Source: Bdellovibrionia bacterium
GTDB lineage: Bacteria; Bdellovibrionota; Bdellovibrionia; Bdellovibrionales; JAUICD01
Direction of reading: 5' to 3'
DNA length: 64,000 nucleotides
Assembly: GCA_030427965.1 (NCBI GenBank)
Contig: JAUICD010000010.1
Coordinates: 16,854-80,853, forward strand
Position 1 is the stretch's first letter, and the number at the start of each line of letters is the position of its first letter. The notes beneath the pieces were generated by a model. The model had not been told where the DNA came from. It saw only the letters and a list, made by a program, of their open reading frames with translations, and did not search any database. Below, one piece after another: positions 1 to 64,000 of the stretch. A program made the position numbers and the translations under genes.

Positions 1-2
1 TT

Positions 3-218
3 TTGAATCAATTTCCTGTTTCTGTTGTCAGTTTAGAAGATTTAATTGCATTGAAAATTCAAGCCTACGTAAATGATCCGAAAAGAGAATTTCAAGACAA
101 AGCTGATATACTAGCCCTTTTGCAAAACAACCCCGATGCCGATTATGGTATAATTAAAGCTTATGCAGATATGTTTGGGCAGTGGTCAGCAGTAGAGGAT
201 ATAAAAAATAAGCTATGA
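3..218 (+). CDS. Nucleotidyltransferase-like protein (DUF6036/AbiEii-like), C-terminal part, truncated by the window edge
   Basis: VVSLEDLIALK...R..D..D pattern typical of the C-terminus of this nucleotidyltransferase class. Confidence 0.6.
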   Translation: MNQFPVSVVSLEDLIALKIQAYVNDPKREFQDKADILALLQNNPDADYGIIKAYADMFGQWSAVEDIKNKL

Positions 219-319
219 CTTACCCAGAATACATCCGCTTTTTAGAAGAGTTTTTTGAGCTGACTGGTGTCTCAACACGGAAGCCTAGGCTGATTAAGGG
301 AACTCGATTTCTTCTTTGA
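215..319 (+). CDS. Small 34-aa protein (MTYPEYIRFLEEFFELTGVSTRKPRLIKGTRFLL), putative partner of the nucleotidyltransferase
   Basis: ATGA start/stop overlap with the upstream gene; open to TGA at 317-319; below the ORF-track length cutoff. Confidence 0.5.
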   Translation: MTYPEYIRFLEEFFELTGVSTRKPRLIKGTRFLL

Positions 320-382
320 GAAATTGTGGCCTGGTTCGACCTCTTCTGAGGATTCTATTTGTCCAACTTGCTGGCAAAAAAT

Positions 383-459
<77 letters not shown>

Positions 460-481
460 CCAATAGTGTGATCGATTGGGG

Positions 482-510
482 AACTTAGCTGTTTGGTATC
501 AAAGGGTCAA
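482..510 (-). promoter_or_regulatory. Sigma-70-type promoter for tRNA-fMet
   Basis: TTGACC-N17-TAAGTT on the minus strand just upstream of the tRNA. Confidence 0.6.
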
Positions 511-577
511 CACTCAGCTTGTAAGTATCGTATTTTTAAGCATTTAATGCGTGGCATTCAGTTGATTGAGGGCTGAA

Positions 578-904
578 TCAGCCTTGTCTGAACCGATTTA
601 AGTACTCTTCAAGCTCAGTAAGGCATTTACTCAAGCCTGTGTGGTCGCCACTTTCAATATGCTTTCGAATTTGGACCGCAATATCAGTGATCTCCTGAAA
701 ACCGTAGGCTGCGCCATTTCCCTTGAGTTTGTGGGCTAGGCGATCTGCTTCAACGAGGTCCTTTTCTTGGACAAGTTTTTTTAGTTGATCCAAATCATAG
801 AACCTTCGAACCAAGAAAGAGGGAAGGAAATCTCTCAACTCTTCTTCAACTTGAATGTTTTTTAGCTCAGAGATATTCACATTGGATTCGCTGTAGTTGC
901 TCAT
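578..904 (-). CDS. Stand-alone Hpt (histidine phosphotransfer) protein
   Basis: AHKLKGNGAAYG Hpt motif; 108 aa, helical; GGAGG RBS. Confidence 0.9.
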   Translation of the reverse strand: MSNYSESNVNISELKNIQVEEELRDFLPSFLVRRFYDLDQLKKLVQEKDLVEADRLAHKLKGNGAAYGFQEITDIAVQIRKHIESGDHTGLSKCLTELEEYLNRFRQG

Positions 905-1096
905 AACTCTATACCTCCACTAAGAGAGTCAATTCTACTGAGGTTCGACTCTATATGTCTATTATCGGCTGAAATTCGTCCTAATATCGTTGAAAGATTA
1001 TTGGGAATTCACAACAATTGCTAAAATAGGGCAATTCCTATTGGTTACTTAGTAAAAATACCCGAGAATGGAAACTAGGAATAACCAGGAGCTACT

Positions 1097-1780
1097 GTGA
1101 AAGCACTTGTCGTAGATGATTGTATTGATACAAGACTGAAGGTGAAAAGTGCGCTTTCCCCGTATGTTGTATTTGAGGCGGAAAATCTTTCTTGCGCAAG
1201 GGGCATTTTAAAAGACACCCCAGACTTAGATATTATAATTTTAGATGTTGGTCTTCCTGACGGAAGTGGGATCGACTTTTGTGAGGAACTTGCTATTTCT
1301 TCGGTTCTTGAGAGAACACCGCTTTTGATTATTTCTGGGCATGATCAATTGGGGGATCGACTGGCGGGGCTGCACGCAGGAGCAGATGACTATCTCACAA
1401 AGCCCTTTCACTCCAGTGAGCTTCGCGCTCGAGTTGAAGCTGTTTTAAGAAGATACAGTCCCAAAAATGATGACATACGAATTGATGAATTTGTGATTGA
1501 ACCAAGTAAGTTGAAGGTGACAAAAATTGTAGGTGGTCAAAGCCAAGAGTTGGTTTTGACGCCAACAGAGTTTAAACTTTTTTATACTCTTATACGTCAT
1601 CCTGAACAGGTTTTCACGCGAGAAGAGCTTGTAAAACACATATGGTCTATTGGCATTAGTATTGAGAGTCGGGGAATAGATAGTCACATCTGTCACCTTC
1701 GTAGTAAATTGGGATCTGATGGATCAAAAGTTCAATCTGTCTACGGAAAAGGATACAAATACGCATCTAAGCACGATTAG
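1097..1780 (+). CDS. OmpR/PhoB-family response regulator
   Basis: REC domain (VVDD, LDVGLPDGSG, GADDYLTKPF) plus winged helix (LTPTEF, HICHLRSKL, VYGKGY); AGGAG RBS, GTG start. Confidence 0.93.
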   Translation: MKALVVDDCIDTRLKVKSALSPYVVFEAENLSCARGILKDTPDLDIIILDVGLPDGSGIDFCEELAISSVLERTPLLIISGHDQLGDRLAGLHAGADDYLTKPFHSSELRARVEAVLRRYSPKNDDIRIDEFVIEPSKLKVTKIVGGQSQELVLTPTEFKLFYTLIRHPEQVFTREELVKHIWSIGISIESRGIDSHICHLRSKLGSDGSKVQSVYGKGYKYASKHD

Positions 1781-1789
1781 GAGAGTTTT

Positions 1790-2155
1790 ATGGAAAACTT
1801 TATGCCTCACGGGCACTGTTATCTTTGGCGTCCAGATATTCTTTGGCTTCACATTATTTCAGATGTGATTATTGCAACAGCATATTTTGTTATCCCCATT
1901 GGTTTATTCATTATCTTTAGAAGTTTAAAAGACAATTCAGCTAGATGGTCTTTTGTGATGTTTGGACTTTTTATTGTTTTTTGCGGACTGACTCATTTGT
2001 TTTCAATAGTCACTATTTGGAAGCCATACTATCTTGCAGAAGGAATTTTAAAAGCTGCAACAGCTGCAATTTCTATTGCAACAGCATTCCTTTTTGCCCC
2101 CGTTGTCTTTGCCTTCGTGCGAAACCAAAGAGATAAGGAGAATTCAAATAGTTAA
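1790..2155 (+). CDS. Stand-alone ethylene-receptor-like (ETR1 N-terminal) three-TM sensor-domain protein
   Basis: MPHGHCYLW leader; SDxxIAxAYFxIP and FIVFCGLTH motifs match the ETR1 D25/Y32/I35/P36/C65/H69 positions; 3 TM helices; AGGAG RBS. Confidence 0.85.
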   Translation: MENFMPHGHCYLWRPDILWLHIISDVIIATAYFVIPIGLFIIFRSLKDNSARWSFVMFGLFIVFCGLTHLFSIVTIWKPYYLAEGILKAATAAISIATAFLFAPVVFAFVRNQRDKENSNS

Positions 2156-4673
2156 AAGACTGAGTGACATTCTAGATTGGGCTCAAAGAGGACTTGCCTT
2201 AAAAGAGTATCTCATGCTCACCACAATTTTTGGATGTGGTGTTTTTCTATCTACACTATTCTTTTATGCGAGTTTAAATAAATACGCCAATGACCAAAAA
2301 CAAAGAGATGTTTCCAGTGTTAAGCAGTATTTGAATCAAATCAATTCATTCAATTCAAAACATAAATTGGGCTTAAAACATATAGCAAATTCATCAATCT
2401 ATTTGATTGATTCTACCAATGCCCCTCTTACACACATGATGGAGCGATTTTTAGAAGACTCTAAATTCAAAACTCTTTCTATTCTGAAAGTTAAAGAAAA
2501 TGGCAATGACTTCAAAGTCCAAGTACTAAAGAACGAAGGTGATAAAAAATATTTTTCAAGATTTTCATTTGAGCACCTATTCAGTCGATATTTCAAAGCA
2601 AATGAGGCGACGTTAAGGCCTCATTCTTTTTTTATCGACTCAACTGACAGTAAGCGAGTGGCTCTTGCTATCGTGGTGCCCGATAGGGGGCGACGCAATA
2701 CCTTCTATTTGGGATTGATAGAGCTCCGTGGTATTTTTGAGGGTATCAGAATTGAAAAATCTATACACGTGGTCGTTTCAACTAAGCTGGGCCGAAAGTT
2801 TATTGTTCGTGCAAGAGTTGGGACAGAACATATTTCTTATGAATTACTTGATGGGAAGAGCCTGATTAAACTTCATGATTTAGGTGTTCCCAATGTGTCG
2901 ACAGATTTAGAAGCTATCCGGTTTTATAGTTTGGATTTTGAACACGTGGGATGGCCTTGGTTTATCTTGCTAGGCAGTCTTTTGATAACACTTATCCTAA
3001 CAATTTGGCTGATGGGTGTGTTGAGACGTGGTGTGGAAGTTCGAGAGATGGTAAAGATTCGAACTCGTGAGCTGGAGTTGGAAACTGAGCGAGCAGAAAG
3101 GGCGAATTCTTCTAAAACGAGATTTCTTGCAAATATGAGCCACGAAATCCGTACGCCCCTAAATATTATTTTGGGTATGGCTGAAATTCTAAATGAATCT
3201 GAATTGAATGAAATTCAAAGGGGAAACCTTAAAACAATTTCTCGTTCTTCATATCACCTTTTGAGTTTGATTGAAGATATTCTTGAGGTAAACCGTATTG
3301 AGGCAAGTGGTGATTTAAAGTGTGAGTATGAAGAGTTCAATTTAAAGAAAGTTGTAAATGAAATTGTGCGATTCACAGCAGCTCCCATACGTTCGAAAAA
3401 AGTAAAGTTTCACTATTATATGGATCCAGAACTTCCACGACTTATCAATGGAGATGCAAGACGTCTTAAGCAAGTTATTTTAAATCTCATCAACAATTCC
3501 TTGAAGTTTACAGATGCGGGCTCGATTGAACTTGAGATTCGACTTGGAGATGAGGGGGAACCAAGTTCTCAGTTAAAGATTCTTGTAAGGGACACTGGGA
3601 TTGGCATTAAAAAAGAAGAGCAACAGCGTATATTTGATAGTTTTGTACAGGTGGATCCTTCTTCTACGCGGAGTAAAGGTGGCGCGGGATTGGGACTATC
3701 AATCGTAAAGACCTATGTGGAAAGTATGGGTGGAGAGATTCAAGTTGTCTCTGAACGAAATGTGGGAACGAAATTTACAGTGACAATTCCATTTACATAC
3801 TCGGATGACAGAAGATCTTGGGTGGAGTTTTTTAATCTAAGAGATGATTTACTTGGAAAGAAAATTTTTGTCATGTGTGAGAGCCAGTTGGAGTTTGATA
3901 ACATCGCAGGTCCTTTGAAACACTTTGGTGCTGAAGTCACTCACTGTAAAACTGGACGAGAGTTGGCTGGAGATATAGAAAATATTTTTTCTATATATGA
4001 TTACTTTGTTCTAGACTCAACCATGAGTGATCTTGGAGCGCTGGAAATTCTTGGGCTAAATAAAAATAGGATTAAAAAGAAAAACCGTATTGTGGTCATG
4101 TTGCATCAGAGGTACCGCAAGGGAGATATCGCTGCTCTTGAGATCTTAGGTATAGAAAGGGTTTGTTTTAAACCACTTATTTTCAATGAGTTTTTTAAGG
4201 CACTGAAATTCAATGAAAAATTTTTGGTATCACGACCTGAACGTTCAGGAGAACATGTTGCTGATGTGATACCCTTTTCGGTTCCAGTGCTTATTGCAGA
4301 AGACGACCCAGACAATCGTATGCTTATAGAAACTTTTTTAAAACCAATGAAACTCAATTTGGTTTTTGCTGTGGACGGTGAAGATGCTCTTCAAAAATTT
4401 CTGGAGTTTGAACCACAAATTGTAATTACTGATATTCAAATGCCCAAAATGGATGGATTCGGATTTTTAAAAGAGGCTAAAAAGTACCTGCATTCGATGA
4501 GTTTAGATGAGCATTGCTACTTTATGGTTTTAACAGCAGATGCAATGCCAGAACAAATTCAAGAAGCAAAACGCCTAGGAGCTGAAGAGTATTTAACAAA
4601 ACCTATCCGTAAACATGATTTTATAAACAAAGTCATCAAGGCCTATGAGACCTTGATGACCAGAAACCCTTAG
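2148..4673 (+). CDS. Hybrid sensor histidine kinase (TM-periplasmic-TM, HisKA, HATPase, degenerate REC, REC)
   Basis: FLANMSHEIRTPLN H-box, NLINNSLKFT N-box, DTGIGI, GAGLGLSI, C-terminal AEDD/TDIQMP/KP; start uncertain (ATA 2148 with AAGGAG RBS, TTG 2076 or ATG 2214). Confidence 0.9.
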   Translation: MVKRLSDILDWAQRGLALKEYLMLTTIFGCGVFLSTLFFYASLNKYANDQKQRDVSSVKQYLNQINSFNSKHKLGLKHIANSSIYLIDSTNAPLTHMMERFLEDSKFKTLSILKVKENGNDFKVQVLKNEGDKKYFSRFSFEHLFSRYFKANEATLRPHSFFIDSTDSKRVALAIVVPDRGRRNTFYLGLIELRGIFEGIRIEKSIHVVVSTKLGRKFIVRARVGTEHISYELLDGKSLIKLHDLGVPNVSTDLEAIRFYSLDFEHVGWPWFILLGSLLITLILTIWLMGVLRRGVEVREMVKIRTRELELETERAERANSSKTRFLANMSHEIRTPLNIILGMAEILNESELNEIQRGNLKTISRSSYHLLSLIEDILEVNRIEASGDLKCEYEEFNLKKVVNEIVRFTAAPIRSKKVKFHYYMDPELPRLINGDARRLKQVILNLINNSLKFTDAGSIELEIRLGDEGEPSSQLKILVRDTGIGIKKEEQQRIFDSFVQVDPSSTRSKGGAGLGLSIVKTYVESMGGEIQVVSERNVGTKFTVTIPFTYSDDRRSWVEFFNLRDDLLGKKIFVMCESQLEFDNIAGPLKHFGAEVTHCKTGRELAGDIENIFSIYDYFVLDSTMSDLGALEILGLNKNRIKKKNRIVVMLHQRYRKGDIAALEILGIERVCFKPLIFNEFFKALKFNEKFLVSRPERSGEHVADVIPFSVPVLIAEDDPDNRMLIETFLKPMKLNLVFAVDGEDALQKFLEFEPQIVITDIQMPKMDGFGFLKEAKKYLHSMSLDEHCYFMVLTADAMPEQIQEAKRLGAEEYLTKPIRKHDFINKVIKAYETLMTRNP

Positions 4674-4696
4674 ATACCCCGACTACAGACAACTTC

Positions 4697-5299
4697 TTAA
4701 CTTGCAATAAGCTTAAGTGACCTTGATTGGATCTCGCCATAGCCCATGGGTTTTTGCCAGTGACCATCATAGACAAAGTGAGAATTTTCTTTAAGCCGAA
4801 TCTCACTTCGTTTGGCGCTACTAAAAGTGATCAAGTTGAAAGCTTTGTTTTCAAACTGGCTTTTTAAAACATCTGTTGCTTCCACAGTTTGGTGAAAATC
4901 ATCTAAGACCTCTTGGCCAATATGGTTCTCATTGAGGAACCAATCTAAGATGACAGTATCGTACTCTTTTAGGGTCAACTGTTTTGCTGCATCGTAAACA
5001 TTTTCTACAGTTTCAACTTCACAGCCAATATTTCTTAAAGCAGTTGAAACAAGTTGAGCTGTATCAAAGTCGTCCTCAACAACAAGTACACGCGCTTGTT
5101 TTGAGCTTCTTTTGGCTTTGACATTGCTGTAGGAAGTAAACCCCCCAACAACATGAATGAAAAGCCCAATTATAACTGCAGCAAAAAGAGGAACGATCAA
5201 GAGTGCGATAAAGACTGGGGCAAGGAAAGCTAGGCCAAGTCCCCATATGGATGCCACACAGAAAATCGCTATTGGTAGAATTAGGTGATTCGTTTTCAT
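4697..5299 (-). CDS. Membrane-anchored receiver-domain protein
   Basis: N-terminal hydrophobic hairpin then REC (VVEDD, ILDW, QKP); no output domain; AAGGAG RBS before ATG 5299. Confidence 0.8.
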   Translation of the reverse strand: MKTNHLILPIAIFCVASIWGLGLAFLAPVFIALLIVPLFAAVIIGLFIHVVGGFTSYSNVKAKRSSKQARVLVVEDDFDTAQLVSTALRNIGCEVETVENVYDAAKQLTLKEYDTVILDWFLNENHIGQEVLDDFHQTVEATDVLKSQFENKAFNLITFSSAKRSEIRLKENSHFVYDGHWQKPMGYGEIQSRSLKLIAS

Positions 5300-5483
5300 G
5301 TTGTTCTCCTTTTTCAATTGTATTTCATTGTCGTCGATTTTTTTTGAAAGCTGTGTTGAGACTATGTTGTGAAATCTCTATATTTAAAATACATAAGAGA
5401 TATTATGTATATAGGGCGAGCTGGAACGCGATTGGTCGAGCCCTAGGTCTGTGTCGGATTGAAAAGAAAATTTAGAATGTACC

Positions 5484-7094
5484 CTAAATTTGTCGAGCAA
5501 GCTCAATCAATGGTGTAACAGAGTTCCCACTAACTTGAACTATAGAGGGTCGGGCAGTGACTGGAGATGGAGCATTTAAAAGAGCTGCGATCGTTGCTCC
5601 ATAGTGTCCAATATCAAGAGGTATATTTCCGCCAACAGGAGCCCCATATCCCCAAGAGCCAGAGTGTCCGCCATCAGGCGAGTCACTGAAAACGTTTCCA
5701 AGAACAATAGGACCATTTATAATGCCTGAATAGATCGCACAACTTGCGCCCTGCCACCCATGATCGGATCCTGTTCCATTATTCTTTGGAGAACGATTGA
5801 ATTCCCCTCCTACGTCAATAACTGTATCTTGGAAAAGACCATTGTTCTTTAGTTGCTGTATCAACTCATAAAGACAGGAGCTGAGTGCGCGATAGTACAT
5901 AACATTAATTATAAGACTCGGCATTCGCCCAACATTGTGTTCATCTGGAGCTTGATTGGCGTTTCCACCTACGGCAGCAAGTCCTGAAATAAATCTTGGT
6001 GAAATTGTAACGGATTCGCTTAAATTATTGGCGATAACATATTCTGCTACTGCAAAATGTTCAGCCATTCGTTCAATGTTTTGTGTTCCGTTAAAAAGAG
6101 TTCTCAAATCACTGTTTTGTATAATGCGCCCATTGATTTGATACTGATTACCACGTGCCCCATCGTTTCCGATTCTTTGATCTGTGATTCCAGGGATACT
6201 GACTGATATGTCGAGCGATCTTGCAATAAGATTGCGATACTTGTTTCGTAGTTGATTCCAAATAGCATTGAGGTCTCCAAAAGATGTATTGATCAACTCT
6301 TCGGCGTCTTTTTGGCTATTTGCGATAATTTCAGATGCAGGGTGCTTTGATTTTGCAAGGTTGTTGAGCGCATTTGTTGCGGCATCAACAGAACCTTTTA
6401 TTGAACCCAGCTTTTGTTTGTAATCACTTGAAGCGCCACTCAAGAATGGATTGAGTAAGTTTTGAATCATATTTCCATTTGATGGAAGAAATACAGAAGA
6501 GTACCCTGATTTTGAAAGAAACTGATAATTGCTCGAATTAACATTTAGAGCTTTGATAGGTGCATCAGAACCATCGGAGGTAAGAGCTGTAACACTTCGC
6601 TTGGCACCTAAAGGGCGCATGTGAAGGGCTTGTGCTCCAGGATGTCCAGGGTTTAATGCATTGATACCGCGAATATGTAAGAGATTGTCCAAAAGGTTGA
6701 CCATAGGAACTTGTCCGCCAGGTGTTGGAATATTGCTCCCCCACATGACAGGGACTTGTATACCTTTTCTTTGAATGGTTTCGTATCTTACTTTGTTATT
6801 GCCATCATATCGTGTCCCCAATTGCCCATTTGAAATAAACCCTGCCGTTGAATAAGGAGTCAGAAAGAGGTCATACATCCATCGAGCGGGCGCTCCACTT
6901 TGTTGGATATAGATGAACTTTCTTGCGTTATAGCCTGTGGACTGAGCCATCGCGCGGTTGAACAATCCATTTATTAAGCTTTCAAATAAAATTGCGGCGG
7001 CACTCCCTGAGATAGCAGCTGTTCCAGAAGAGAGCCCCATTGCTTTGAGGATATCTCTTCTATCAAATCCACGTTTCTTTTGTGAGTGAGACAT
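5484..7094 (-). CDS. DUF1501-family Tat-exported protein
   Basis: DRRDILK twin-arginine signal; C-terminal GEFNRSP...GSDH motif. Confidence 0.8.
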   Translation of the reverse strand: MSHSQKKRGFDRRDILKAMGLSSGTAAISGSAAAILFESLINGLFNRAMAQSTGYNARKFIYIQQSGAPARWMYDLFLTPYSTAGFISNGQLGTRYDGNNKVRYETIQRKGIQVPVMWGSNIPTPGGQVPMVNLLDNLLHIRGINALNPGHPGAQALHMRPLGAKRSVTALTSDGSDAPIKALNVNSSNYQFLSKSGYSSVFLPSNGNMIQNLLNPFLSGASSDYKQKLGSIKGSVDAATNALNNLAKSKHPASEIIANSQKDAEELINTSFGDLNAIWNQLRNKYRNLIARSLDISVSIPGITDQRIGNDGARGNQYQINGRIIQNSDLRTLFNGTQNIERMAEHFAVAEYVIANNLSESVTISPRFISGLAAVGGNANQAPDEHNVGRMPSLIINVMYYRALSSCLYELIQQLKNNGLFQDTVIDVGGEFNRSPKNNGTGSDHGWQGASCAIYSGIINGPIVLGNVFSDSPDGGHSGSWGYGAPVGGNIPLDIGHYGATIAALLNAPSPVTARPSIVQVSGNSVTPLIELARQI

Positions 7095-7106
7095 TTGCTT
7101 CTCCTA

Positions 7107-8501
7107 TTACCTAGTGTAATTACTATTTCTATACTCAGGCAAATTCATTATCTCTTGAATCATGGTGCGAAGAGTTTGATGGTTTTGAAGTCGTAAACCA
7201 AGTGTAACAACATTTTGTCGATGTAAGGCTTCAGTTGGATTCATTTGAATCTTATTGCCAGGGTCGTTGAGATCTCCAATATTAACATCCACTCCAAGAA
7301 AATATTTGTAATATTTTTTGGCAGCACAGATGTACAAATCGGGTTGAGTTGCGAGCTTGTTTCCAAGATCTTGTACGGAGGTCACATTGATATCAATGAG
7401 GTTTCCGTTGTGATTTCTGTAGTAGAGAACGCCATTGGTTGGACGCTTCCAATAGTTGTTGTCAATGTTAGCTGGCCACGAGCTTTCAGGGCCCAAAGTT
7501 GGAGCTGGCCACCCGATAAAAGTTGCGGACTCAGGACGATTCCCGGTGCCTGAGTTGCCAATGGTTGTGTATCGCACATTTCGGTTTGCTGCTGCCATTC
7601 TGTCCATAGAGGCATGGCAAGAGGTGCAAGACGAGGTTTTTCGAAATTCAATTCCAGCATTTCCGTTTACAAATGGTTCAGCATCAGAGTTTCGGACAAC
7701 TGGGAGTTCTCGGCAAAGCATGTCGTTGAAAACTGCACGGGCCCACTTTCTCGGCATATTGAGGCTATTGGCTCTAAAGTTGTCATTCTCGTTGAGGCTC
7801 ATCAGATTGTAAACAGTTGTTCCGAGAAGGCCTCCTCCCACAGTTCGACCACGTTGAACAACTCCTCCACCGTTGAAGTTGTGGGTTAAGTTGTTTTCTG
7901 CAGCAGTCATTGGCCGTACTCCTAAGAGATCGCCTTTTGCGGCAAAATTGAAGTTTGTAAAAATATAATCTGATTCGGGTAGATTCGATGCAGGTCCTCG
8001 ATTGGGACTCATGTTTGTTCGAATTGGAACCAGAGTCTTGTTGTCAGTCACAACTGTTGAATAGTTGTGGTTGGTTCGAAAGAGAGCACGGGTTAAGTAA
8101 AGTGCTGGTGTTGTAATATCATAAAGGTCTTGAGTTCCTCGGTGATGTCTTATGTTATTGATAACTGGAATATCTTTATTCTCAAAAAAACTGAAGTGCA
8201 AGTTGTGCATTGTCCTTAAAACCTGTTTTGCAACCCGGTCGTTGGCGTTTCCGATACGATTGTCATTTGATGTGAATCGTGCGCGATTTAAAACTTGAAG
8301 ACACGCATCTATAGGATTGGTTGTGCCATTCTCGACAGCCTGAGTAAGTGGAGCATTGTAATCGGGGCGTTCTTGGGTCAGATGTGCGTAACAACGGTAG
8401 TACAAAGAGAGATTGTTCAGTGGTGTAGCAGAGCCAATGTTTGGCAATATTATGATCAAAGCAACAAGAATTGTTTTGCTGTATTTCATCATCTTATGCA
8501 T
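7107..8501 (-). CDS. Secreted CxxCH protein of the DUF1585/DUF1588-like (PSCyt-associated) type
   Basis: Signal peptide; CTSCHASMD heme-binding-like motif; C-terminal DLG..LA....YICAAKKYY. Confidence 0.65.
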   Translation of the reverse strand: MHKMMKYSKTILVALIIILPNIGSATPLNNLSLYYRCYAHLTQERPDYNAPLTQAVENGTTNPIDACLQVLNRARFTSNDNRIGNANDRVAKQVLRTMHNLHFSFFENKDIPVINNIRHHRGTQDLYDITTPALYLTRALFRTNHNYSTVVTDNKTLVPIRTNMSPNRGPASNLPESDYIFTNFNFAAKGDLLGVRPMTAAENNLTHNFNGGGVVQRGRTVGGGLLGTTVYNLMSLNENDNFRANSLNMPRKWARAVFNDMLCRELPVVRNSDAEPFVNGNAGIEFRKTSSCTSCHASMDRMAAANRNVRYTTIGNSGTGNRPESATFIGWPAPTLGPESSWPANIDNNYWKRPTNGVLYYRNHNGNLIDINVTSVQDLGNKLATQPDLYICAAKKYYKYFLGVDVNIGDLNDPGNKIQMNPTEALHRQNVVTLGLRLQNHQTLRTMIQEIMNLPEYRNSNYTR

Positions 8502-8505
8502 CCCC

Positions 8506-9489
8506 TCAAAAAATATCCAAAAGCGAAGACTTACACATTGATGTCATGACAAATCTCCACTGATCCAATCCGTTCATAGCTTTTGCTTGAGCCGCGCTTG
8601 CCACACCAATAAGTGCGTTGACTGAAGCACTGTTTAAGGCAACTCCAGGAAAGAAAACAGTGGCCAACTGCTGCACATTGTTGGCATTTCTTCCTGAGCT
8701 CTGCGCAAGCCCTACTTTTGCTAGAACTGTTACAACTGATCGGTTGATTGAGAGTATTTCCTCACAAGAAATTGAGGTGTATCCCTTCCGAGTGGTATCT
8801 CCAAGAGGGTTAACCCCGGCTGCGACAGTAACAACATGAGTGTCTCTGTTTCCTGGACAATCGTCCTCATATCTTGAACATGGTCCCCCCAATGCTCCCG
8901 GTTGGTTGAGGATATTTTGGGTTATTATGTTCAAAGCGGTATTGTCGACGTTATTTGGATCAATAAAGATATCTTGGAAGCTACTGCTTGCGTGTGTGCG
9001 AGTTCCTATAGTGGCTTTGACTTCAAAATTTGCTTCAGCCATAACATCAACTCTCAAGAAATCTGATATCGCCTGTCTCTGAGTCTGTGAGAGAAAACTC
9101 AAGCCTCTCATTCCAGAGACGTTGGATATTCCATTGTTGATTGAAGCAAGACTTGCATTGGTTTTTTGTGAACCTGGATTTGGATGAGATAAATGGCAGC
9201 TTGCGCAGTGAAGGCTGTAGAGAGCTTCGCCATTTGGGATTCCAGGAAGAGTCGTTGTTGTTGTCACAGTGGTTGTGGTGATGGTCGTTGTCGTTGTATT
9301 GCCACGGAGAGTGGTTGTTGTCACAGTGGTTGTTGTGGTGGCTTGATCCGGAAGTGTTATAGATGTAATGGAGCTACCCTCAGAGGAAAGTTCTTCTACA
9401 ACCAGGGCTGGTTTAAAGCTTTTACCACATCCTATAAAAGCTAGTGGGAGTGATACTAGAAAAGCAAAATGTTGAATTTTGTTTCTCAT
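8506..9489 (-). CDS. Cytochrome c-domain lipoprotein with Thr-rich linker
   Basis: Lipobox FIGC; GEALYSLHCASCH with downstream Met (SGM); poly-Thr linker; GAGGGG RBS before ATG 9489. Confidence 0.8.
   Translation of the reverse strand: MRNKIQHFAFLVSLPLAFIGCGKSFKPALVVEELSSEGSSITSITLPDQATTTTTVTTTTLRGNTTTTTITTTTVTTTTTLPGIPNGEALYSLHCASCHLSHPNPGSQKTNASLASINNGISNVSGMRGLSFLSQTQRQAISDFLRVDVMAEANFEVKATIGTRTHASSSFQDIFIDPNNVDNTALNIITQNILNQPGALGGPCSRYEDDCPGNRDTHVVTVAAGVNPLGDTTRKGYTSISCEEILSINRSVVTVLAKVGLAQSSGRNANNVQQLATVFFPGVALNSASVNALIGVASAAQAKAMNGLDQWRFVMTSMCKSSLLDIF
9257..9333. repeat. 20-bp direct repeat (57-nt period) in the Thr-rich linker
   Basis: GTTGTTGTCACAGTGGTTGT at 9257-9276 and 9314-9333. 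Confidence 0.8.
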
Positions 9490-9515
9490 TTTGTGCCCCC
9501 TCAATGTACTTAAAT

Positions 9516-9531
9516 TGCAAAAGGGGAGCCA
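9516..9531 (-). promoter_or_regulatory. Sigma-54 (-24/-12) promoter for the cytochrome/DUF1501 operon
   Basis: TGGCTCCCCTTTTGCA, GG-N10-GC spacing, 26 nt upstream of ATG 9489. Confidence 0.7.
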
Positions 9532-9686
9532 CTCAAAGTCGACTCAAGAGGGTCTGAGGGGCTGATACCGTCAATGGGTTAGGCGACTGATCATTATATC
9601 AAAGTACCAAAATGAGAACACGGGCGAAGTTGACTGAGTTGTCATTTAGAAAATCTCTATATTTCTTGTGGTTTTAAAGTCTCACT

Positions 9687-10616
9687 TTAAGACAGTTTTC
9701 TCTGTCGATTTTGACTCTGTTTTTTGACACGCACTTTTGAGCCAATAGAGTGGTGATGTGCACAGTTTTTAGAACAGGTGTTATGGCTTGGAGAGGTTTC
9801 TAAGCATTTGTCACAGACCTTTGCGGGAGTCTTGCAGCGCTGACACTCTATAACGTCCTTTGCAGGTTGCCCACAATGTGGACAGAGAGCAAAGACTTGA
9901 GAGGGCTGGAGGTTTTGATCTACAGCCACGCGGTGATCAAAGACGAAACACTCGCCTTTCCAGTACTTATTGGGAGATTCTTTGAGATAGTTTAGTATCC
10001 CACCTTCAAGTTGATAGACAGATTTGTAGCCACGACGTTTTAGTTCTGGCACGGCTTTTTCACATCGAATGCCACCTGTACAGAACATGTAGATAGGTTG
10101 ATCTTTTGGTAAGCCCTGTGACTCTGCAACATCTGCAAAATCAGAAAACACTTCAATAGGGTAGGTGACGGCATCTTTAAATGTTCCAACTTCGGTTTCG
10201 TACCAATTTCGGGTATCAACAAGAATGCCTTTTTTTTCTTCGATGGCATGATTCCACTCTTGTGGAGAGAGATGGGTCTTTTCAGTTTCGTCTGTGGGAA
10301 GGACTTCAGGGTTTCCAAGAGTCACGATTTCAGTTCTGATTTGAACTTTCATAAGTCGAAATGGTTGAAAATCGCTTTTGGAATCTTTAAAAATCAAGTT
10401 TTGAAACTCGGTTTGACTGAGGAGTCGAGATTTGAATGTTTCTACAGCATCGGGGCTGCCTGCCAAAGTGGCGTTGATCCCTTCGGTGCCAATTAAAATA
10501 AGTCCCTTTAAATTGAGTCTTTCAGACTCATCTAACAATTGCTTTTCCAGAGTTGGAAGAAGGTCTTCGCTTAGAGAAACAAATTTGTAGAAAGTGGTAA
10601 CAGTGCATTCATTCAT
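9687..10616 (-). CDS. trhO: Rhodanese-domain tRNA uridine(34) hydroxylase
   Basis: EGINAT, DTRNWYE, FCTGGIRCEK, LEGGILNY, GECFVFDHR; Cys-rich C-terminus. Confidence 0.9.
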   Translation of the reverse strand: MNECTVTTFYKFVSLSEDLLPTLEKQLLDESERLNLKGLILIGTEGINATLAGSPDAVETFKSRLLSQTEFQNLIFKDSKSDFQPFRLMKVQIRTEIVTLGNPEVLPTDETEKTHLSPQEWNHAIEEKKGILVDTRNWYETEVGTFKDAVTYPIEVFSDFADVAESQGLPKDQPIYMFCTGGIRCEKAVPELKRRGYKSVYQLEGGILNYLKESPNKYWKGECFVFDHRVAVDQNLQPSQVFALCPHCGQPAKDVIECQRCKTPAKVCDKCLETSPSHNTCSKNCAHHHSIGSKVRVKKQSQNRQRKLS

Positions 10617-10661
10617 TTGGATTCACTTTTACTGTTTTTAAGCGGGAAATGTCAACAGGTC

Positions 10662-12386
10662 CTAAGAGATTGGAAGTCCAGCATCTTTCATAATTTTTAG
10701 GGCATTTGTAGTGGGTGATGGTCCCGATTGGAGTCTATAGCTGAAGAAATACTGTCCTTCTCGAAGCTCATCTGAAAAATGATAGTTTCGTATCTCAGGC
10801 GAGATCTTAGAAAGGGATGTGAGATCAAGATCATGAGTGGTAACAAGTCCAATATTTTGAGTTTTTAGTAAAGTTTTTATGATCGCTTCTGAGCCAACTC
10901 TTCTTTCTTGGTTGTTGGTTCCTTTAAAAATTTCATCAATTAAGAAAATAATAGGTTGATCAGACAATGCAGATTCCACAATATTTTTGATTCGAAGAAC
11001 TTCTGCATAGAAGTAGGATGTTTTTTCTTCGATTTGATCGGAAATACGAATACTGCTTTTTATGGGTGCAAGGTGAGTTGTCATTTTAGATGCGCAAACG
11101 GGGCCTCCAAGTAGTGCCATCATTTGATTGAGTCCGAGAGTTCTTAGAAATGTTGACTTTCCGCTCATGTTTGAACCAGTGATAAGTCCCATTCTAGAGC
11201 CCACATCTGCTGAGAATGAATTGGAAACGGATTCGTTTTGAGAAATAAGTGGATGGAAAAGATCGTCTGCTTCAAAGACTCTCTTGTTGGAAAAACTGGG
11301 GAGCGTTGAAGATTGGTAGTGATAAGTGGTTGTGAGGCAAGCAAGGTACTCATTGTGTACGTAGTGATTTAAGTTTTCACTAATATCTCGACGTATATCT
11401 TCAGCCAGTCGTTGGAATCTCTCTCCAAAAAAAATGTTCCAAGGTAAAATGAAGTTTACAACTAAAACAACCAAAGGGTGGCTCTGTATGCTAAGATACT
11501 CCGTTGTTTTCTCAATCTCTTTTATGGATTCTGTGATGCACGAATCTTTTGTTGAAGGAAAGATTTCTTTTTGCCCCTTGAAGTAGACAAGGTAGATATT
11601 GATTTTTCGAGATAGGCGAAGGGCTGAGGTAAAAGATTCTTTGGTTGTAAAGGCGCCAATAAGAGACAGGATGCCAAAAACACCCCAAACAGCACTAAAT
11701 GCAGTAAATGAAGTTTGATTCAGAAGGAGTAAAACGAATCCTGTAAGAGCTAGAAAGAAGACAAAATAGGTCAATCGGTACAGGTTTTTAAACCCTGCTG
11801 TAGTGACGTTGTAATCTAAAAGATGATGCAAATTGAGCTCTTCTGAATTGGCTTTGCAATTGGAAATCCAGTGTGAGATTTTACTTGTCTGAGTATTAAG
11901 GTTTTGAATATCAGCTTGGGTGGATTTGATAAACTCAAGATTGAGTTTTGGTGTCTGAATCCTAGATTTGAGCAACTGAGCTCCCTCAAGGGATAGAGTT
12001 TCATCTAAGAACCCGTGGAGTGAGCGTGGACCGAAGAGGTCGAGGTCATTTTCAATAGAATTGATATTGGGCTGTATGGATTTGTCAGTGAGTTTAAAAT
12101 CTCCAATAGAGCGTTGGTGCTGTCTATTGATAAACTCTTGATAGGCCTTTAAGCGTGAAATTTTAAGTTTGTATTCCCTTCCTTTTTTGTAAAAGTAGAC
12201 AAAGGCGGGTACAAGAATCGCTATTGCGAATATTTCAATGCGAAAGCCGGATGCAATTGTTGAAACTGTTAATAAAACAAAAAGAAGCACTCCAATGGCG
12301 AGTCTCCAATTGTAGGTTTTTTCTAATTGGTAGGATTTGAATTGGATAGCTTTTTCAAGTCTGTGGAATCTGCGCTCAAGAGTCAT
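10662..12386 (-). CDS. Membrane-associated MutS-domain-V ATPase
   Basis: TM helices then HPL, ITGSNMSGKSTFLR, SYFYAE, LIDEIFKGTN, TTHD; start could be 12437. Confidence 0.85.
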   Translation of the reverse strand: MTLERRFHRLEKAIQFKSYQLEKTYNWRLAIGVLLFVLLTVSTIASGFRIEIFAIAILVPAFVYFYKKGREYKLKISRLKAYQEFINRQHQRSIGDFKLTDKSIQPNINSIENDLDLFGPRSLHGFLDETLSLEGAQLLKSRIQTPKLNLEFIKSTQADIQNLNTQTSKISHWISNCKANSEELNLHHLLDYNVTTAGFKNLYRLTYFVFFLALTGFVLLLLNQTSFTAFSAVWGVFGILSLIGAFTTKESFTSALRLSRKINIYLVYFKGQKEIFPSTKDSCITESIKEIEKTTEYLSIQSHPLVVLVVNFILPWNIFFGERFQRLAEDIRRDISENLNHYVHNEYLACLTTTYHYQSSTLPSFSNKRVFEADDLFHPLISQNESVSNSFSADVGSRMGLITGSNMSGKSTFLRTLGLNQMMALLGGPVCASKMTTHLAPIKSSIRISDQIEEKTSYFYAEVLRIKNIVESALSDQPIIFLIDEIFKGTNNQERRVGSEAIIKTLLKTQNIGLVTTHDLDLTSLSKISPEIRNYHFSDELREGQYFFSYRLQSGPSPTTNALKIMKDAGLPIS

Positions 12387-12534
12387 TTTGGTAGTGTATC
12401 GATCTTTCGATCTTTGGCCAACGGCTGTTGGTGTCATTTCGCTTATGTATGAAGCGTTTTAGAAAGCTCAAATTGCTATGCCTGCCAAATTATGCTTTAA
12501 AAGACCCGGTTTCAATCAATCCGGGGGGGGATTT

Positions 12535-13272
12535 ATGCGTGTTTTTGTTGTTTTTTTGGTTCTGTTTGCAAGTGTGTTAGCAGGTGCGCAGACTCGTATT
12601 AAGTCTCATTTTTTAAAAGAGATCTCTGAATCTGAAAGCTATGTTCCTGCTGAATTTGCACTTAGAGCAGTCCAAGCAGTCACATTTTCTTTTCATACAG
12701 ATTCAGATCTACAGGTAGCAGATTATAAGGAATCTTCTTTTGGAGATCGTATTCTCCTTTACCGTCCATACTTTGTTGTTTCATCAGGGTTTGTTAAGCT
12801 TAAAGATATGACACCAGATGTTGCGGCTCCGTTTTTTGAGGCGGTGTTTTTAAAGTGGGTCAACCAAGAGAGGAAATCCAATCCATCGTATAGAAACTGG
12901 ATGAACAGTGAGGCCCAGAGAGTTTACACAGACATTCCAAGAGAGAAGAGGTTAGAGGTTTTTCTTGACGCTCAAGCACAGTGGGTTGGGCATATGATGA
13001 GCATCGTAATTTTGATTGAACGATCTTATAATCGAATCGGGAACAGGCTATGTGAGAGGTTTGAAACACCAATATTTCGAATGTGGGAAAGAAATTTTGT
13101 CGACACTCATTTTTTTGGTGGCTATTACTCCAGAAATAGATGGACTCACACTGGTAAGAACTTACTAAGAGAGCATAGAGTGGCTTTGACAAGTTCGGTT
13201 TTTGAAGAACGTTGGGTGGGTCAGGCGAGGATGGATTTTCAGAGATATTGCGAAAAAAGTTTGGTTCAATAG
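12535..13272 (+). CDS. Hypothetical secreted protein
   Basis: Signal peptide MRVFVVFLVLFASVLAGA after a G-rich RBS. Confidence 0.7.
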   Translation: MRVFVVFLVLFASVLAGAQTRIKSHFLKEISESESYVPAEFALRAVQAVTFSFHTDSDLQVADYKESSFGDRILLYRPYFVVSSGFVKLKDMTPDVAAPFFEAVFLKWVNQERKSNPSYRNWMNSEAQRVYTDIPREKRLEVFLDAQAQWVGHMMSIVILIERSYNRIGNRLCERFETPIFRMWERNFVDTHFFGGYYSRNRWTHTGKNLLREHRVALTSSVFEERWVGQARMDFQRYCEKSLVQ

Positions 13273-13340
13273 AAATTGCATAGCAGCATATGGAGCAAAT
13301 GATATCGTCTGGAAGACAGTTGTGTTAAATACTTTCGACT

Positions 13341-14252
13341 ATGCAGCGTCCGCTTGAAGTTCAAAATCTTGTAAAGTCCTATGGTTCTGTAGAAGCTGTA
13401 AAAGGTGTTAGCTTTGAAATTGAACCTGGGGAAATCTTTGGTTTGCTTGGTCCTAATGGAGCTGGGAAAACATCGATTATTTCAGTTATTACAACTCTTG
13501 AAAAGGCGACTTCGGGTTCTGTCAGTATCTTTGGCGAGGACTCTTCAAAGTCTTTAAAGAGTATCAAAAGCCGTCTTGGGTTTGTTCCTCAAGAAATTGT
13601 GAGTCACGGTTTTTTTAAGGTCGAAGAAATTCTTCATTTCTTTTCAGGATATTTTGGTTTGAAGGACAACAAGAAAAGAGTGGATCAGCTCCTAAAAAGA
13701 CTTGGGCTTTGGGAGCATAAAGACAAGAAAATTCCTCAGTTGAGTGGAGGGATGAAACGTCGGTTTATGATTGCAAAGGCTCTTGTCCACTCTCCTGAGT
13801 TACTTCTTCTTGATGAGCCTACAGCAGGTGTAGATATTGAATTGAGAGAATCTCTTTGGAGTTTTGTCAGAGAACTCAATCAAGAAGAAGGGATGAGTAT
13901 TCTATTGACCACTCATTATTTGGAAGAAGCAGAAATGCTTTGTAATCGAGTGGGGATTCTCAACCTTGGTGAGCTTAAAGAGATTGGTCCGACTGGAAGT
14001 CTGATAAAAGAACTCACTTTAAGAAAGATTGTGCTGAAGTTCCACAAAGAGATGGAAAGCTTTCAGTCTCCTTATGTTATTAGCCAGCAAAGCAAAGAAG
14101 CCACCTTTCAAATTCCTTACAAAATGGGGGTGGGTGACCTTTTGACAGAATTGAAACTGGACATGTCTTCTCTTATGGATCTTGAGGTTCAAGAGGGGGA
14201 TCTTGAAGATGTCTTTGTTCAAGTCATTCGAAAGGAGTCTATAAATGTCTAG
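13341..14252 (+). CDS. ABC-2 transporter ATP-binding protein (YadG-like)
   Basis: GPNGAGKT, LSGGMKRR, LLLLDEPTAGVD, TTHYLEEA. Confidence 0.93.
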   Translation: MQRPLEVQNLVKSYGSVEAVKGVSFEIEPGEIFGLLGPNGAGKTSIISVITTLEKATSGSVSIFGEDSSKSLKSIKSRLGFVPQEIVSHGFFKVEEILHFFSGYFGLKDNKKRVDQLLKRLGLWEHKDKKIPQLSGGMKRRFMIAKALVHSPELLLLDEPTAGVDIELRESLWSFVRELNQEEGMSILLTTHYLEEAEMLCNRVGILNLGELKEIGPTGSLIKELTLRKIVLKFHKEMESFQSPYVISQQSKEATFQIPYKMGVGDLLTELKLDMSSLMDLEVQEGDLEDVFVQVIRKESINV

Positions 14253-15069
14253 TTCAATTTCTAGTGCTACACCACTAAGTGAACGAAGTCTTGAGGCGAG
14301 GCCATTTCTGACTTTTTTATGGAAAGAGATCCGGCGGTTTTGGAAGGTACGAAGCCAAACCGTGTTTTCTCCACTTATACAAAGTACACTTTACTTGCTC
14401 ATATTTGGAGTGAGTCTTGGGAAAAGTGTTGTGATGGCAAGTGGTATTACCTATATGGAGTTTTTGATTCCAGGACTTGTTATGATGTCTTCGCTCAATA
14501 ACGCTTTTCAAAACTGTGCAGGTTCGATTGTGACCTCCAAGTTTCATGGTGATATCCAAGATCTGAAAATCATACCTCTTTCGGATTATCAAATTGTTAT
14601 TGGATTAGGTTTGGGTGGAATTGTTAGAGGTTTTGCTGTTGCATTGGTGACTTTTCTGACTTGTGAGGTTTTCTTTTACTTCACACACGACAGGATTCTA
14701 ATGGTTCAAAACCCGATGTTGCTTTTGTTGTTTTTATTTTTAGGCTCTATGGCATTTGGTTTTCTTGGAGTGACAACGGGTTTTTGGGCAAAGGGTTTTG
14801 AATATGTAAATGCAATTGGAGGATTTGTTCTTCTGCCTCTCTTGTATCTTGGTGGAGTGTTTTACTCAATTGAGACGCTTCATCCGAGTTGGCAATTTGT
14901 TTCTAAGTTGAATCCACTTTTGTATTTTGTAAACGGAGTTCGCTATGCCTATCTTGGAGAAAGCGATGTCAGTTGGGTGACTTGCTTGGGAGTTACATTC
15001 TTGACGGTATTTGTTTTTATGGTTCTCTCTGTAATGGCTTACAAACGTGGTTCTTTTCATAGGTGGTAG
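14245..15069 (+). CDS. ABC-2 transporter permease (YadH-like)
   Basis: KEIRRF..V..QT, YMEFLIPGL, LGGVFYSI, NPLLYFVNG; multiple TM helices. Confidence 0.9.
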   Translation: MSSSISSATPLSERSLEARPFLTFLWKEIRRFWKVRSQTVFSPLIQSTLYLLIFGVSLGKSVVMASGITYMEFLIPGLVMMSSLNNAFQNCAGSIVTSKFHGDIQDLKIIPLSDYQIVIGLGLGGIVRGFAVALVTFLTCEVFFYFTHDRILMVQNPMLLLLFLFLGSMAFGFLGVTTGFWAKGFEYVNAIGGFVLLPLLYLGGVFYSIETLHPSWQFVSKLNPLLYFVNGVRYAYLGESDVSWVTCLGVTFLTVFVFMVLSVMAYKRGSFHRW

Positions 15070-15070
15070 A

Positions 15071-16417
15071 ATGTTTGATCAACTTTCAGATAAGATTTTA
15101 GGTAGCTTTAAAAAACTTGGTGGCCGAGGCAAAATCACAGAAGCCAATGTCGAAGAGGCGATAAAAGAAATTCGGTTGGGGTTGTTGGAAGCAGACGTCA
15201 ATTTTAAAGTGGTCCGAGAGTTTGTTAACCGAGTTAAAGCAAAAGCAGTTGGTCATGGAGTTACAAAGGGAGTTACGGCTGCCCAAGAGTTTACAAAAAT
15301 TGTTCATGATGAGCTTGTTGAAATTTTAGGTGGTGGTGCTGAACAACTCAATATTCGTTCAAAGCCTGCTGTTATTTTCCTAGTTGGGCTTCAAGGTGCT
15401 GGTAAAACAACAACTGCAGCAAAGTTGGCTCGGCATATTCGTGATAAAATGAGCAAGAAACCAGGTCTTGTCCCTTGTGATGTTTATAGACCTGCGGCGA
15501 TTGACCAATTGAAAACTTTGGGTGAGCAGAATCAACTTGCAGTGTTTGACACTCAAGCTGGGGATCGGCCTGTTGAAATTTTAAAGAGCACAAGATCTTG
15601 GGCTGAAAAAGAGATGATCGATGTTGTGATTGTGGATACAGCAGGTCGATTGCAAATTGATGATGATCTTATGGGTGAGCTTGAGGCGCTTAAGTCTGAG
15701 TGGAACCCTGATGAAATTCTTTTGGTTGCAGATGCGATGCTTGGCCAGCAGTCAGTTAATGTTGCAGACGGGTTTCACTCTCGTCTTGGGCTAACAGGCC
15801 TTGTGTTGACCAAGGTGGATGGGGATGCCCGAGGGGGAGCCGCTCTGAGTATTCGTGAAGCTACGGGTGTCTCGATCAAGTTTTTGGGTGTGGGTGAAAA
15901 AACAGATGCGCTTGAGATCTTCCATCCGGATCGTTTGGCCTCAAGGATTCTAGATCAAGGGGATGTCGTTTCTTTAGTTGAAAAGGCTCAAGAGGTTATT
16001 GATGAGGATCAAGCCAAAGCCACAGCCAAGAAAATGGCGAGAAATGAATTCACGGTGGATGACTTTTTGGCTCAGCTTCGACAGATGAAAAAACTTGGGC
16101 CAATGGAAAATATTATGAAAATGCTTCCTGGGATGGGGCAGGCAATGAAGCAGATGAAGGGGATGACCCCACCAGACAAAGAGCTGAAAAAAATAGAGGC
16201 AATGATCTGTAGTATGACGTTGAAAGAACGTGAGAATCACAAAATACTGAATGGTTCCAGGAGATTGCGGATAGCCAAGGGAAGCGGAACAGCAGTTAGT
16301 GATGTAAATAAATTCATTCGACAGTTTGAAAATATGAAGAAAATGATGTCCCGCATGATGAAGATGGGCCTCGGGCGTGGTGGGGGAATGCCTGGTGGTT
16401 TTGGCCTTCCGTTTTGA
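15071..16417 (+). CDS. ffh: Signal recognition particle protein
   Basis: LLEADV, GLQGAGKTT, DTAGR, TKVDGDARGG, Met-rich M domain. Confidence 0.98.
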   Translation: MFDQLSDKILGSFKKLGGRGKITEANVEEAIKEIRLGLLEADVNFKVVREFVNRVKAKAVGHGVTKGVTAAQEFTKIVHDELVEILGGGAEQLNIRSKPAVIFLVGLQGAGKTTTAAKLARHIRDKMSKKPGLVPCDVYRPAAIDQLKTLGEQNQLAVFDTQAGDRPVEILKSTRSWAEKEMIDVVIVDTAGRLQIDDDLMGELEALKSEWNPDEILLVADAMLGQQSVNVADGFHSRLGLTGLVLTKVDGDARGGAALSIREATGVSIKFLGVGEKTDALEIFHPDRLASRILDQGDVVSLVEKAQEVIDEDQAKATAKKMARNEFTVDDFLAQLRQMKKLGPMENIMKMLPGMGQAMKQMKGMTPPDKELKKIEAMICSMTLKERENHKILNGSRRLRIAKGSGTAVSDVNKFIRQFENMKKMMSRMMKMGLGRGGGMPGGFGLPF

Positions 16418-16527
16418 AGAGGTCTAAACGTTTAGAATATCTTAATAATATAACGGTTGCATGGGGCGCCAAAATTCGGTAAACGAACTTCTTTGAAGGC
16501 AATCCCAGTGGAAAAAGGAGAAGCTTA

Positions 16528-16779
16528 ATGGTTGTTATTCGATTGGCTCGCGGTGGAAATAAGCGAAGCCCGAAATACAGAATCACGGTTGCAGATCAGC
16601 GTCGTTGGCGCAATGGTCGATTTATTGAGATCTTAGGTTATTACCACCCAGATGCAAGTGGCCAGGATAAGGAGCTTGTTTTGGATATGGAAAAGGCTCA
16701 AGACTGGGTCAAAAAAGGTGCACAGCCTTCTGATCGAGTAAAAAAGTTGTTTGAAAAGGCGAAGACCTCTGCAAATTAA
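16528..16779 (+). CDS. rpsP: 30S ribosomal protein S16
   Basis: MVVIRLARGG, GRFIEILGYY, GAQPSDRV. Confidence 0.98.
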   Translation: MVVIRLARGGNKRSPKYRITVADQRRWRNGRFIEILGYYHPDASGQDKELVLDMEKAQDWVKKGAQPSDRVKKLFEKAKTSAN

Positions 16780-16815
16780 TAGGGATTATGCAGAGAGGAG
16801 ACGAGGGAGTTGTAA

Positions 16816-17061
16816 ATGGATTATTCGAGCCTGAAAGACCTAGTTGAGTTCATGGCAAAATCGCTTGTAGATAAGCCAGATGAAGTCGAAGTCAATGAAG
16901 TTATCGGAGAGCAAACCACAGTGGTGGAACTCAAAGTATCTAAAGAAGATTTAGGCAAAGTGATTGGAAAGCAAGGTCGTACAGCACGATCCATGAGAAC
17001 AATCTTAAATGCAGCAAGTACGAAACTTCAGAAAAGAAGTGTTCTGGAAATCGTAGAGTAG
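16816..17061 (+). CDS. khpA: KH-domain RNA-binding protein
   Basis: [13 protein letters not shown]; canonical position after rpsP. Confidence 0.92.
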
Positions 17062-17087
17062 ATAGAAAAATAAATATGCAAAATTTG

Positions 17088-17120
17088 AACGGCATCACGT
17101 AAGAAGCGTGGTGCCGTTTT
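17088..17120 (+). terminator. Intrinsic terminator/attenuator hairpin between khpA and rimM
   Basis: AACGGCATCACG-N7-CGTGGTGCCGTT 12-bp stem ending in a short T run. Confidence 0.6.
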
Positions 17121-17140
17121 ACATTAAAGGTGATTGGGTT

Positions 17141-17680
17141 ATGGAGAACTGGATAACAGTAGCTAAAATTAGAGATGCTCATGGGTTAAAGGGTGAGCTT
17201 TTTGTAGTCCCACTTTCCAAGACGGCAGAGTGGATGGAGGGGCTTGATTCTCTGCAGATCGTTTTAAAAACACAGAATGAATCAGGTGAAACACAAGAAA
17301 GTGTGACAGATCATCAAATCACACGAAGCAAGCCCCATAAAGTAGGTTTGATCGTAAAACTTGTAGGTGTTGAGGACAGAAATGAGGCCGAGCGTTTGAG
17401 GGGCGCGCGTATCCGAATTCAAGAAGATCATTTACGTACAAACCCTGGTGAAAACTTTTATCTCAAAGAAATTGAAGGGTTTGAGATTCAAACGGCAAAA
17501 GAAGGAGTGATTGGTAAAATCGTCGCATTTTCCTCTAACGGTCCCCAAGACCTTTTGGTCGTTGAGCAAAGCAATGAAAACAAAGTTGAAATTCCTCTTG
17601 TGGATGATTTTATCGAAGAGATTTTATGGGAGAAAAGGATTATTCAAATGAATCTCCCTGAAGGTATCTTGGAGGTTTGA
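17141..17680 (+). CDS. rimM: Ribosome maturation factor
   Basis: AHGLKGE, DRNEAERLRG, QDLLVV, IPLV; synteny. Confidence 0.95.
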   Translation: MENWITVAKIRDAHGLKGELFVVPLSKTAEWMEGLDSLQIVLKTQNESGETQESVTDHQITRSKPHKVGLIVKLVGVEDRNEAERLRGARIRIQEDHLRTNPGENFYLKEIEGFEIQTAKEGVIGKIVAFSSNGPQDLLVVEQSNENKVEIPLVDDFIEEILWEKRIIQMNLPEGILEV

Positions 17681-17683
17681 ACA

Positions 17684-18460
17684 ATGCGTTTTGATGTGGT
17701 GACTCTTTTTCCTGAAATTTTTGAAAGTGCTCTTTCAAAAGGGATTGTTGGACAAAATATTTCTGATGAGAATGTAGAACTAAAGCTTATCAATTTGAGA
17801 AATTTTTCAGAAACAAAATACAAACATGTCGATGATCGCCCATTTGGTGGTGGAGATGGAATGATACTTTCAGCAGGTCCACTGACACGCGCGATTCGCT
17901 CTGTAGACAAAGTCAGTGAGAAGCGCAAGGTTGTGTACTTATCCCCTCAGGGGAGAAAGCTCAGTGATAGGTATGCACGTGAGCTTTCCGAATTGGATCA
18001 ATTGGTTTTGATTTGTGGGCGTTATGGTGGGGTGGATGAAAGAGTTATCGCCAGTGAAGTGGACGAAGAGCTCTCTATTGGGGATTATGTTTTGTCTGGT
18101 GGAGAATACGGTGCCTTGGTTGTAATAGACGTGATTGCTCGACTTCTTCCTGGTGTGCTGGGGAACGAGGACTCTAGGGATTTTGATACTTTCTCTGATG
18201 GTTTGCTTGAAGCTCCTCAGTTTACAAGGCCTCGGGTATTTGAAGGCTCTGAAGTGCCAAGTTCACTACTTAATGGAAATCATAAAGAGATTGAGGATTG
18301 GCGGTTTTTACTATCTGTTTTGCGGACATCCTTTCGACGCCCAGATTTGATAGAGAAGTCGAGTTTAACCGAATTGGACATAAAGAGATCTATGGATTTT
18401 TACGCTTCCCTTTCTTATTTAGAGCGACGTGAATTGGGCTTACCTGAAGAGATCTGTTGA
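17684..18460 (+). CDS. trmD: tRNA (guanine37-N1)-methyltransferase
   Basis: VDDRPFGGGDGM, CGRYGGVDER, SIGDYVLSGGE. Confidence 0.97.
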   Translation: MRFDVVTLFPEIFESALSKGIVGQNISDENVELKLINLRNFSETKYKHVDDRPFGGGDGMILSAGPLTRAIRSVDKVSEKRKVVYLSPQGRKLSDRYARELSELDQLVLICGRYGGVDERVIASEVDEELSIGDYVLSGGEYGALVVIDVIARLLPGVLGNEDSRDFDTFSDGLLEAPQFTRPRVFEGSEVPSSLLNGNHKEIEDWRFLLSVLRTSFRRPDLIEKSSLTELDIKRSMDFYASLSYLERRELGLPEEIC

Positions 18461-19008
18461 AAATGCATCCTTTGGCTGTTGTGCTTGTTCATCACCCTGT
18501 AAAAGACAAAGTCGGAGATATGATTGCGACTAACATTACGAATTTGGACATTCATGATATCGCAAGAGTGGCTCGGGTTTATGGTGTAGAAAAATATTTC
18601 ATTGTTCACCCAAGGATGGATCAACTCACCTTTGTTCATCGAATATTGGATCACTGGCGAGTGGGTTATGGGGCAAGTTACAATAGCAAACGCAAAATGG
18701 CTCTTGAGCCTGTGGAGACAGCCAAATCCCTAGGTGAAGTGAAAAGAGTCTTTTACCCAGAGGCTGTGTTTATAGCGACTTCTGCAAGCAAGAGTGACAC
18801 AGGGGTGACCTACTCAGAGATTCGTGAATTATTGAAGAATCAGCCTGTCGTATTGGTATTTGGGACAGGCTATGGTCTTCATGAAGATCTTTTAGCTGAA
18901 TGTGATGGTATATTGGAGCCAATAGTGGGGGCGAGCGAAGATGATTACAGACATCTTTCGGTGAGGTCGGCGGTGAGCATCAGTCTTGACCGCGTGTGCC
19001 GACCGTGA
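18457..19008 (+). CDS. SPOUT RNA methyltransferase (DUF2168-like, TrmD-associated)
   Basis: LVHHPV, TNLDIHDIAR, FGTGYGL, YRHLSVRSA. Confidence 0.85.
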   Translation: MKMHPLAVVLVHHPVKDKVGDMIATNITNLDIHDIARVARVYGVEKYFIVHPRMDQLTFVHRILDHWRVGYGASYNSKRKMALEPVETAKSLGEVKRVFYPEAVFIATSASKSDTGVTYSEIRELLKNQPVVLVFGTGYGLHEDLLAECDGILEPIVGASEDDYRHLSVRSAVSISLDRVCRP

Positions 19009-19038
19009 TACCTAAGCCATTGTTTAAGGGAGTCCATC

Positions 19039-19443
19039 ATGCAGGATATTGTGCGCCGCATTGCAAGTCAAAAAACGAGTTCAAACGTCAAAGTCAATTT
19101 TAAGACGGGTGACACCGTTGAAGTTCACGTTCGAGTTAAAGAGGGTGAAAAAGAAAGAATTCAGATTTTCAAAGGACTCGTTATAAAGGTTCAAGGCTCT
19201 GGATCAGGCAGATCCTTTACAGTGAGAAAAATGTCAGATGGTGTTGGGGTTGAGAGGACTTTCCCTTTTACAAGCCCTGCAGTTGAAAAAGTCAGACTTA
19301 TTTCTCATGGAACAGTAAGACGATCACGTCTTTATTACATTCGCAACCGACGTGGTAAATCAGCCCGTATTGCGTTTGAGCTAGCTCGTGATCCAGATGG
19401 TAAGGCTGCAGAAAAAGCTAAGCCAGTAGCTTCCAAAGAATAA
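19039..19443 (+). CDS. rplS: 50S ribosomal protein L19
   Basis: GDTVEVH, EGEKERIQ, FTVRK, GVERTFP, VRRSRLYY. Confidence 0.98.
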   Translation: MQDIVRRIASQKTSSNVKVNFKTGDTVEVHVRVKEGEKERIQIFKGLVIKVQGSGSGRSFTVRKMSDGVGVERTFPFTSPAVEKVRLISHGTVRRSRLYYIRNRRGKSARIAFELARDPDGKAAEKAKPVASKE

Positions 19444-19448
19444 TCTAA

Positions 19449-20057
19449 ATGAAAGAAGCCTACCACGCATTTGACTGGCAAACTTGTCAGCCTTTGCCTG
19501 TTATTGGCGTTGATGAGGTGGGGCGTGGTTGTCTGGCCGGCCCCGTGTATGCAGCAGCCGTTATATTGGATGAAACCAAAGATTATTCTGAGTATACAGA
19601 TTCTAAAAAACTGACTCCTGTCCGTCGAAAAAAAATGTCAGAGCAAATTTTAAGAGACCACCGAGTTGGAATTGGCTTTGCAAATCGAGAAGAGATAGAT
19701 CGCTTAAACATTTTACGAGCGGCACTTCTTGCAATGAAAAGAGCAGTTGAGGAATTGGGTGAAAGTTACGGACATATTATTGTTGATGGAAACTTTGCAA
19801 TTCCAGGAATACATTCTGGCTTTAAACAAACTCCACTTGTCAAAGGGGACTTGAGAGCAATGCCAGTGGCGGCGGCCTCTATTGTTGCCAAAGTTGTTCG
19901 AGATGAATGGATGATGGAGCTATCAAATCGTTTTCCGGAGTATGGATTTGAGAAACATAAAGGGTATTCGACAAAACTTCATAAAGAATCGATCTCTCGT
20001 ATCGGCCCCTGTGAAGAACATCGACGAACCTTCTCTGGGGTCAAGGAATTCCTATAA
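19449..20057 (+). CDS. rnhB: Ribonuclease HII
   Basis: GVDEVGRGCLAGPV, DSKKL, AASIVAKV, HRRTF. Confidence 0.97.
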   Translation: MKEAYHAFDWQTCQPLPVIGVDEVGRGCLAGPVYAAAVILDETKDYSEYTDSKKLTPVRRKKMSEQILRDHRVGIGFANREEIDRLNILRAALLAMKRAVEELGESYGHIIVDGNFAIPGIHSGFKQTPLVKGDLRAMPVAAASIVAKVVRDEWMMELSNRFPEYGFEKHKGYSTKLHKESISRIGPCEEHRRTFSGVKEFL

Positions 20058-20367
20058 GTCCAAAAAATCTGTGTCACAGGCGATAGCTCACTATAAATCA
20101 AAGGGTTGGAGTTTTTTTAAAAGCGAGTGGAACACTCCTTTTGGAGAATTGGATCTTGTTTTTCAAAAAGCATCAACGCTTCTTATTGTTGAAGTTAAGG
20201 CTGTTGAGAGTATTGAGTTTCTAGAACGCTATTTCCAAAGCGGACAATTTGAAAGACAGAAAAGAATTTTATCTTGGTTGAATGAGTTCAAGCACGATGT
20301 GGAATTTGAGCTTTTTGTTTTAGAAAATGGAAAACACGAATTTCAGTTTTCAGATTTTGAGTGGTAA
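20011..20367 (+). CDS. YraN/UPF0102 family PD-(D/E)xK nuclease-like protein
   Basis: TPFGELDLV...VEVK; follows rnhB; start uncertain (GTG 20011 or 20071). Confidence 0.7.
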   Translation: MKNIDEPSLGSRNSYKSKKSVSQAIAHYKSKGWSFFKSEWNTPFGELDLVFQKASTLLIVEVKAVESIEFLERYFQSGQFERQKRILSWLNEFKHDVEFELFVLENGKHEFQFSDFEW

Positions 20368-20439
20368 AAAACTCAAACTGACCTATAACAGTGTTGATCT
20401 TTGATAACCATAGGCTTCTCAAATACTTAAAAACTGGTT

Positions 20440-20895
20440 TTAAAATGTGTACAGCTGAACTTGCATCTGAACGCCTTGGATAGTCCCACTTTGTGTGAAG
20501 AGCGGGCCTATCGTGGGGCGAAAATGATGAGCTTCTTCATCATTGTAGACATCTTCTTGATCAGGAAGAGCGTCTGGAGATGGCTCTTCCTCTTCAACAG
20601 GAATTTCAGGGTCAACAACTTCGCCCTCACCTGGGACGAAATATACAATATAAGACCCTAGAAGTATTCCTGCGTAAAGTCCAAGAGAAGCGCCGACAGC
20701 AATAGATTTTAGATGTTCGCCAGGTTGCTCTCGAAATGCCAGTGTGGCAGCGCCAACAAGAGATCCTGCTAAAACTCCATAAGTACAACTCATTAAAAAC
20801 TCTCGGAGAGGTTCTGCGGTGGATTTGTGTGGAACGACGAGCACAACTGTCATAATTAGCGTAACCAGGATGTATCTCAGTCGTGAGCGCTTCAT
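20440..20895 (-). CDS. Hypothetical envelope protein (glycine-zipper helices, acidic linker)
   Basis: Signal peptide; GxxxG-rich helices; C-terminal Phe. Confidence 0.7.
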   Translation of the reverse strand: MKRSRLRYILVTLIMTVVLVVPHKSTAEPLREFLMSCTYGVLAGSLVGAATLAFREQPGEHLKSIAVGASLGLYAGILLGSYIVYFVPGEGEVVDPEIPVEEEEPSPDALPDQEDVYNDEEAHHFRPTIGPLFTQSGTIQGVQMQVQLYTF

Positions 20896-20966
20896 ATCTT
20901 AAGTCTTCAAGGTTCAAGTGAAATTGTCAATAAAAGGTCTTTATTTTAAGAGATCGTCCTTTTTTC

Positions 20967-23216
20967 TCAGCCCCCGAATGAGGTTTCAGATTTTCCATCA
21001 AAGAGAAAGAGAATTTCAAATCCAAAAGAAGAGGAGGCTCCAACCTCCTGTCTGTGCGAGAAGTCAAAGGCCCAGCAGTTTCCAGGTGGTTTGAGCCGAA
21101 GTCGATATTTATAGGAACGAACTTTTTCAGTTAAAATAGAGTAGGTGATTCCACCATCTAAGGAAAAAAAGTTGGAAATGACCCCAGCTCGAAAAGTCAT
21201 GTCTTGTACGCGTTGAACTGTTTGAATTCCGTCATTGTCTTGCAAATTGAAGTCCTGCAAATACTCAAGTTCAACGTAATCGCCAAAATCTCCAGAAGCT
21301 CTCAAGCGAGAAGAGACGGTGGCTTCATTTTGGTAGGGAAAGTACTTTAAAACTGTGTGAGTGTTGAAGTTATCGAGTCGAATATTTAGTAAACTGACAA
21401 GTTCTGACCATGGTTGTTTGGGAGAATCTGTTTCTCTATAAGCTTCATAGAAGTCATAGGATTGTGAAATGTGAAAGTTGATGATTCTTTGATACTCACC
21501 ACTAGTGCCATTCCAACGTCTTCGAACAATGTTATTATTCAGTGCAAAAGTCACAATGTTGCTATCTGTAAGGCGGTCTTTGTAGTCAAATTGAAGTTTG
21601 TCACCGTCAACAAGGGGTTGATTTTGTTTAAAGAAAAGTTCTTCATCTGTTTCTTTAAAAAACGGGTGTTCTTCTGTAGATCTCCAAGGGATATTGGAGT
21701 AGCTAATAATAGGTTGAATTTCGTGCCGATATCTTGTGTCTTTTAATTCCTTTCCACCATATATGGCACTCAATCGTGTTCGAGCATCCAGTTGAGTTCG
21801 TAAAAAACGTCGCTCTGTGGTTGGGTCGACTCCATCTTTGAATTGGTATCTCATCTCCTGATAGGAAACAGAAGGGATAAGTTCAATTCGATTTCCTAGA
21901 TTAAAAGGAGTTGAAAGCCTGGGAGTCACAATAATTCTTTGTCCAGTTCGGTAGTCATCGACATCCTCATTGAATTCGGTGCCATCTGATGTGTCATTGT
22001 CGTCAAAAGAGTTTTCTCGACGAGCAAAATTGATGTAGTTGAACGAAAGGTCTGCAAAAATGGGAGTGTCTCCAAGGCGACTTGGTACTAGTACGCTTCG
22101 GATTTCAGGATACCTATGTACAGAATTGGAATTGTCGTGAATAGGGCTTGATTCCAAAAGACTATGGTAGAGAGAGGCATCCACGCTGGAGTGGGTACTT
22201 TCAGTGTTCTTTGCAAACGAGACTCGGTTCTCTAAAGCAGGGTCACCGTGACCTGGCATTTCATTTGGGAAATCTTTTGGAAAGAGAGTGTCACTGACCA
22301 AATTGATATCGATGTCATTGAAATATCCGTTTGGAAGCTCATAGTGGTGACCATATCTGAAATGATATCGCCCAAGTGGCTCGTCGACTTCGGGGCGTCT
22401 TAGTCGAATCCTTTCCTCATTGCTAGCAGCGTATCGGTCTTTCATATAAGAGGTGTCAAATTCTCCGCCACTTTCTTCGCTCAAAAGATATCTGTAATTG
22501 AGAAGTCCTTTGGCGCCACGTTTTTCGTAATTAGTTAGAGCAATTGTTGCATCTTGATTGTCAGAGATGGCCCAAAAAAACTCTTCAGTGATAGAAAAAC
22601 CACTTGTCCCGTCTACTTCAAATTTCGGGAATAAGAACCCTGTTTGACGTTTACTCTTTAGAGGAACAACAAGATAGGGAAGCCAAAAAACTGGAATTCC
22701 AGCAATTTTCAATGTAGAGCTCTTAATATGGGCGTATCCTCCGATTTCCGCATTGATTTTAGAGCCTGAAAAACTCCAGGCGGGAGGACATGTGGAGCAT
22801 GCCGTGTAGTATCCATCCTCTGCTTCAAAAGTGGTTTTGCTTGTGCGGTTGACAACTTTACCTTGAAATGCAATTTGCCCAACTAGCACAAACCCATTTT
22901 TGATGGAACCAGTTTCTTCTGCGTAATTGAGGAAAATCTCATCACCTTCCATATATATTTCAGTTCCAATAAGTTTGACATTGCCTCTAGCGACAACTTT
23001 TTTTTCTTTGAGATAAATGATAGCTTCATCGCAGGTGAGTGTTTCATCTTTGAAGGTTGCGCTTACATTTTTTGTAAGTGCAATGGTTCCTTCTTTTAGA
23101 TTTCGTTTCATGTTGTCCGCACTTAAGGAGAGCTCACCATCTGGGGTTGCAAATTGTGAGAAGCTCACAGAGTGATAAAAAAATATAAAAAGTAGAGAAA
23201 TAATTTTACCAATCAC
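20967..23216 (-). CDS. lptD: LPS-assembly protein
   Basis: OstA-like N-domain, YTACSTCPPAWS, PVFWLPY, RQTGFLFP, C-terminal NCWAF; 749 aa. Confidence 0.9.
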   Translation of the reverse strand: MIGKIISLLFIFFYHSVSFSQFATPDGELSLSADNMKRNLKEGTIALTKNVSATFKDETLTCDEAIIYLKEKKVVARGNVKLIGTEIYMEGDEIFLNYAEETGSIKNGFVLVGQIAFQGKVVNRTSKTTFEAEDGYYTACSTCPPAWSFSGSKINAEIGGYAHIKSSTLKIAGIPVFWLPYLVVPLKSKRQTGFLFPKFEVDGTSGFSITEEFFWAISDNQDATIALTNYEKRGAKGLLNYRYLLSEESGGEFDTSYMKDRYAASNEERIRLRRPEVDEPLGRYHFRYGHHYELPNGYFNDIDINLVSDTLFPKDFPNEMPGHGDPALENRVSFAKNTESTHSSVDASLYHSLLESSPIHDNSNSVHRYPEIRSVLVPSRLGDTPIFADLSFNYINFARRENSFDDNDTSDGTEFNEDVDDYRTGQRIIVTPRLSTPFNLGNRIELIPSVSYQEMRYQFKDGVDPTTERRFLRTQLDARTRLSAIYGGKELKDTRYRHEIQPIISYSNIPWRSTEEHPFFKETDEELFFKQNQPLVDGDKLQFDYKDRLTDSNIVTFALNNNIVRRRWNGTSGEYQRIINFHISQSYDFYEAYRETDSPKQPWSELVSLLNIRLDNFNTHTVLKYFPYQNEATVSSRLRASGDFGDYVELEYLQDFNLQDNDGIQTVQRVQDMTFRAGVISNFFSLDGGITYSILTEKVRSYKYRLRLKPPGNCWAFDFSHRQEVGASSSFGFEILFLFDGKSETSFGG

Positions 23217-25126
23217 AAGACCAGCTTTTCTGATGAATTTGTACGATTGCTCAAATTGGATTGTTTGGGGGTTGGATCTGAAGTTTTTAAACTGAGTGGG
23301 TCTTTGAGGTTAAGTCCATTTTTTTGGTTGTGTTTTTTTTCGTGTACTTCATTTGATTTTCGAAACCAGGTTAAAATCAAAAATACAAAAAAGACAAGCA
23401 GGATGGGAAGTGAGACATTGACAAGAGTTCCATTTTTGTAGAGAAGAAAAAAGTCGAGTAGATATATGACTGAAGCAAGAAATAGAGAGAGAAGAAAACC
23501 ATAAAATATGCGAATTTGTGAAAGAAAGCAACTAAAAGTTATTCCAATCAATAAAAGAGCAGCAAGCATCCATGGGGCTTCCAAAGTGACATTGTGGGTA
23601 AGGAAGTTTTTATCTAAAATATTCCCAATTATATTTGCATGAGCTTCAAGCTTTAAGAACTTCTTATCAAACGGGGTCTGAATATAGTTTTTTGAATCTC
23701 TTAAGCCAATAAGAAATGTTTTATCTCGAATATAACGAGATTTGGAAATGCTCATTTGTTCAATGCGACCGTTTAAAAGTTTTGTTATTTCAGATTTATC
23801 AGATTCATTAAAAAGTTCTGAAGCTCTCATATGAGGGTAGGTGTAGCTGGGGCCAGAGAAGTTGATATAAAGATTCCCTCTTGAATCTGTTGGTATTGGA
23901 GTGGTGTTCTCACCTGTGTCGAGATTTGTGAGAGACAAAGTTGAAATGAACTTATTTCCAGTGATGGTGTGTTGTTCCATCACGACAGAAGAACCGAGTT
24001 GTTCTTTGAGCATTGCAGTTTTAAGAGCTAAAGAAGGGAGAAAGAGCTCTCCCCACCGAACGACAAGTGGGACTTTACGAGTGATTCCATCTGAATCCTT
24101 TGGGATATTGAAAAATGCACTAAATTTTGTTCCTTGACTGATAATTCCAGTATTGACCACCCAGTTTCCAGTATAGGGAACTAAGTTTTTAGGCACAGAA
24201 TTTTTAAAATCATCTATGAACTTATTTGGAGATATTTCTTTTAAGCTGGAATCGCTTTCTTGAATTGAGCCCCATGTGTCTTTAAGGATTTGAATGAGAG
24301 GGTCTGAATTGGATGTCAGCCATTGGGAACAAAACTCTTCCTGAGACTTTAAAATGGCCCTCTGGGTTTTGTTTCTTCTCGACCAGCGATTTTCAGAGGA
24401 ATAGCGCTCTTTGATGGAATCTTCAATTTGAGTCAGTTCTTGTTCAAATAAAGAGTATAGAAATTCAGGTGGATTTATAGGATAGTTATCTACAGAAACA
24501 AGGTGGCGTTGATCGTTTTCTAGTACAAGATAATTGGGATCATTGAGAGTAATGGTTTGTTGGCAAATTTCCTGATAAGGGTATAATTGAGATGAACTCT
24601 CTTTCCAAGCCCCAGCCATAATCAAGCTTTCACTGTGGCGTTCAATGGCTCGTGAAAACTGAATGTCTGTATTGAGTTTTCGTATTGCGCGGTTGATAAG
24701 CCCTAGGCTTTCTGTATCAGATGTTTGCCCACGGAGGTATTCTAGGTATTTGAGTGCTTCTGCATTTTCAGATCCTGAAAAAAGGATATCAAAGCCGATG
24801 ATATTTGCACCATAGGCCATTAGGCGCTCCACTATGTCTGCCATTCGGCTTCGAGACCAGGGCCATTTGCCAATATTGTCAGTGGCTTCGGAGTCAATTA
24901 CGAGTAGGACAATAGAGTTATTGGGAGATGTAGGGCCTTTTGTTTGCATCTTGAAGTCAGAAAGTACGTGATGGATTCTTTCTAGAATCCTGGGACTGTC
25001 TTGAGGAGTTAGATTGTAATACTGGACTGAGACAAAGAGAGAAAAAATAAGGGTTGTTAAAATGCCGATTTTGAATGGAGTAAGGTTGGCGAAAACCTTT
25101 CCTAGCTTTTTGATCGATTCAGGCAT
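23213..25126 (-). CDS. CHASE2-domain membrane protein with no cytoplasmic output domain
   Basis: IGKWPWSR, GFDILF, DSDGITR, EAHANII then 3 TM helices and only a short tail. Confidence 0.85.
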   Translation of the reverse strand: MPESIKKLGKVFANLTPFKIGILTTLIFSLFVSVQYYNLTPQDSPRILERIHHVLSDFKMQTKGPTSPNNSIVLLVIDSEATDNIGKWPWSRSRMADIVERLMAYGANIIGFDILFSGSENAEALKYLEYLRGQTSDTESLGLINRAIRKLNTDIQFSRAIERHSESLIMAGAWKESSSQLYPYQEICQQTITLNDPNYLVLENDQRHLVSVDNYPINPPEFLYSLFEQELTQIEDSIKERYSSENRWSRRNKTQRAILKSQEEFCSQWLTSNSDPLIQILKDTWGSIQESDSSLKEISPNKFIDDFKNSVPKNLVPYTGNWVVNTGIISQGTKFSAFFNIPKDSDGITRKVPLVVRWGELFLPSLALKTAMLKEQLGSSVVMEQHTITGNKFISTLSLTNLDTGENTTPIPTDSRGNLYINFSGPSYTYPHMRASELFNESDKSEITKLLNGRIEQMSISKSRYIRDKTFLIGLRDSKNYIQTPFDKKFLKLEAHANIIGNILDKNFLTHNVTLEAPWMLAALLLIGITFSCFLSQIRIFYGFLLSLFLASVIYLLDFFLLYKNGTLVNVSLPILLVFFVFLILTWFRKSNEVHEKKHNQKNGLNLKDPLSLKTSDPTPKQSNLSNRTNSSEKLVL

Positions 25127-25205
25127 TTGTCTTCCAAGCTGTTGTAAACATATCGATTTTTAATATTTTAGTGCTATTAATAGATTAATGTCATTGATAG
25201 AAGAA

Positions 25206-26051
25206 TCAACGGCTTTTCATCTGTTCGATTAAATTATAAATTTCGCTTCTTGTTAGGGATGTGAGCTCTTTGAGTTCGTTTAGTATATCCTTATTGCTTA
25301 GCTGCTGGCTGAGTCGTTTGCCAATGAGTTTCTTAAGATCTTCTTTGGATAGGCTTTGAGGAGGGGTTCCTTCATAAATGAGGACGAACTCGCCTTTGGG
25401 CTTGTTTTTTTTATAATGCTCCAGTGCTGTCGACACAGTGCCATTGAAATAGCTTTCAAAAGGCTTTGTGAGCTCACGAAAGACTTCAAGCTTTCTGTTG
25501 CCAAAGATATCCAAACTGTCTTTCAGGTGTGCTAGAAGTCGGTGTGGAGATTCAAAGTAAATAAGTCGATAGGGAAGACTGGATACGGATTGAAAGTTTA
25601 GCTTTCGTGCGCTCTCTGTTTTTGGTGGAAACCCTAAAAATAATGGATGAGGTGAGGGGCCTGAGGATTCGCTGACGCTGAGTGCTGTTGTCAGAGAGCT
25701 AACCCCGGGGATAGGGGTGACTTTAAACCCTTCTTTTCTTACAAGTCGTACAGCTTCAAAGCCAGGGTCTGATATGTTCGGTGTTCCTGCATCTGTCACT
25801 AATGCCACGCTCTTTCCTGAATTGAGTTTGTCTAGAATAGACTGTGACCCACTTTCTTCATTGTGATCATGATAAGAAATCACCTGTCCACACTCAATTT
25901 TCATTTCAGAAGCGAATTGACCGAAGGTACGGGTGTCCTCTGCTGCAATACAATCCACAGACTTAAGGGTATTCAAAGCACGTAAGGTGATGTCTTCATT
26001 ATGACCTATGGGAAGTGCAACAATGTAGAGGGTCGGATTTTCGCTAATCAT
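25206..26051 (-). CDS. rsmI: 16S rRNA C1402 2'-O-methyltransferase
   Basis: PIGHNEDIT, AAEDTR, DAGTPNISDPG, FESPHR, RELTK. Confidence 0.95.
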   Translation of the reverse strand: MISENPTLYIVALPIGHNEDITLRALNTLKSVDCIAAEDTRTFGQFASEMKIECGQVISYHDHNEESGSQSILDKLNSGKSVALVTDAGTPNISDPGFEAVRLVRKEGFKVTPIPGVSSLTTALSVSESSGPSPHPLFLGFPPKTESARKLNFQSVSSLPYRLIYFESPHRLLAHLKDSLDIFGNRKLEVFRELTKPFESYFNGTVSTALEHYKKNKPKGEFVLIYEGTPPQSLSKEDLKKLIGKRLSQQLSNKDILNELKELTSLTRSEIYNLIEQMKSR

Positions 26052-26132
26052 AAGTCTAATTTTTAGCAGATTCGGGGCGGAAAATGAAATGGAATTCTAT
26101 ACTAAATATTGAGAGAGAGGGGAAATTGACCT

Positions 26133-26555
26133 ATGCAAGCAAGAGTTGAAGTGAACGGAGATGTATCGATCATTCATTTATCTGGGTATTTGGACTTTGA
26201 AACCACCCAGTTTTTTGAGTCGACCTGCTTAAGTGGTATTTCCACTGCCAATGTTATATTTGATTTTTCGGAGTTGAACTTTGTAGGCTCAAGTGGATTG
26301 ACTCCATTTCTGGAGTCTATTCGATCTTTTGCAGATAAAACCTCAACCCCGATTCGTTTTAGTGGTGTGGGAATTGAGTTTCGTCGGCTTATGATGATTG
26401 GAGAACTCAGTGGGTATGCGTTCTTTGATAGAGCTGGCGATGCATTACAGGCCATTCACGAGCCTTTAGGTCTATCAGAGGCGGTTGAAGGTCCTTCTAT
26501 TGGTTATCAAATTTCTGATGATTGGATTTCTGGTTCAGGTGAGAGCGAAAACTGA
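26133..26555 (+). CDS. STAS-domain (anti-anti-sigma-like) protein
   Basis: LSGYLD, DFSELNFVGSSG. Confidence 0.85.
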   Translation: MQARVEVNGDVSIIHLSGYLDFETTQFFESTCLSGISTANVIFDFSELNFVGSSGLTPFLESIRSFADKTSTPIRFSGVGIEFRRLMMIGELSGYAFFDRAGDALQAIHEPLGLSEAVEGPSIGYQISDDWISGSGESEN

Positions 26556-26621
26556 TTCCTATTAAAAACATCCAATAAAAATCTTTTTAAGATCAATAGA
26601 AAAACAATTTAGTTTGAGTTT

Positions 26622-27665
26622 CTAGACTTTACCCACAAGTACTTGTTTTTGTATTTCATCAAGACGTTTTTCAAGAGATTCTATATGAGAATCAGGGATT
26701 CTTGTGGGGGAAGTTCTTGAGGGCACTTGAGGAGCTTCTTTTCTAGGAGTGTAAGTTGTAGTAGGTATGTTCTTTTGTTTTAGAGCTTTCTTTTTGAGCA
26801 ACTCTTGAATCTGTTCTTTTTGTTTTGAAGCAATTTCAAGTTCGCTTCGAACTTTTATGAGTTCTTTTTCTGAAGATTTCTCATTTGCTTTGGCTTCGAT
26901 CATTTCATTTCGGTAGTTGTTCAATTCCAAAAAGTATTTGTTTTCCATCTCATCACGACGTCTTTCTGCTAGGACTGTTCGATTTTCAAGTGTGACATGA
27001 GAGTGTTGTAGATTCGAGATTTGATTTTTTAGATTGGAATTTTCTTCAGAAATGTTTTCAACGATTTTAGAGAGCTGTTCATTTTTGCTCAAAGATTTTC
27101 TTAAATCACTTCCAAGTGACTCCTGGAGTTTTTGTATTGCTTCTTCTTTTTCCTTTCCGACGTTCTTCACGTGCTGATAAGCTTCTTCAAGTTGTTTTTT
27201 GAATTGAGTATTTTGTTCTGTTAGCCATTGGATTTCTGTATTTTGTTTGTGAGTTTTAAGACTCATTCCGTAGATCAGAGGGCGAAGCCACCTTAAGGCT
27301 CTTCTGTGATATCGCTCAAGAAGCCCCACTCTTTTTTTGAATTGTGCTTCTCTCTTTGCCCAAGTCTCTTGGTTCTCATTGAAGCGAGAGTAGTTTTCAG
27401 CAAATTGTTTCTCCAGATCTTTTAAACTGAGTTCTAAGGTATCTCTGGACAGTGTGATCTTTTTTAATGCGACTTTGGCTTCTTGTAGTTCAAAACTTTG
27501 TTCGTTATCTGAGGATTTTAGAGCTTTGAGTTCTGCATTCAATTCTTGAATTCTGTTTTCAAGAAGATCTCTTTGCTTGGACTGGATTTGAACTTGTTGA
27601 GAGAGGTTCTTGTTTTGTTGAATAAGGGATTCAACAGTTGAAGTGGGTATGAAAGATGGATTCAA
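26622..27665 (-). CDS. Coiled-coil hypothetical protein
   Basis: Heptad E/K/Q/L-rich 347-aa ORF. Confidence 0.75.
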   Translation of the reverse strand: MNPSFIPTSTVESLIQQNKNLSQQVQIQSKQRDLLENRIQELNAELKALKSSDNEQSFELQEAKVALKKITLSRDTLELSLKDLEKQFAENYSRFNENQETWAKREAQFKKRVGLLERYHRRALRWLRPLIYGMSLKTHKQNTEIQWLTEQNTQFKKQLEEAYQHVKNVGKEKEEAIQKLQESLGSDLRKSLSKNEQLSKIVENISEENSNLKNQISNLQHSHVTLENRTVLAERRRDEMENKYFLELNNYRNEMIEAKANEKSSEKELIKVRSELEIASKQKEQIQELLKKKALKQKNIPTTTYTPRKEAPQVPSRTSPTRIPDSHIESLEKRLDEIQKQVLVGKV

Positions 27666-27780
27666 AAAATCACCTCACTAGAAGATTGGAGTCTTAGTAA
27701 AGTCTCTCTTTTCTGAAGCGTTCAGTCAAAGGTATTGAAAGAGCATCGGCGCCTCAGGGTTGTTTCAATATGAGAATCTC

Positions 27781-27807
27781 TAAATATCCTAGACGAATGG
27801 CCGATAA
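27781..27807 (+). promoter_or_regulatory. Sigma-28 (FliA) promoter
   Basis: Exact consensus TAAA-N15-GCCGATAA. Confidence 0.75.
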
Positions 27808-27813
27808 AGATTC

Positions 27814-28374
27814 ATGGGAGCTATAGAGAAACTTAAAGAGATAATGGAAGAAGAGGGCATGAACAGCCTCGAAGAGGACATGAATGCTCGTGTCACAGGG
27901 CTTGCCTTTGGGCTAGGTCATACGATTTTGACTCTTGTTGCTCAATCTCGTTTTGATATGGCAATTGGTGAGATTGACAATCTAAAGAAGGCGCATAAAG
28001 AGCTTCCTATTCTTTTTCGTAAATCTGAGAGATTTCTAAGCCACTGTAAAGAATTGGTCCAAGCTATTAAAATGAAAAAGAGTTTTCCGAATATCTCAAC
28101 ACTTCCTCTTTCAAAGCAAGAGGAGATGCATGATCGGATTATGGATCATTTTGAAGAATTAAAGAGTTCTTTGAAGAAAATTGATCGGATGGAAGCTGAC
28201 ATTCGAGTTCAAGATGCAAGATCTTCACTTTGGGTTGTCCGTACGTTTGCGATTTGCACTTGTGTGGTTGTGGCATTTGCCATTGCACTTGAAGCCCACC
28301 GAACTATGGGTAAGCCTGTTAGAGTCATTTTAGAAGATTTAAGTAAAATGGTATTCAATCTTTTTGGTTTATAA
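27814..28374 (+). CDS. Hypothetical helical protein with a C-terminal TM segment
   Basis: 186-aa ORF; start may be a downstream ATG. Confidence 0.75.
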   Translation: MGAIEKLKEIMEEEGMNSLEEDMNARVTGLAFGLGHTILTLVAQSRFDMAIGEIDNLKKAHKELPILFRKSERFLSHCKELVQAIKMKKSFPNISTLPLSKQEEMHDRIMDHFEELKSSLKKIDRMEADIRVQDARSSLWVVRTFAICTCVVVAFAIALEAHRTMGKPVRVILEDLSKMVFNLFGL

Positions 28375-29529
28375 ACTCTTATAAACTGCTTCAAGTACTT
28401 GCCAGGAGTGTCCGTAATTTAAGAGTTTTCCATTAACATAAATAGCTGGTGTCCCAGCCACCCCAGCATCTTTTCCTTGTTTTGCTTGGGAAGAGATAAA
28501 CTCTTTTGTAGCTGGGTCATTCATACATGCTTTGAAAGAGTCGATACTAGAGCCAAAATCTTCAGCCTTTTTAGGTATTTCTGAAATTTTGGTGCTAGTG
28601 AATTGCTCAAATAACCAGTCATGTAGTTTCCAGCTTCCGGTTTCTTTAAAAGAGCAGTGGGCAGCATAGGCCATCTTACAGCTTTTCCCGTCTCCACTAC
28701 GGTTTATAGCTTCATTGCATATTCCATCAAGGGGGAAGGAAAGAAAGTAAAATTGAACCTCAGGGTGGCTAAGAGCGAAGTTATGGAGGATTGGGGATGC
28801 ATTCTTGCAGTGTATGCATTGAAAGTCGGCAAACTCAACGATTGTCATTTTGGGGTTCTTTAAATCGGATTTGAGTTTTAAAGCTCCATCCGTATTGAAT
28901 TCAATTTTATGGCTCATTTTCCAATCATTTAGATTGGCTTCAATAAGACTTTTGTTGAGCGGGTTCATTTTGTGAATGAGTGCACGCCCAAGCCCCCAGG
29001 AAACAAGAGGAAAAAGAACAATCAGAATTAAAGTTGTTTTTCCGGCAGGTTGGAAGAGGTACTGAATCGACTTGATTAAAGAAGAGTCATTGGAGGTTTG
29101 GTTGGATTTATAAATTGCACCTAAGGAGATAAAGCTCAGTATGTAAGCAAAAATACAAAAAAGGCAGAACGTTCCAAGTGAAAGTGCGGAGATTGTTCCC
29201 ATAGCCACTGAAACTATGGCTATGAGTAAAGCGCCGACAAGGGAGAGTTTTCTTAGTTTTTGAGAGGATGATTCGTCTGAGGTTGAAATGGCATTAATAA
29301 AAACGACTGTAAGTACCACGTTTGCCAAGAATCCCCACAGGGCAAGTGGTGTTCCAAGAAGGGTTGAGTATGGGGACAGGTTCACGACGTCACAGTTGAG
29401 CCCTTCATTAATGTTACATAAGCTCTTTGAGCCACCTTGTCCAAATTTGAGTTCGAGATGCTTAAAAGTCAAATATCCAAGATCAATAAGCGCTAGAATT
29501 TGAGAAGCAAAAAAAATACGAATAGCCAT
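28369..29529 (-). CDS. VKOR-DsbA/thioredoxin fusion (disulfide bond formation)
   Basis: VKOR loop cysteines (C-x7-C), CLFC; thioredoxin-fold EFADFQCIHC and GTP cis-Pro motif. Confidence 0.9.
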   Translation of the reverse strand: MAIRIFFASQILALIDLGYLTFKHLELKFGQGGSKSLCNINEGLNCDVVNLSPYSTLLGTPLALWGFLANVVLTVVFINAISTSDESSSQKLRKLSLVGALLIAIVSVAMGTISALSLGTFCLFCIFAYILSFISLGAIYKSNQTSNDSSLIKSIQYLFQPAGKTTLILIVLFPLVSWGLGRALIHKMNPLNKSLIEANLNDWKMSHKIEFNTDGALKLKSDLKNPKMTIVEFADFQCIHCKNASPILHNFALSHPEVQFYFLSFPLDGICNEAINRSGDGKSCKMAYAAHCSFKETGSWKLHDWLFEQFTSTKISEIPKKAEDFGSSIDSFKACMNDPATKEFISSQAKQGKDAGVAGTPAIYVNGKLLNYGHSWQVLEAVYKSL

Positions 29530-29631
29530 TGTTACCTCTAAGTTGAAATTCGGCTGTTGATGGTTTCGCTCTACGATAAACAATCGACAACATCTTAAGG
29601 AATAACTTTAAAGAAGTTGGAGTTCAAAGCC

Positions 29632-29769
29632 CTAGTTTTAATTTTCTGCAACTCGGCGTCCCAATGTTGATGGGAATAGACCTAGTCTTTTGGCGAGCCC
29701 AAAAACAGGATCTTGTTGAGACTCCCCTTAAGGCATGGGATTCTTAAAAAGCAGAGCGAATTCAACTAG
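29632..29769. ncRNA. Candidate structured RNA (closing stem plus three internal hairpins)
   Basis: Manual base pairing only (see findings); no family recognised. Confidence 0.3.
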
Positions 29770-29817
29770 TTTACGTTATTCGTCATGATTCGGGTTTGAA
29801 TCAAGGAGGCTCGGCTT

Positions 29818-31338
29818 ATGGAGACTTGGTACATCAATAAAAATGGACGTCCAATGGGGCCATTTTCTCATGAAGAACTTGAGAGAAAGATTCGAAATCA
29901 AGAAATCTCTAGAGAAACTCAAATTCATCGTTTAGGTGAATCTAAGTGGATGCCAATATCAAGTTTTGAAATATTTGAATCTATTCTTAAAGAAAAGGTT
30001 TCCTCGCGAATTCCCCATCCAGAGGACGATCCTATTTGGGTAGTGCTTGTGGAGGGGGAGGATGGGGCTTACAGGCAAGTCGGCCCTCTCTCACGTGATG
30101 ACATCTATGAAAAGGTTCACAAAGGAGAGATTCAATTTTCGGACCATGTTTGGAAAAAGGGTTTTTCTGAGTGGAAGAAATTGACGGATCTAGAGGAGCT
30201 TTTTCCTCATACAGACGAAGAAAAAAAAGAAAAATTGAATTTGAATGAGGATGAAGAGCCAATTCTGGAATCTGTTATGACATTTTCTCCAAAAGAAATT
30301 TCATTTGAAGAAACAGTTGGAGTGGATGAGGAAAACTTGGCAAGTGAATTTGGAAGGCCTGTTGAGTGGGAAGTTGTTGAAAGGGATTTGGAAATTGAAG
30401 AGCCTAAACTGGAATCAAAAGAAATAGATTTTGATTTAGATGAATCTTCAAAAGATAAAAAAGAGTCTATTTTAGAAGAGAGCTCTATATCCCAAGAGAA
30501 CTTTCCAAAACCCTCTTCTCGTGTTCAATCTCAGTTTTTACAAAATTTGATTGTAGGAGCTGGAGTTATCATAATATTTGTAGCAACTCTTGCTTGGTTA
30601 TTTGGTGATAAATCAGAAGAGCAAAAAGTGAGTCAGGTGGTTCAAAAGGAGATATCTCTCACCCACAGTCATAGTGGCAAAGAATTGGACTTCTTTGCTC
30701 CTCGTCACCCCATGCAGAATTTGAATATTCGAGTCGAATCCGTAAAAGGAAAGGTTCTCTCCAAAAATTCGTTTGAAAAGGTCATTCGCATTGAATTAGA
30801 TAAAAAAGGGAGAACGAAGGTTCGTCTAGATCAGTGGGCGCCTCAGGATGGATATTATAAAGTTCGAGCTCGTGTTGGAAAGGCGAGTCTTGAAAGACAA
30901 ATTTTTATTGGTCCCAGCAAGAAGAATTTTGAAGTCAGGCTAAGTGAGTTTAAATCTGAAATGGCAAGTCCTGTTGTTGTTCCAGCGCCTCCTCAAAATA
31001 AGATCAAAGTCCCAAAGGAACTGCAGGTGACTTATCAACTCGCAAGAGAGTTGGAAAAGGGCTTTTCTAATTCAAAGAGCAACCCTATGGCTTGGCGAGG
31101 TTTTTATCAGGGGTGGTTGAAGAGATACTATGGGGAGGGGCAGAACCCACTTGCTTTGAAAAATACCGAGTTGGAATCGACTGGAATTACAAAAAAACAT
31201 CATTCCTTGATTGAACAACTTGAAGTGGTATCTGGCCGTATGGATCAGCAGATTCGATTTAAAGGAAGTCAAATTCGCAATATTCAGCTTTCTATATCGG
31301 CAAATAAATTGATTGAAGAATATAAGAGTCTTTACTGA
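29818..31338 (+). CDS. Tandem GYF_2 (DUF4339) domain membrane protein
   Basis: Two W..GP(F/L)S..........I......W..G...W repeats, acidic linker, single TM, periplasmic C-terminus. Confidence 0.8.
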   Translation: METWYINKNGRPMGPFSHEELERKIRNQEISRETQIHRLGESKWMPISSFEIFESILKEKVSSRIPHPEDDPIWVVLVEGEDGAYRQVGPLSRDDIYEKVHKGEIQFSDHVWKKGFSEWKKLTDLEELFPHTDEEKKEKLNLNEDEEPILESVMTFSPKEISFEETVGVDEENLASEFGRPVEWEVVERDLEIEEPKLESKEIDFDLDESSKDKKESILEESSISQENFPKPSSRVQSQFLQNLIVGAGVIIIFVATLAWLFGDKSEEQKVSQVVQKEISLTHSHSGKELDFFAPRHPMQNLNIRVESVKGKVLSKNSFEKVIRIELDKKGRTKVRLDQWAPQDGYYKVRARVGKASLERQIFIGPSKKNFEVRLSEFKSEMASPVVVPAPPQNKIKVPKELQVTYQLARELEKGFSNSKSNPMAWRGFYQGWLKRYYGEGQNPLALKNTELESTGITKKHHSLIEQLEVVSGRMDQQIRFKGSQIRNIQLSISANKLIEEYKSLY

Positions 31339-31607
31339 CTGACGCGATCTCGGAAGTCTTTTCCGGGGCGAAATTTTGGAACTTTCGTGGCTGGAATTTT
31401 GACGGAGTTTCCATTTTGAGGGTTTCGGCCCACTCGTTCTTTTCTTTTGGTTCTTGAAAATGTGCCAAATCCGACAAGCTTAACTTCATCACCTTTTGAA
31501 ACTGTTTTCTCAATGACATCGACTATTGCATCAAGGGCTGCCTCAACCTGCGCTTGACTCAATTTGCTCAATTGCGCGGATTTCTTTACGAGTTCAGCTT
31601 TATTCAT
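31332..31607 (-). CDS. hup: DNA-binding protein HU
   Basis: MNKAELV, LVGFGTF, GRNPQNG, PKFRPGK. Confidence 0.95.
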   Translation of the reverse strand: MNKAELVKKSAQLSKLSQAQVEAALDAIVDVIEKTVSKGDEVKLVGFGTFSRTKRKERVGRNPQNGNSVKIPATKVPKFRPGKDFRDRVSQ

Positions 31608-31645
31608 ATGGCCCCTCTTAACTGCCCGGAAAAGGGCATGGGGGC

Positions 31646-31674
31646 AAGCTAGTCGAGTGGTTCGATCTGGTCAA
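31646..31674 (-). promoter_or_regulatory. Sigma-70-type promoter for hup
   Basis: TTGACC-N17-TAGCTT; a 5'UTR hairpin TGCCC-N6-GGGCA follows. Confidence 0.55.
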
Positions 31675-31752
31675 GCATATGACATTGGGTATTGATGTTT
31701 TTCCAATCGAATTGTTTCCAAATTTTGAAAAAACTTGCTAGATTGGCGGGAG

Positions 31753-33444
31753 ATGTTGACCTCAATAAAAAATCACCTGGCACAGCACCTTCTAGGTTCG
31801 ATTCCTCTATCAGAGAACGAAATATTTTCTATGCTAGAAATGCCCAAAGACCTGTCTCACGGCCATCTTGCATTTCCTACATTTCGTTTGGCCAAGGAAT
31901 TGAAGAAAAGTCCTCCAGCTATTGCCGAAGAGCTGTCGAAGAAAATTTCATGTGGAGATTTTTTAGGGTCAGTTAATTCTGTCGGAGGATTTCTAAATTT
32001 TAAGTTCAAAAGCAAGTTTATTCAAAATGAAATCATTGAATCTATAATTTTAAAAAAAGAGATTGGGCATACCAACACTGGAAATGGCAGAAAGGTGGTT
32101 GTGGATTACTCTTCGCCCAATGTAGCAAAGCCTCTTGGCATTGGTCATTTGAGGGCGACAGTGATCGGACAAGCAATATGCAACTTAGCACGTACGCAAG
32201 GCTATGAGGTTTTGGGGTTGAATTACATAGGGGATTGGGGAGTTCAGTTTGGAAAACTTGCTTGGGCTTATACCAACTGGAAAGAAGAGTATGACTTTGA
32301 AAATGCACCCTTTGAATCCCTATATGAGATGTATGTGCGCTTTCACTCTGAGGCAGAAAACGATCCTGAGATGAATGAAAACGGTGCGGAGTTCTTTAGA
32401 CGCTTAGAAAGCGGTGACGCGGAGGTTGAAAAACTTTGGAAGTCATTTATTGAAATCACAATGGAAGAGCATCAAAAACTCTATGCTTTATTAGGAATTG
32501 AGTTTGATTTGGTCCAAGGTGAATCGTTTTACAATGATAAGATGGAAGCTGCAGTTCAGAGACTTAAAGAGAAGCAACTGCTTGTGGAGAGTGAGGGGGC
32601 TCAAGTTGTTTATATCAATGAAAAGGACCCTCCTTGTTTGATTAAGAAATCTGATGGCTCTTCTCTTTATGCAACTCGAGACATTGCCAGTGCAATTTAT
32701 CGACATGAAGAGATGAAGGGTGAGGATTTACTCTATGTTGTAGGCGCTGATCAAAGTTTACACTTCAAGCAGGTCTTTGGTGTCTTAGAAAAACTGGGGT
32801 ATGAGTGGGCAAAAAATTGCCAACACATTGCTTTTGGTTTGTATCGTTTCAAAGATGGAAAAATGTCCACACGCAAAGGCAATTTAATATTTATGAAAGA
32901 TGTGATTCATAAGTCTATTGAAATTGCAGGAAATATTATCCAGCAAAAGAACCCCAATTTAGAAAACAAGAGTTTGGTTGCATCTCAAGTCGGAGTGGGA
33001 GCAATTGTTTTCAATGATTTGGTGAATGATCGTGTAAAGAATGTGGAATTTGATTGGGAAAGAGCTTTGGACTTTGAGGGGGATAGTGGTCCCTACGTTC
33101 AATACTGTGTTGTGCGCTGTAAAAGCTTGATCCGAAAATATGGAAAGACTATTGAAAAAGAGTTTCAGGTGGATTTGGACTCCCCAGAGGAACAGAGCCT
33201 TCAGATTCATTTGTTGCATTTTGAAGATATTCTAGGACAGTCTTGGAAGCATAGAAAACCCAATCTCTTAGCTCAGTATCTTTTAAAGGTTTGTTCTGAG
33301 TTCAATCACTTTTACAATAAGCAAAGAATTATAGGCTCCAAGCCTGAAGTCGAGGCTTCGCGTATGACTCTTGTCCATAGTGTACAACGAGTCCTAGAAA
33401 AAGGCCTTGAAGTCCTAGGAATTCCTGCCCCAGATCAAATGTAA
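31753..33444 (+). CDS. argS: Arginine--tRNA ligase
   Basis: SSPNVAKPLGIGHLR, GDWGVQFG, KSDGSSLYATRD, KMSTRKG, GPYVQY. Confidence 0.97.
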   Translation: MLTSIKNHLAQHLLGSIPLSENEIFSMLEMPKDLSHGHLAFPTFRLAKELKKSPPAIAEELSKKISCGDFLGSVNSVGGFLNFKFKSKFIQNEIIESIILKKEIGHTNTGNGRKVVVDYSSPNVAKPLGIGHLRATVIGQAICNLARTQGYEVLGLNYIGDWGVQFGKLAWAYTNWKEEYDFENAPFESLYEMYVRFHSEAENDPEMNENGAEFFRRLESGDAEVEKLWKSFIEITMEEHQKLYALLGIEFDLVQGESFYNDKMEAAVQRLKEKQLLVESEGAQVVYINEKDPPCLIKKSDGSSLYATRDIASAIYRHEEMKGEDLLYVVGADQSLHFKQVFGVLEKLGYEWAKNCQHIAFGLYRFKDGKMSTRKGNLIFMKDVIHKSIEIAGNIIQQKNPNLENKSLVASQVGVGAIVFNDLVNDRVKNVEFDWERALDFEGDSGPYVQYCVVRCKSLIRKYGKTIEKEFQVDLDSPEEQSLQIHLLHFEDILGQSWKHRKPNLLAQYLLKVCSEFNHFYNKQRIIGSKPEVEASRMTLVHSVQRVLEKGLEVLGIPAPDQM

Positions 33445-33478
33445 TTTCAAAATTTATGTGAAAAGGCCCCTAACTCCT

Positions 33479-33505
33479 TTAATACCCTTTGGAATTCACC
33501 GATAG
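33479..33505 (+). promoter_or_regulatory. Sigma-28-like promoter
   Basis: TTAA-N15-ACCGATAG. Confidence 0.45.
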
Positions 33506-33513
33506 AGTATTTG

Positions 33514-34188
33514 ATGAGTCATCGATTGTATATACATACACAGCTCTTGATTTATGTCGCTCTTATGGGGGGCTTCTTCTTCTTTCAGAATCATTTTAGT
33601 GGGATTGATGGTTTAAAAGAAGAGTTGAAATCCGTAAAGAACAATTTGAGATCAGAAAGAGTCAAAGTTGCAATTGCTGAATATCAATTGGAAGATTATC
33701 GACAAACTGTTGCGACATACATTCCAAAGGCAGTCAAAGCTCACTCAGACTATGGATTAAGAAGTCTTGCCAGCATATCCCAATTGAATGACTCAGGGTT
33801 GAAGATTTCTGATCCAACTAAAATTGTTGAAAATGGACAAAAGCTTTGTGCAGAAGAAAGATTTGCTCGAGGACAAGTGCATCTGAAAGATTACATTGAA
33901 AATTTCCCAATGGGAAAGAAAGTGATTGAAGCCCATTTTCTTTTACACAAATGTTACATGGATGCTGGGGATATTGCAGATGGAATCAGTGTGACTGAGC
34001 TTATGGCCAAAAGATATCCTGAAAGCGAACTCACAGCACTTGCTTTGATAAACAGTGGGGATGTCTATATCGCTCGAGATCGGTATGTTGATGCAAAATT
34101 TATGTTCCAATTGGTTCGTAAAAATTTTAAAGCATTCCCTCAAGTGCAGAAAGCGTTGAATCAAAGGCGAGACAAATGGGATTATTGA
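33514..34188 (+). CDS. Membrane-anchored coiled-coil/TPR protein (CpoB/YbgF-like TPRs)
   Basis: N-terminal TM; TPR-like YIENFP...AHF and KRYPESE..ALA repeats. Confidence 0.7.
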   Translation: MSHRLYIHTQLLIYVALMGGFFFFQNHFSGIDGLKEELKSVKNNLRSERVKVAIAEYQLEDYRQTVATYIPKAVKAHSDYGLRSLASISQLNDSGLKISDPTKIVENGQKLCAEERFARGQVHLKDYIENFPMGKKVIEAHFLLHKCYMDAGDIADGISVTELMAKRYPESELTALALINSGDVYIARDRYVDAKFMFQLVRKNFKAFPQVQKALNQRRDKWDY

Positions 34189-34916
34189 AATATGTGTTTC
34201 AATTCTTTCTATTTCTACTGGCATTGACTTTAGAAGTGCGTGTCAAAGCAGACATCAATCAATGGCCTGCAGATTGTAATTCAGGAGCACTTTGTGGCTT
34301 TGAAGCAACAGGTGTTCTTGAGAGAAAAGATTTTGATTCAACAACAGTGCTTTTTTCAGAATCTTCCGTTCTTGTGACTCGTGATCCAGGGCATTTGAGT
34401 TTTGTAAAAGGAGTCTTTTGGTTAAATGTAAAAAAGAAGTTGAAGTTTGAGTCCACGCTTGCTCGTGGGGTTCTTGCTCCTGGAATTTATAAGTTCCGTG
34501 TTACCAAAGAAAGAATAAACTACTCTGTAGCTCAAGGGGATATGGTGATTTGGGGTAAGGGGCATGAGAAACCACTACGTGTGCGATCTGGATTTAGCAA
34601 TCATGTTTCTCAAGTAGATAAAAGTGGGAAGGCTGTGTTTGGTGTTTTGGAGCCAGCTCCTTGGAGTGAGTTAAGGTTACTGGTGGCGATGTTTCATAAA
34701 TCTGATAAAATGTCTTTTCGTGAGGAAATTGCGAAAATATATGAACTCTGGAAAGTTGCTGTTGAGTTGAGTTCAAAGGTTCAAAAAGAAGTGGCCGACT
34801 ATGAGCTTCATAAGCACTATAAGGCGGAGCAGGCAGCTCTTCAAAAGAAGAAGGCCTGGAAGAGGGAGCGTGTTTGGCTCAAGAACCAATATTGGAATAA
34901 GGTTTTTGAGCAGTAG
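34176..34916 (+). CDS. Hypothetical secreted protein (beta-rich, weakly FecR-like)
   Basis: Signal peptide; CxxxxxC; LSFVKG/YSVAQG strands. Confidence 0.65.
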   Translation: MGLLKYVFQFFLFLLALTLEVRVKADINQWPADCNSGALCGFEATGVLERKDFDSTTVLFSESSVLVTRDPGHLSFVKGVFWLNVKKKLKFESTLARGVLAPGIYKFRVTKERINYSVAQGDMVIWGKGHEKPLRVRSGFSNHVSQVDKSGKAVFGVLEPAPWSELRLLVAMFHKSDKMSFREEIAKIYELWKVAVELSSKVQKEVADYELHKHYKAEQAALQKKKAWKRERVWLKNQYWNKVFEQ

Positions 34917-35113
34917 TACGATCGTTCCTTTTTGGTCTAAATTCAGCCATTTATAGAACCTAAGAGTCCTATCTATGTCAAATCTATGCGTCTAAAAAAA
35001 TGATATCTCTTGCCAATTTTGGTCCTTTTTTACGAATTTCCACACTTAAAATAGGGTGAATTTTCATCATCTTCATCAGAGAGTGTTTATTTTTCTTAAT
35101 TATGGAACTTTCC

Positions 35114-35129
35114 TGGCATACGGCCTGCA
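35114..35129 (+). promoter_or_regulatory. Sigma-54 (-24/-12) promoter
   Basis: TGGCATACGGCCTGCA, GG-N10-GC. Confidence 0.6.
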
Positions 35130-35182
35130 GATATGGAGTGTAGGTACAGGTGAGGATTCCCATGGTTGAGAGTGTACAGTAC

Positions 35183-36439
35183 ATGAAATCAAGTGTTTTT
35201 AGGCTTTTACGTCTAGAGTGCTTTTTTCTTATCTGCACACTTTGTTTGCTTCCGCTAGAGGTCTTTTCGCAGGTTGTTCTTCCTCAAGGGATCTGGCACC
35301 CGCGTTTGATGTTTGGAACGGTTTCCGAAGTTTCAAGTGAGTTTAGTGATGAGGGTAAACTAAATAACATCGGTCGATACAATCAAACATTTGATTCAGA
35401 TTTTTTGAAAAACCAAATCCCTGAATTTGGAGTTCTCTGTGATCTTCTAAACGAATATTCGGGAAGTTATGAACTCTGTGACGAAATCAATCTTGGTTCA
35501 CTGAAGTTTTCAGGAAGCCCAACGATAAGCTATATAGCGCCAGTGATTGCATATGGAGTTTCAAGTAAAGTTACAATTGGTGTTGCCGTTCCAGTTGTTT
35601 CGATGACTGGAAATGTCAGTGTGGAGCAAGTGGGAAGCAATAATGCCAACGCTGTTCGAGCTCAAATTGCGGGTAGTTCTGTGCAAGCTCAATTTGATGA
35701 AGCCTTTGATAAAATGTCCAATGCAGATCTCGTTGCGGAATTCAATAAGGCTCTTGATGAGAGAGGCTATGAACCAATCGGTGAGCGAAACTTCTCTGTG
35801 CTTGGAGATATTCAACTTCTGACATTTTATGAATACTATCAGACGACTTATTGGAATAATTATCTTCAACTGATGTTCAATCTGCCGACTGGCCCACAGG
35901 ATGATCCAGATGACTTGATGGATTTCCCAAACTTTCACCAAACAGGGTTTCGTTTAAAAAATCATCATGATGTTCGGCCTTACAGAAGATGGACTTTGGG
36001 GTTTGCTTACTCATATTTCTGGAAAATCCAAGATACGACTGTTAAAAGAGTTCCTGAAAACGAAGATGATATTTTGCCAGATGAAGATCGGAAGGAGTCT
36101 GTCACAAGAGATCTTGGCGATATTGTGACACTAGATATCTACACAAAGTATGGGCTTACCGATTTTATCTATGTCAATGCTGGGATTGAAATGGCTCATA
36201 AAGCAAAAGATGAATACTCTGGTTCCAATCCTGATTGGGATTATGATTTGTTGGAAAGAGACACAGAAGCCAATTGGATTGGTGGTAAAGTTGGTCTTAC
36301 ATTTACAACAGTGGATTGGTACAAGTCTGGGCGATTTAAAATGCCGTTTATGATTTCGTATAATTATTCAGATATTTTAGATGGGAAGAATGTTCCAAAA
36401 CAGGTGAAACACGAAGGGAGCTTGCTCCTTTTCTTTTGA
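35183..36439 (+). CDS. Putative outer-membrane beta-barrel protein
   Basis: Signal peptide; alternating aromatic strands; LGDI...LPTG motif as in MetA/phenol-degradation-type barrels; C-terminal Phe; start could be 35150. Confidence 0.7.
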   Translation: MKSSVFRLLRLECFFLICTLCLLPLEVFSQVVLPQGIWHPRLMFGTVSEVSSEFSDEGKLNNIGRYNQTFDSDFLKNQIPEFGVLCDLLNEYSGSYELCDEINLGSLKFSGSPTISYIAPVIAYGVSSKVTIGVAVPVVSMTGNVSVEQVGSNNANAVRAQIAGSSVQAQFDEAFDKMSNADLVAEFNKALDERGYEPIGERNFSVLGDIQLLTFYEYYQTTYWNNYLQLMFNLPTGPQDDPDDLMDFPNFHQTGFRLKNHHDVRPYRRWTLGFAYSYFWKIQDTTVKRVPENEDDILPDEDRKESVTRDLGDIVTLDIYTKYGLTDFIYVNAGIEMAHKAKDEYSGSNPDWDYDLLERDTEANWIGGKVGLTFTTVDWYKSGRFKMPFMISYNYSDILDGKNVPKQVKHEGSLLLFF

Positions 36440-36456
36440 GAGAGCAGAAAGTAGAT

Positions 36457-38916
36457 ATGAAACATATATTTGTAGCCTCAGTCTTAATGTTTAGCCTTGT
36501 AGCTTGTCAGAGCCAAAAGGGAGAGGATCGCTCTACACGTAATGGAAAGACGAAGTTTGCTCCAAGGACAAGTGATACTCTGCTTTCTCCTGAGAAAGTA
36601 AAACGTGCTCGATTTTTTGATATTGAAAATGTTCTTTTTTCATCTACGAAAAATGAAAAAACCTTTTCACTTGCAGAGAACACTTGGGAAATCATGCGTC
36701 TTGCAGAGACAGCAATGATTCTTTCTGAAAGAGATTATTTTAAATTAAAAGAAGTGAAGACTTACCCGAAACACGTACGAGATGAGTTGGGAAGCTTTGG
36801 TCATAAGGTTCTTCAAAGTTTTTATTCAAAACCCGTGCATTATTCAAAGCTTTCACCAGTTAAAACGCCATTTGCTCAAGTTTTACTAGCTCAAATGGAG
36901 ACAGAGCTAATGGAAGAAATGGGTGGAGCAATGGATCGAGCCATCGCCTATATCCAAAAAGTGATGTCTCACTCAGGTATTCAAAAATTTCAAACAATTG
37001 ATGAAATTGAGGAATTCAACCCTGATTTGTATGTGGATGAGATTATTCAATATCTTGAGAGAGTGTCTCACTTCATTTCAGAGGATTCTTCTTCTGTGAA
37101 GAAAGCGCCTGCAATCAGTCCAACTCTAGTGCAGGCCATTCGCGATACAATTGATGATGTGTATATTCCTCAAGTTCGCAAATTGAAGTCAGATCTTCAA
37201 GCCTTGAAAATCAAAGACCGCTCAGGAAAAGAGTATATCGCTATTATCCGAAAGGCCTTTGAAAATTTCGAAATGATTCGAGGAAGTGAGGCCTATTCCG
37301 AGTTGATGGCCTTGTTAGATAGGGGAGAGGCAAGTCTGGGTAAATGGGGTTGGACATACGGTGCAGATCAAAAGCCGCTGATTCAATTTGCAAATGCATT
37401 TAATGAGAAATTGTCTAAAGTCCCAACGATTACTACAAACAAATTGGTCAATATTTTGAAATTGAAGAAACAACGAGACAACTTTAGGAAAGAAGTCCAT
37501 CAGTTGGCTGAGAACGAGTTGCGTGAGCGAGTCTACAGAGAAAAGGAGTATATCCCTGGAGTGGCCCGTGGAGATGTATTGCTTCAGCTTAAGGGTGGAA
37601 AACCTGAGTTTAAGCGAAGCATGAATCACTGGTTTGCCAATTTGGATCAGCGAATTGGTATTCCAACTGGAGCTCGTACATTGGGTGCTACAATTGGTGC
37701 AAATTTCTATCGTTTAAAAAATATTGATAAATATGAAGATGTGGAAAAAATAAGTATTGAGTATGATCAAATAGTGTTTGGGCATCTGAATGTGATGCTA
37801 CGAGCTGCAGGTCACTATGTTGAAGATCAAAAAAGTATGGATTCCTATTTTAGGCCTATTGATATGCAAAGATCTCAAGGATTCAATGTGTATGAATACA
37901 AAGACCAGGAGGGTGTCTACTCTATTCCGGATCAAGTTATTGTAAAGAAGGATTCGGTGGATTTGAACTTGAAGCGTACACTAGAGGTCAGTGATTTCAA
38001 TGTGAGCGTTGAGGGACAGGCTGAGTTGATTCGCGGTCTTGCTCGAGCATTGAAGTATTTTCGTCCTGATATTCGAAATGATTTTGATAAAACTATGGCT
38101 ATCAATGTTTATGAGAAAACCAAAATTCTTCTTTTTCCAAAAGATAAATTTTTTGATCTCCACATTGGAGTTCTGGCAGCGCCTTTGTTGAATTTGCAGA
38201 GAATGGGGACTTCCATCTTTGATAAGAAATGGAATATTTTTGATATTGAAGAACTCAATAAAAAAGATCGTGCGGTTTTGGTAGCACTTCATGATATTGA
38301 ACCTGAAAAGAAAAACTATATTTCGACAACTCAAGGTATATCTCGGATGATTCGTGCCGTTTCTGAGTTTTTGAATGCGATTCAAGGGTTGATGCCAAAT
38401 CATTCGGCAGCTTTTCAAGAAAATCCAAATACAGAAGACAACCCGAATTATGAAAGCTTAAAGGATGCAGAAAATACTTTGAAGAAATTGAATTTAGGAC
38501 TTGGCTTTCTTCTGACTTCTCGCCTTCAAAGAGAAAATGGAGGGTTTATAAGAAGTGTGGATATAAAATCAAATGAAACTAAAAGTTCAACTCTTTATTT
38601 AGATGATCAAGTCAGTGCAATTCGAAGTTTGCTTTTGGTTCATGATCTTTGGGGTGGAGAATTAACAAGATTTGCAGCTATTGATGCCTATCACACAATG
38701 AACAAAGAGCTCTTTGATGAGGCCTCGGGGTTTTATAAGAGAAACACAAAAACAGGAGGGGCTCCAGGTCTTCAGCTCGTGCTTGAGACTCTGTTGATGC
38801 TTCAAGAGATTGAGCCTTATTTGCCCGCCGAAGATCTGGCTCAGGTCGGGTTCTTAAGAGAGGCATGGGCAGAGCGTTTACTTGCTCATATGAGACCATT
38901 GTCTGAATCGTTCTAG
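36457..38916 (+). CDS. Large lipoprotein of unknown function, with a C-terminal alpha/alpha-toroid-like segment
   Basis: Lipobox LVAC; YLDDQ...L......A...Y..M...LFDEASGFY resembles YyaL/SSP411 hairpins. Confidence 0.7.
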   Translation: MKHIFVASVLMFSLVACQSQKGEDRSTRNGKTKFAPRTSDTLLSPEKVKRARFFDIENVLFSSTKNEKTFSLAENTWEIMRLAETAMILSERDYFKLKEVKTYPKHVRDELGSFGHKVLQSFYSKPVHYSKLSPVKTPFAQVLLAQMETELMEEMGGAMDRAIAYIQKVMSHSGIQKFQTIDEIEEFNPDLYVDEIIQYLERVSHFISEDSSSVKKAPAISPTLVQAIRDTIDDVYIPQVRKLKSDLQALKIKDRSGKEYIAIIRKAFENFEMIRGSEAYSELMALLDRGEASLGKWGWTYGADQKPLIQFANAFNEKLSKVPTITTNKLVNILKLKKQRDNFRKEVHQLAENELRERVYREKEYIPGVARGDVLLQLKGGKPEFKRSMNHWFANLDQRIGIPTGARTLGATIGANFYRLKNIDKYEDVEKISIEYDQIVFGHLNVMLRAAGHYVEDQKSMDSYFRPIDMQRSQGFNVYEYKDQEGVYSIPDQVIVKKDSVDLNLKRTLEVSDFNVSVEGQAELIRGLARALKYFRPDIRNDFDKTMAINVYEKTKILLFPKDKFFDLHIGVLAAPLLNLQRMGTSIFDKKWNIFDIEELNKKDRAVLVALHDIEPEKKNYISTTQGISRMIRAVSEFLNAIQGLMPNHSAAFQENPNTEDNPNYESLKDAENTLKKLNLGLGFLLTSRLQRENGGFIRSVDIKSNETKSSTLYLDDQVSAIRSLLLVHDLWGGELTRFAAIDAYHTMNKELFDEASGFYKRNTKTGGAPGLQLVLETLLMLQEIEPYLPAEDLAQVGFLREAWAERLLAHMRPLSESF

Positions 38917-39009
38917 CCCAAAGAATGAACTTCTATAGCTAGGACTCGAGACATACCCTAGACATGGTAGACTGATCTTACGCAACTTTTTCTCAGGAGG
39001 AGGATCAGT

Positions 39010-40668
39010 ATGGCCGTGGATGGTGTCGAACGATCAAGATTGATCGATGAAAATGCAAGAACCAAAGCTGAATATCAAAAGCGCGAGAATGATTTAAGAA
39101 AGCGGCACGCCGAGCAAATTCGAAATCTTCAAAAACAGAATGTGGATCGTATTGAAAACCTTCGTTCTGAACAACAGACAGCCATTGATGCTTATCGAAA
39201 AAGACTCAATCAAACTCTTTCAGAGAAAGATGTCAGCTATCAAAAGCAAATTCGAGACATGAAAGATATGCACGCAGAAAGAATGAAAGAGGTGGGGACT
39301 AGAAACTCTGAAAATCTTAGAAACTTGGAGATGAGACATAAAAGTGAATACAAAAGCCTGGATGACAAAAAAACAGCTCAATACAATCGTTTGAAGCAAG
39401 GGATGGAAGAGCAAATCAAGTCTCAAGAAGATTATCATAAGAATTATGTGGAAAACTCGAGAGAAGCTCAGGCTAAGGGGATTTCCTCAGAGCGAGAAAA
39501 GTTAACTGCTGCGCACCAGGAAGATAGGGATCGTATGATAGGTGCTCACCGGGAGAAGGTGAGTCACCTTGATCAAAGATATCAGTCTGAGAATCAGCGA
39601 AGACAAAAAATGGAAAAAGATCATCGCCAAGATAAAATTCTGATGAGACAGAGTGCAAGTGAGGATCTTTTGGATGCAATTTCTCAAGAAAGAGCAGCCA
39701 AAGATGCGGTGATTGAACACAAAGACGAGGCGTTCAATACAAAATATCAGAATTTACGTAATCGACTTGAACGTGATCACTACGATAGGCAGGCACAGCA
39801 CAGTAAAGCCTTTGATCAAATGAAAAGTGATGTGTATGAAAGAGTGAATAATCGAGAAGCTCAATTGGAACGGAACTTAAGAACTGAGAAATTTAACCGT
39901 GAACAAGATATAGTAAAACTCAATAGAGTTTCGGGGTTAAAAGAAGAGAATTTAAGAGAGAACCTTGGAAACCAAATCAACGATCTTGAACGACAAAAGC
40001 AAGAGCAAGTGGAATTGTCAAACAGACACCGTGCAAAAACGGTCGGCAAGGTCATGGATAAATATGACAAGCAGTTCAATGAAACAACCAATCACTATGA
40101 AGAAAAACTAAACTTGTTGGACTCTCAACATAAAAGAAATTATCTCGTAGAAACAGGGCGGTTGGAAGCTCGAGCGGAATCTGCAGAAACTCGAGCGCAG
40201 GACAGAATTGATACGATGGAGAATGTATACCAGAAGAAAACAAATTCCAGTCAAGAACACTATGATCAGTCGATGAAAGAAGCTCGAAAAGCCTATCTTG
40301 AAAACCTAAATGAGCTTCGATACAAAAAAGACAAAGAGCGTATGGAGCTTGAGTCAAGTCTTAAATCTCAAATGAGACAACAGCAAGTGAACGCTGAAAA
40401 GAAAATGATGGTACAAAAAAATACATATGAGCGTCAGATAGATCAATTGAAAGATGAACAGAAAAAAGAGATTCGCCGCCTTCACGAAAATCAGAAAACT
40501 GTTTTGAAAGCCTTAAATCAAGGACGAGAGAAAGATCTGCAGTCCAAGGAGATGGAAATGAAGGAGCGACTAGATCAGCAAAAACTTGCATATGAGAGAA
40601 GAATGAATAATATGGAAAACAGTTTCGAAGATCAAAAAGCGGAGTGGGCAAAAATCCAAAGATCCTAG
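39010..40668 (+). CDS. Long coiled-coil protein
   Basis: 552 aa, almost entirely charged/Gln helical, Pro-free; AGGAGG RBS. Confidence 0.85.
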   Translation: MAVDGVERSRLIDENARTKAEYQKRENDLRKRHAEQIRNLQKQNVDRIENLRSEQQTAIDAYRKRLNQTLSEKDVSYQKQIRDMKDMHAERMKEVGTRNSENLRNLEMRHKSEYKSLDDKKTAQYNRLKQGMEEQIKSQEDYHKNYVENSREAQAKGISSEREKLTAAHQEDRDRMIGAHREKVSHLDQRYQSENQRRQKMEKDHRQDKILMRQSASEDLLDAISQERAAKDAVIEHKDEAFNTKYQNLRNRLERDHYDRQAQHSKAFDQMKSDVYERVNNREAQLERNLRTEKFNREQDIVKLNRVSGLKEENLRENLGNQINDLERQKQEQVELSNRHRAKTVGKVMDKYDKQFNETTNHYEEKLNLLDSQHKRNYLVETGRLEARAESAETRAQDRIDTMENVYQKKTNSSQEHYDQSMKEARKAYLENLNELRYKKDKERMELESSLKSQMRQQQVNAEKKMMVQKNTYERQIDQLKDEQKKEIRRLHENQKTVLKALNQGREKDLQSKEMEMKERLDQQKLAYERRMNNMENSFEDQKAEWAKIQRS

Positions 40669-40671
40669 TAG

Positions 40672-42138
40672 ATGTTATCAGATAGACGAGTCAAGATTGT
40701 TTCAACAATAGGTCCCTCATCAAGCTCTCTTGAAGTGATAGAGTCTCTTATTGAATCTGGAATAAATGTCGCAAGACTCAACTTTTCTCACGGGACGCAT
40801 GAAGATCATCATTCTGTTATAGAGAAAATTCGAGAGGCTTCAGGTCGTCTTCGTGCACCAATCACTTTATTGCAAGATCTCCAAGGACCCAAAATTCGAG
40901 TTGGAAAGATGAAGGATGGGGAGTTGGAGCTGCTGGAAAATCAAGAAGTTGTGATTTCTCATGATTTTGAAGTTGGTGAAAAAAATCAAATTCCATCAGA
41001 TTTCAAAGAGCTTCCGGGTTCTTGTCGTCCAGGTCAGCAAATTCTGTTGGATGATGGGCTTATTGAGTTGAGGGTTCTTTCTGTCGAAGGTTCACATGTC
41101 AACTGCAAAGTCATATTTGGTGGGATCTTAAAAGATAGAAAAGGCATGAATATCCCAGGGGCAAATTTGCAAGTGGGTTGCATGACAGAAAAGGATCATA
41201 AGGATTTGAAATTTGGCTTAGAAGCGCGTGTGGACTATGTGGCGTTGAGTTTTGTTCGGCGTGGCGATGATATTCGAGAGCTACGTGAAATTATTGATCG
41301 AGAAAACCCCAATGTTCGTATTATTGCAAAAATCGAAATGCTTGAAGCCCTTGAGAACCTAGAGGAGATCATTCGGTTAAGTGATGCCATTATGGTGGCT
41401 CGTGGGGATTTGGCCGTAGAGGTGGGGCAGACGCAACTTCCTGCAATTCAGAAAAGGATTATTCGCCTTTCCAATGATTATGGAAGACCTGTTATAACAG
41501 CAACTCAAATGCTTGAGAGTATGGTGAAAAACCCAAGACCAACACGAGCAGAAGTGACAGACGTTGCCAATGCCGTTTTAGATGGCTCAGATGCTCTTAT
41601 GCTGTCTGCTGAGACGGCAAGTGGAGCGCATCCCTCACTTTGTGTTTCAACCATGCATGATATTATTCGTGAAGTTGAGCGAACTGGTGAGCATTACTAT
41701 AAAATGGATTTACGCCCAGAGTACTTAAGCGTTGCAGAGGCTGTTGCTGAGAGTGCATGTTTAACTGCTATGAAATTGGGCGCAAAGGCCATTGTATCGC
41801 TTACAACAAGTGGCAAAACGGCACGACTGATCTCTTCTTATCGACCACGAGCAAAGATTTTAGCTGTAACCCACCATAATTCGACGTTGAACAGATTGGA
41901 GTTGGTTTGGGGTATTCAAACATTGGCAATCGAGCCTTATCGCACAGCTGAAAAAGCGATGCAGAAGATTGAAGAACATCTTCTTTCGTGTGGAATAGTA
42001 AAAAAGGGAGACAAGATTGTACTAACTCTGGGGCTCCCTCTCATGGAGAGAGGTACAACCAATTCAGTTCGAGTTTACACAGTCACTGGGAGCCAGAAGG
42101 TTTTAAGTAAGTCTGCTCTTCCTCTGAGATATCGTTGA
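40672..42138 (+). CDS. pyk: Pyruvate kinase
   Basis: ARLNFSHG, DLQGPKIR, IIAKIE, MVARGDL, ATQMLESM. Confidence 0.98.
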   Translation: MLSDRRVKIVSTIGPSSSSLEVIESLIESGINVARLNFSHGTHEDHHSVIEKIREASGRLRAPITLLQDLQGPKIRVGKMKDGELELLENQEVVISHDFEVGEKNQIPSDFKELPGSCRPGQQILLDDGLIELRVLSVEGSHVNCKVIFGGILKDRKGMNIPGANLQVGCMTEKDHKDLKFGLEARVDYVALSFVRRGDDIRELREIIDRENPNVRIIAKIEMLEALENLEEIIRLSDAIMVARGDLAVEVGQTQLPAIQKRIIRLSNDYGRPVITATQMLESMVKNPRPTRAEVTDVANAVLDGSDALMLSAETASGAHPSLCVSTMHDIIREVERTGEHYYKMDLRPEYLSVAEAVAESACLTAMKLGAKAIVSLTTSGKTARLISSYRPRAKILAVTHHNSTLNRLELVWGIQTLAIEPYRTAEKAMQKIEEHLLSCGIVKKGDKIVLTLGLPLMERGTTNSVRVYTVTGSQKVLSKSALPLRYR

Positions 42139-42200
42139 TTTGTAAAAGTTTAAACTTCACCTAACGATATTTAAAATAGCCTTTGTTTTGAGCGAACAGG

Positions 42201-42227
42201 TTTAGCGACAAAAGCAATGGCCGATAT
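42201..42227 (+). promoter_or_regulatory. Orphan sigma-28-like promoter
   Basis: TTTA-N15-GCCGATAT with no sense ORF downstream. Confidence 0.4.
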
Positions 42228-42330
42228 TCAATAGAGACTTTATATTCAGAAAGATAAGCCATTCAATACAGCCTCTTTAATAAACCGAAATTACCTGAGG
42301 ATTCTTTTTCTTAAAAGTTAGGGGCTTTGG

Positions 42331-42558
42331 TCAGAGAAGTTTTGCGACTGCCGCGGTTACAGCAATAGCGATAGTAATCATAGCTCCGACTATTGCACTG
42401 AGTTTAATAACAAGACGATATTCAAGTTCTTTTATATCCTGTTTTGTAGCCACATCTCCCTCAACTATTTCTGCGATGATCTGTATATTCGCTTCAGCTT
42501 GTTTCCGAGAAAACCCTGCCTCTTCCAGCTTTTTTGCATAGCTCAAAGTATTAATCAT
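42331..42558 (-). CDS. DUF1640/CCDC90-like small protein
   Basis: NTLSYAKKLEEAGFSRKQAE...ATKQDI, C-terminal TM; GGAGG RBS. Confidence 0.85.
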   Translation of the reverse strand: MINTLSYAKKLEEAGFSRKQAEANIQIIAEIVEGDVATKQDIKELEYRLVIKLSAIVGAMITIAIAVTAAVAKLL

Positions 42559-42665
42559 AACTTTACCTCCGCATTAGGGGTATTGCAACCATGCCATTTT
42601 CTTTAAATATCAATGATTTACTTCTAGATAACCATTTCGACTAGATATCGGATCAGAGACCAGTG

Positions 42666-42962
42666 TCACTTGGACAAGATTTTTTTGGTTGGTTCTCCGC
42701 TTTCTCCAATAGTCGTAAACTCCAATTTTTTTGGGCCGAGGAGCTTGGCAGCAACCTTCATTTCAAGGACGTTAGGGTAACCAGCATGATCGATCATTGC
42801 CTTAGACTCCCAACTCTTTCCATCTTTAGAATATTCCCTTTTGGTTTGTTTGCAATTCGCAAAAGCATCCTTAGAGTTAAAGGCGCAGATAAAACTTAAT
42901 GATTCTTAAAGGCCAGTTTTCCCAAAAGCTCTAAATTTACGAGCCGCCTGTATAAATAACAT
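42666..42962 (-). pseudogene. Possible decayed gene (99 codons with one in-frame TAA)
   Basis: ATG 42962 MLFIQAARKFRAFGKTGL* continues in the same frame ESLSFICAF...KKILSK* to TGA 42666. Confidence 0.25.
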
Positions 42963-43000
42963 GCTTTTCTAAACTATCGAGTCTCTCTATCAACGATGTC

Positions 43001-44008
43001 CTATTGATCTTTTATTTGTGACTTCTGAACTCTCCGAGAGAGGGATTTAGAGGGAATGTGTTTATTGTTGATAAATGGACTCATGGTCGTTAATCCCAAC
43101 TGATCTATAGCGGCCCTCTGATTGCAGGATCGACACAAAACTCTTAAATTTTCTACTGCATTGCTACCCCCTTGAGCCACAGTTATCTTGTGGTCTATCT
43201 GGAGGTGGTACTTGGAATTACAGTTTTCACACTTTCTCTGAGCTCTCTTAAAGACAGTGGCTCGTTTGGAGGGACTGATGCTTCGAGGTTTCTTGCTGGG
43301 CTGTTTTCTTACCCTTGGCTTTATTTCTGTTTGTGGTTCTGTTGCCTTCAGTTTTTCCTCCATTAGGCTCTCAAACAACTCCTGCTCACAATTGATATTC
43401 AATCTGGACTTTAAAAGCCGAAGCTTGTCACAATCTAAGTAAACCCTTAGTAGCGTCTTATCCCCATAATTGCGTTTACTAGGCTTTTTCTCAGGGCGTT
43501 TTAAATGATTCTCAGAAGCAATTTTCTCTAGCTCGATTTCACATTCTCGGGTGCTTTTGTTTTTGACCCGTTCAATGATAGATCTGGGATTGAGCTCTCT
43601 ATTTGCAACAGATGATGAAGAGCTAGTGTTTAAAAATGCATCACTAGACCTAGTGGCAGAATCTCCGAGTTGTGTTTTATTCTGTAATTTTTTACTTTGA
43701 TTTAAAAACACTTGAACAGAGGCAGCGTTTGATAAACTGAGCTCACCACTGGCAATGGATTCCTTTACCCCTTTATAGTGAGAGGCCAATTTGCAAGTGC
43801 TCACCTTTCTATGAGCCTCTCCATTGGAGTAGCCCAAAATACGGATACAGTAGTCGTAAATAGAAGAGCATTTGTGGTGGGCAAAAAGTCTTCGTCGATA
43901 GACTTCTTCAAGATGAGAAATAATTTTAGCAACAATATGTGATTCCTTAGATTTAAGAGTTAGCAAATTGAGATGAAGTTGTTTGTCACTTAAGCTTCTG
44001 ATATTCAT
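43001..44008 (-). CDS. HNH endonuclease with a DUF222-like helical N-terminus
   Basis: CENC...LQIDHK....GGSN...NLRVLCRSCN; N-terminal HLEEV.RRRLF....SSIYDYC...LGYS. Confidence 0.88.
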   Translation of the reverse strand: MNIRSLSDKQLHLNLLTLKSKESHIVAKIISHLEEVYRRRLFAHHKCSSIYDYCIRILGYSNGEAHRKVSTCKLASHYKGVKESIASGELSLSNAASVQVFLNQSKKLQNKTQLGDSATRSSDAFLNTSSSSSVANRELNPRSIIERVKNKSTRECEIELEKIASENHLKRPEKKPSKRNYGDKTLLRVYLDCDKLRLLKSRLNINCEQELFESLMEEKLKATEPQTEIKPRVRKQPSKKPRSISPSKRATVFKRAQRKCENCNSKYHLQIDHKITVAQGGSNAVENLRVLCRSCNQRAAIDQLGLTTMSPFINNKHIPSKSLSRRVQKSQIKDQ

Positions 44009-44024
44009 TATTTCCTTTATTAAA

Positions 44025-44046
44025 AATCGCTAAAACTGTAGCGATT
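44025..44046. promoter_or_regulatory. Inverted repeat upstream of the HNH gene
   Basis: AATCGCTA-N6-TAGCGATT, perfect 8-bp arms, 17 nt upstream of the start codon. Confidence 0.4.
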
Positions 44047-44652
44047 GTAAATTTGGGATTAAAAAAAGTCAAGCTGCTAGATCTAAGAATGTTTTTTAAC
44101 GCGAGTTGTCCTCTGCGCGGGGGATTCAGTAGTTATCTAAATTGTATTTCGAGAGATCAGATGGTCGCGCTCGAACTGCGAAGTGACAATGGAACTAAAG
44201 TTTTCTCAGAACAACGTTGTCGTGCAATGAATTATGACTTTTCGCGCTTGAGGTAAAAAGAAGTTGGATACATTGCGTTCCATAAGACTCTGTTTTCTTA
44301 GTGAAATTCATTGTCTATTTCTTTTAATATTATTTATAGGCTTTTTATCTATATGGTACATCTGAAGGCCAATCGAGCTGTTCGGAAACTATCTGGAACG
44401 GTGTCTGATCTCAAGGGCGCAAAACCCTAATTTTTAAGAAAAAGAGTCGATAGGTAGCTTCAGTCTATGAAGGGGGATGTATTGAATACCTTACCTTTTT
44501 GAACGCAAAACCTCTATTTAATATTTGTTATTACTTTTGTAGTGAAATTTACTCGGTCAAAGTAAAGGCTCTTTTCAAAATTACTAGGTGGAGTTCAATT
44601 TTTTACACATTAAAGTATGACAAAGAAAGTGAGGGGATGAGCTTGTTTGCTT

Positions 44653-45888
44653 TCAATTGCATGTTTTTAAAACATCTTCAATTTTTCTTGCATCTCTTGG
44701 ATTTAAGGCAAGTTCCCATTTTTGGATGACATCTATCCAGGACTTTACGTATTTACAGTGAATGCGTGTTCTTTTTGGTAGATAATCTGCAGGACCTCGA
44801 TCGGATTTACTTTGGTTTTCACGATCATAAACAGACAGTAGGTGAGCAAATCGCCCGCGTTTTGGTTTAGACAAGTCGTTTGCGTACTTGATTCTTTTCC
44901 ACTTTGGCCATCTCCATGCACCTGAGACATAGGCTTTCTTGAGAGGGACCAGATGATCAATATCGATATCTCCAGCATTTGTAAACTTTTGATTGGTAAA
45001 TGCTCCGACCCACTCACCACTCTGAATTTTGCACTTTCCTGTGACTGAAGATTTTGAGTCTCTTGCTAAAACTTCACTTCTTGTATTTTGACAGTCCCGA
45101 TCTTCATCAATCCATTTTCCAAACCGTGACTTTCGATTGAAGTTTTCACTCAAATACTGTTGGCACTCGACATCCATTTCTTCGATCCATTGATCTTCTT
45201 CTGGAGTTGTTCCAAGGCCCAGAAGGTTTTTGGCAATAGTCCACTGTCCGATGTATTCACATTTGACATCTTTAAAGAAAGGACGTTTCTCTGTGATTTT
45301 AAGCTCCTTTCTTGATCGAATACCAGTTCGAGAAATAGTTGCAAATAATTCAGGACGCTCAAAGCTTTTGAAGTAGGCTTCCCAGCTTTCGATGGGATCA
45401 CCCTGTTGCCAATTTTCATCTTTCATAGTCCAACTGTGTCCGCCACAACGATAGATTTCTTCTATTGGAAGAACGGATTCGACAAGAACATCCTTTGCCT
45501 CTTTGATAGATTTCCGTCCCCAGAGATTTGTCCAGTGGCCTTTGTAAATTGCGCAGACCCCTTGTTTGGAATCTTTCAGATAGCTTGGATGGTTGAGGGA
45601 CATGTAAACCAATCTTAAATTTTTAAAAGTTAAGCACGAGGGAGAAAATTCCTCTAACTGTTCCATTTGGTAGTTATTGAAGAATTCGGTTAAGTCACTC
45701 AGTTCAAATTTGAGTTCATTCCGTATTTTTAAAATTTTCTTTTTATCTGAAGTAGACAATTCCTTATCAGGATCACATTTTTGAATTGTAGAGGGTTTTC
45801 GATTTGTCATTGAATTTTTTTGATGAGAGCTTATACAGGAAACTATAAGCACTGTAAGAAGAAGGAGAGCTGTTTGTTTGATTGGCAT
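44653..45888 (-). CDS. Lipoprotein nuclease with DUF1524/HNH-like C-terminal domain and a degenerate N-terminal copy
   Basis: Lipobox IVSC; C..TR..VLARD, G.W, DIDHLVPL..A..SGA..W, NQSKSD, C.Y...W. Confidence 0.85.
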   Translation of the reverse strand: MPIKQTALLLLTVLIVSCISSHQKNSMTNRKPSTIQKCDPDKELSTSDKKKILKIRNELKFELSDLTEFFNNYQMEQLEEFSPSCLTFKNLRLVYMSLNHPSYLKDSKQGVCAIYKGHWTNLWGRKSIKEAKDVLVESVLPIEEIYRCGGHSWTMKDENWQQGDPIESWEAYFKSFERPELFATISRTGIRSRKELKITEKRPFFKDVKCEYIGQWTIAKNLLGLGTTPEEDQWIEEMDVECQQYLSENFNRKSRFGKWIDEDRDCQNTRSEVLARDSKSSVTGKCKIQSGEWVGAFTNQKFTNAGDIDIDHLVPLKKAYVSGAWRWPKWKRIKYANDLSKPKRGRFAHLLSVYDRENQSKSDRGPADYLPKRTRIHCKYVKSWIDVIQKWELALNPRDARKIEDVLKTCN

Positions 45889-46106
45889 TCCTTTATTGTA
45901 TGTCGGATGGAATTGAGTGACGACCTGTGCATTTCAAATACGACTTTGGTTGGGATGTGTTTAGAGGCATTGTGTGAGAAAGTGTCTGAAAGCCATGTGA
46001 ATGGTGGGTAAGGCCTGTCTTTATTTACCGCAGACAATGGTCTAAAAACTTAATCGTAAACCACTTTCTAACAAAAAAGTGGGCTTAAGCAAAATAGAAT
46101 AGAATT

Positions 46107-46928
46107 ATGCTAGTTGTTTTTCTTGTTCAACTCTCAGTTCTCTTTGCTGGAGATATTCCAGATGGTCATCAAGGCTGTTCCTTCAAATGTAAGAGTATAC
46201 CTCCGATGGAAGAGTCCTTGATTCAGTTTGGAGAACAGACAAATCAAGTTCATTTACCTTCTCAAGTGAATTTGCTTGTTTGGAATGTGTACAAGGGACG
46301 AAAACAAGAATTTGAGAAAGAGTTGAGAGATCTATCTTTAGGAAAGGATATGCTTTTGATTCAAGAGGTGTCCTTTGATGAGGCCTTCGTTCGTTTGAGT
46401 GAGAAGTGGAGTTTGAATTTTGAGCATTGGCATGGGATTAGTTTTTTGATGAAGAAATCAATATCAACAGGAGTTTCCAATTTAGCAGTTGCAAACTCAC
46501 TCAGTGTAAATCATCTGCGCACAACAGATTTGGAGCCATTTTCAAAGAGCCCAAAAATGATGCTAGCTAGTACATACAGTTGGGAAAACAATAAAAAGCT
46601 ACTCGTGATCAATATACATGGGATCAACTTTAAAGGATGGGAAGGGCTCAAGAATCAATTGGATCTCACAGAAGAACTCATATCTAGACATGAGGGGCCA
46701 ATATTATTTGCAGGTGATTTCAATACTAAAAATGAGGAGCGCTTATCAAGTGCAGATCGATATTTGAGCGAATATGGATTGAAAAGACTTGAGTTTGAGA
46801 ATGATCCAAGAAAAAAGAAACTTGATCATCTTTACACAAGAGGAGTAGAGGTTTTCAATTCTGTTCTTCATTTGGACAATCCAGGTTCAGACCATCCGCC
46901 TATTACGGCAAGCCTTACTCAAAACTAG
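46107..46928 (+). CDS. Endonuclease/exonuclease/phosphatase family protein (YafD-like)
   Basis: VWNVYK, IQE, NIHGINF, AGDFNT, LDHLYTRG, SDHPP. Confidence 0.9.
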   Translation: MLVVFLVQLSVLFAGDIPDGHQGCSFKCKSIPPMEESLIQFGEQTNQVHLPSQVNLLVWNVYKGRKQEFEKELRDLSLGKDMLLIQEVSFDEAFVRLSEKWSLNFEHWHGISFLMKKSISTGVSNLAVANSLSVNHLRTTDLEPFSKSPKMMLASTYSWENNKKLLVINIHGINFKGWEGLKNQLDLTEELISRHEGPILFAGDFNTKNEERLSSADRYLSEYGLKRLEFENDPRKKKLDHLYTRGVEVFNSVLHLDNPGSDHPPITASLTQN

Positions 46929-46947
46929 GGTGGCTAGGTGGCCACCC
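46928..46947. terminator. Hairpin between convergent genes
   Basis: GGGTGGC-N6-GCCACCC. Confidence 0.4.
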
Positions 46948-46961
46948 CGTATCTAGATGAG

Positions 46962-47516
46962 CTACTTTTTAATAAACGATGTCAATTCTGCAACAACTTT
47001 TCCCATTTGTGAATCAGTCACCATTTTGATCATTCCAAGAACTGGAATTTGATTTGGATTCACCCATTGCTCAGAAATATTTCCGCTGTTGTTTTCTCTA
47101 GCTTTAACCCAAGTGCAGTCAAAAGTACCAGCTGGTACAGTGACAGTAAGAGTTTGCATGTCTAAAATTTCAACGTCCTGTTCGCCAGGATCTTGTGACT
47201 GTCCATTACATACCATTTTTTTGATTTCACCTGTTCCGGGATCTAGCAAAATTTCACAGGACTGCTGCATGACCTTTAAGTCCATTTCTTGCAATAAGAG
47301 TAGGCCGTTTTCGTCATAAGCTTTGACCATCATTTTCATTGTGCCATTTAAAAACGTTCCCACTTTCAAATTGTAGTTTGCGGTGTCGCCAGGCTTCCAA
47401 TCCTGATTTGGCGAAGCTGAAACCATTTCTGAAATTTGAATTAAGGGTTGTACGGCAGATGCCTGTTCTGAGATCGCAACCACCGAAAGTGCGCATACAA
47501 GTAGATACTTCAACAT
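46962..47516 (-). CDS. Hypothetical secreted protein (DUF3108-like VTVPAGTF motif)
   Basis: Signal peptide; TVTVPAGTFDC; AAGGAGG RBS. Confidence 0.75.
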   Translation of the reverse strand: MLKYLLVCALSVVAISEQASAVQPLIQISEMVSASPNQDWKPGDTANYNLKVGTFLNGTMKMMVKAYDENGLLLLQEMDLKVMQQSCEILLDPGTGEIKKMVCNGQSQDPGEQDVEILDMQTLTVTVPAGTFDCTWVKARENNSGNISEQWVNPNQIPVLGMIKMVTDSQMGKVVAELTSFIKK

Positions 47517-47655
47517 AATTCCTCCTTAAAAGTGTCAAAGGAAATGGCACACCCAGAAGTTGTGAGAGTCAAAACTTAACGCGACAATATAGAGGATTGA
47601 TATTTGAAATATATAGAGAAGAAAGTGCAGTGATTGGGTGAAGAAAGTGGTATAA

Positions 47656-47958
47656 CTACTGAGAAATATAAGATTTCACGGAGTTTTCACTTGCGTGCTC
47701 AAGAACGTGAAGCCCAATTTTGTTAAATGACTGAAAGATGTCACGAGAGGCCTTCATACCATTGATTTTGAGATCAAAGTTTTGTTCTAAAATTGTAACC
47801 AATTCCAGCGCATCAAGACTGTCGAGCTCAAGAGCTGTGTTGTCTCCAAAAATTTGATCTTCATTTCCAATTTCATCTGGGGTGATGTTCTTTGCACCAA
47901 CGGCTTCAATGAGGTCGCTTTTGAGTTTAAACAAGAGCTGATTCATATTTTCATTCAT
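47656..47958 (-). CDS. Acyl carrier protein (DarC-like)
   Basis: LELDSLDALEL phosphopantetheine site. Confidence 0.9.
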   Translation of the reverse strand: MNENMNQLLFKLKSDLIEAVGAKNITPDEIGNEDQIFGDNTALELDSLDALELVTILEQNFDLKINGMKASRDIFQSFNKIGLHVLEHASENSVKSYISQ

Positions 47959-48085
47959 TTAGCACCTCGCCTTGCCAGACTAGATAAAACGTCAACAGAC
48001 TTCTAGAAAAAAGAAAGTACCGTAAATGCCAAAAGAATCAATAGTTTTGAAAAGCGTGAGAGGAGCTCTTTTTGGCGCAGCGTAT

Positions 48086-49078
48086 CTAAAGGAAGTTCTC
48101 TTTTAAATACTTGTATACGGCTTCTTCCCTGGCGGCAGTAGCGAGTAGATGATCGGCCACGTCATCATAATTTGCCTTACTTCGTTCTTTGCACACCCCA
48201 ACTGCAAGGGTTGCAAAGTTTCTCCACTCATCTGCAACGGCTTCCATTTGCTTGGATGCTTCAATAAGTGCCTTGTTGTTTAACTTTGTCCCACTTTCAT
48301 TGAGAAACCCTGCATACATATATCGAAAACCAGCTCCGCCTGTTCCGATCTCTTCTTGCATCCGTACGACACTTGCTAAGTAAAGGCGCGCACGTCTTTG
48401 TGAAAGAGCTTTTGGCCACTTACGAATGGATTTACTTAAAGACTTCATGGCTCTAATGCCAATAAAAGGCATGGGGACAAGCATTCGATTCACAGTTTCT
48501 CGAATGCCTTTTCTTACAACTTGTTCATAATCAAAGTCTTTGGAGTGGTTTTTTAAGTAATAAAGCATGCCTTTGGGGGCAAGTGGGCCTTTTGAAAACC
48601 TGGCCTTTTCTAGCGAGCGTGGAGGGCAGATTGCGGCTTCTTCAAGAAGGGGGTCACTTACAATGTAATCTGAGCCTTTTTTGTCGAGAATCAAAATATT
48701 GTGAGCGTTAAAGTGAAATCGAAACTTCTTTGGAATATAAGAAAGCCAATAGATATTTGTTTGTGCGCCAACCAAGATTTTCTTTTGGATCAAATTGTCC
48801 AATCTCTTTGCGCCCTTTTCCTTGGAGCGAAAGCGCTCCACGATATAGGTCACTCCAAGGCGTTGGCAGCATTTTTTGAATATGGTTCCAGGAAAGGATC
48901 GATAACTCACAAGCGGGTTTCCCATAACTTTGAGAAATGGAAGGTAAAAGAAAAAAAGGCCACTTCCAATTCCTAGAGCCATCGGTTCTGAAACCTTTAG
49001 TCCTTTTTCTTCAAATAAGATATTTGTGACCCCTGTTTCACAGTGTGCGGAAACATTTCTATTTTTATAGTCACTCAT
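48086..49078 (-). CDS. BtrH N-terminal / DUF4872 peptidase-like protein
   Basis: AHCETGV, SEPMALGIGSGL, HFNAHN, QEEIGTGGAGFR. Confidence 0.88.
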   Translation of the reverse strand: MSDYKNRNVSAHCETGVTNILFEEKGLKVSEPMALGIGSGLFFFYLPFLKVMGNPLVSYRSFPGTIFKKCCQRLGVTYIVERFRSKEKGAKRLDNLIQKKILVGAQTNIYWLSYIPKKFRFHFNAHNILILDKKGSDYIVSDPLLEEAAICPPRSLEKARFSKGPLAPKGMLYYLKNHSKDFDYEQVVRKGIRETVNRMLVPMPFIGIRAMKSLSKSIRKWPKALSQRRARLYLASVVRMQEEIGTGGAGFRYMYAGFLNESGTKLNNKALIEASKQMEAVADEWRNFATLAVGVCKERSKANYDDVADHLLATAAREEAVYKYLKENFL

Positions 49079-49481
49079 CGTAAAGACTCGGTGTTTGAAG
49101 CAAGTCATTTAAGCTGATTTCAAAATAGTCTGCGTATATTTGTTTTTTCTTATCACTTAAATTTTTAAAGATCTGAGGCTTGAGGTGCCGTTTGACAGTC
49201 CAAGTCCAGATACCTAAGTTTTGCGCAAGTAATTGCGGTGTGAGTAAGGCTTCCTCCATGTGGTAGGCAAGTGGACTGAGTTTGCCACCTTTGACTTTTT
49301 TGAGCGTGTCGATCAAGGATTCATTGATATCTTCCCAAGCACACCCTGTGGCAGCCTCTTCTACACTCCATCCTGTAGATTTGACTTTGATGATATTGCC
49401 GTCTTTGTCACGTGCGTAGCGGATCTTGTAGATGCCTTCATATCCCTGATCTAAATCTTGAGGGACTTGGTCGACTTTCAT
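49071..49481 (-). CDS. Conserved hypothetical protein of dar clusters
   Basis: MKVDQVPQD, S.GW, SPL.Y.M, VKRHLKP; overlaps both neighbouring genes. Confidence 0.75.
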   Translation of the reverse strand: MKVDQVPQDLDQGYEGIYKIRYARDKDGNIIKVKSTGWSVEEAATGCAWEDINESLIDTLKKVKGGKLSPLAYHMEEALLTPQLLAQNLGIWTWTVKRHLKPQIFKNLSDKKKQIYADYFEISLNDLLQTPSLYDE

Positions 49482-50620
49482 TGATTTCCAACAACTGTAA
49501 GATGCATGTAAGAAACCGAAAAGCGAGAGCTCTCAGGAATAAAACACAGGATTTTTTGCCCAGGTTTGAGTTCTTGAGATTCCAATAAGTCTTGCAGGTA
49601 AATAAAGATGGATGCAGCTCCAACATTTCCGCGTGTGCTGAGAGTTGTGAACCACTTTTCAAAAGGTATCGGGAAATCAATTTCTTCTAGATGAGAAAAA
49701 AGTTTTTTTCTAAAAAAATCAGAAGAATAGTGCGGGACAAACCAGTCAATGTCCCCAGGCTTTAATTCATGTTTTCGAATGGAGTCCACAAGTGCTTTGT
49801 TCACTGAGTAGTAGGTAATGTGTTTGTCGAGCAATTTGGTATTTTGAGAAATATTCATGATATTTTCAGATGCAAGACTATCTCTTTTGGAATCCACCCA
49901 ACTTCGAAACCCCTCTCCCTCGTTCATGAGGGCGCCAGCATACATACATGGCGGCAGCTCATTGGCATAAGAGGTCATGTCGATCCAATCCACTTTAAAA
50001 CTCAACCCACTCTCTTTAGGTTTGTTGGAAAGTAAGAATGCGCCTGCCCCATCTGAAAGCATCCATCTTAAAAACTCTTGTTCAAATTGAAAGCTTGGAT
50101 TCTTCTCAAGTTCGTCTACTCTTTCGCGGTCAAAGTTTTCGCCCTTCATAAATTTAGAGGGGGAGTCAGAGCCTGCAATAACGGCATTTTCTTTGTCCCC
50201 ACTTAAGAGCGAGAGATAGCCATATTTCATTGCAGCCATTGCTGAACAACAAACACCTGCTGTTGAGACAACTTCATATGCATGAGACCCCAATTCTCCA
50301 TGAACCATTGAGGCATGTGATGGCATGAGTTGGTCAGGGGTGCTGGTTCCACATGCGAGAAGCTCAAGGTTTTCTAACTCAAAATTGGCGCGTTTCAATA
50401 CATTTCGAACTGCGTGTGCTGTGAGCTCTGCATTGGAATGACTTGATTTGTTTGTCTTTGGATCAATAGCATAATGTCGACTTTTGATTCCGTTGCTTCT
50501 TAAGACAATTCTTTTAGCACGAGATGGCTTTCCATCAACAAAGCCTAAAAAGCTTTCCATATTGTCATTGTCGATGGGTTCTCCAGGTAGAAAGGAATCT
50601 ATTTCTGTGATGTAAACCAT
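49478..50620 (-). CDS. darB: DarB/StlD-family ketosynthase (KAS III-like)
   Basis: LRSNGIKSRHYA, QLMPSHASMVHG, GVCC (Cys), EFLRWMLSDGAG, PHYSS (His), GNVGAAS (Asn), PESSRFS. Confidence 0.9.
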   Translation of the reverse strand: MVYITEIDSFLPGEPIDNDNMESFLGFVDGKPSRAKRIVLRSNGIKSRHYAIDPKTNKSSHSNAELTAHAVRNVLKRANFELENLELLACGTSTPDQLMPSHASMVHGELGSHAYEVVSTAGVCCSAMAAMKYGYLSLLSGDKENAVIAGSDSPSKFMKGENFDRERVDELEKNPSFQFEQEFLRWMLSDGAGAFLLSNKPKESGLSFKVDWIDMTSYANELPPCMYAGALMNEGEGFRSWVDSKRDSLASENIMNISQNTKLLDKHITYYSVNKALVDSIRKHELKPGDIDWFVPHYSSDFFRKKLFSHLEEIDFPIPFEKWFTTLSTRGNVGAASIFIYLQDLLESQELKPGQKILCFIPESSRFSVSYMHLTVVGNQ

Positions 50621-50634
50621 AATCTCGCCCTCAA

Positions 50635-51528
50635 CTATTTTGCTTCCAATAAACCCTTATAGTAGCCGTTGAGTTTTGTTGCAACCAATGGACGAGTGAT
50701 TGCTGCAAAAAGCCCTGTGATGGGGAGTAAGAGTAAAATCAACAGAATCAAGTTCACTCGAAATCCGACAAGAAGCAGATCCCTCAGTAGGCTATCCTCT
50801 GGGCTGAGTCTTTCAATCAAGTTAGCCCAGGGTATGAAAAAACAAATACCAGTTTTTTCCATAAGGAGTGCAGCAAAAGATTGTTTGTGAGAAACTTGGG
50901 CAGTGGAAATACCATCTAAGCTGTATTCGTTTTGATCCAATGTTTTTCCAAACTCTTCGAGTATTAGGTATTCTTTTTCTGGAATTCCGGCTTCTGGAAA
51001 AAACCAAAATGCATTTTTGCGGCCTGTCAGCATCCAACGTGGAGTTGTTATGAAGGTTGCCCACTCTGGTGAGGTGTCTGTTAACGCTATGTTGCGAATT
51101 TTTGAAGCTCCGCATCCTATGATCAGTTGATTCATGGTTTTGACCCCTGAAATCCACATATTTCTTCCAGTAATGACGCCAAGCACGGATTTGTTTTTGA
51201 GAAACGAAGAGAACTCTGGGTTTTCAAAGAGTGCAAGGGTTGGAAGTGAGGGACTTAGAAACCATATTTGATATCCTATAACAACAAGGTCGTAATCCTT
51301 TTTAAAGATCTCTTTTGGAATGGGTTTTAATTTAGGTGGGCGACGGCAAATACACTTTGGGAATTGACGAAAAAAAGATGTGAACTTCCATGGAAAGGGG
51401 AAGCTTTCATCGGGCTTTATTCGAAATTCTGTTATTTCGACATCAGTGCTAAAGTTTTTTCTAAGACTATGAATAGCCTTATGCGTCTGCTCTGTCTGAG
51501 AGTAGTAAATGAACAATACCTTTTTCAA
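50635..51528 (-). CDS. darA: Dialkylresorcinol condensing enzyme
   Basis: KKVLFIYYSQT, FPFPW, YQIWFLSPS, RNMW, FITTPRWMLTG; GAGGA RBS before TTG 51528. Confidence 0.88.
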   Translation of the reverse strand: MKKVLFIYYSQTEQTHKAIHSLRKNFSTDVEITEFRIKPDESFPFPWKFTSFFRQFPKCICRRPPKLKPIPKEIFKKDYDLVVIGYQIWFLSPSLPTLALFENPEFSSFLKNKSVLGVITGRNMWISGVKTMNQLIIGCGASKIRNIALTDTSPEWATFITTPRWMLTGRKNAFWFFPEAGIPEKEYLILEEFGKTLDQNEYSLDGISTAQVSHKQSFAALLMEKTGICFFIPWANLIERLSPEDSLLRDLLLVGFRVNLILLILLLLPITGLFAAITRPLVATKLNGYYKGLLEAK

Positions 51529-51612
51529 AATCGTCCTCAAATCGATAGATAATTTTCATTGCTTCTTGTAGGGTCTGCGTGGACCTTTGGTTCTAATGAA
51601 ATAAGGAATGAA

Positions 51613-52794
51613 GTGGCAAGACAATTCATTGCCGGGATCGGCCAGATATCAAATTTAGGACGTAATGTTGAAGAGGCGAGGCGGGTGTTTCAAAACCCAT
51701 CGCTTGAGAATTTAGCAACTCTTCCATTGGGGCACTTAGAAAGTGCTGAGTTTCCGTATGAGGAAAAAATGTTTCCGGTATTGAGTGCTGAGTTAAACCC
51801 TCTTAAGGGGGCGTTGTCACTTGCAAATAGAATGGCATTGAAAGCAGCAACTGAAGCTGTGGAATCTTCTGGTTTGGAACCCAATGACTTCTCTAGTTTG
51901 AGAGTTGGTGTTTGTGTCGGCTCCACTGGTGCTGCAACTGTATCCAACCATGCGTTTTCTGTTCGCCACAACGGTGGTGCGGAAACAGATTTTTCACCCT
52001 TTACTTTGTCGACTTTAAATAATCCCGCACAGTTGATAGCAAGTCATTTTGGTGTTACTGGGCCAATCAGCACAATCGACAACGCGTGTACATCTGGAAC
52101 AGATGCCATTGGCCAAGGGTATGAGTGGTTGATGAGAGACAAGTGTGACCTTGTTATTGTCGGTGGCACGGATACGGTTCTAGAGAACATCTATTTCGGA
52201 TTTCGTTCATTGGATCTACTTGCTAAGACAGAGTCACGTCCTTTTGACAAAGATCGATCAGGGCTGGTGCTTGGCAATGCGGCTGGCTTTTTGGTTTTAG
52301 GGAAAGAAGGGTGTCTTCCTGAAGAAAGTTGGAAGGCAGAGGTTGTCGGATTTGGAATGGGTGGAGATGCACATCACTCAACGACACCTCACCCACATGC
52401 GCGAGGGTTGAGTCTTGCCGTAAACACAGCACTCAAAGATATTAAAAAAGAAAGCGTGAGTCTTATCAACGCACATGGCACCGGGACATTGAACAACGAT
52501 GAAATTGAGGGTCGGTACTTGATACAAAACTTTCCAAGCGCCAAGGTTTTTGGAACCAAAGGATACACAGGTCACACACTTGGCGCAGCCGGGGCTCTTG
52601 AAGCGATTTGGGGAGTGATCTGTTTCCAAGATGGGGTTGTGCCAAAGACGCTTGGGTTTGAAAATGTAGATACAGAAATCACTTTGACTCCAACTTCGGA
52701 AAAAATCCCTTTTGATGACGAGTATTTTCTTTCAACGTCACTTGGGTTTGGCGGTGTGAACTCCGCACTTCTTTTAAGAAGAGGTGAAGCATGA
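51613..52794 (+). CDS. Beta-ketoacyl-ACP synthase (FabF/FabB-like)
   Basis: NACTSG (Cys), NAHGTGT (His), KGYTGHTLGAAG (His), GFGG; AAGGA RBS before GTG 51613. Confidence 0.92.
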   Translation: MARQFIAGIGQISNLGRNVEEARRVFQNPSLENLATLPLGHLESAEFPYEEKMFPVLSAELNPLKGALSLANRMALKAATEAVESSGLEPNDFSSLRVGVCVGSTGAATVSNHAFSVRHNGGAETDFSPFTLSTLNNPAQLIASHFGVTGPISTIDNACTSGTDAIGQGYEWLMRDKCDLVIVGGTDTVLENIYFGFRSLDLLAKTESRPFDKDRSGLVLGNAAGFLVLGKEGCLPEESWKAEVVGFGMGGDAHHSTTPHPHARGLSLAVNTALKDIKKESVSLINAHGTGTLNNDEIEGRYLIQNFPSAKVFGTKGYTGHTLGAAGALEAIWGVICFQDGVVPKTLGFENVDTEITLTPTSEKIPFDDEYFLSTSLGFGGVNSALLLRRGEA

Positions 52795-53834
52795 GCGTGT
52801 CTGTTCTTGGGACAAGTGTGATCAGTTGTCATGGTGTAGGGGTGAGTTCTCTTTTTGATAAGATTGAATCCGGGGAAATGCGCCCTAGAAAGACCTATAA
52901 TTACAACAACTTCAGTTTGGAGTTAGACGACTATTCTCTTCCAGATTTTGAGCTGTCTGTACCTGTGAGCAAAGCAGTTGCTCGAAGACTCGGGTCATTT
53001 TCAAAAATTTGTTTCGAAGCAATTCTTCAAGCCATGCAAGATGCTGAATTTGAGATTGAGAATGGGGCCCGAGTTGGTATTGTTATCGGAACAGCTTATG
53101 GCCCTTCTGAGATAAACAATCAAATGTTTTCAAAATATGCAAAATATGGAAGTGCGGGAGCCTCTCCTGTCTTGTTTTCCAATTCCGTGCACAATACGGC
53201 AGCTTCGTTTATTTCACAAAGTCTTGGTGTAACCGGGCCTGTAACAACAATCGTAAACAATGAGCTAAGCTTGGCAGATGCTATCCAAACGGCAGAAAAT
53301 TGGATAGATTTGGGGCATGTAGATGCAGTTCTGTTAGCTGTTGGTGATGAATTGAGTACAACTCACATCGACGCTCTTTGTGTAAATTCCAAATCAAAGA
53401 AAATCTTCCATAACCCCTATGCCAAGGAAACTGTTTCTCCAGGTGGTGGAGTGGGAGCTTTTGTTCTCTCGCGTGGTGGGGAAAGTGATATCAATTTGGT
53501 TGCAAGAATTGGATGTAAAACTGAGGAATTACCTCAAGAGATTGTTTTTGATTTAAAGGGGGATCGATCCACTTATGACCTTTCAAGGAAACTCTTTCAG
53601 TCACATCGCATTTTAAACTATTCCAATGGATATGGATACTTTCTCACAAGTGGTGCTTTGGATTTGGCACTTGCCATAGAGGGAGCAAGGCGAAAGCGTT
53701 ATTGTAAAAATGGATTTCAAGAGATTTCTGATAAATGGGAAAATGCTGTTGATGAAATGGAATTTAAAAATGAAATCAGCTTGGTGCAATTGACCCCGTT
53801 TTCTCAAATCTCTGAAATCCAAGTGACATCTTAG
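52791..53834 (+). CDS. Chain-length-factor-like ketosynthase (catalytic Cys absent)
   Basis: ASPVLFSNSVHN; NNELS in place of ACSS; ATGA overlap with the KS gene. Confidence 0.8.
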   Translation: MSVSVLGTSVISCHGVGVSSLFDKIESGEMRPRKTYNYNNFSLELDDYSLPDFELSVPVSKAVARRLGSFSKICFEAILQAMQDAEFEIENGARVGIVIGTAYGPSEINNQMFSKYAKYGSAGASPVLFSNSVHNTAASFISQSLGVTGPVTTIVNNELSLADAIQTAENWIDLGHVDAVLLAVGDELSTTHIDALCVNSKSKKIFHNPYAKETVSPGGGVGAFVLSRGGESDINLVARIGCKTEELPQEIVFDLKGDRSTYDLSRKLFQSHRILNYSNGYGYFLTSGALDLALAIEGARRKRYCKNGFQEISDKWENAVDEMEFKNEISLVQLTPFSQISEIQVTS

Positions 53835-53875
53835 GTTTGTATTTATTTATGTGTTGTGATGTCAGTTTAGAGATC

Positions 53876-54943
53876 TTAGGGGCTTAACAGTTTTTTAAGT
53901 CGCTGAAATGCAGGCTTTGTTTTGAGATCGTCCTTTAGAATCCCCCATTTCTCTGGAATATTTGGATCATCATGGAGCTCGTAGATGACTGCCATATTGA
54001 CCCAACCAAGGTTGGAGAGATACTGAGTGGATTCCTCTAGGTACTGTGCTTGTTTGCCATTTCCCACTTCGTTTGAACGATAGCCATATTCAGTTAAAAA
54101 GAACGGCATTCCAAATAAACCGGATTTTTCAAGAATTTGTTGAATTCCGTCTTTGACTACTACATCTCCAAGCTTTACGCCTTCCATCTTTTCAATAAAC
54201 TTATTGTGATCACTTCCGTAGGCGTGTTGGGTGAGCACATCCAAATGATCATCGCCATCACTGCTTTTGAGTTCCTTTAAAAAATCCAGTGGGTCGATTC
54301 GAGCGCTCGACCCTAAAAATGCCAACTCAGGTCCCCCAACTAGGTTGTTGGGGTCAAGTTGGTGGATGATACGAGAAGCGGGTTTAAGAAGAATTTCAAT
54401 ATAGTCATTTGTTGATCCAACCCAGAACCTTTCTAAATTGGGCTCATTCCAAATTCCCCACAAAGAAACAGAGTCCTGATATCGACTGACGGCTCGTTTT
54501 ACAAAATCTTCCCAGGCACGTAAGTTTGGCACTCCATTGGGATCTCCATTGGAGCTGGCCCAACTAGGTGTCATGGATATTGAGGCCATAATTTTAAATT
54601 CTTTATCAATAGCTTCTTTGATTGCTGCATCCATGAATGTCCAGTTTAGATTGTCGTCTGAGGTTTCAATCATTGCCCATGGGATATCAAACCGAATCCA
54701 CTTAGCACCCATCTCCCTCATCAAACGAATCCCATCTCCAGAGTGGATATGCGCATTGACTCCGATTTCTATAATAGAAGCTTGAGTTGTTGTTGTAATG
54801 GTAAGTGTGGTGGTCACAGTTGTTGTGGTAGAGCTTGTTGTGGGTTCTTCTTGTTTCTTTCCACTTTTCTGTGGCTTTAATGTATCAAATGCTTTGCAGG
54901 AAATGAGTGTAATTGGAAGTAATAAGAACCAGAAACGTTTCAT
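53876..54943 (-). CDS. Clan GH-A glycoside hydrolase lipoprotein (GH5/GH39-like) with Thr-rich linker
   Basis: Lipobox LISC; WNEPN (acid/base Glu), LTEYG (nucleophile Glu), HAY. Confidence 0.85.
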   Translation of the reverse strand: MKRFWFLLLPITLISCKAFDTLKPQKSGKKQEEPTTSSTTTTVTTTLTITTTTQASIIEIGVNAHIHSGDGIRLMREMGAKWIRFDIPWAMIETSDDNLNWTFMDAAIKEAIDKEFKIMASISMTPSWASSNGDPNGVPNLRAWEDFVKRAVSRYQDSVSLWGIWNEPNLERFWVGSTNDYIEILLKPASRIIHQLDPNNLVGGPELAFLGSSARIDPLDFLKELKSSDGDDHLDVLTQHAYGSDHNKFIEKMEGVKLGDVVVKDGIQQILEKSGLFGMPFFLTEYGYRSNEVGNGKQAQYLEESTQYLSNLGWVNMAVIYELHDDPNIPEKWGILKDDLKTKPAFQRLKKLLSP

Positions 54944-55064
54944 ATAAATAGAGTATACTTTAGAATGATTCTTTCGGAGTATCAATTGCCCTGAATACCG
55001 ACCTTTTTAAGACTGAGATTCAGGGCGAAAGACTGGAGTCAACTGGAGGAGTTGTCAATAAACC

Positions 55065-55913
55065 CTATAAAAGAGACTTGGGTTCTTGGGTGGCTTCGTA
55101 GAGAAGTTCATTCTTTTCATTTATGAACTCTATTTTCATAAGCTCAGGTGATGTGGTGAGCTTCACAAAACCAAGTGATGAAATTGCAAACTGACATTTT
55201 TTCTTTCGACACTTCACTTTTTTCACAGAAGCTCCTGCGCCAGAAACAATCTGTCGAAACTTTCTTTTCTTCTTGTTTTTTTGCTTTATAAATCCTTCGT
55301 CAGCAAGATTGTGATCATGGCCTGAAAGATAAAGATCTGTGTGTTTGGCTAATAGAGGTTTTAAAAAAGATTTGAAAACATGTAGTGTATCACCATGTTT
55401 TCCTGAAGAGCGAACAGCATGGTGTCCACTAACAAAGCGCCATGAGCATTTAGAAAGTTTTTTAAGATTTTTTTTGATCCATTTCTTTTGAGAAGAGCCT
55501 AAGAGTATTTGACCTGTATCAATCGTCATAAGACAGACATCCTCAATTTGGGTGAGATAATATCTGTTGGGTAAAAAATAAAAGTTATTTGAAGCGGCAT
55601 ATTCCAATTGTGCTAAAATTGATCCACGATAATCGTGATTTCCAAGTGCAATATAAAAGACAGCGCCGGATTCAATAAGGGATTTGTAGGGGGCTTCAAA
55701 TTTTGTTTTCCATTGAGGGTCGTCTGGTGAAGAAACCCCATCTTCATAAATGATGTCCCCAGTTGCGATGATATTTTTGCAACCCTCTTTGAACATGGCT
55801 TCTCCAACAAGGTACTGCCCTTCGTTACCCTTTCCCATATCACCAACAACACAGATTTCAGCAGCCTCTGCAGTGTGGAACAGTAGACTCACAAGTAGTG
55901 CCAGTACTTTCAC
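55065..55913 (-). CDS. Secreted metallophosphoesterase (purple acid phosphatase-like)
   Basis: GDMG, GDIIY, GNHD, GHH, GHDH. Confidence 0.9.
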   Translation of the reverse strand: MKVLALLVSLLFHTAEAAEICVVGDMGKGNEGQYLVGEAMFKEGCKNIIATGDIIYEDGVSSPDDPQWKTKFEAPYKSLIESGAVFYIALGNHDYRGSILAQLEYAASNNFYFLPNRYYLTQIEDVCLMTIDTGQILLGSSQKKWIKKNLKKLSKCSWRFVSGHHAVRSSGKHGDTLHVFKSFLKPLLAKHTDLYLSGHDHNLADEGFIKQKNKKKRKFRQIVSGAGASVKKVKCRKKKCQFAISSLGFVKLTTSPELMKIEFINEKNELLYEATQEPKSLL

Positions 55914-56110
55914 TTGCTTCCCCTCTCCTTGAATTTATTTTCAGCCAGAGCATGCACTTGTGTTTTAGAAAAGAAAAGTGGAAAAATAGAGAGGAAGTGC
56001 TGGCTGATTTTTTTCAAATAAAACGCAAGCTTAGCCCCCTCGAGGTATATCAGGCAATCTGACTCTTGTTGTCAAATGCTATGTAGAGCTAGTGTAAATC
56101 TAGTTCTATA

Positions 56111-56157
56111 TCATTTTGAAACAGTTTTATTCATTTTGAATGGATACAATCCGATAT
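56111..56157 (+). promoter_or_regulatory. Direct repeat plus sigma-28-like promoter
   Basis: TCATTTTGAA at 56111 and 56131; TCAT-N15-TCCGATAT. Confidence 0.35.
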
Positions 56158-56166
56158 AGAGTTTGT

Positions 56167-56643
56167 ATGAAGCAAATTCCAAATTGGAAAAAATCAGTTG
56201 TAGCTCTCTCATTAACCTTAATGGGAACCCTTGTTTTTTTTCAAAATGCCGTACAGATGAAGAGAGATGATTACACGGCATGGGGAAAGGCACTAGAAAA
56301 AGTGGATGAAAAATTAGCCGAAACCCACCTTGTGTGCCAGTCACTAGATCCAGAGTGGGACTTCAAGTTGGAAATTCATGAAGGGGAGCTTGGAAGTGTA
56401 GCCAATCTGGCTTTTCGAGATTCTGATACTCCACTAAATTGGACAAAAAACCTTCGTAAAGAACTACTTCCAGATGGAAGTGTGTCTTACTCAGATGGTG
56501 ATCTAAGTCTTCTTGTTTATTCCATTTCAAAGTTTCAGGGAGAAGTGGATCAGCTTCAAGCAAGATCGGTTGCAAATTTTAGATACAACTCTTCAAGCCT
56601 TTTGATCGACAGTTCTTTGGATTGCTTCCTTCAATCTCGTTGA
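56167..56643 (+). CDS. Hypothetical exported protein
   Basis: Basic N-terminus, hydrophobic core ending FFQNA; Cys pair. Confidence 0.7.
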   Translation: MKQIPNWKKSVVALSLTLMGTLVFFQNAVQMKRDDYTAWGKALEKVDEKLAETHLVCQSLDPEWDFKLEIHEGELGSVANLAFRDSDTPLNWTKNLRKELLPDGSVSYSDGDLSLLVYSISKFQGEVDQLQARSVANFRYNSSSLLIDSSLDCFLQSR

Positions 56644-58026
56644 AGGGGTGCCTGAAATAATATTCCAATAAGAAGAAAGGTCCATCTTGATCTCCATTTT
56701 CTTAAGAAGTGAAAATATACCGCCGAGTTTTCTATGTAGAAAAACAAGGTGTCTTGGAGGAGGTGTGTACTTGATGGATTTGATAAAGTCAAAAGTGAGT
56801 TTTTGAGTTTCTCTTCGGTAATCTTTGTCTGAAAAATCAAAGGGCTGCTGATCTTTATCAAATGGAAGAATAGAAATTTCCATCATTTTTAAAAAGCGAT
56901 CAAAGGACTCTGGAGATTCTTTTTCAGAAATCAAATCAAATTGAATGGCTCGCTCAAAAAGATCTGATTTTTTTCCAGAAGTAAGTGTTCGTAGAAGAGC
57001 GCTATACTCTTCAATAAACTCTTTTGAGTATTCGATGGTGGCTCCGAAATCTAAAAGAACAAGTTGCCCTGTATTAGAATTGATTTTGAAATTTCCTAAA
57101 TTTGGATCTGTTTGTACAAATCCGTTTTCGTAAAATTCAATACAAAAGAGATCCAAAATATTCTTCGCAAGCCTTTCTTTTTCTTCTTGAGGAGGGTTGG
57201 TTTCAAGCCAATTTGCAATAGGGATACCTTCGACGTAGCTCATTGTAATAACACGTTGATTTGAGTATTCTGGAATTGGGCGAGGCAGAACAAAGCGGTT
57301 GTCTTTTTTTAAAAAATCAGCATAACGAGTCATGTTTGTGATTTCTTTGTTGTAGTCAGTTTCATTTTTAAGAATGATTTTAAGTTCTTCAAAGAACTCG
57401 TGGAGTTCGGCTTTTTTGCCAGAGATTTTTGTGAAAGAACTGGCAAGGAAACGAAGTGCATTGATATCACTGTCGACAGTTTCAGAAACTCCGGGGTACT
57501 GAACCTTTGTTACAATCTTTTGATTTTCAAGGCTTCCTAAGTAAACCTGTCCAATGCTTGCTGCTGCAAAACTTTTGGACTCCAGTGCAAGTCGCTCAAA
57601 TTTCTCACTTCCCAGCTCGGTTTTGATGAATTCCAACATTGTGACGTCATCTACAGGCTGTACTTTATCAAAAAGTTCATAGAGTATTTTTTGTAGATCT
57701 TCAGGTATCCAGTCCTGCGCTTCAAGGGCAAGCATTTGTCCAGCCTTAAGCGCGCTTCCTTTGAGCTCGCCAAGGGTCTTTGTGAGAGCTTTGATCTGTT
57801 CTGTGCGAATTCGCCCTTTGAGAGATTCAATTTTATCAATTTGATTTGAAAACTTGGATTTGAGTCGATGATTGGCTTCAGAGCGTGCCACTCCAAATCC
57901 AGTCTTTAACAACTTTCCGGCTCTTTGAAAAGCAGACTTTGGTGGTGGTTTGTTGTTCTCTGAAGAGCTGATAAGATCCTCTCGTTCACTAGATAAAACG
58001 TCAATTGGTTCTAAGGAATCTATCAT
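56593..58026 (-). CDS. AarF/ABC1/UbiB-family atypical kinase
   Basis: LKGSALKAGQ, FAAASIGQV, KVQYPGV, QTDPNLGN, LLDFG; start uncertain. Confidence 0.92.
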   Translation of the reverse strand: MIDSLEPIDVLSSEREDLISSSENNKPPPKSAFQRAGKLLKTGFGVARSEANHRLKSKFSNQIDKIESLKGRIRTEQIKALTKTLGELKGSALKAGQMLALEAQDWIPEDLQKILYELFDKVQPVDDVTMLEFIKTELGSEKFERLALESKSFAAASIGQVYLGSLENQKIVTKVQYPGVSETVDSDINALRFLASSFTKISGKKAELHEFFEELKIILKNETDYNKEITNMTRYADFLKKDNRFVLPRPIPEYSNQRVITMSYVEGIPIANWLETNPPQEEKERLAKNILDLFCIEFYENGFVQTDPNLGNFKINSNTGQLVLLDFGATIEYSKEFIEEYSALLRTLTSGKKSDLFERAIQFDLISEKESPESFDRFLKMMEISILPFDKDQQPFDFSDKDYRRETQKLTFDFIKSIKYTPPPRHLVFLHRKLGGIFSLLKKMEIKMDLSSYWNIISGTPSTRLKEAIQRTVDQKA

Positions 58027-58048
58027 AGAATGAGGAATTGGGGAAAAC

Positions 58049-58080
58049 AAAAAAAAGCTCCCTCAATGAGAGGGAGCTTT
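58049..58080 (-). terminator. Rho-independent terminator of the 58103-59518 gene
   Basis: AAAGCTCCCTC-loop-GAGGGAGCTTT followed by a T run on the minus strand. Confidence 0.85.
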
Positions 58081-58102
58081 GAGGTTTTCTTGTAGGAAAA
58101 AA

Positions 58103-59518
58103 TTAATTCTGTTTTTCCTCTTCTTCAGGATGTTTTATCTCTCGTGTTTCGCCTGTTGTGACGTAATTGAGAGCATCAAGAAATATTTCTTTGTCGTCTT
58201 CAGAGTCTGCAAAACGAACCCACTCATTTCCATAGGCTTCATCTAGTAACTGAACCGCATCTTGCCAACCAATAGAGATACCAGCTCCGTCTGGAGTTTG
58301 ATACTGGTACGGCCAGATTGGTCCCCACCAATTCCATCTCCAAAACTCCACATTGTGTTCAGTTGTACGACCTGTTTTTCCACCAGTGACAAGACTTCCT
58401 ACAGCACTGGCTTCTTTGTAGATGGAAGTGATTTGTTGTTCCATTTCAAATACCATTTGCGCGTCAATCTTAGGGTTGGCTGTTGCTTGGTAAAACTGAA
58501 CGGTGACTCGAATTGGAAATCTTGGATCTCTTTGAATTGCTTTTCCGCCAATTTCTTTAAATGGCCCTTCAATAGGTCCATGTCCAATAACTGCTTCTTC
58601 GATGTCTCCGTTTGAAGATCTACTTATGTCTGCCATCTCATAGAAGACCCCATCTCTCCAAAGAGGTGCTTTGTGAACAAGTGGAACTTGAATCAGTAAG
58701 ACAATATTTGCATTTCCTGCATTTTCAACTGAAGTTGTGCTATCGCCGCCACCTTCAACAAAATCAGAAATTCGTTCGCCTGTAAGTGAAGCTTTCTCAC
58801 CGTTCACGTTGTGGAAAAGTCTTTGTCCAGTTCTTCCAAATCCTCCTTCAAACTTTTCATCTTCTTCAGAGTAGTCAATAATTCGAGCACTTGTTCCCTC
58901 ACGGGTAGCGAGAATGGCAAGAACGGCAGGGTTGTCTTTGGAAGATTGATAGTTGAAGATCATAGGGTTGAAGTGTGCTTTTTGTCCTTTTGGAATTGGT
59001 AAGAATGTGTGTTGAGCACTGACAAGAACTTCAGTGTCGCGTGGAGCAAGAAGTGATTTAGCAGATCCTTTCCATGAAGAAGCATCTGTTAAGTATTCTC
59101 TGAAGTTATCAAGGTATTCTGTTAGTGTTATGCGTTTTAGGTCCTTTCCTTTCTCATTTCCAACAAGAAGAGAAAATTTATTGGGGCTTATATCTGCAGA
59201 AAAATCATCAAAGTTTGGATATCTTAGTATAGGCATTGGAACTGGTACAATATTGCCATCCTCACCAACTGTATGAACTTGTATTGTAACGTCACTGATG
59301 TTTGGCCCTAGAGCGGAGTTTTGACCGCGTCCTGTATCTTCCCATGCAACATTTAAAAGATTGAGTCCCTGAGCTTGAACAATATTACGTAGGTTTTCAT
59401 CCTGTGATAACTCACTGACTTTTTTCACAGCAGCACGATACTTCTGATACTCTGCTACCTGAGCTTTTGCTGGCGCTACAAATCCAAGGACAAGTGCGCT
59501 TAAAATTAGACTTCTCAT
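58103..59518 (-). CDS. Conserved secreted protein of unknown function (WEDTGR/GPNISD family)
   Basis: Signal peptide; WEDTGR, GPNISD, FNYQS, PIRVTVQFY blocks; AAGGAGG RBS. Confidence 0.8.
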   Translation of the reverse strand: MRSLILSALVLGFVAPAKAQVAEYQKYRAAVKKVSELSQDENLRNIVQAQGLNLLNVAWEDTGRGQNSALGPNISDVTIQVHTVGEDGNIVPVPMPILRYPNFDDFSADISPNKFSLLVGNEKGKDLKRITLTEYLDNFREYLTDASSWKGSAKSLLAPRDTEVLVSAQHTFLPIPKGQKAHFNPMIFNYQSSKDNPAVLAILATREGTSARIIDYSEEDEKFEGGFGRTGQRLFHNVNGEKASLTGERISDFVEGGGDSTTSVENAGNANIVLLIQVPLVHKAPLWRDGVFYEMADISRSSNGDIEEAVIGHGPIEGPFKEIGGKAIQRDPRFPIRVTVQFYQATANPKIDAQMVFEMEQQITSIYKEASAVGSLVTGGKTGRTTEHNVEFWRWNWWGPIWPYQYQTPDGAGISIGWQDAVQLLDEAYGNEWVRFADSEDDKEIFLDALNYVTTGETREIKHPEEEEKQN

Positions 59519-59557
59519 GTTTCCTCCTTTAAAGGTGATCCAAATTTACAAGAACTG

Positions 59558-59580
59558 ATTTGCCAGAATAGAGGGCAAAT
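59558..59580. promoter_or_regulatory. Operator-like inverted repeat
   Basis: ATTTGCC-N9-GGCAAAT, 40 nt upstream of 59518. Confidence 0.35.
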
Positions 59581-59684
59581 GGGAAAGGATTTAGGCTCAT
59601 GTGGCCAAATAAGGTTCGCTAATGTAAGAAAAACATCAGTGTCTGCGGCAGAATTCATCTACGAGCTAGTGAAGAGTTCAGCTT

Positions 59685-60854
59685 TTATGAAGAAAATCGC
59701 CGTGCTGAAATAAATCCAGGGACTTCTCTATCAAAGAGAAGGTCAACAAGGGCTTTGCCTGTATGGAAGGCAAGCCCTAGGCCATGTGCTGTAAAACCAC
59801 CACTAAAAAAGACCTGTGGATCATCTGGAAGTGAGCCTATTAGAGGCTGCCCATCTGCAGAAAACCCCATGATGCCCGACCACCTATGTGTGATCTTGGC
59901 GTTTGAAAATTTAGGGAGGTGTTTTCTAAAAAATTCTTCCAAGGAATTTTGAATGACAGGTGTGATGTGATCTGAATATCCAACTTCGGATTCTTTTTCA
60001 AGCTGGCGAAAGCCACCGATGATGAGCTCTCCTGTTGGCAGTTGTCTAAAGTAATCCAAAACAAAATTACAGTAGCAGGGAGCTTCCATAAATTTCTCAA
60101 TGGCTTCAGTTACAAGTATTTGACCTCGAGTTGGAAAAATTTTGTCATTGAAAAAAGGTTTTAGAGTTGGTGAGTATCCGTTTGTTGTAAGCACAACCAT
60201 ATCAGTCTGAAATTTTGCTAAATCTGTGTGTACAACTCGAGCAGAGCCACTTGTTGTAATATTGTGAACCTCATGTTGTTCAAAAATTTGTGCCTTCAAT
60301 CGACTGGCAACTTGCTTTAAGAGTTTCAGTGGGTGAACTTCAGCATCGTCCACATATTTGATGCCACCGACAAACTTAGTGGCTTGCAGTCGTTTTGTTA
60401 TATCAGAGGCCTCCACTTTTTCAGTCTGAATCCCAAGTGATGACATAAGACTATGGACTTGAGTGAGCTCCTCAAACTCCTTTTCTGTAGAGGCCAACGA
60501 AAATGTACCATTTTGTACAAAATCAATTTCATTTGCTTTGTCTTGGATGATTTCCTTTTTGAGGAGTTTTAGGTTTTCTTCTGAAAACTTCCAGATCTTG
60601 AGTGCTTCGTCGTTTCCATGTTGTTCATAAAGCCTATTGAAATGCTCAACAGATCCACATGTAATGAAGCCTGCATTTCGGCCTGTGGCTCCAAAACCAA
60701 GTCTATTTTTTTCAACGATTGCAATTTTAAAACTTGGATTTTCTTTTTCAAGCCAATACGCAACTGAAAGTCCTGCAATTCCAGCACCCACAATCACAAT
60801 ATCAAAATTGTGGTTTGTGCTGTTACTTTTGTCTAGCCAATAAGATGTACTCAT
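59685..60854 (-). CDS. FAD-dependent oxidoreductase (DAO/PuuB-like)
   Basis: SYW, VGAGIAG, GATGRNAG, WSG, GFTAHG. Confidence 0.9.
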   Translation of the reverse strand: MSTSYWLDKSNSTNHNFDIVIVGAGIAGLSVAYWLEKENPSFKIAIVEKNRLGFGATGRNAGFITCGSVEHFNRLYEQHGNDEALKIWKFSEENLKLLKKEIIQDKANEIDFVQNGTFSLASTEKEFEELTQVHSLMSSLGIQTEKVEASDITKRLQATKFVGGIKYVDDAEVHPLKLLKQVASRLKAQIFEQHEVHNITTSGSARVVHTDLAKFQTDMVVLTTNGYSPTLKPFFNDKIFPTRGQILVTEAIEKFMEAPCYCNFVLDYFRQLPTGELIIGGFRQLEKESEVGYSDHITPVIQNSLEEFFRKHLPKFSNAKITHRWSGIMGFSADGQPLIGSLPDDPQVFFSGGFTAHGLGLAFHTGKALVDLLFDREVPGFISARRFSS

Positions 60855-61657
60855 AGTTCACTTTCTGGAGGATAGAATTTAAGAGAACGAATTTCAGATT
60901 TGAATGAACCTATTTTTTGTCTGAGCCTTGACTCAAGGCGATCGTTGTCTTGAATTTTTCCATTGATTCTTCTTATTTCCCAATTCAAACGATCTCGTTC
61001 CATATTGGTGGAGTCATCTTCTTCGTATCTCACAATTTTGTCTTTGCTGCGTCTTTCAATAACTTTGACTCGATTGCGTGGGAGGTATCGAAGTTGAGAC
61101 TGAAGATTTCTTTGTTTTCGCTTCATGTCTCGAGTGCTTCGAACAAGTTCTCTAATTTGACTCTGATGGGACTCTATTTGTGATTCTAGATACACAATTC
61201 GCCCTTTGCGATATTGACTGAGAAATTTGGCTTCAAGACTTTTAGGGCAGATATTTTTGTATTCATAACCACGAGTTCCAACTCTATAGCCATTTTTGGA
61301 GTCACAAAATGCCAAAACCCCTTCTGTATGACGGTTTCTAAGAGCGTTTGTGTTTTGACCACAAAATTCAAAGTTAAAAAAGACACCTTCCCTTCCTTTT
61401 TGGTAGGCTGTGTCCTTCAGGCAATATTTGGCCATTCCCGCTTTGAATCCCTGATCGAGTTGATCGTGTCGAATGAGAGCCTCAACCCCTAGGCATGCCT
61501 GAATCTCTGAGTCAGAGTCTAGACGTTTGCCGTTCATTGCGTTTTCAAACCCACGGTTGTACCAATGGATTTTCTCACACTCCTTGCGTTTCATATAGGA
61601 GGAACAGGAGGTGAGGGTTTGGATAAGAAGAAATAGGAAGAGTAGTTTAAAACGCAA
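60851..61657 (-). CDS. DUF2799 lipoprotein with C-terminal coiled coil
   Basis: Lipobox LTSC; C...W...G..A..G, G...G...YC repeats; AGGA RBS before TTG 61657. Confidence 0.8.
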   Translation of the reverse strand: MRFKLLFLFLLIQTLTSCSSYMKRKECEKIHWYNRGFENAMNGKRLDSDSEIQACLGVEALIRHDQLDQGFKAGMAKYCLKDTAYQKGREGVFFNFEFCGQNTNALRNRHTEGVLAFCDSKNGYRVGTRGYEYKNICPKSLEAKFLSQYRKGRIVYLESQIESHQSQIRELVRSTRDMKRKQRNLQSQLRYLPRNRVKVIERRSKDKIVRYEEDDSTNMERDRLNWEIRRINGKIQDNDRLESRLRQKIGSFKSEIRSLKFYPPESEL

Positions 61658-61694
61658 TTCAGATGTCCTTTGTAAGCCCTTCAAGTTTCTTAAT

Positions 61695-61822
61695 TTAGCT
61701 GGAATGTGTCTATCTACTTTCTCACGTAATGACGCATCAGAAAAGACACCTCAAAAGCATTTAGCGCCTTTTGGGAATGACACGCTGATGCGTGAGAAAG
61801 TAGATAGACACCTCTCAGCTGG
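61695..61822. repeat. Long intergenic inverted repeat (rod-like hairpin)
   Basis: Perfect 21-bp arms GTGTCTATCTACTTTCTCACG (61706-61726) / CGTGAGAAAGTAGATAGACAC (61791-61811), plus inner and outer stems. Confidence 0.85.
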
Positions 61823-61832
61823 CCTTTTGAGC

Positions 61833-61859
61833 TAATGTTTTCTCGAAATAAGACGATAA
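61833..61859 (+). promoter_or_regulatory. Sigma-28-like promoter
   Basis: TAAT-N15-GACGATAA, 6 nt before ATG 61866. Confidence 0.5.
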
Positions 61860-61865
61860 GGATAT

Positions 61866-62324
61866 ATGGACCCCAAAGTACGCCAAGTGGTTATATTCTA
61901 TATTTTCGTAGGGTTTATCATAGTGACTTTTGGTTTTCAGAACTGTGCCCCACCAAAAGAGACCCCTGAGGACCCCAATGAATCAAACATCGTTCGAGCA
62001 ATTGATGGGTGGTTTGAAAGCGGTGGGAACTATGAGTCCATTTGTGGAAAACTGACAAACTACAGTTGTTTTCATGAAGTGGTGAGGGCGGGAGTTGAAG
62101 ACTCAGAGTCAACGGCAGTAGAGTGTTTTTCTTCTCAAGGAGCTGAAGTTTGTCTCTCTGTGCAAACGACAATCACAAACTCCAGTCCTGAAAGTGAGAG
62201 TTATCTCTGCTACAACTCTTCAGTGGTTGAAAATGGTGACTTTCCTTTTGTTGGAGAAGCCTCAAATCTGAGTGATGCCTTTGATGAGGCCCATAATGCG
62301 TGTGCTGATGTTTTTTCAAACTAA
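61866..62324 (+). CDS. Cys-rich FQNC-type lipoprotein
   Basis: Hydrophobic core ending GFQNC; six further cysteines. Confidence 0.75.
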   Translation: MDPKVRQVVIFYIFVGFIIVTFGFQNCAPPKETPEDPNESNIVRAIDGWFESGGNYESICGKLTNYSCFHEVVRAGVEDSESTAVECFSSQGAEVCLSVQTTITNSSPESESYLCYNSSVVENGDFPFVGEASNLSDAFDEAHNACADVFSN

Positions 62325-62335
62325 AATATTATCAC

Positions 62336-63376
62336 TCAATTTCTTAGCTCTGTTTTCTTGACCATTTGAACAGACTCACTTTCAAAGAACTTATCTATCA
62401 CATCTGAGCATTCTTGAAGCGATTTGCACGCTGTGGTTTGACTATAAAGAGTGTGGCCAAAATTTAGCCAAACATGATTCGTGCGAATCAGAAATTTAAA
62501 TTTCCTCAAGCCAAGATCTTTCGGAAAGTGCTCTTGAATTGTCGATAGATAAGTTTTTAAAGCATGTCGGCACTCGAGGGCCTCCTCTCTAGGAGAGTTT
62601 GGAGCACTTCCTTCTCGTCCAATAGGAGTGGGCAGTCCTAGGTACTCAGAGATTTGCCAAAACAACCACGGACGAACTGTCATAGCCCGTCCAATCATGA
62701 CAAGATCACAATTTGTCTCTTCTTTCATTTTGATGAAATCCTCAAGAGTTTGGACATCTCCATTTCCGATCACTGGAATTTTGATACTTTCTTTGAGAGC
62801 ACGGATTTGATCCCAATCAGCACGTCCTCGCCGCTTCTGTGTGGCTGTACGTGGATGTAGAGTTACCCATGCAGCTCCAGCGGATTCTAGTTTCTTGATA
62901 AGAGGGATCGTTTTATTGGGATCTGTTGCATCTGCAGCACGGAGTTTAACAGAGACTGGAAGATGGGTATGTCGCACTGTCATTTCTACAACCTGAGCAG
63001 CATAGTCAAAATCTCCCATAAGTGAGACGCCATAATTGTGTTTCAATGCTTTTTGAACAGGGCAACCCATATTGATATCAATTCCATCTGCTCCCCAGGC
63101 ATGAAGTTTCTCAAGGGATCGAGAAATAAAGTCTTCATCGTTTCCAAGGATTTGAGGAACCAAGTAAGTTTCATTCTCTCGTCGATAGGTCTCTGGTGTA
63201 TTCCCCAGTTTTTGAGTGGGGAGTCTTCGGCTATTTAACATTTCGGTTGGCCAAATCGTTTTGTATCCTTTAGGTAGATAGGTGCGACACATATCCCTTA
63301 AACCAATATGAGAAAGACCCACCATAGGGGCAAGGCAAGCTGGTAACAATTTGGAATCAGAAAATATTGGATTCAC
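62336..63376 (-). CDS. tRNA-dihydrouridine synthase family protein
   Basis: LAPM, IDINMGCP, VSVKLR, LHPRT, IGNGDV, MIGR. Confidence 0.92.
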   Translation of the reverse strand: MNPIFSDSKLLPACLAPMVGLSHIGLRDMCRTYLPKGYKTIWPTEMLNSRRLPTQKLGNTPETYRRENETYLVPQILGNDEDFISRSLEKLHAWGADGIDINMGCPVQKALKHNYGVSLMGDFDYAAQVVEMTVRHTHLPVSVKLRAADATDPNKTIPLIKKLESAGAAWVTLHPRTATQKRRGRADWDQIRALKESIKIPVIGNGDVQTLEDFIKMKEETNCDLVMIGRAMTVRPWLFWQISEYLGLPTPIGREGSAPNSPREEALECRHALKTYLSTIQEHFPKDLGLRKFKFLIRTNHVWLNFGHTLYSQTTACKSLQECSDVIDKFFESESVQMVKKTELRN

Positions 63377-63409
63377 AGAAAAGTATTTGGACGCTTCACA
63401 TCTCTTGAG

Positions 63410-64000
63410 TCAAGAGGCTTCTTTTGAATCTTTTGAAACCCATTCATCTTCGAGAGCTCGTAAGAGTTGAGAGATATTGAGTGGCTTTTCGTAGACCAAA
63501 AAAGTGCCTTGTGACTTGAGTGCGCTCATCAATGAGACAGTGGTGGCTTCATGCTTTTCTGGTGAGTAAGCAACGACAACTGTTTCTAAATCTGGGTTTT
63601 GGTTGAACTCCCTGACAAGTTGAACCCAGGAATGTTTAGGGGTATCGTCAATATCAACGATGATAGCATCTGAGTTTTGTGCGTAGTATTTCACTTCATT
63701 TATCGACTTCATTTTTCCAAAAGGAATTCTTTGGACTCGAACCTTGTCGCTGTCATAAAAAAGTTTGCTCAAATTTCTATAAAGCTCACCATCACCTGAG
63801 AGCACTCCAATGGTTTTTTCAGAAATATTCAAGAGATTTGGGGGAGTGAAGAGAGGGATACTTCTTGAGTCCACAAATTCTTGTAAAAGTGACTCAGCTG
63901 TGACCACCCCAATAAACTCATTGATATCCAATGAATTTTTTCGTGTCATGATAGGCACTCTTCGAATACCATTTGCGACCATAAACTCTGGTGCTTTGTG
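63410..64000 (-). CDS. CBS-domain protein with a receiver-like C-terminus (5' end truncated by the window)
   Basis: M..NGIRRVPI...IGVVT..SL CBS motif; IIVDID/EKP receiver-like features; frame open to the window edge. Confidence 0.7.
   Translation of the reverse strand, partial: HKAPEFMVANGIRRVPIMTRKNSLDINEFIGVVTAESLLQEFVDSRSIPLFTPPNLLNISEKTIGVLSGDGELYRNLSKLFYDSDKVRVQRIPFGKMKSINEVKYYAQNSDAIIVDIDDTPKHSWVQLVREFNQNPDLETVVVAYSPEKHEATTVSLMSALKSQGTFLVYEKPLNISQLLRALEDEWVSKDSKEAS

Follow-up and report, generated by a model that had tools for sequence, protein, structure and literature searches.

The question raised by this locus is whether an ethylene-binding-type domain (EBD) that is encoded on its own can serve as a sensor for a kinase encoded by a separate gene. 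The domain had been described beforehand as usually fused to other modules, and in a phylum sample of 401 genomes open frames of at least 374 aa indeed held 56 of the 68 ETR1_N matches. In the window, by which we mean the whole 64,000-nucleotide stretch of DNA analyzed, from an uncultured Bdellovibrio-like bacterium, it forms a protein of 121 aa. Our reading of the sequence, to which we give a probability of roughly 55%, is that this protein would work in trans on the kinase, as a membrane co-sensor that depends on copper.

The locus and its stand-alone domain

The preliminary description had placed five genes here, and all five were recovered, in position as well as in domain content, by ORF translation and Pfam profile search. 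The gene order also held: the EBD gene is situated between the genes of an OmpR-type regulator and of a hybrid kinase that has a periplasmic sensor of its own, and genes for a Hpt protein and a membrane-anchored receiver lie on either side of this regulator-EBD-kinase set.

578-904, minus strand: stand-alone Hpt phosphotransfer protein, 108 aa (PF01627, E 1.5e-10, 41.6 bits)
1097-1780, plus strand: OmpR/PhoB-type response regulator, 227 aa, first gene of the operon (Response_reg 7.8e-19, Trans_reg_C 2.4e-20)
1790-2155, plus strand: stand-alone ethylene-binding-type domain protein, 121 aa, three transmembrane (TM) segments (PF25487 ETR1_N, E 9.6e-31, 106.4 bits)
2076-4673, plus strand: hybrid histidine kinase frame (Pfam HisKA, HATPase_c, Response_reg)
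4631-4661, minus strand: terminator-like hairpin of 14 pairs (consensus scan)
4697-5317, minus strand: frame of a membrane-anchored single-domain receiver, about 200 aa, ATG at 5299 (Response_reg 4.9e-08, 33.6 bits, cut-off 30.2)

The Hpt gene is divergent from the operon, and the histidine motif AHKLKG was read in its translation. This genome had four Hpt matches, and each of the three Hpt frames of stand-alone size had a kinase ATPase domain no more than about 2 kb away. In the membrane-anchored receiver a hydrophobic N-terminus (by hydropathy) was followed by the REC domain with the DD, D, S and K positions present, and its gene position suggests that it may belong to the relay. The hairpin, just 3' of this convergent gene and within the 3' end of the kinase gene, is weak taken alone, since 4 terminator-like sites were found versus 4.3 in shuffles. 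The host had also been called probably predatory; this was overstated, its sole basis being taxonomy derived from the window's Ffh, whose best named relatives were Bdellovibrionales or Bdellovibrionaceae MAGs (70-73% identity).

The ETR1_N match of the 121-aa product far exceeded the cut-off of 27 bits and covered profile positions 2-93 of 97, in agreement with the earlier view that the protein is this domain and nothing else; the motifs SD..IA.AYF.IP and FIVFCGLTH were both found in its translation. A hydropathy scan placed the TM segments at residues 25-43, 56-74 and 92-110, and the AlphaFold2 model (mean pLDDT 90.5) had helices at 7-13, 15-45, 52-77 and 81-120. The sequence profile found no relative in PDB, and the model had no Foldseek match at E 0.001 or better. 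A GGAGAG sequence is located 4 nt 5' of the EBD ATG, its first base being the last base of the regulator stop codon. In the 3.19-Mb assembly of this organism the EBD was the only ETR1_N match, and four genomes of the same kind likewise contained exactly one match each, the stand-alone one.

All key residues were present: D25, Y32, I35, P36, I62, C65, H69 and K88 (the equivalent of ETR1 K91). Profile match and alignment supported the earlier reading of the protein as a genuine EBD, with copper-site and ethylene-site residues intact. C65, H69 and K88 were invariant in an alignment of 26 stand-alone EBD sequences, as was D25 in a 14-sequence stand-alone set. The N-terminal motif PHGHCYLW lies outside the Pfam model, and its PHGHC part was also invariant. 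In ETR1, Y32 is required for ethylene binding. I35, P36 and I62 are essential according to the available part of PMC6586836, which together with that of PMC10266040 describes the conserved Cys, His and Asp as primarily copper ligands. These ligands could also fit another signal for the same two-piece sensor, with the EBD reporting copper availability, redox state or some other small ligand and ethylene being irrelevant here. Copper regulators exist among OmpR-family regulators, PHGHC (two His, one Cys) could be a second metal site, and a SCO1/SenC copper-chaperone gene directly precedes the EBD gene in one subclade (below). We nevertheless consider such a signal unlikely: the kept residues I35, P36 and I62 are tied to ethylene and not to copper binding in the part of PMC6586836 available, bacterial EBDs of the same type bind ethylene, as excerpts of PMC11819568 describe for AzoEtr1, and the regulator reached only 100.5 bits against a cut-off of 279.2 for the copper/silver regulator subfamily. 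The regulator was under every NCBIfam equivalog cut-off, the top score being that for PhoB (163.5 bits versus 296.2).

Pairing with a membrane kinase

The kinase gene overlaps the end of the EBD gene in frame extent, and its parts are as follows.

2134-2141, plus strand: Shine-Dalgarno-like TAAGGAGA (read from sequence)
2199-2210, plus strand: juxtamembrane LKEY motif (alignment to P0157, P0158 and ten partner kinases)
2208-2264, plus strand: TM1 (TM scan)
2265-2963, plus strand: periplasmic domain
2964-3020, plus strand: TM2 (TM scan)
3114-3305, plus strand: HisKA (Pfam)
3450-3797, plus strand: HATPase_c (Pfam)
4287-4634, plus strand: receiver (Pfam)

Hydropathy of the frame gave TM segments at residues 45-63 and 297-315 with about 233 residues between them, and the H-box SHEIRTPL and the receiver Asp positions were read from the sequence. 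The best NCBIfam similarities were to BarA (327.6 bits) and TorS (291.7 bits), both far under the cut-offs. A search of 1.84 billion representatives gave only four matches to the sensor, the protein itself included, and there was no Pfam match even at an E of 1. Its model (pLDDT 64) had dCache ligand-binding domains as top Foldseek matches in PDB, weak ones at E 7e-4 to 2e-2 and TM score 0.25-0.44; the homologous kinase of locus L135 matched dCache_1 at 27 bits, under the cut-off of 45. The first ATG of the kinase, at 2214, is 59 nt past the EBD stop. Because similarity to relatives begins upstream of this ATG, the start probably lies 5' of it; the frame is open for 46 codons in this direction, overlapping the 3' end of the EBD gene, and contains no in-frame ATG, GTG or TTG from 2110 to 2213. 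The probable start is TTG 2109 or else a non-canonical codon beside the EBD stop (near-cognate, about 2148-2169), with ATG 2214 as a further candidate. TAAGGAGA, which the EBD gene contains near its 3' end, 11 nt ahead of the stop codon, is a likely coupling signal for the kinase. The location of the L[KR]xY motif 5' of the first ATG also makes it probable that EBD and kinase genes overlap or are coupled in translation.

A lack of conserved linkage to the kinase would have counted against the preliminary reading, but linkage was conserved. Genomes contained 19 complete stand-alone EBD genes, that of the window counted, and for 18 of them a membrane kinase gene is immediately next on the same strand; the remaining gene is at a contig end, where linkage is not evaluable. 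Among 8 complete short EBD genes in the phylum sample, 7 had a membrane kinase gene as their immediate downstream neighbour; the eighth was at a contig end. In species-representative genomes all 10 short EBD genes (138-147 aa) preceded a kinase gene at a spacing of -38 to +11 nt, and several of these junctions overlap as TAATG or ATGA. The window's genome has about 30 HATPase_c genes in 3.19 Mb, and chance adjacency is therefore about 1% per locus. The adjacency spanned three separate all-short EBD clades and two kinase membrane architectures; related genomes are not independent (the ten clade-B loci represent one clade, the SCO1 link one subclade). The ten partner kinases of the species-representative loci were built like the window kinase, with a short N-terminus carrying L[KR]xY, TM1, about 240 periplasmic residues and TM2, and the L115 kinase aligned over the full length of the window's sensor (E 5.9e-19). 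The SCO1/SenC gene was directly 5' of the EBD gene at L113, L134, L135 and L137. This recurrence of the pairing in other bacteria suggests a receptor made of two proteins.

Within the window's own EBD clade, whose other members (P0002-P0013) are metagenome proteins, the window is the one locus whose gene context was covered, and it shows the kinase linkage. In metagenomes, the gene after L039 (complete, 148 aa) was of outer-membrane type and not a kinase, and four other short genes were ambiguous. Among these, L063 and L067 look like frameshifted fusions because the next frame begins inside a PAS domain. L018 had the window's gene order with an EBD lacking the Cys and His, and pairing can therefore persist without the copper site. 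An EBD working alone, perhaps to handle or store copper at the membrane, and simply co-transcribed with the kinase with no signal passed, would fit L039, its own lack of an output domain, a kinase contact that is a prediction, and a kinase that has its own sensor domain and would work unaided. The same-strand adjacency in so many genomes, clades and kinase architectures, and the stop/start codon overlaps, which indicate co-production, make this quite improbable.

Judged from its sequence, the window EBD is not a broken fusion either. In EBD trees it was placed within clades of 13 and 14 proteins, all stand-alone (SH-aLRT 98 and 97), and the stand-alone/fused label required 12-15 changes on the tree versus 33-37 when shuffled. 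That EBD and kinase were once fused in a single gene, later split by a frameshift (a true mutation or a mistake of assembly), is very improbable. In its favour, the kinase frame stays open 5' of the first ATG, a 3TM-linker-TM-periplasm-TM fusion is topologically possible and broken fused genes do occur (L017, L019 and probably also L063 and L067). Against it, none of 119 fused EBD proteins examined had the window kinase layout, in which the EBD would be followed by a periplasmic domain flanked by two further TM segments (7 had one or two isolated hydrophobic stretches), the kinase's relatives P0157 and P0158 and the ten partner kinases start at their own methionine 11-28 residues before L[KR]xY, and the window EBD belongs to an all-short clade of 117-140-aa proteins. 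A frameshift check had been proposed earlier; Logan contigs, an independent re-assembly of two runs, covered 1000-2841 without difference, which is weak evidence as the runs are probably the source sample filed twice.

Proposed signalling route

In the reading that we prefer, the EBD would be made with the downstream hybrid kinase from one transcript, probably by coupled translation, and would sit beside it in the inner membrane as a second sensor. Cu(I) would be held at the Cys65/His69/Asp25 site, where membrane-dissolved ethylene, or a small unsaturated molecule like it, would bind. With regulation presumably running from the EBD to the kinase by physical contact, the resulting change would pass sideways, without a covalent linker, to the kinase TM helices or the conserved L[KR]xY juxtamembrane segment, and the kinase would integrate it with the ligand of its own, probably dCache-like, periplasmic domain. 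Phosphate might then move from the kinase His to its own receiver, the neighbouring Hpt and the OmpR-type regulator, perhaps also to the membrane-anchored receiver. The parts of a hybrid-kinase relay were all found by Pfam (HisKA, HATPase_c, C-terminal receiver, Hpt and a regulator with an output domain), and gene adjacency is what points to phosphotransfer among these particular proteins. We put forward more tentatively a specific version, a natural two-protein gas receptor in which the copper-loaded minimal EBD senses a membrane-dissolved alkene and signals laterally in the bilayer to the TM helices and L[KR]xY of a dCache-type kinase that integrates periplasmic ligand and gas; in sister lineages the adjacent SCO1/SenC would load copper from the periplasmic side, possibly via PHGHC.

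We found no description of a split (two-protein) EBD-kinase form in the literature. According to the available part of PMC11819568, bacterial ethylene-type sensing has so far been shown in a cyanobacterium and in plant-associated Azospirillum; the split form would widen it to Bdellovibrio-like and uncultured alphaproteobacterial lineages. A natural EBD of 117-147 aa may ease expression, copper- and ethylene-binding studies and structure solution. If the EBD signals to a separate kinase, its output step becomes accessible as a protein-protein contact, whereas fused receptors bury that step in one chain; the path from ligand binding in helices 1-2 to the output could then be addressed. Finally, the SCO1/SenC neighbour in some lineages is a candidate for copper loading of bacterial EBDs.

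Comparison with known systems

Small membrane proteins are known to modulate sensor kinases in trans within the membrane or periplasm, as in MgrB-PhoQ, SafA-PhoQ and MzrA-EnvZ. They serve only as an analogy to the window EBD, with no sequence relationship; to our knowledge none of them binds a ligand as a cofactor domain or represents the detached form of a sensor domain that is otherwise part of kinases. As in phosphorelays of the BarA, TorS, ArcB and RcsC type, a single chain combines HisKA, HATPase_c and receiver, and Hpt and a DNA-binding regulator come next. The window differs from these in that Hpt is a separate divergent gene and not a C-terminal domain, the sensor is almost without relatives and the operon adds a membrane co-sensor gene. 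The earlier parallel with the plant phosphorelay stands as far as the parts are present, but was overstated: kinase-REC, Hpt and response regulator make an ordinary bacterial hybrid-kinase relay, and plant ethylene output goes through CTR1 and EIN2, not a Hpt relay. Arabidopsis ETR1 belongs to the same family (PF25487) and shares D25, I35, P36, I62, C65, H69 and the K91 equivalent. Its N-terminus carries the Cys4/Cys6 disulfide pair, whereas the window EBD begins with PHGHCYLW and has no attached GAF, kinase or receiver. The covalent EBD-output fusion of the ETR1, SynEtr1 and AzoEtr1 type is absent in the window, where the EBD gene stops at 2155 and a different frame encodes the kinase, whose relatives start with N-termini of their own.

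The closest comparison is with AzoEtr1 (Azospirillum brasilense, EBD-PAS-kinase) and SynEtr1 (Synechocystis), which have the same N-terminal three-helix domain. AzoEtr1 is described in the excerpts of PMC11819568 as a bacterial receptor shown to bind ethylene, and its D35, C75, H79 and K98 have a spacing equal to that of D25, C65, H69 and K88 in the window EBD. Both receptors, according to the same excerpts, rely for signalling on a histidine kinase together with a response regulator nearby, as proposed here. In both, the kinase has the EBD as its N-terminal part, and the signal exits helix 3 into PAS/GAF and DHp. The window EBD, by contrast, stops 11 residues past helix 3; its kinase is encoded separately, with two TM segments and a periplasmic domain of its own.

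Genes of the locus and the EBD protein

Domain searches and translation confirmed the five-gene set observed in the preliminary description, with a stand-alone ethylene-binding domain (EBD) protein lying between an OmpR-type regulator and a hybrid kinase.

Genes of the locus (window positions, strand, product)
578-904, minus: phosphotransfer protein (Hpt), divergent from the operon
1097-1780, plus: OmpR-type regulator, operon member
1790-2155, plus: 121-aa EBD protein (PF25487), operon member
2076-4673, plus: hybrid histidine kinase frame, operon member
4697-5299/5317, minus: membrane-anchored receiver, convergent to the operon

GGAGAG lay within the 9 nt that separate the regulator stop from the EBD start. 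The surroundings were those of an ordinary chromosome (ffh, rimM, trmD, argS, pyk and lptD), and the best named relatives of the window Ffh were from Bdellovibrionales or Bdellovibrionaceae MAGs (70-73% identity). The frequency of promoter-like and terminator-like sites was not above that in shuffled sequence, and none of the sequencing runs containing this DNA was listed as RNA. Besides, three clustered genes adjoin the receiver gene (5484-9504, minus). The product of the first (536 aa) has a twin-arginine-like N-terminus and partly matches DUF1501, that of the second (464 aa) matched no family, and that of the third (332 aa) combines Thr-rich repeats with a heme-type motif, CASCH. A 637-aa protein encoded next to lptD (23213-25126, minus) had CHASE2 (E 3.8e-37) as its sole recognised domain, and a short frame at the window start (3-218, plus) matched an AbiEii-type nucleotidyltransferase toxin over the toxin's C-terminal part (E 2.7e-06).

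The only Pfam match of the EBD protein was ETR1_N (PF25487; 106.4 bits against a cut-off of 27), and this was the single ETR1_N match in the 3.19-Mb assembly; NCBIfam had no matching model. Three hydrophobic segments were seen in a hydropathy scan, and the confident AlphaFold2 model (pLDDT 90.5) showed three long helices after a short one at the N-terminus. No solved structure related to the EBD by sequence was found in the PDB, and a Foldseek search with the model gave no match at E <= 0.001, the top rows being generic three-helix membrane subunits. The protein has D25, Y32, I35, P36, I62, C65, H69 and K88. Among 26 stand-alone relatives, Y32, I62, C65, H69 and K88 were invariant and I35 nearly so, and D25 was invariant across the 14 closest relatives. 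Y32 is presumably also a required EBD residue. The spacing D-40-C-4-H-19-K is that of D35, C75, H79 and K98 in AzoEtr1, which the authors of that study aligned to ETR1 D25, C65, H69 and K91; in the same paper, ethylene binding is reported for residues 1-130 of AzoEtr1 (PMC11819568). It has also been reported that in ETR1 the affinity is tuned by D25, which bridges to K91 (PMC10266040), and that I35, P36 and I62 are essential (PMC6586836). An N-terminal motif outside the Pfam model, PHGHC(Y/F)LW (1805-1828, EBD residues 6-13), did not vary among the 26 stand-alone EBDs and is frequent in fused EBDs of bacteria; with two His and one Cys, it may be a second metal site. PHGHC did not occur in the literature searched.

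Pairing with kinase genes and a possible role of copper

The linkage of stand-alone EBDs to kinases proved to be conserved. In the phylum sample, a HisKA/HATPase_c gene came immediately after 7 of the 8 complete short EBD genes on the same strand (L011-L015, L018 and L020), and its product had 1-3 TM segments of its own in a hydropathy scan; the eighth (L016) ended 120 nt from its contig end. A pattern scan of species-representative genomes gave 27 loci, comprising 16 long EBD proteins, one of intermediate length and 10 with EBDs of 138-147 aa. The latter, designated clade B, came from MAGs labelled Micavibrio, Pseudobdellovibrionaceae, Rickettsiales, Alphaproteobacteria and Methyloligellaceae, and in all ten the kinase gene was next, at -38 to +11 nt, with several TAATG or ATGA overlaps. 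In four of the genomes with stand-alone EBD genes, that gene was the single ETR1_N match. The intermediate one (L124:1608-2474), a Skermanella-like EBD gene, would encode ~210 aa if counted from the likely start, against 553-559 aa in close relatives, and may be a truncation. Taken together, and with the window included, 18 of 19 complete stand-alone EBD genes in genomes had a kinase gene directly downstream, the 19th being L016 at its contig end. With ~30 HATPase_c genes, the window's genome gives a chance adjacency of ~1% per locus, the 19 loci being related rather than 19 independent events.

One phylum-sample locus (L018:6380-9229, minus) had the window's gene order, i.e., an OmpR-type regulator, a 177-aa EBD-like protein and a two-TM kinase; its EBD scored only 62 bits and had lost the copper-ligand Cys and His. 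The partner kinases of a third stand-alone EBD clade (L011:6581-8158, minus; L012:8452-9840; L013:792-2732; L014:8566-9624; L015:8692-9765) had a common multi-TM N-terminal domain with the motif D-x2-(T/L/M)-P-(L/H)-(G/E/N) ... (L/V)Y, for which no significant Pfam match was found even at E of 1.

The preliminary description had interpreted the EBD as a copper-dependent co-sensor that would act in trans on the kinase. The comparative part of this interpretation, a conserved EBD-kinase pairing, was supported; its biochemical part is a proposal, and we place the reading as a whole somewhat above even odds (about 55%). Since only 11 residues follow EBD helix 3, the signal would pass laterally from the EBD to the kinase. 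A complex prediction with two kinase N-terminal regions and one EBD, run without controls, scored 0.00 against a mark of 0.32 and speaks neither for nor against a contact.

In four clade B loci, which form one subclade, a SCO1/SenC copper-chaperone gene (E 1e-41 to 1e-46) was located directly upstream of the EBD gene.

SCO1/SenC genes (PF02630), same strand as the EBD gene
L113:1166-1780
L134:1199-1807
L135:1215-1778
L137:1114-1740

The window's genome had four SCO1/SenC matches, none of them on the window's contig. The product of the neighbour gene may supply the EBD with copper, and its position fits a copper-loaded EBD; it fits a copper-sensing EBD equally well. In one alternative reading, the EBD-kinase pair is as described but senses copper or another ligand, not ethylene. 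We regard this possibility as unlikely, though it is the strongest of the alternatives. Somewhat less likely still is that the EBD is an independent copper-handling membrane protein; against it, the kinase gene follows in 18 of the 19 genomic loci. Copper-dependent co-sensing in trans is the reading that we favor.

Split and fused forms

In the phylum sample, 62 of 401 genomes had an ETR1_N match, with 68 matches in total. Most EBDs were fused, as 56 of the 68 matches were in open frames of >= 374 aa; the other 12 were in frames of <= 220 aa. Ten of these 12 loci were fetched; the other two were the window's own and, in genome G032, a 52-aa fragment interrupted by stops. Eight of the ten were complete short genes and two were broken fused genes, one of which continued into the kinase H-box before a stop (L017) and the other had an in-frame TAA (L019).

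The tree clade of the window EBD contained only stand-alone proteins (117-140 aa). In a first tree of 165 rows, based on a quick search with three rows dropped as too short or without the motif, this clade had 13 rows (SH-aLRT 98). In a second tree of 100 rows, in which every third fused protein was taken and L016, L063 and L064 were left out, it had 14 rows (SH-aLRT 97), and two more all-short clades were found with support of 99. The stand-alone/fused label required 12-15 changes on the trees versus 33-37 when shuffled, so the split state is inherited, with more than one origin.

Fused genes were also the majority among the matches listed in a metagenome scan (at least 600 matches). The best 80 of these metagenome loci included none of the window EBD's closest relatives (P0002-P0013) and six complete short EBD genes, and downstream genes were read for five of the six (all but L076). 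L039 was followed by an outer-membrane-type gene and not by a kinase. L063 and L067 are probably frameshifted fusions because the next frame begins mid-PAS domain, and L064 and L078, in which PAS or kinase frames come next, could also be broken fusions.

That the window pair itself is a frameshifted or decayed remnant of a once-fused EBD-kinase gene appears very improbable given its all-stand-alone clade. Logan contigs from two runs (X1 and X2) spanned 1000-2841 with zero differences, which lends weak support to the split, as the two seem to be a single data set deposited twice, probably the source sample; two other runs (X3 and X4) had no coverage of 1508-3031. A programmed +1 frameshift was considered and rejected, with no fitting slippery site seen by eye and two genes in all relatives. 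Similarly, four proteins of 969-986 aa considered as a fused form of the pair with a periplasmic kinase (P0051, P0057, P0072 and P0105) were EBD-kinase-REC-kinase-REC (REC, receiver) proteins instead.

The kinase, the phosphorelay and known receptors

In the window kinase, the H-box and ATPase motifs are intact and a receiver lies at the C-terminus. Its sensor had no Pfam match and is nearly an orphan: among 1.84 billion representatives, only 4 matches were found at E <= 0.001, namely the protein itself (with ATG 2214 as the called start), a 5'-truncated orthologue (P0156) and two distant relatives (P0157 and P0158). When 60 relatives were searched with the single kinase sequence, only the TM2/linker region matched. 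The sensor model was weak (pLDDT 64), with an alpha/beta module and a long stalk helix; among PDB structures it came closest to dCache ligand-binding domains, with modest scores. A profile of the sensor (A5) matched in 46 of 401 genomes; the kinases of the 11 best loci besides the window's own had a different multi-TM N-terminus without the L[KR]xY start described below, so they are distant relatives at best and were rejected as orthologues. Between the ATPase domain and the receiver, 3815-4285 (kinase residues ~580-735) had by eye the look of a degenerate receiver (KKIFVM..., ...FVLDS..., ...FKPL), and no Pfam model matched it at E of 0.01.

P0157 and P0158 each start with a Met of their own, 16-20 residues ahead of an LKEY/LKDY motif, which in turn lies before TM1. 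The ten clade B partner kinases had the same build and an L[KR]xY motif with a nearly invariant Y. One of them (L115) aligned to the window sensor over residues 31-362 (E 5.9e-19); the likeness of the other nine lies in the common build and motif. In the window, LKEY is immediately upstream of ATG 2214, so translation of the kinase must begin earlier, and the only canonical in-frame starts before this ATG were TTGs at 2076-2109, within the EBD gene. Besides, TAAGGAGA was found at 2134-2141, ahead of ATA 2148 and the EBD stop (2153-2155). These features together make a gene overlap or termination-reinitiation coupling likely, as in the relatives.

With regard to the relay, the Hpt has the histidine of AHKLKG, and the other two receivers (OmpR-type and membrane-anchored) keep the acidic pocket, Ser/Thr and Lys positions. 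All three Hpt frames of stand-alone size in the window's genome were within ~2 kb of a kinase ATPase domain, and this position fits a cognate Hpt-kinase pairing. The two others (G000 contigs C4:21690-22288 and C65:65062-66158) adjoin kinase ATPase domains, and separate Hpt genes next to kinases seem to be a habit of this organism. The standard reading of such parts gives the putative route His -> Asp -> Hpt -> OmpR regulator; the convergent membrane receiver is assigned to the relay by position only. Clade B kinases were not hybrids and had a REC gene next, followed in 3 of 4 wider loci by REC-kinase or REC-Hpt genes. Accordingly, the relay is a local variation and the EBD-kinase pair the conserved core.

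Of the known fused EBD kinases of bacteria, two have been characterised, SynEtr1 and AzoEtr1. No description of a separate-gene EBD paired with a kinase was found in the literature searched. A wide range of EBD output domains is noted in a review (PMC7700396). A split EBD-kinase sensor, which is not unique to the window's genome, is of real interest for research on ethylene receptors and membrane signalling.
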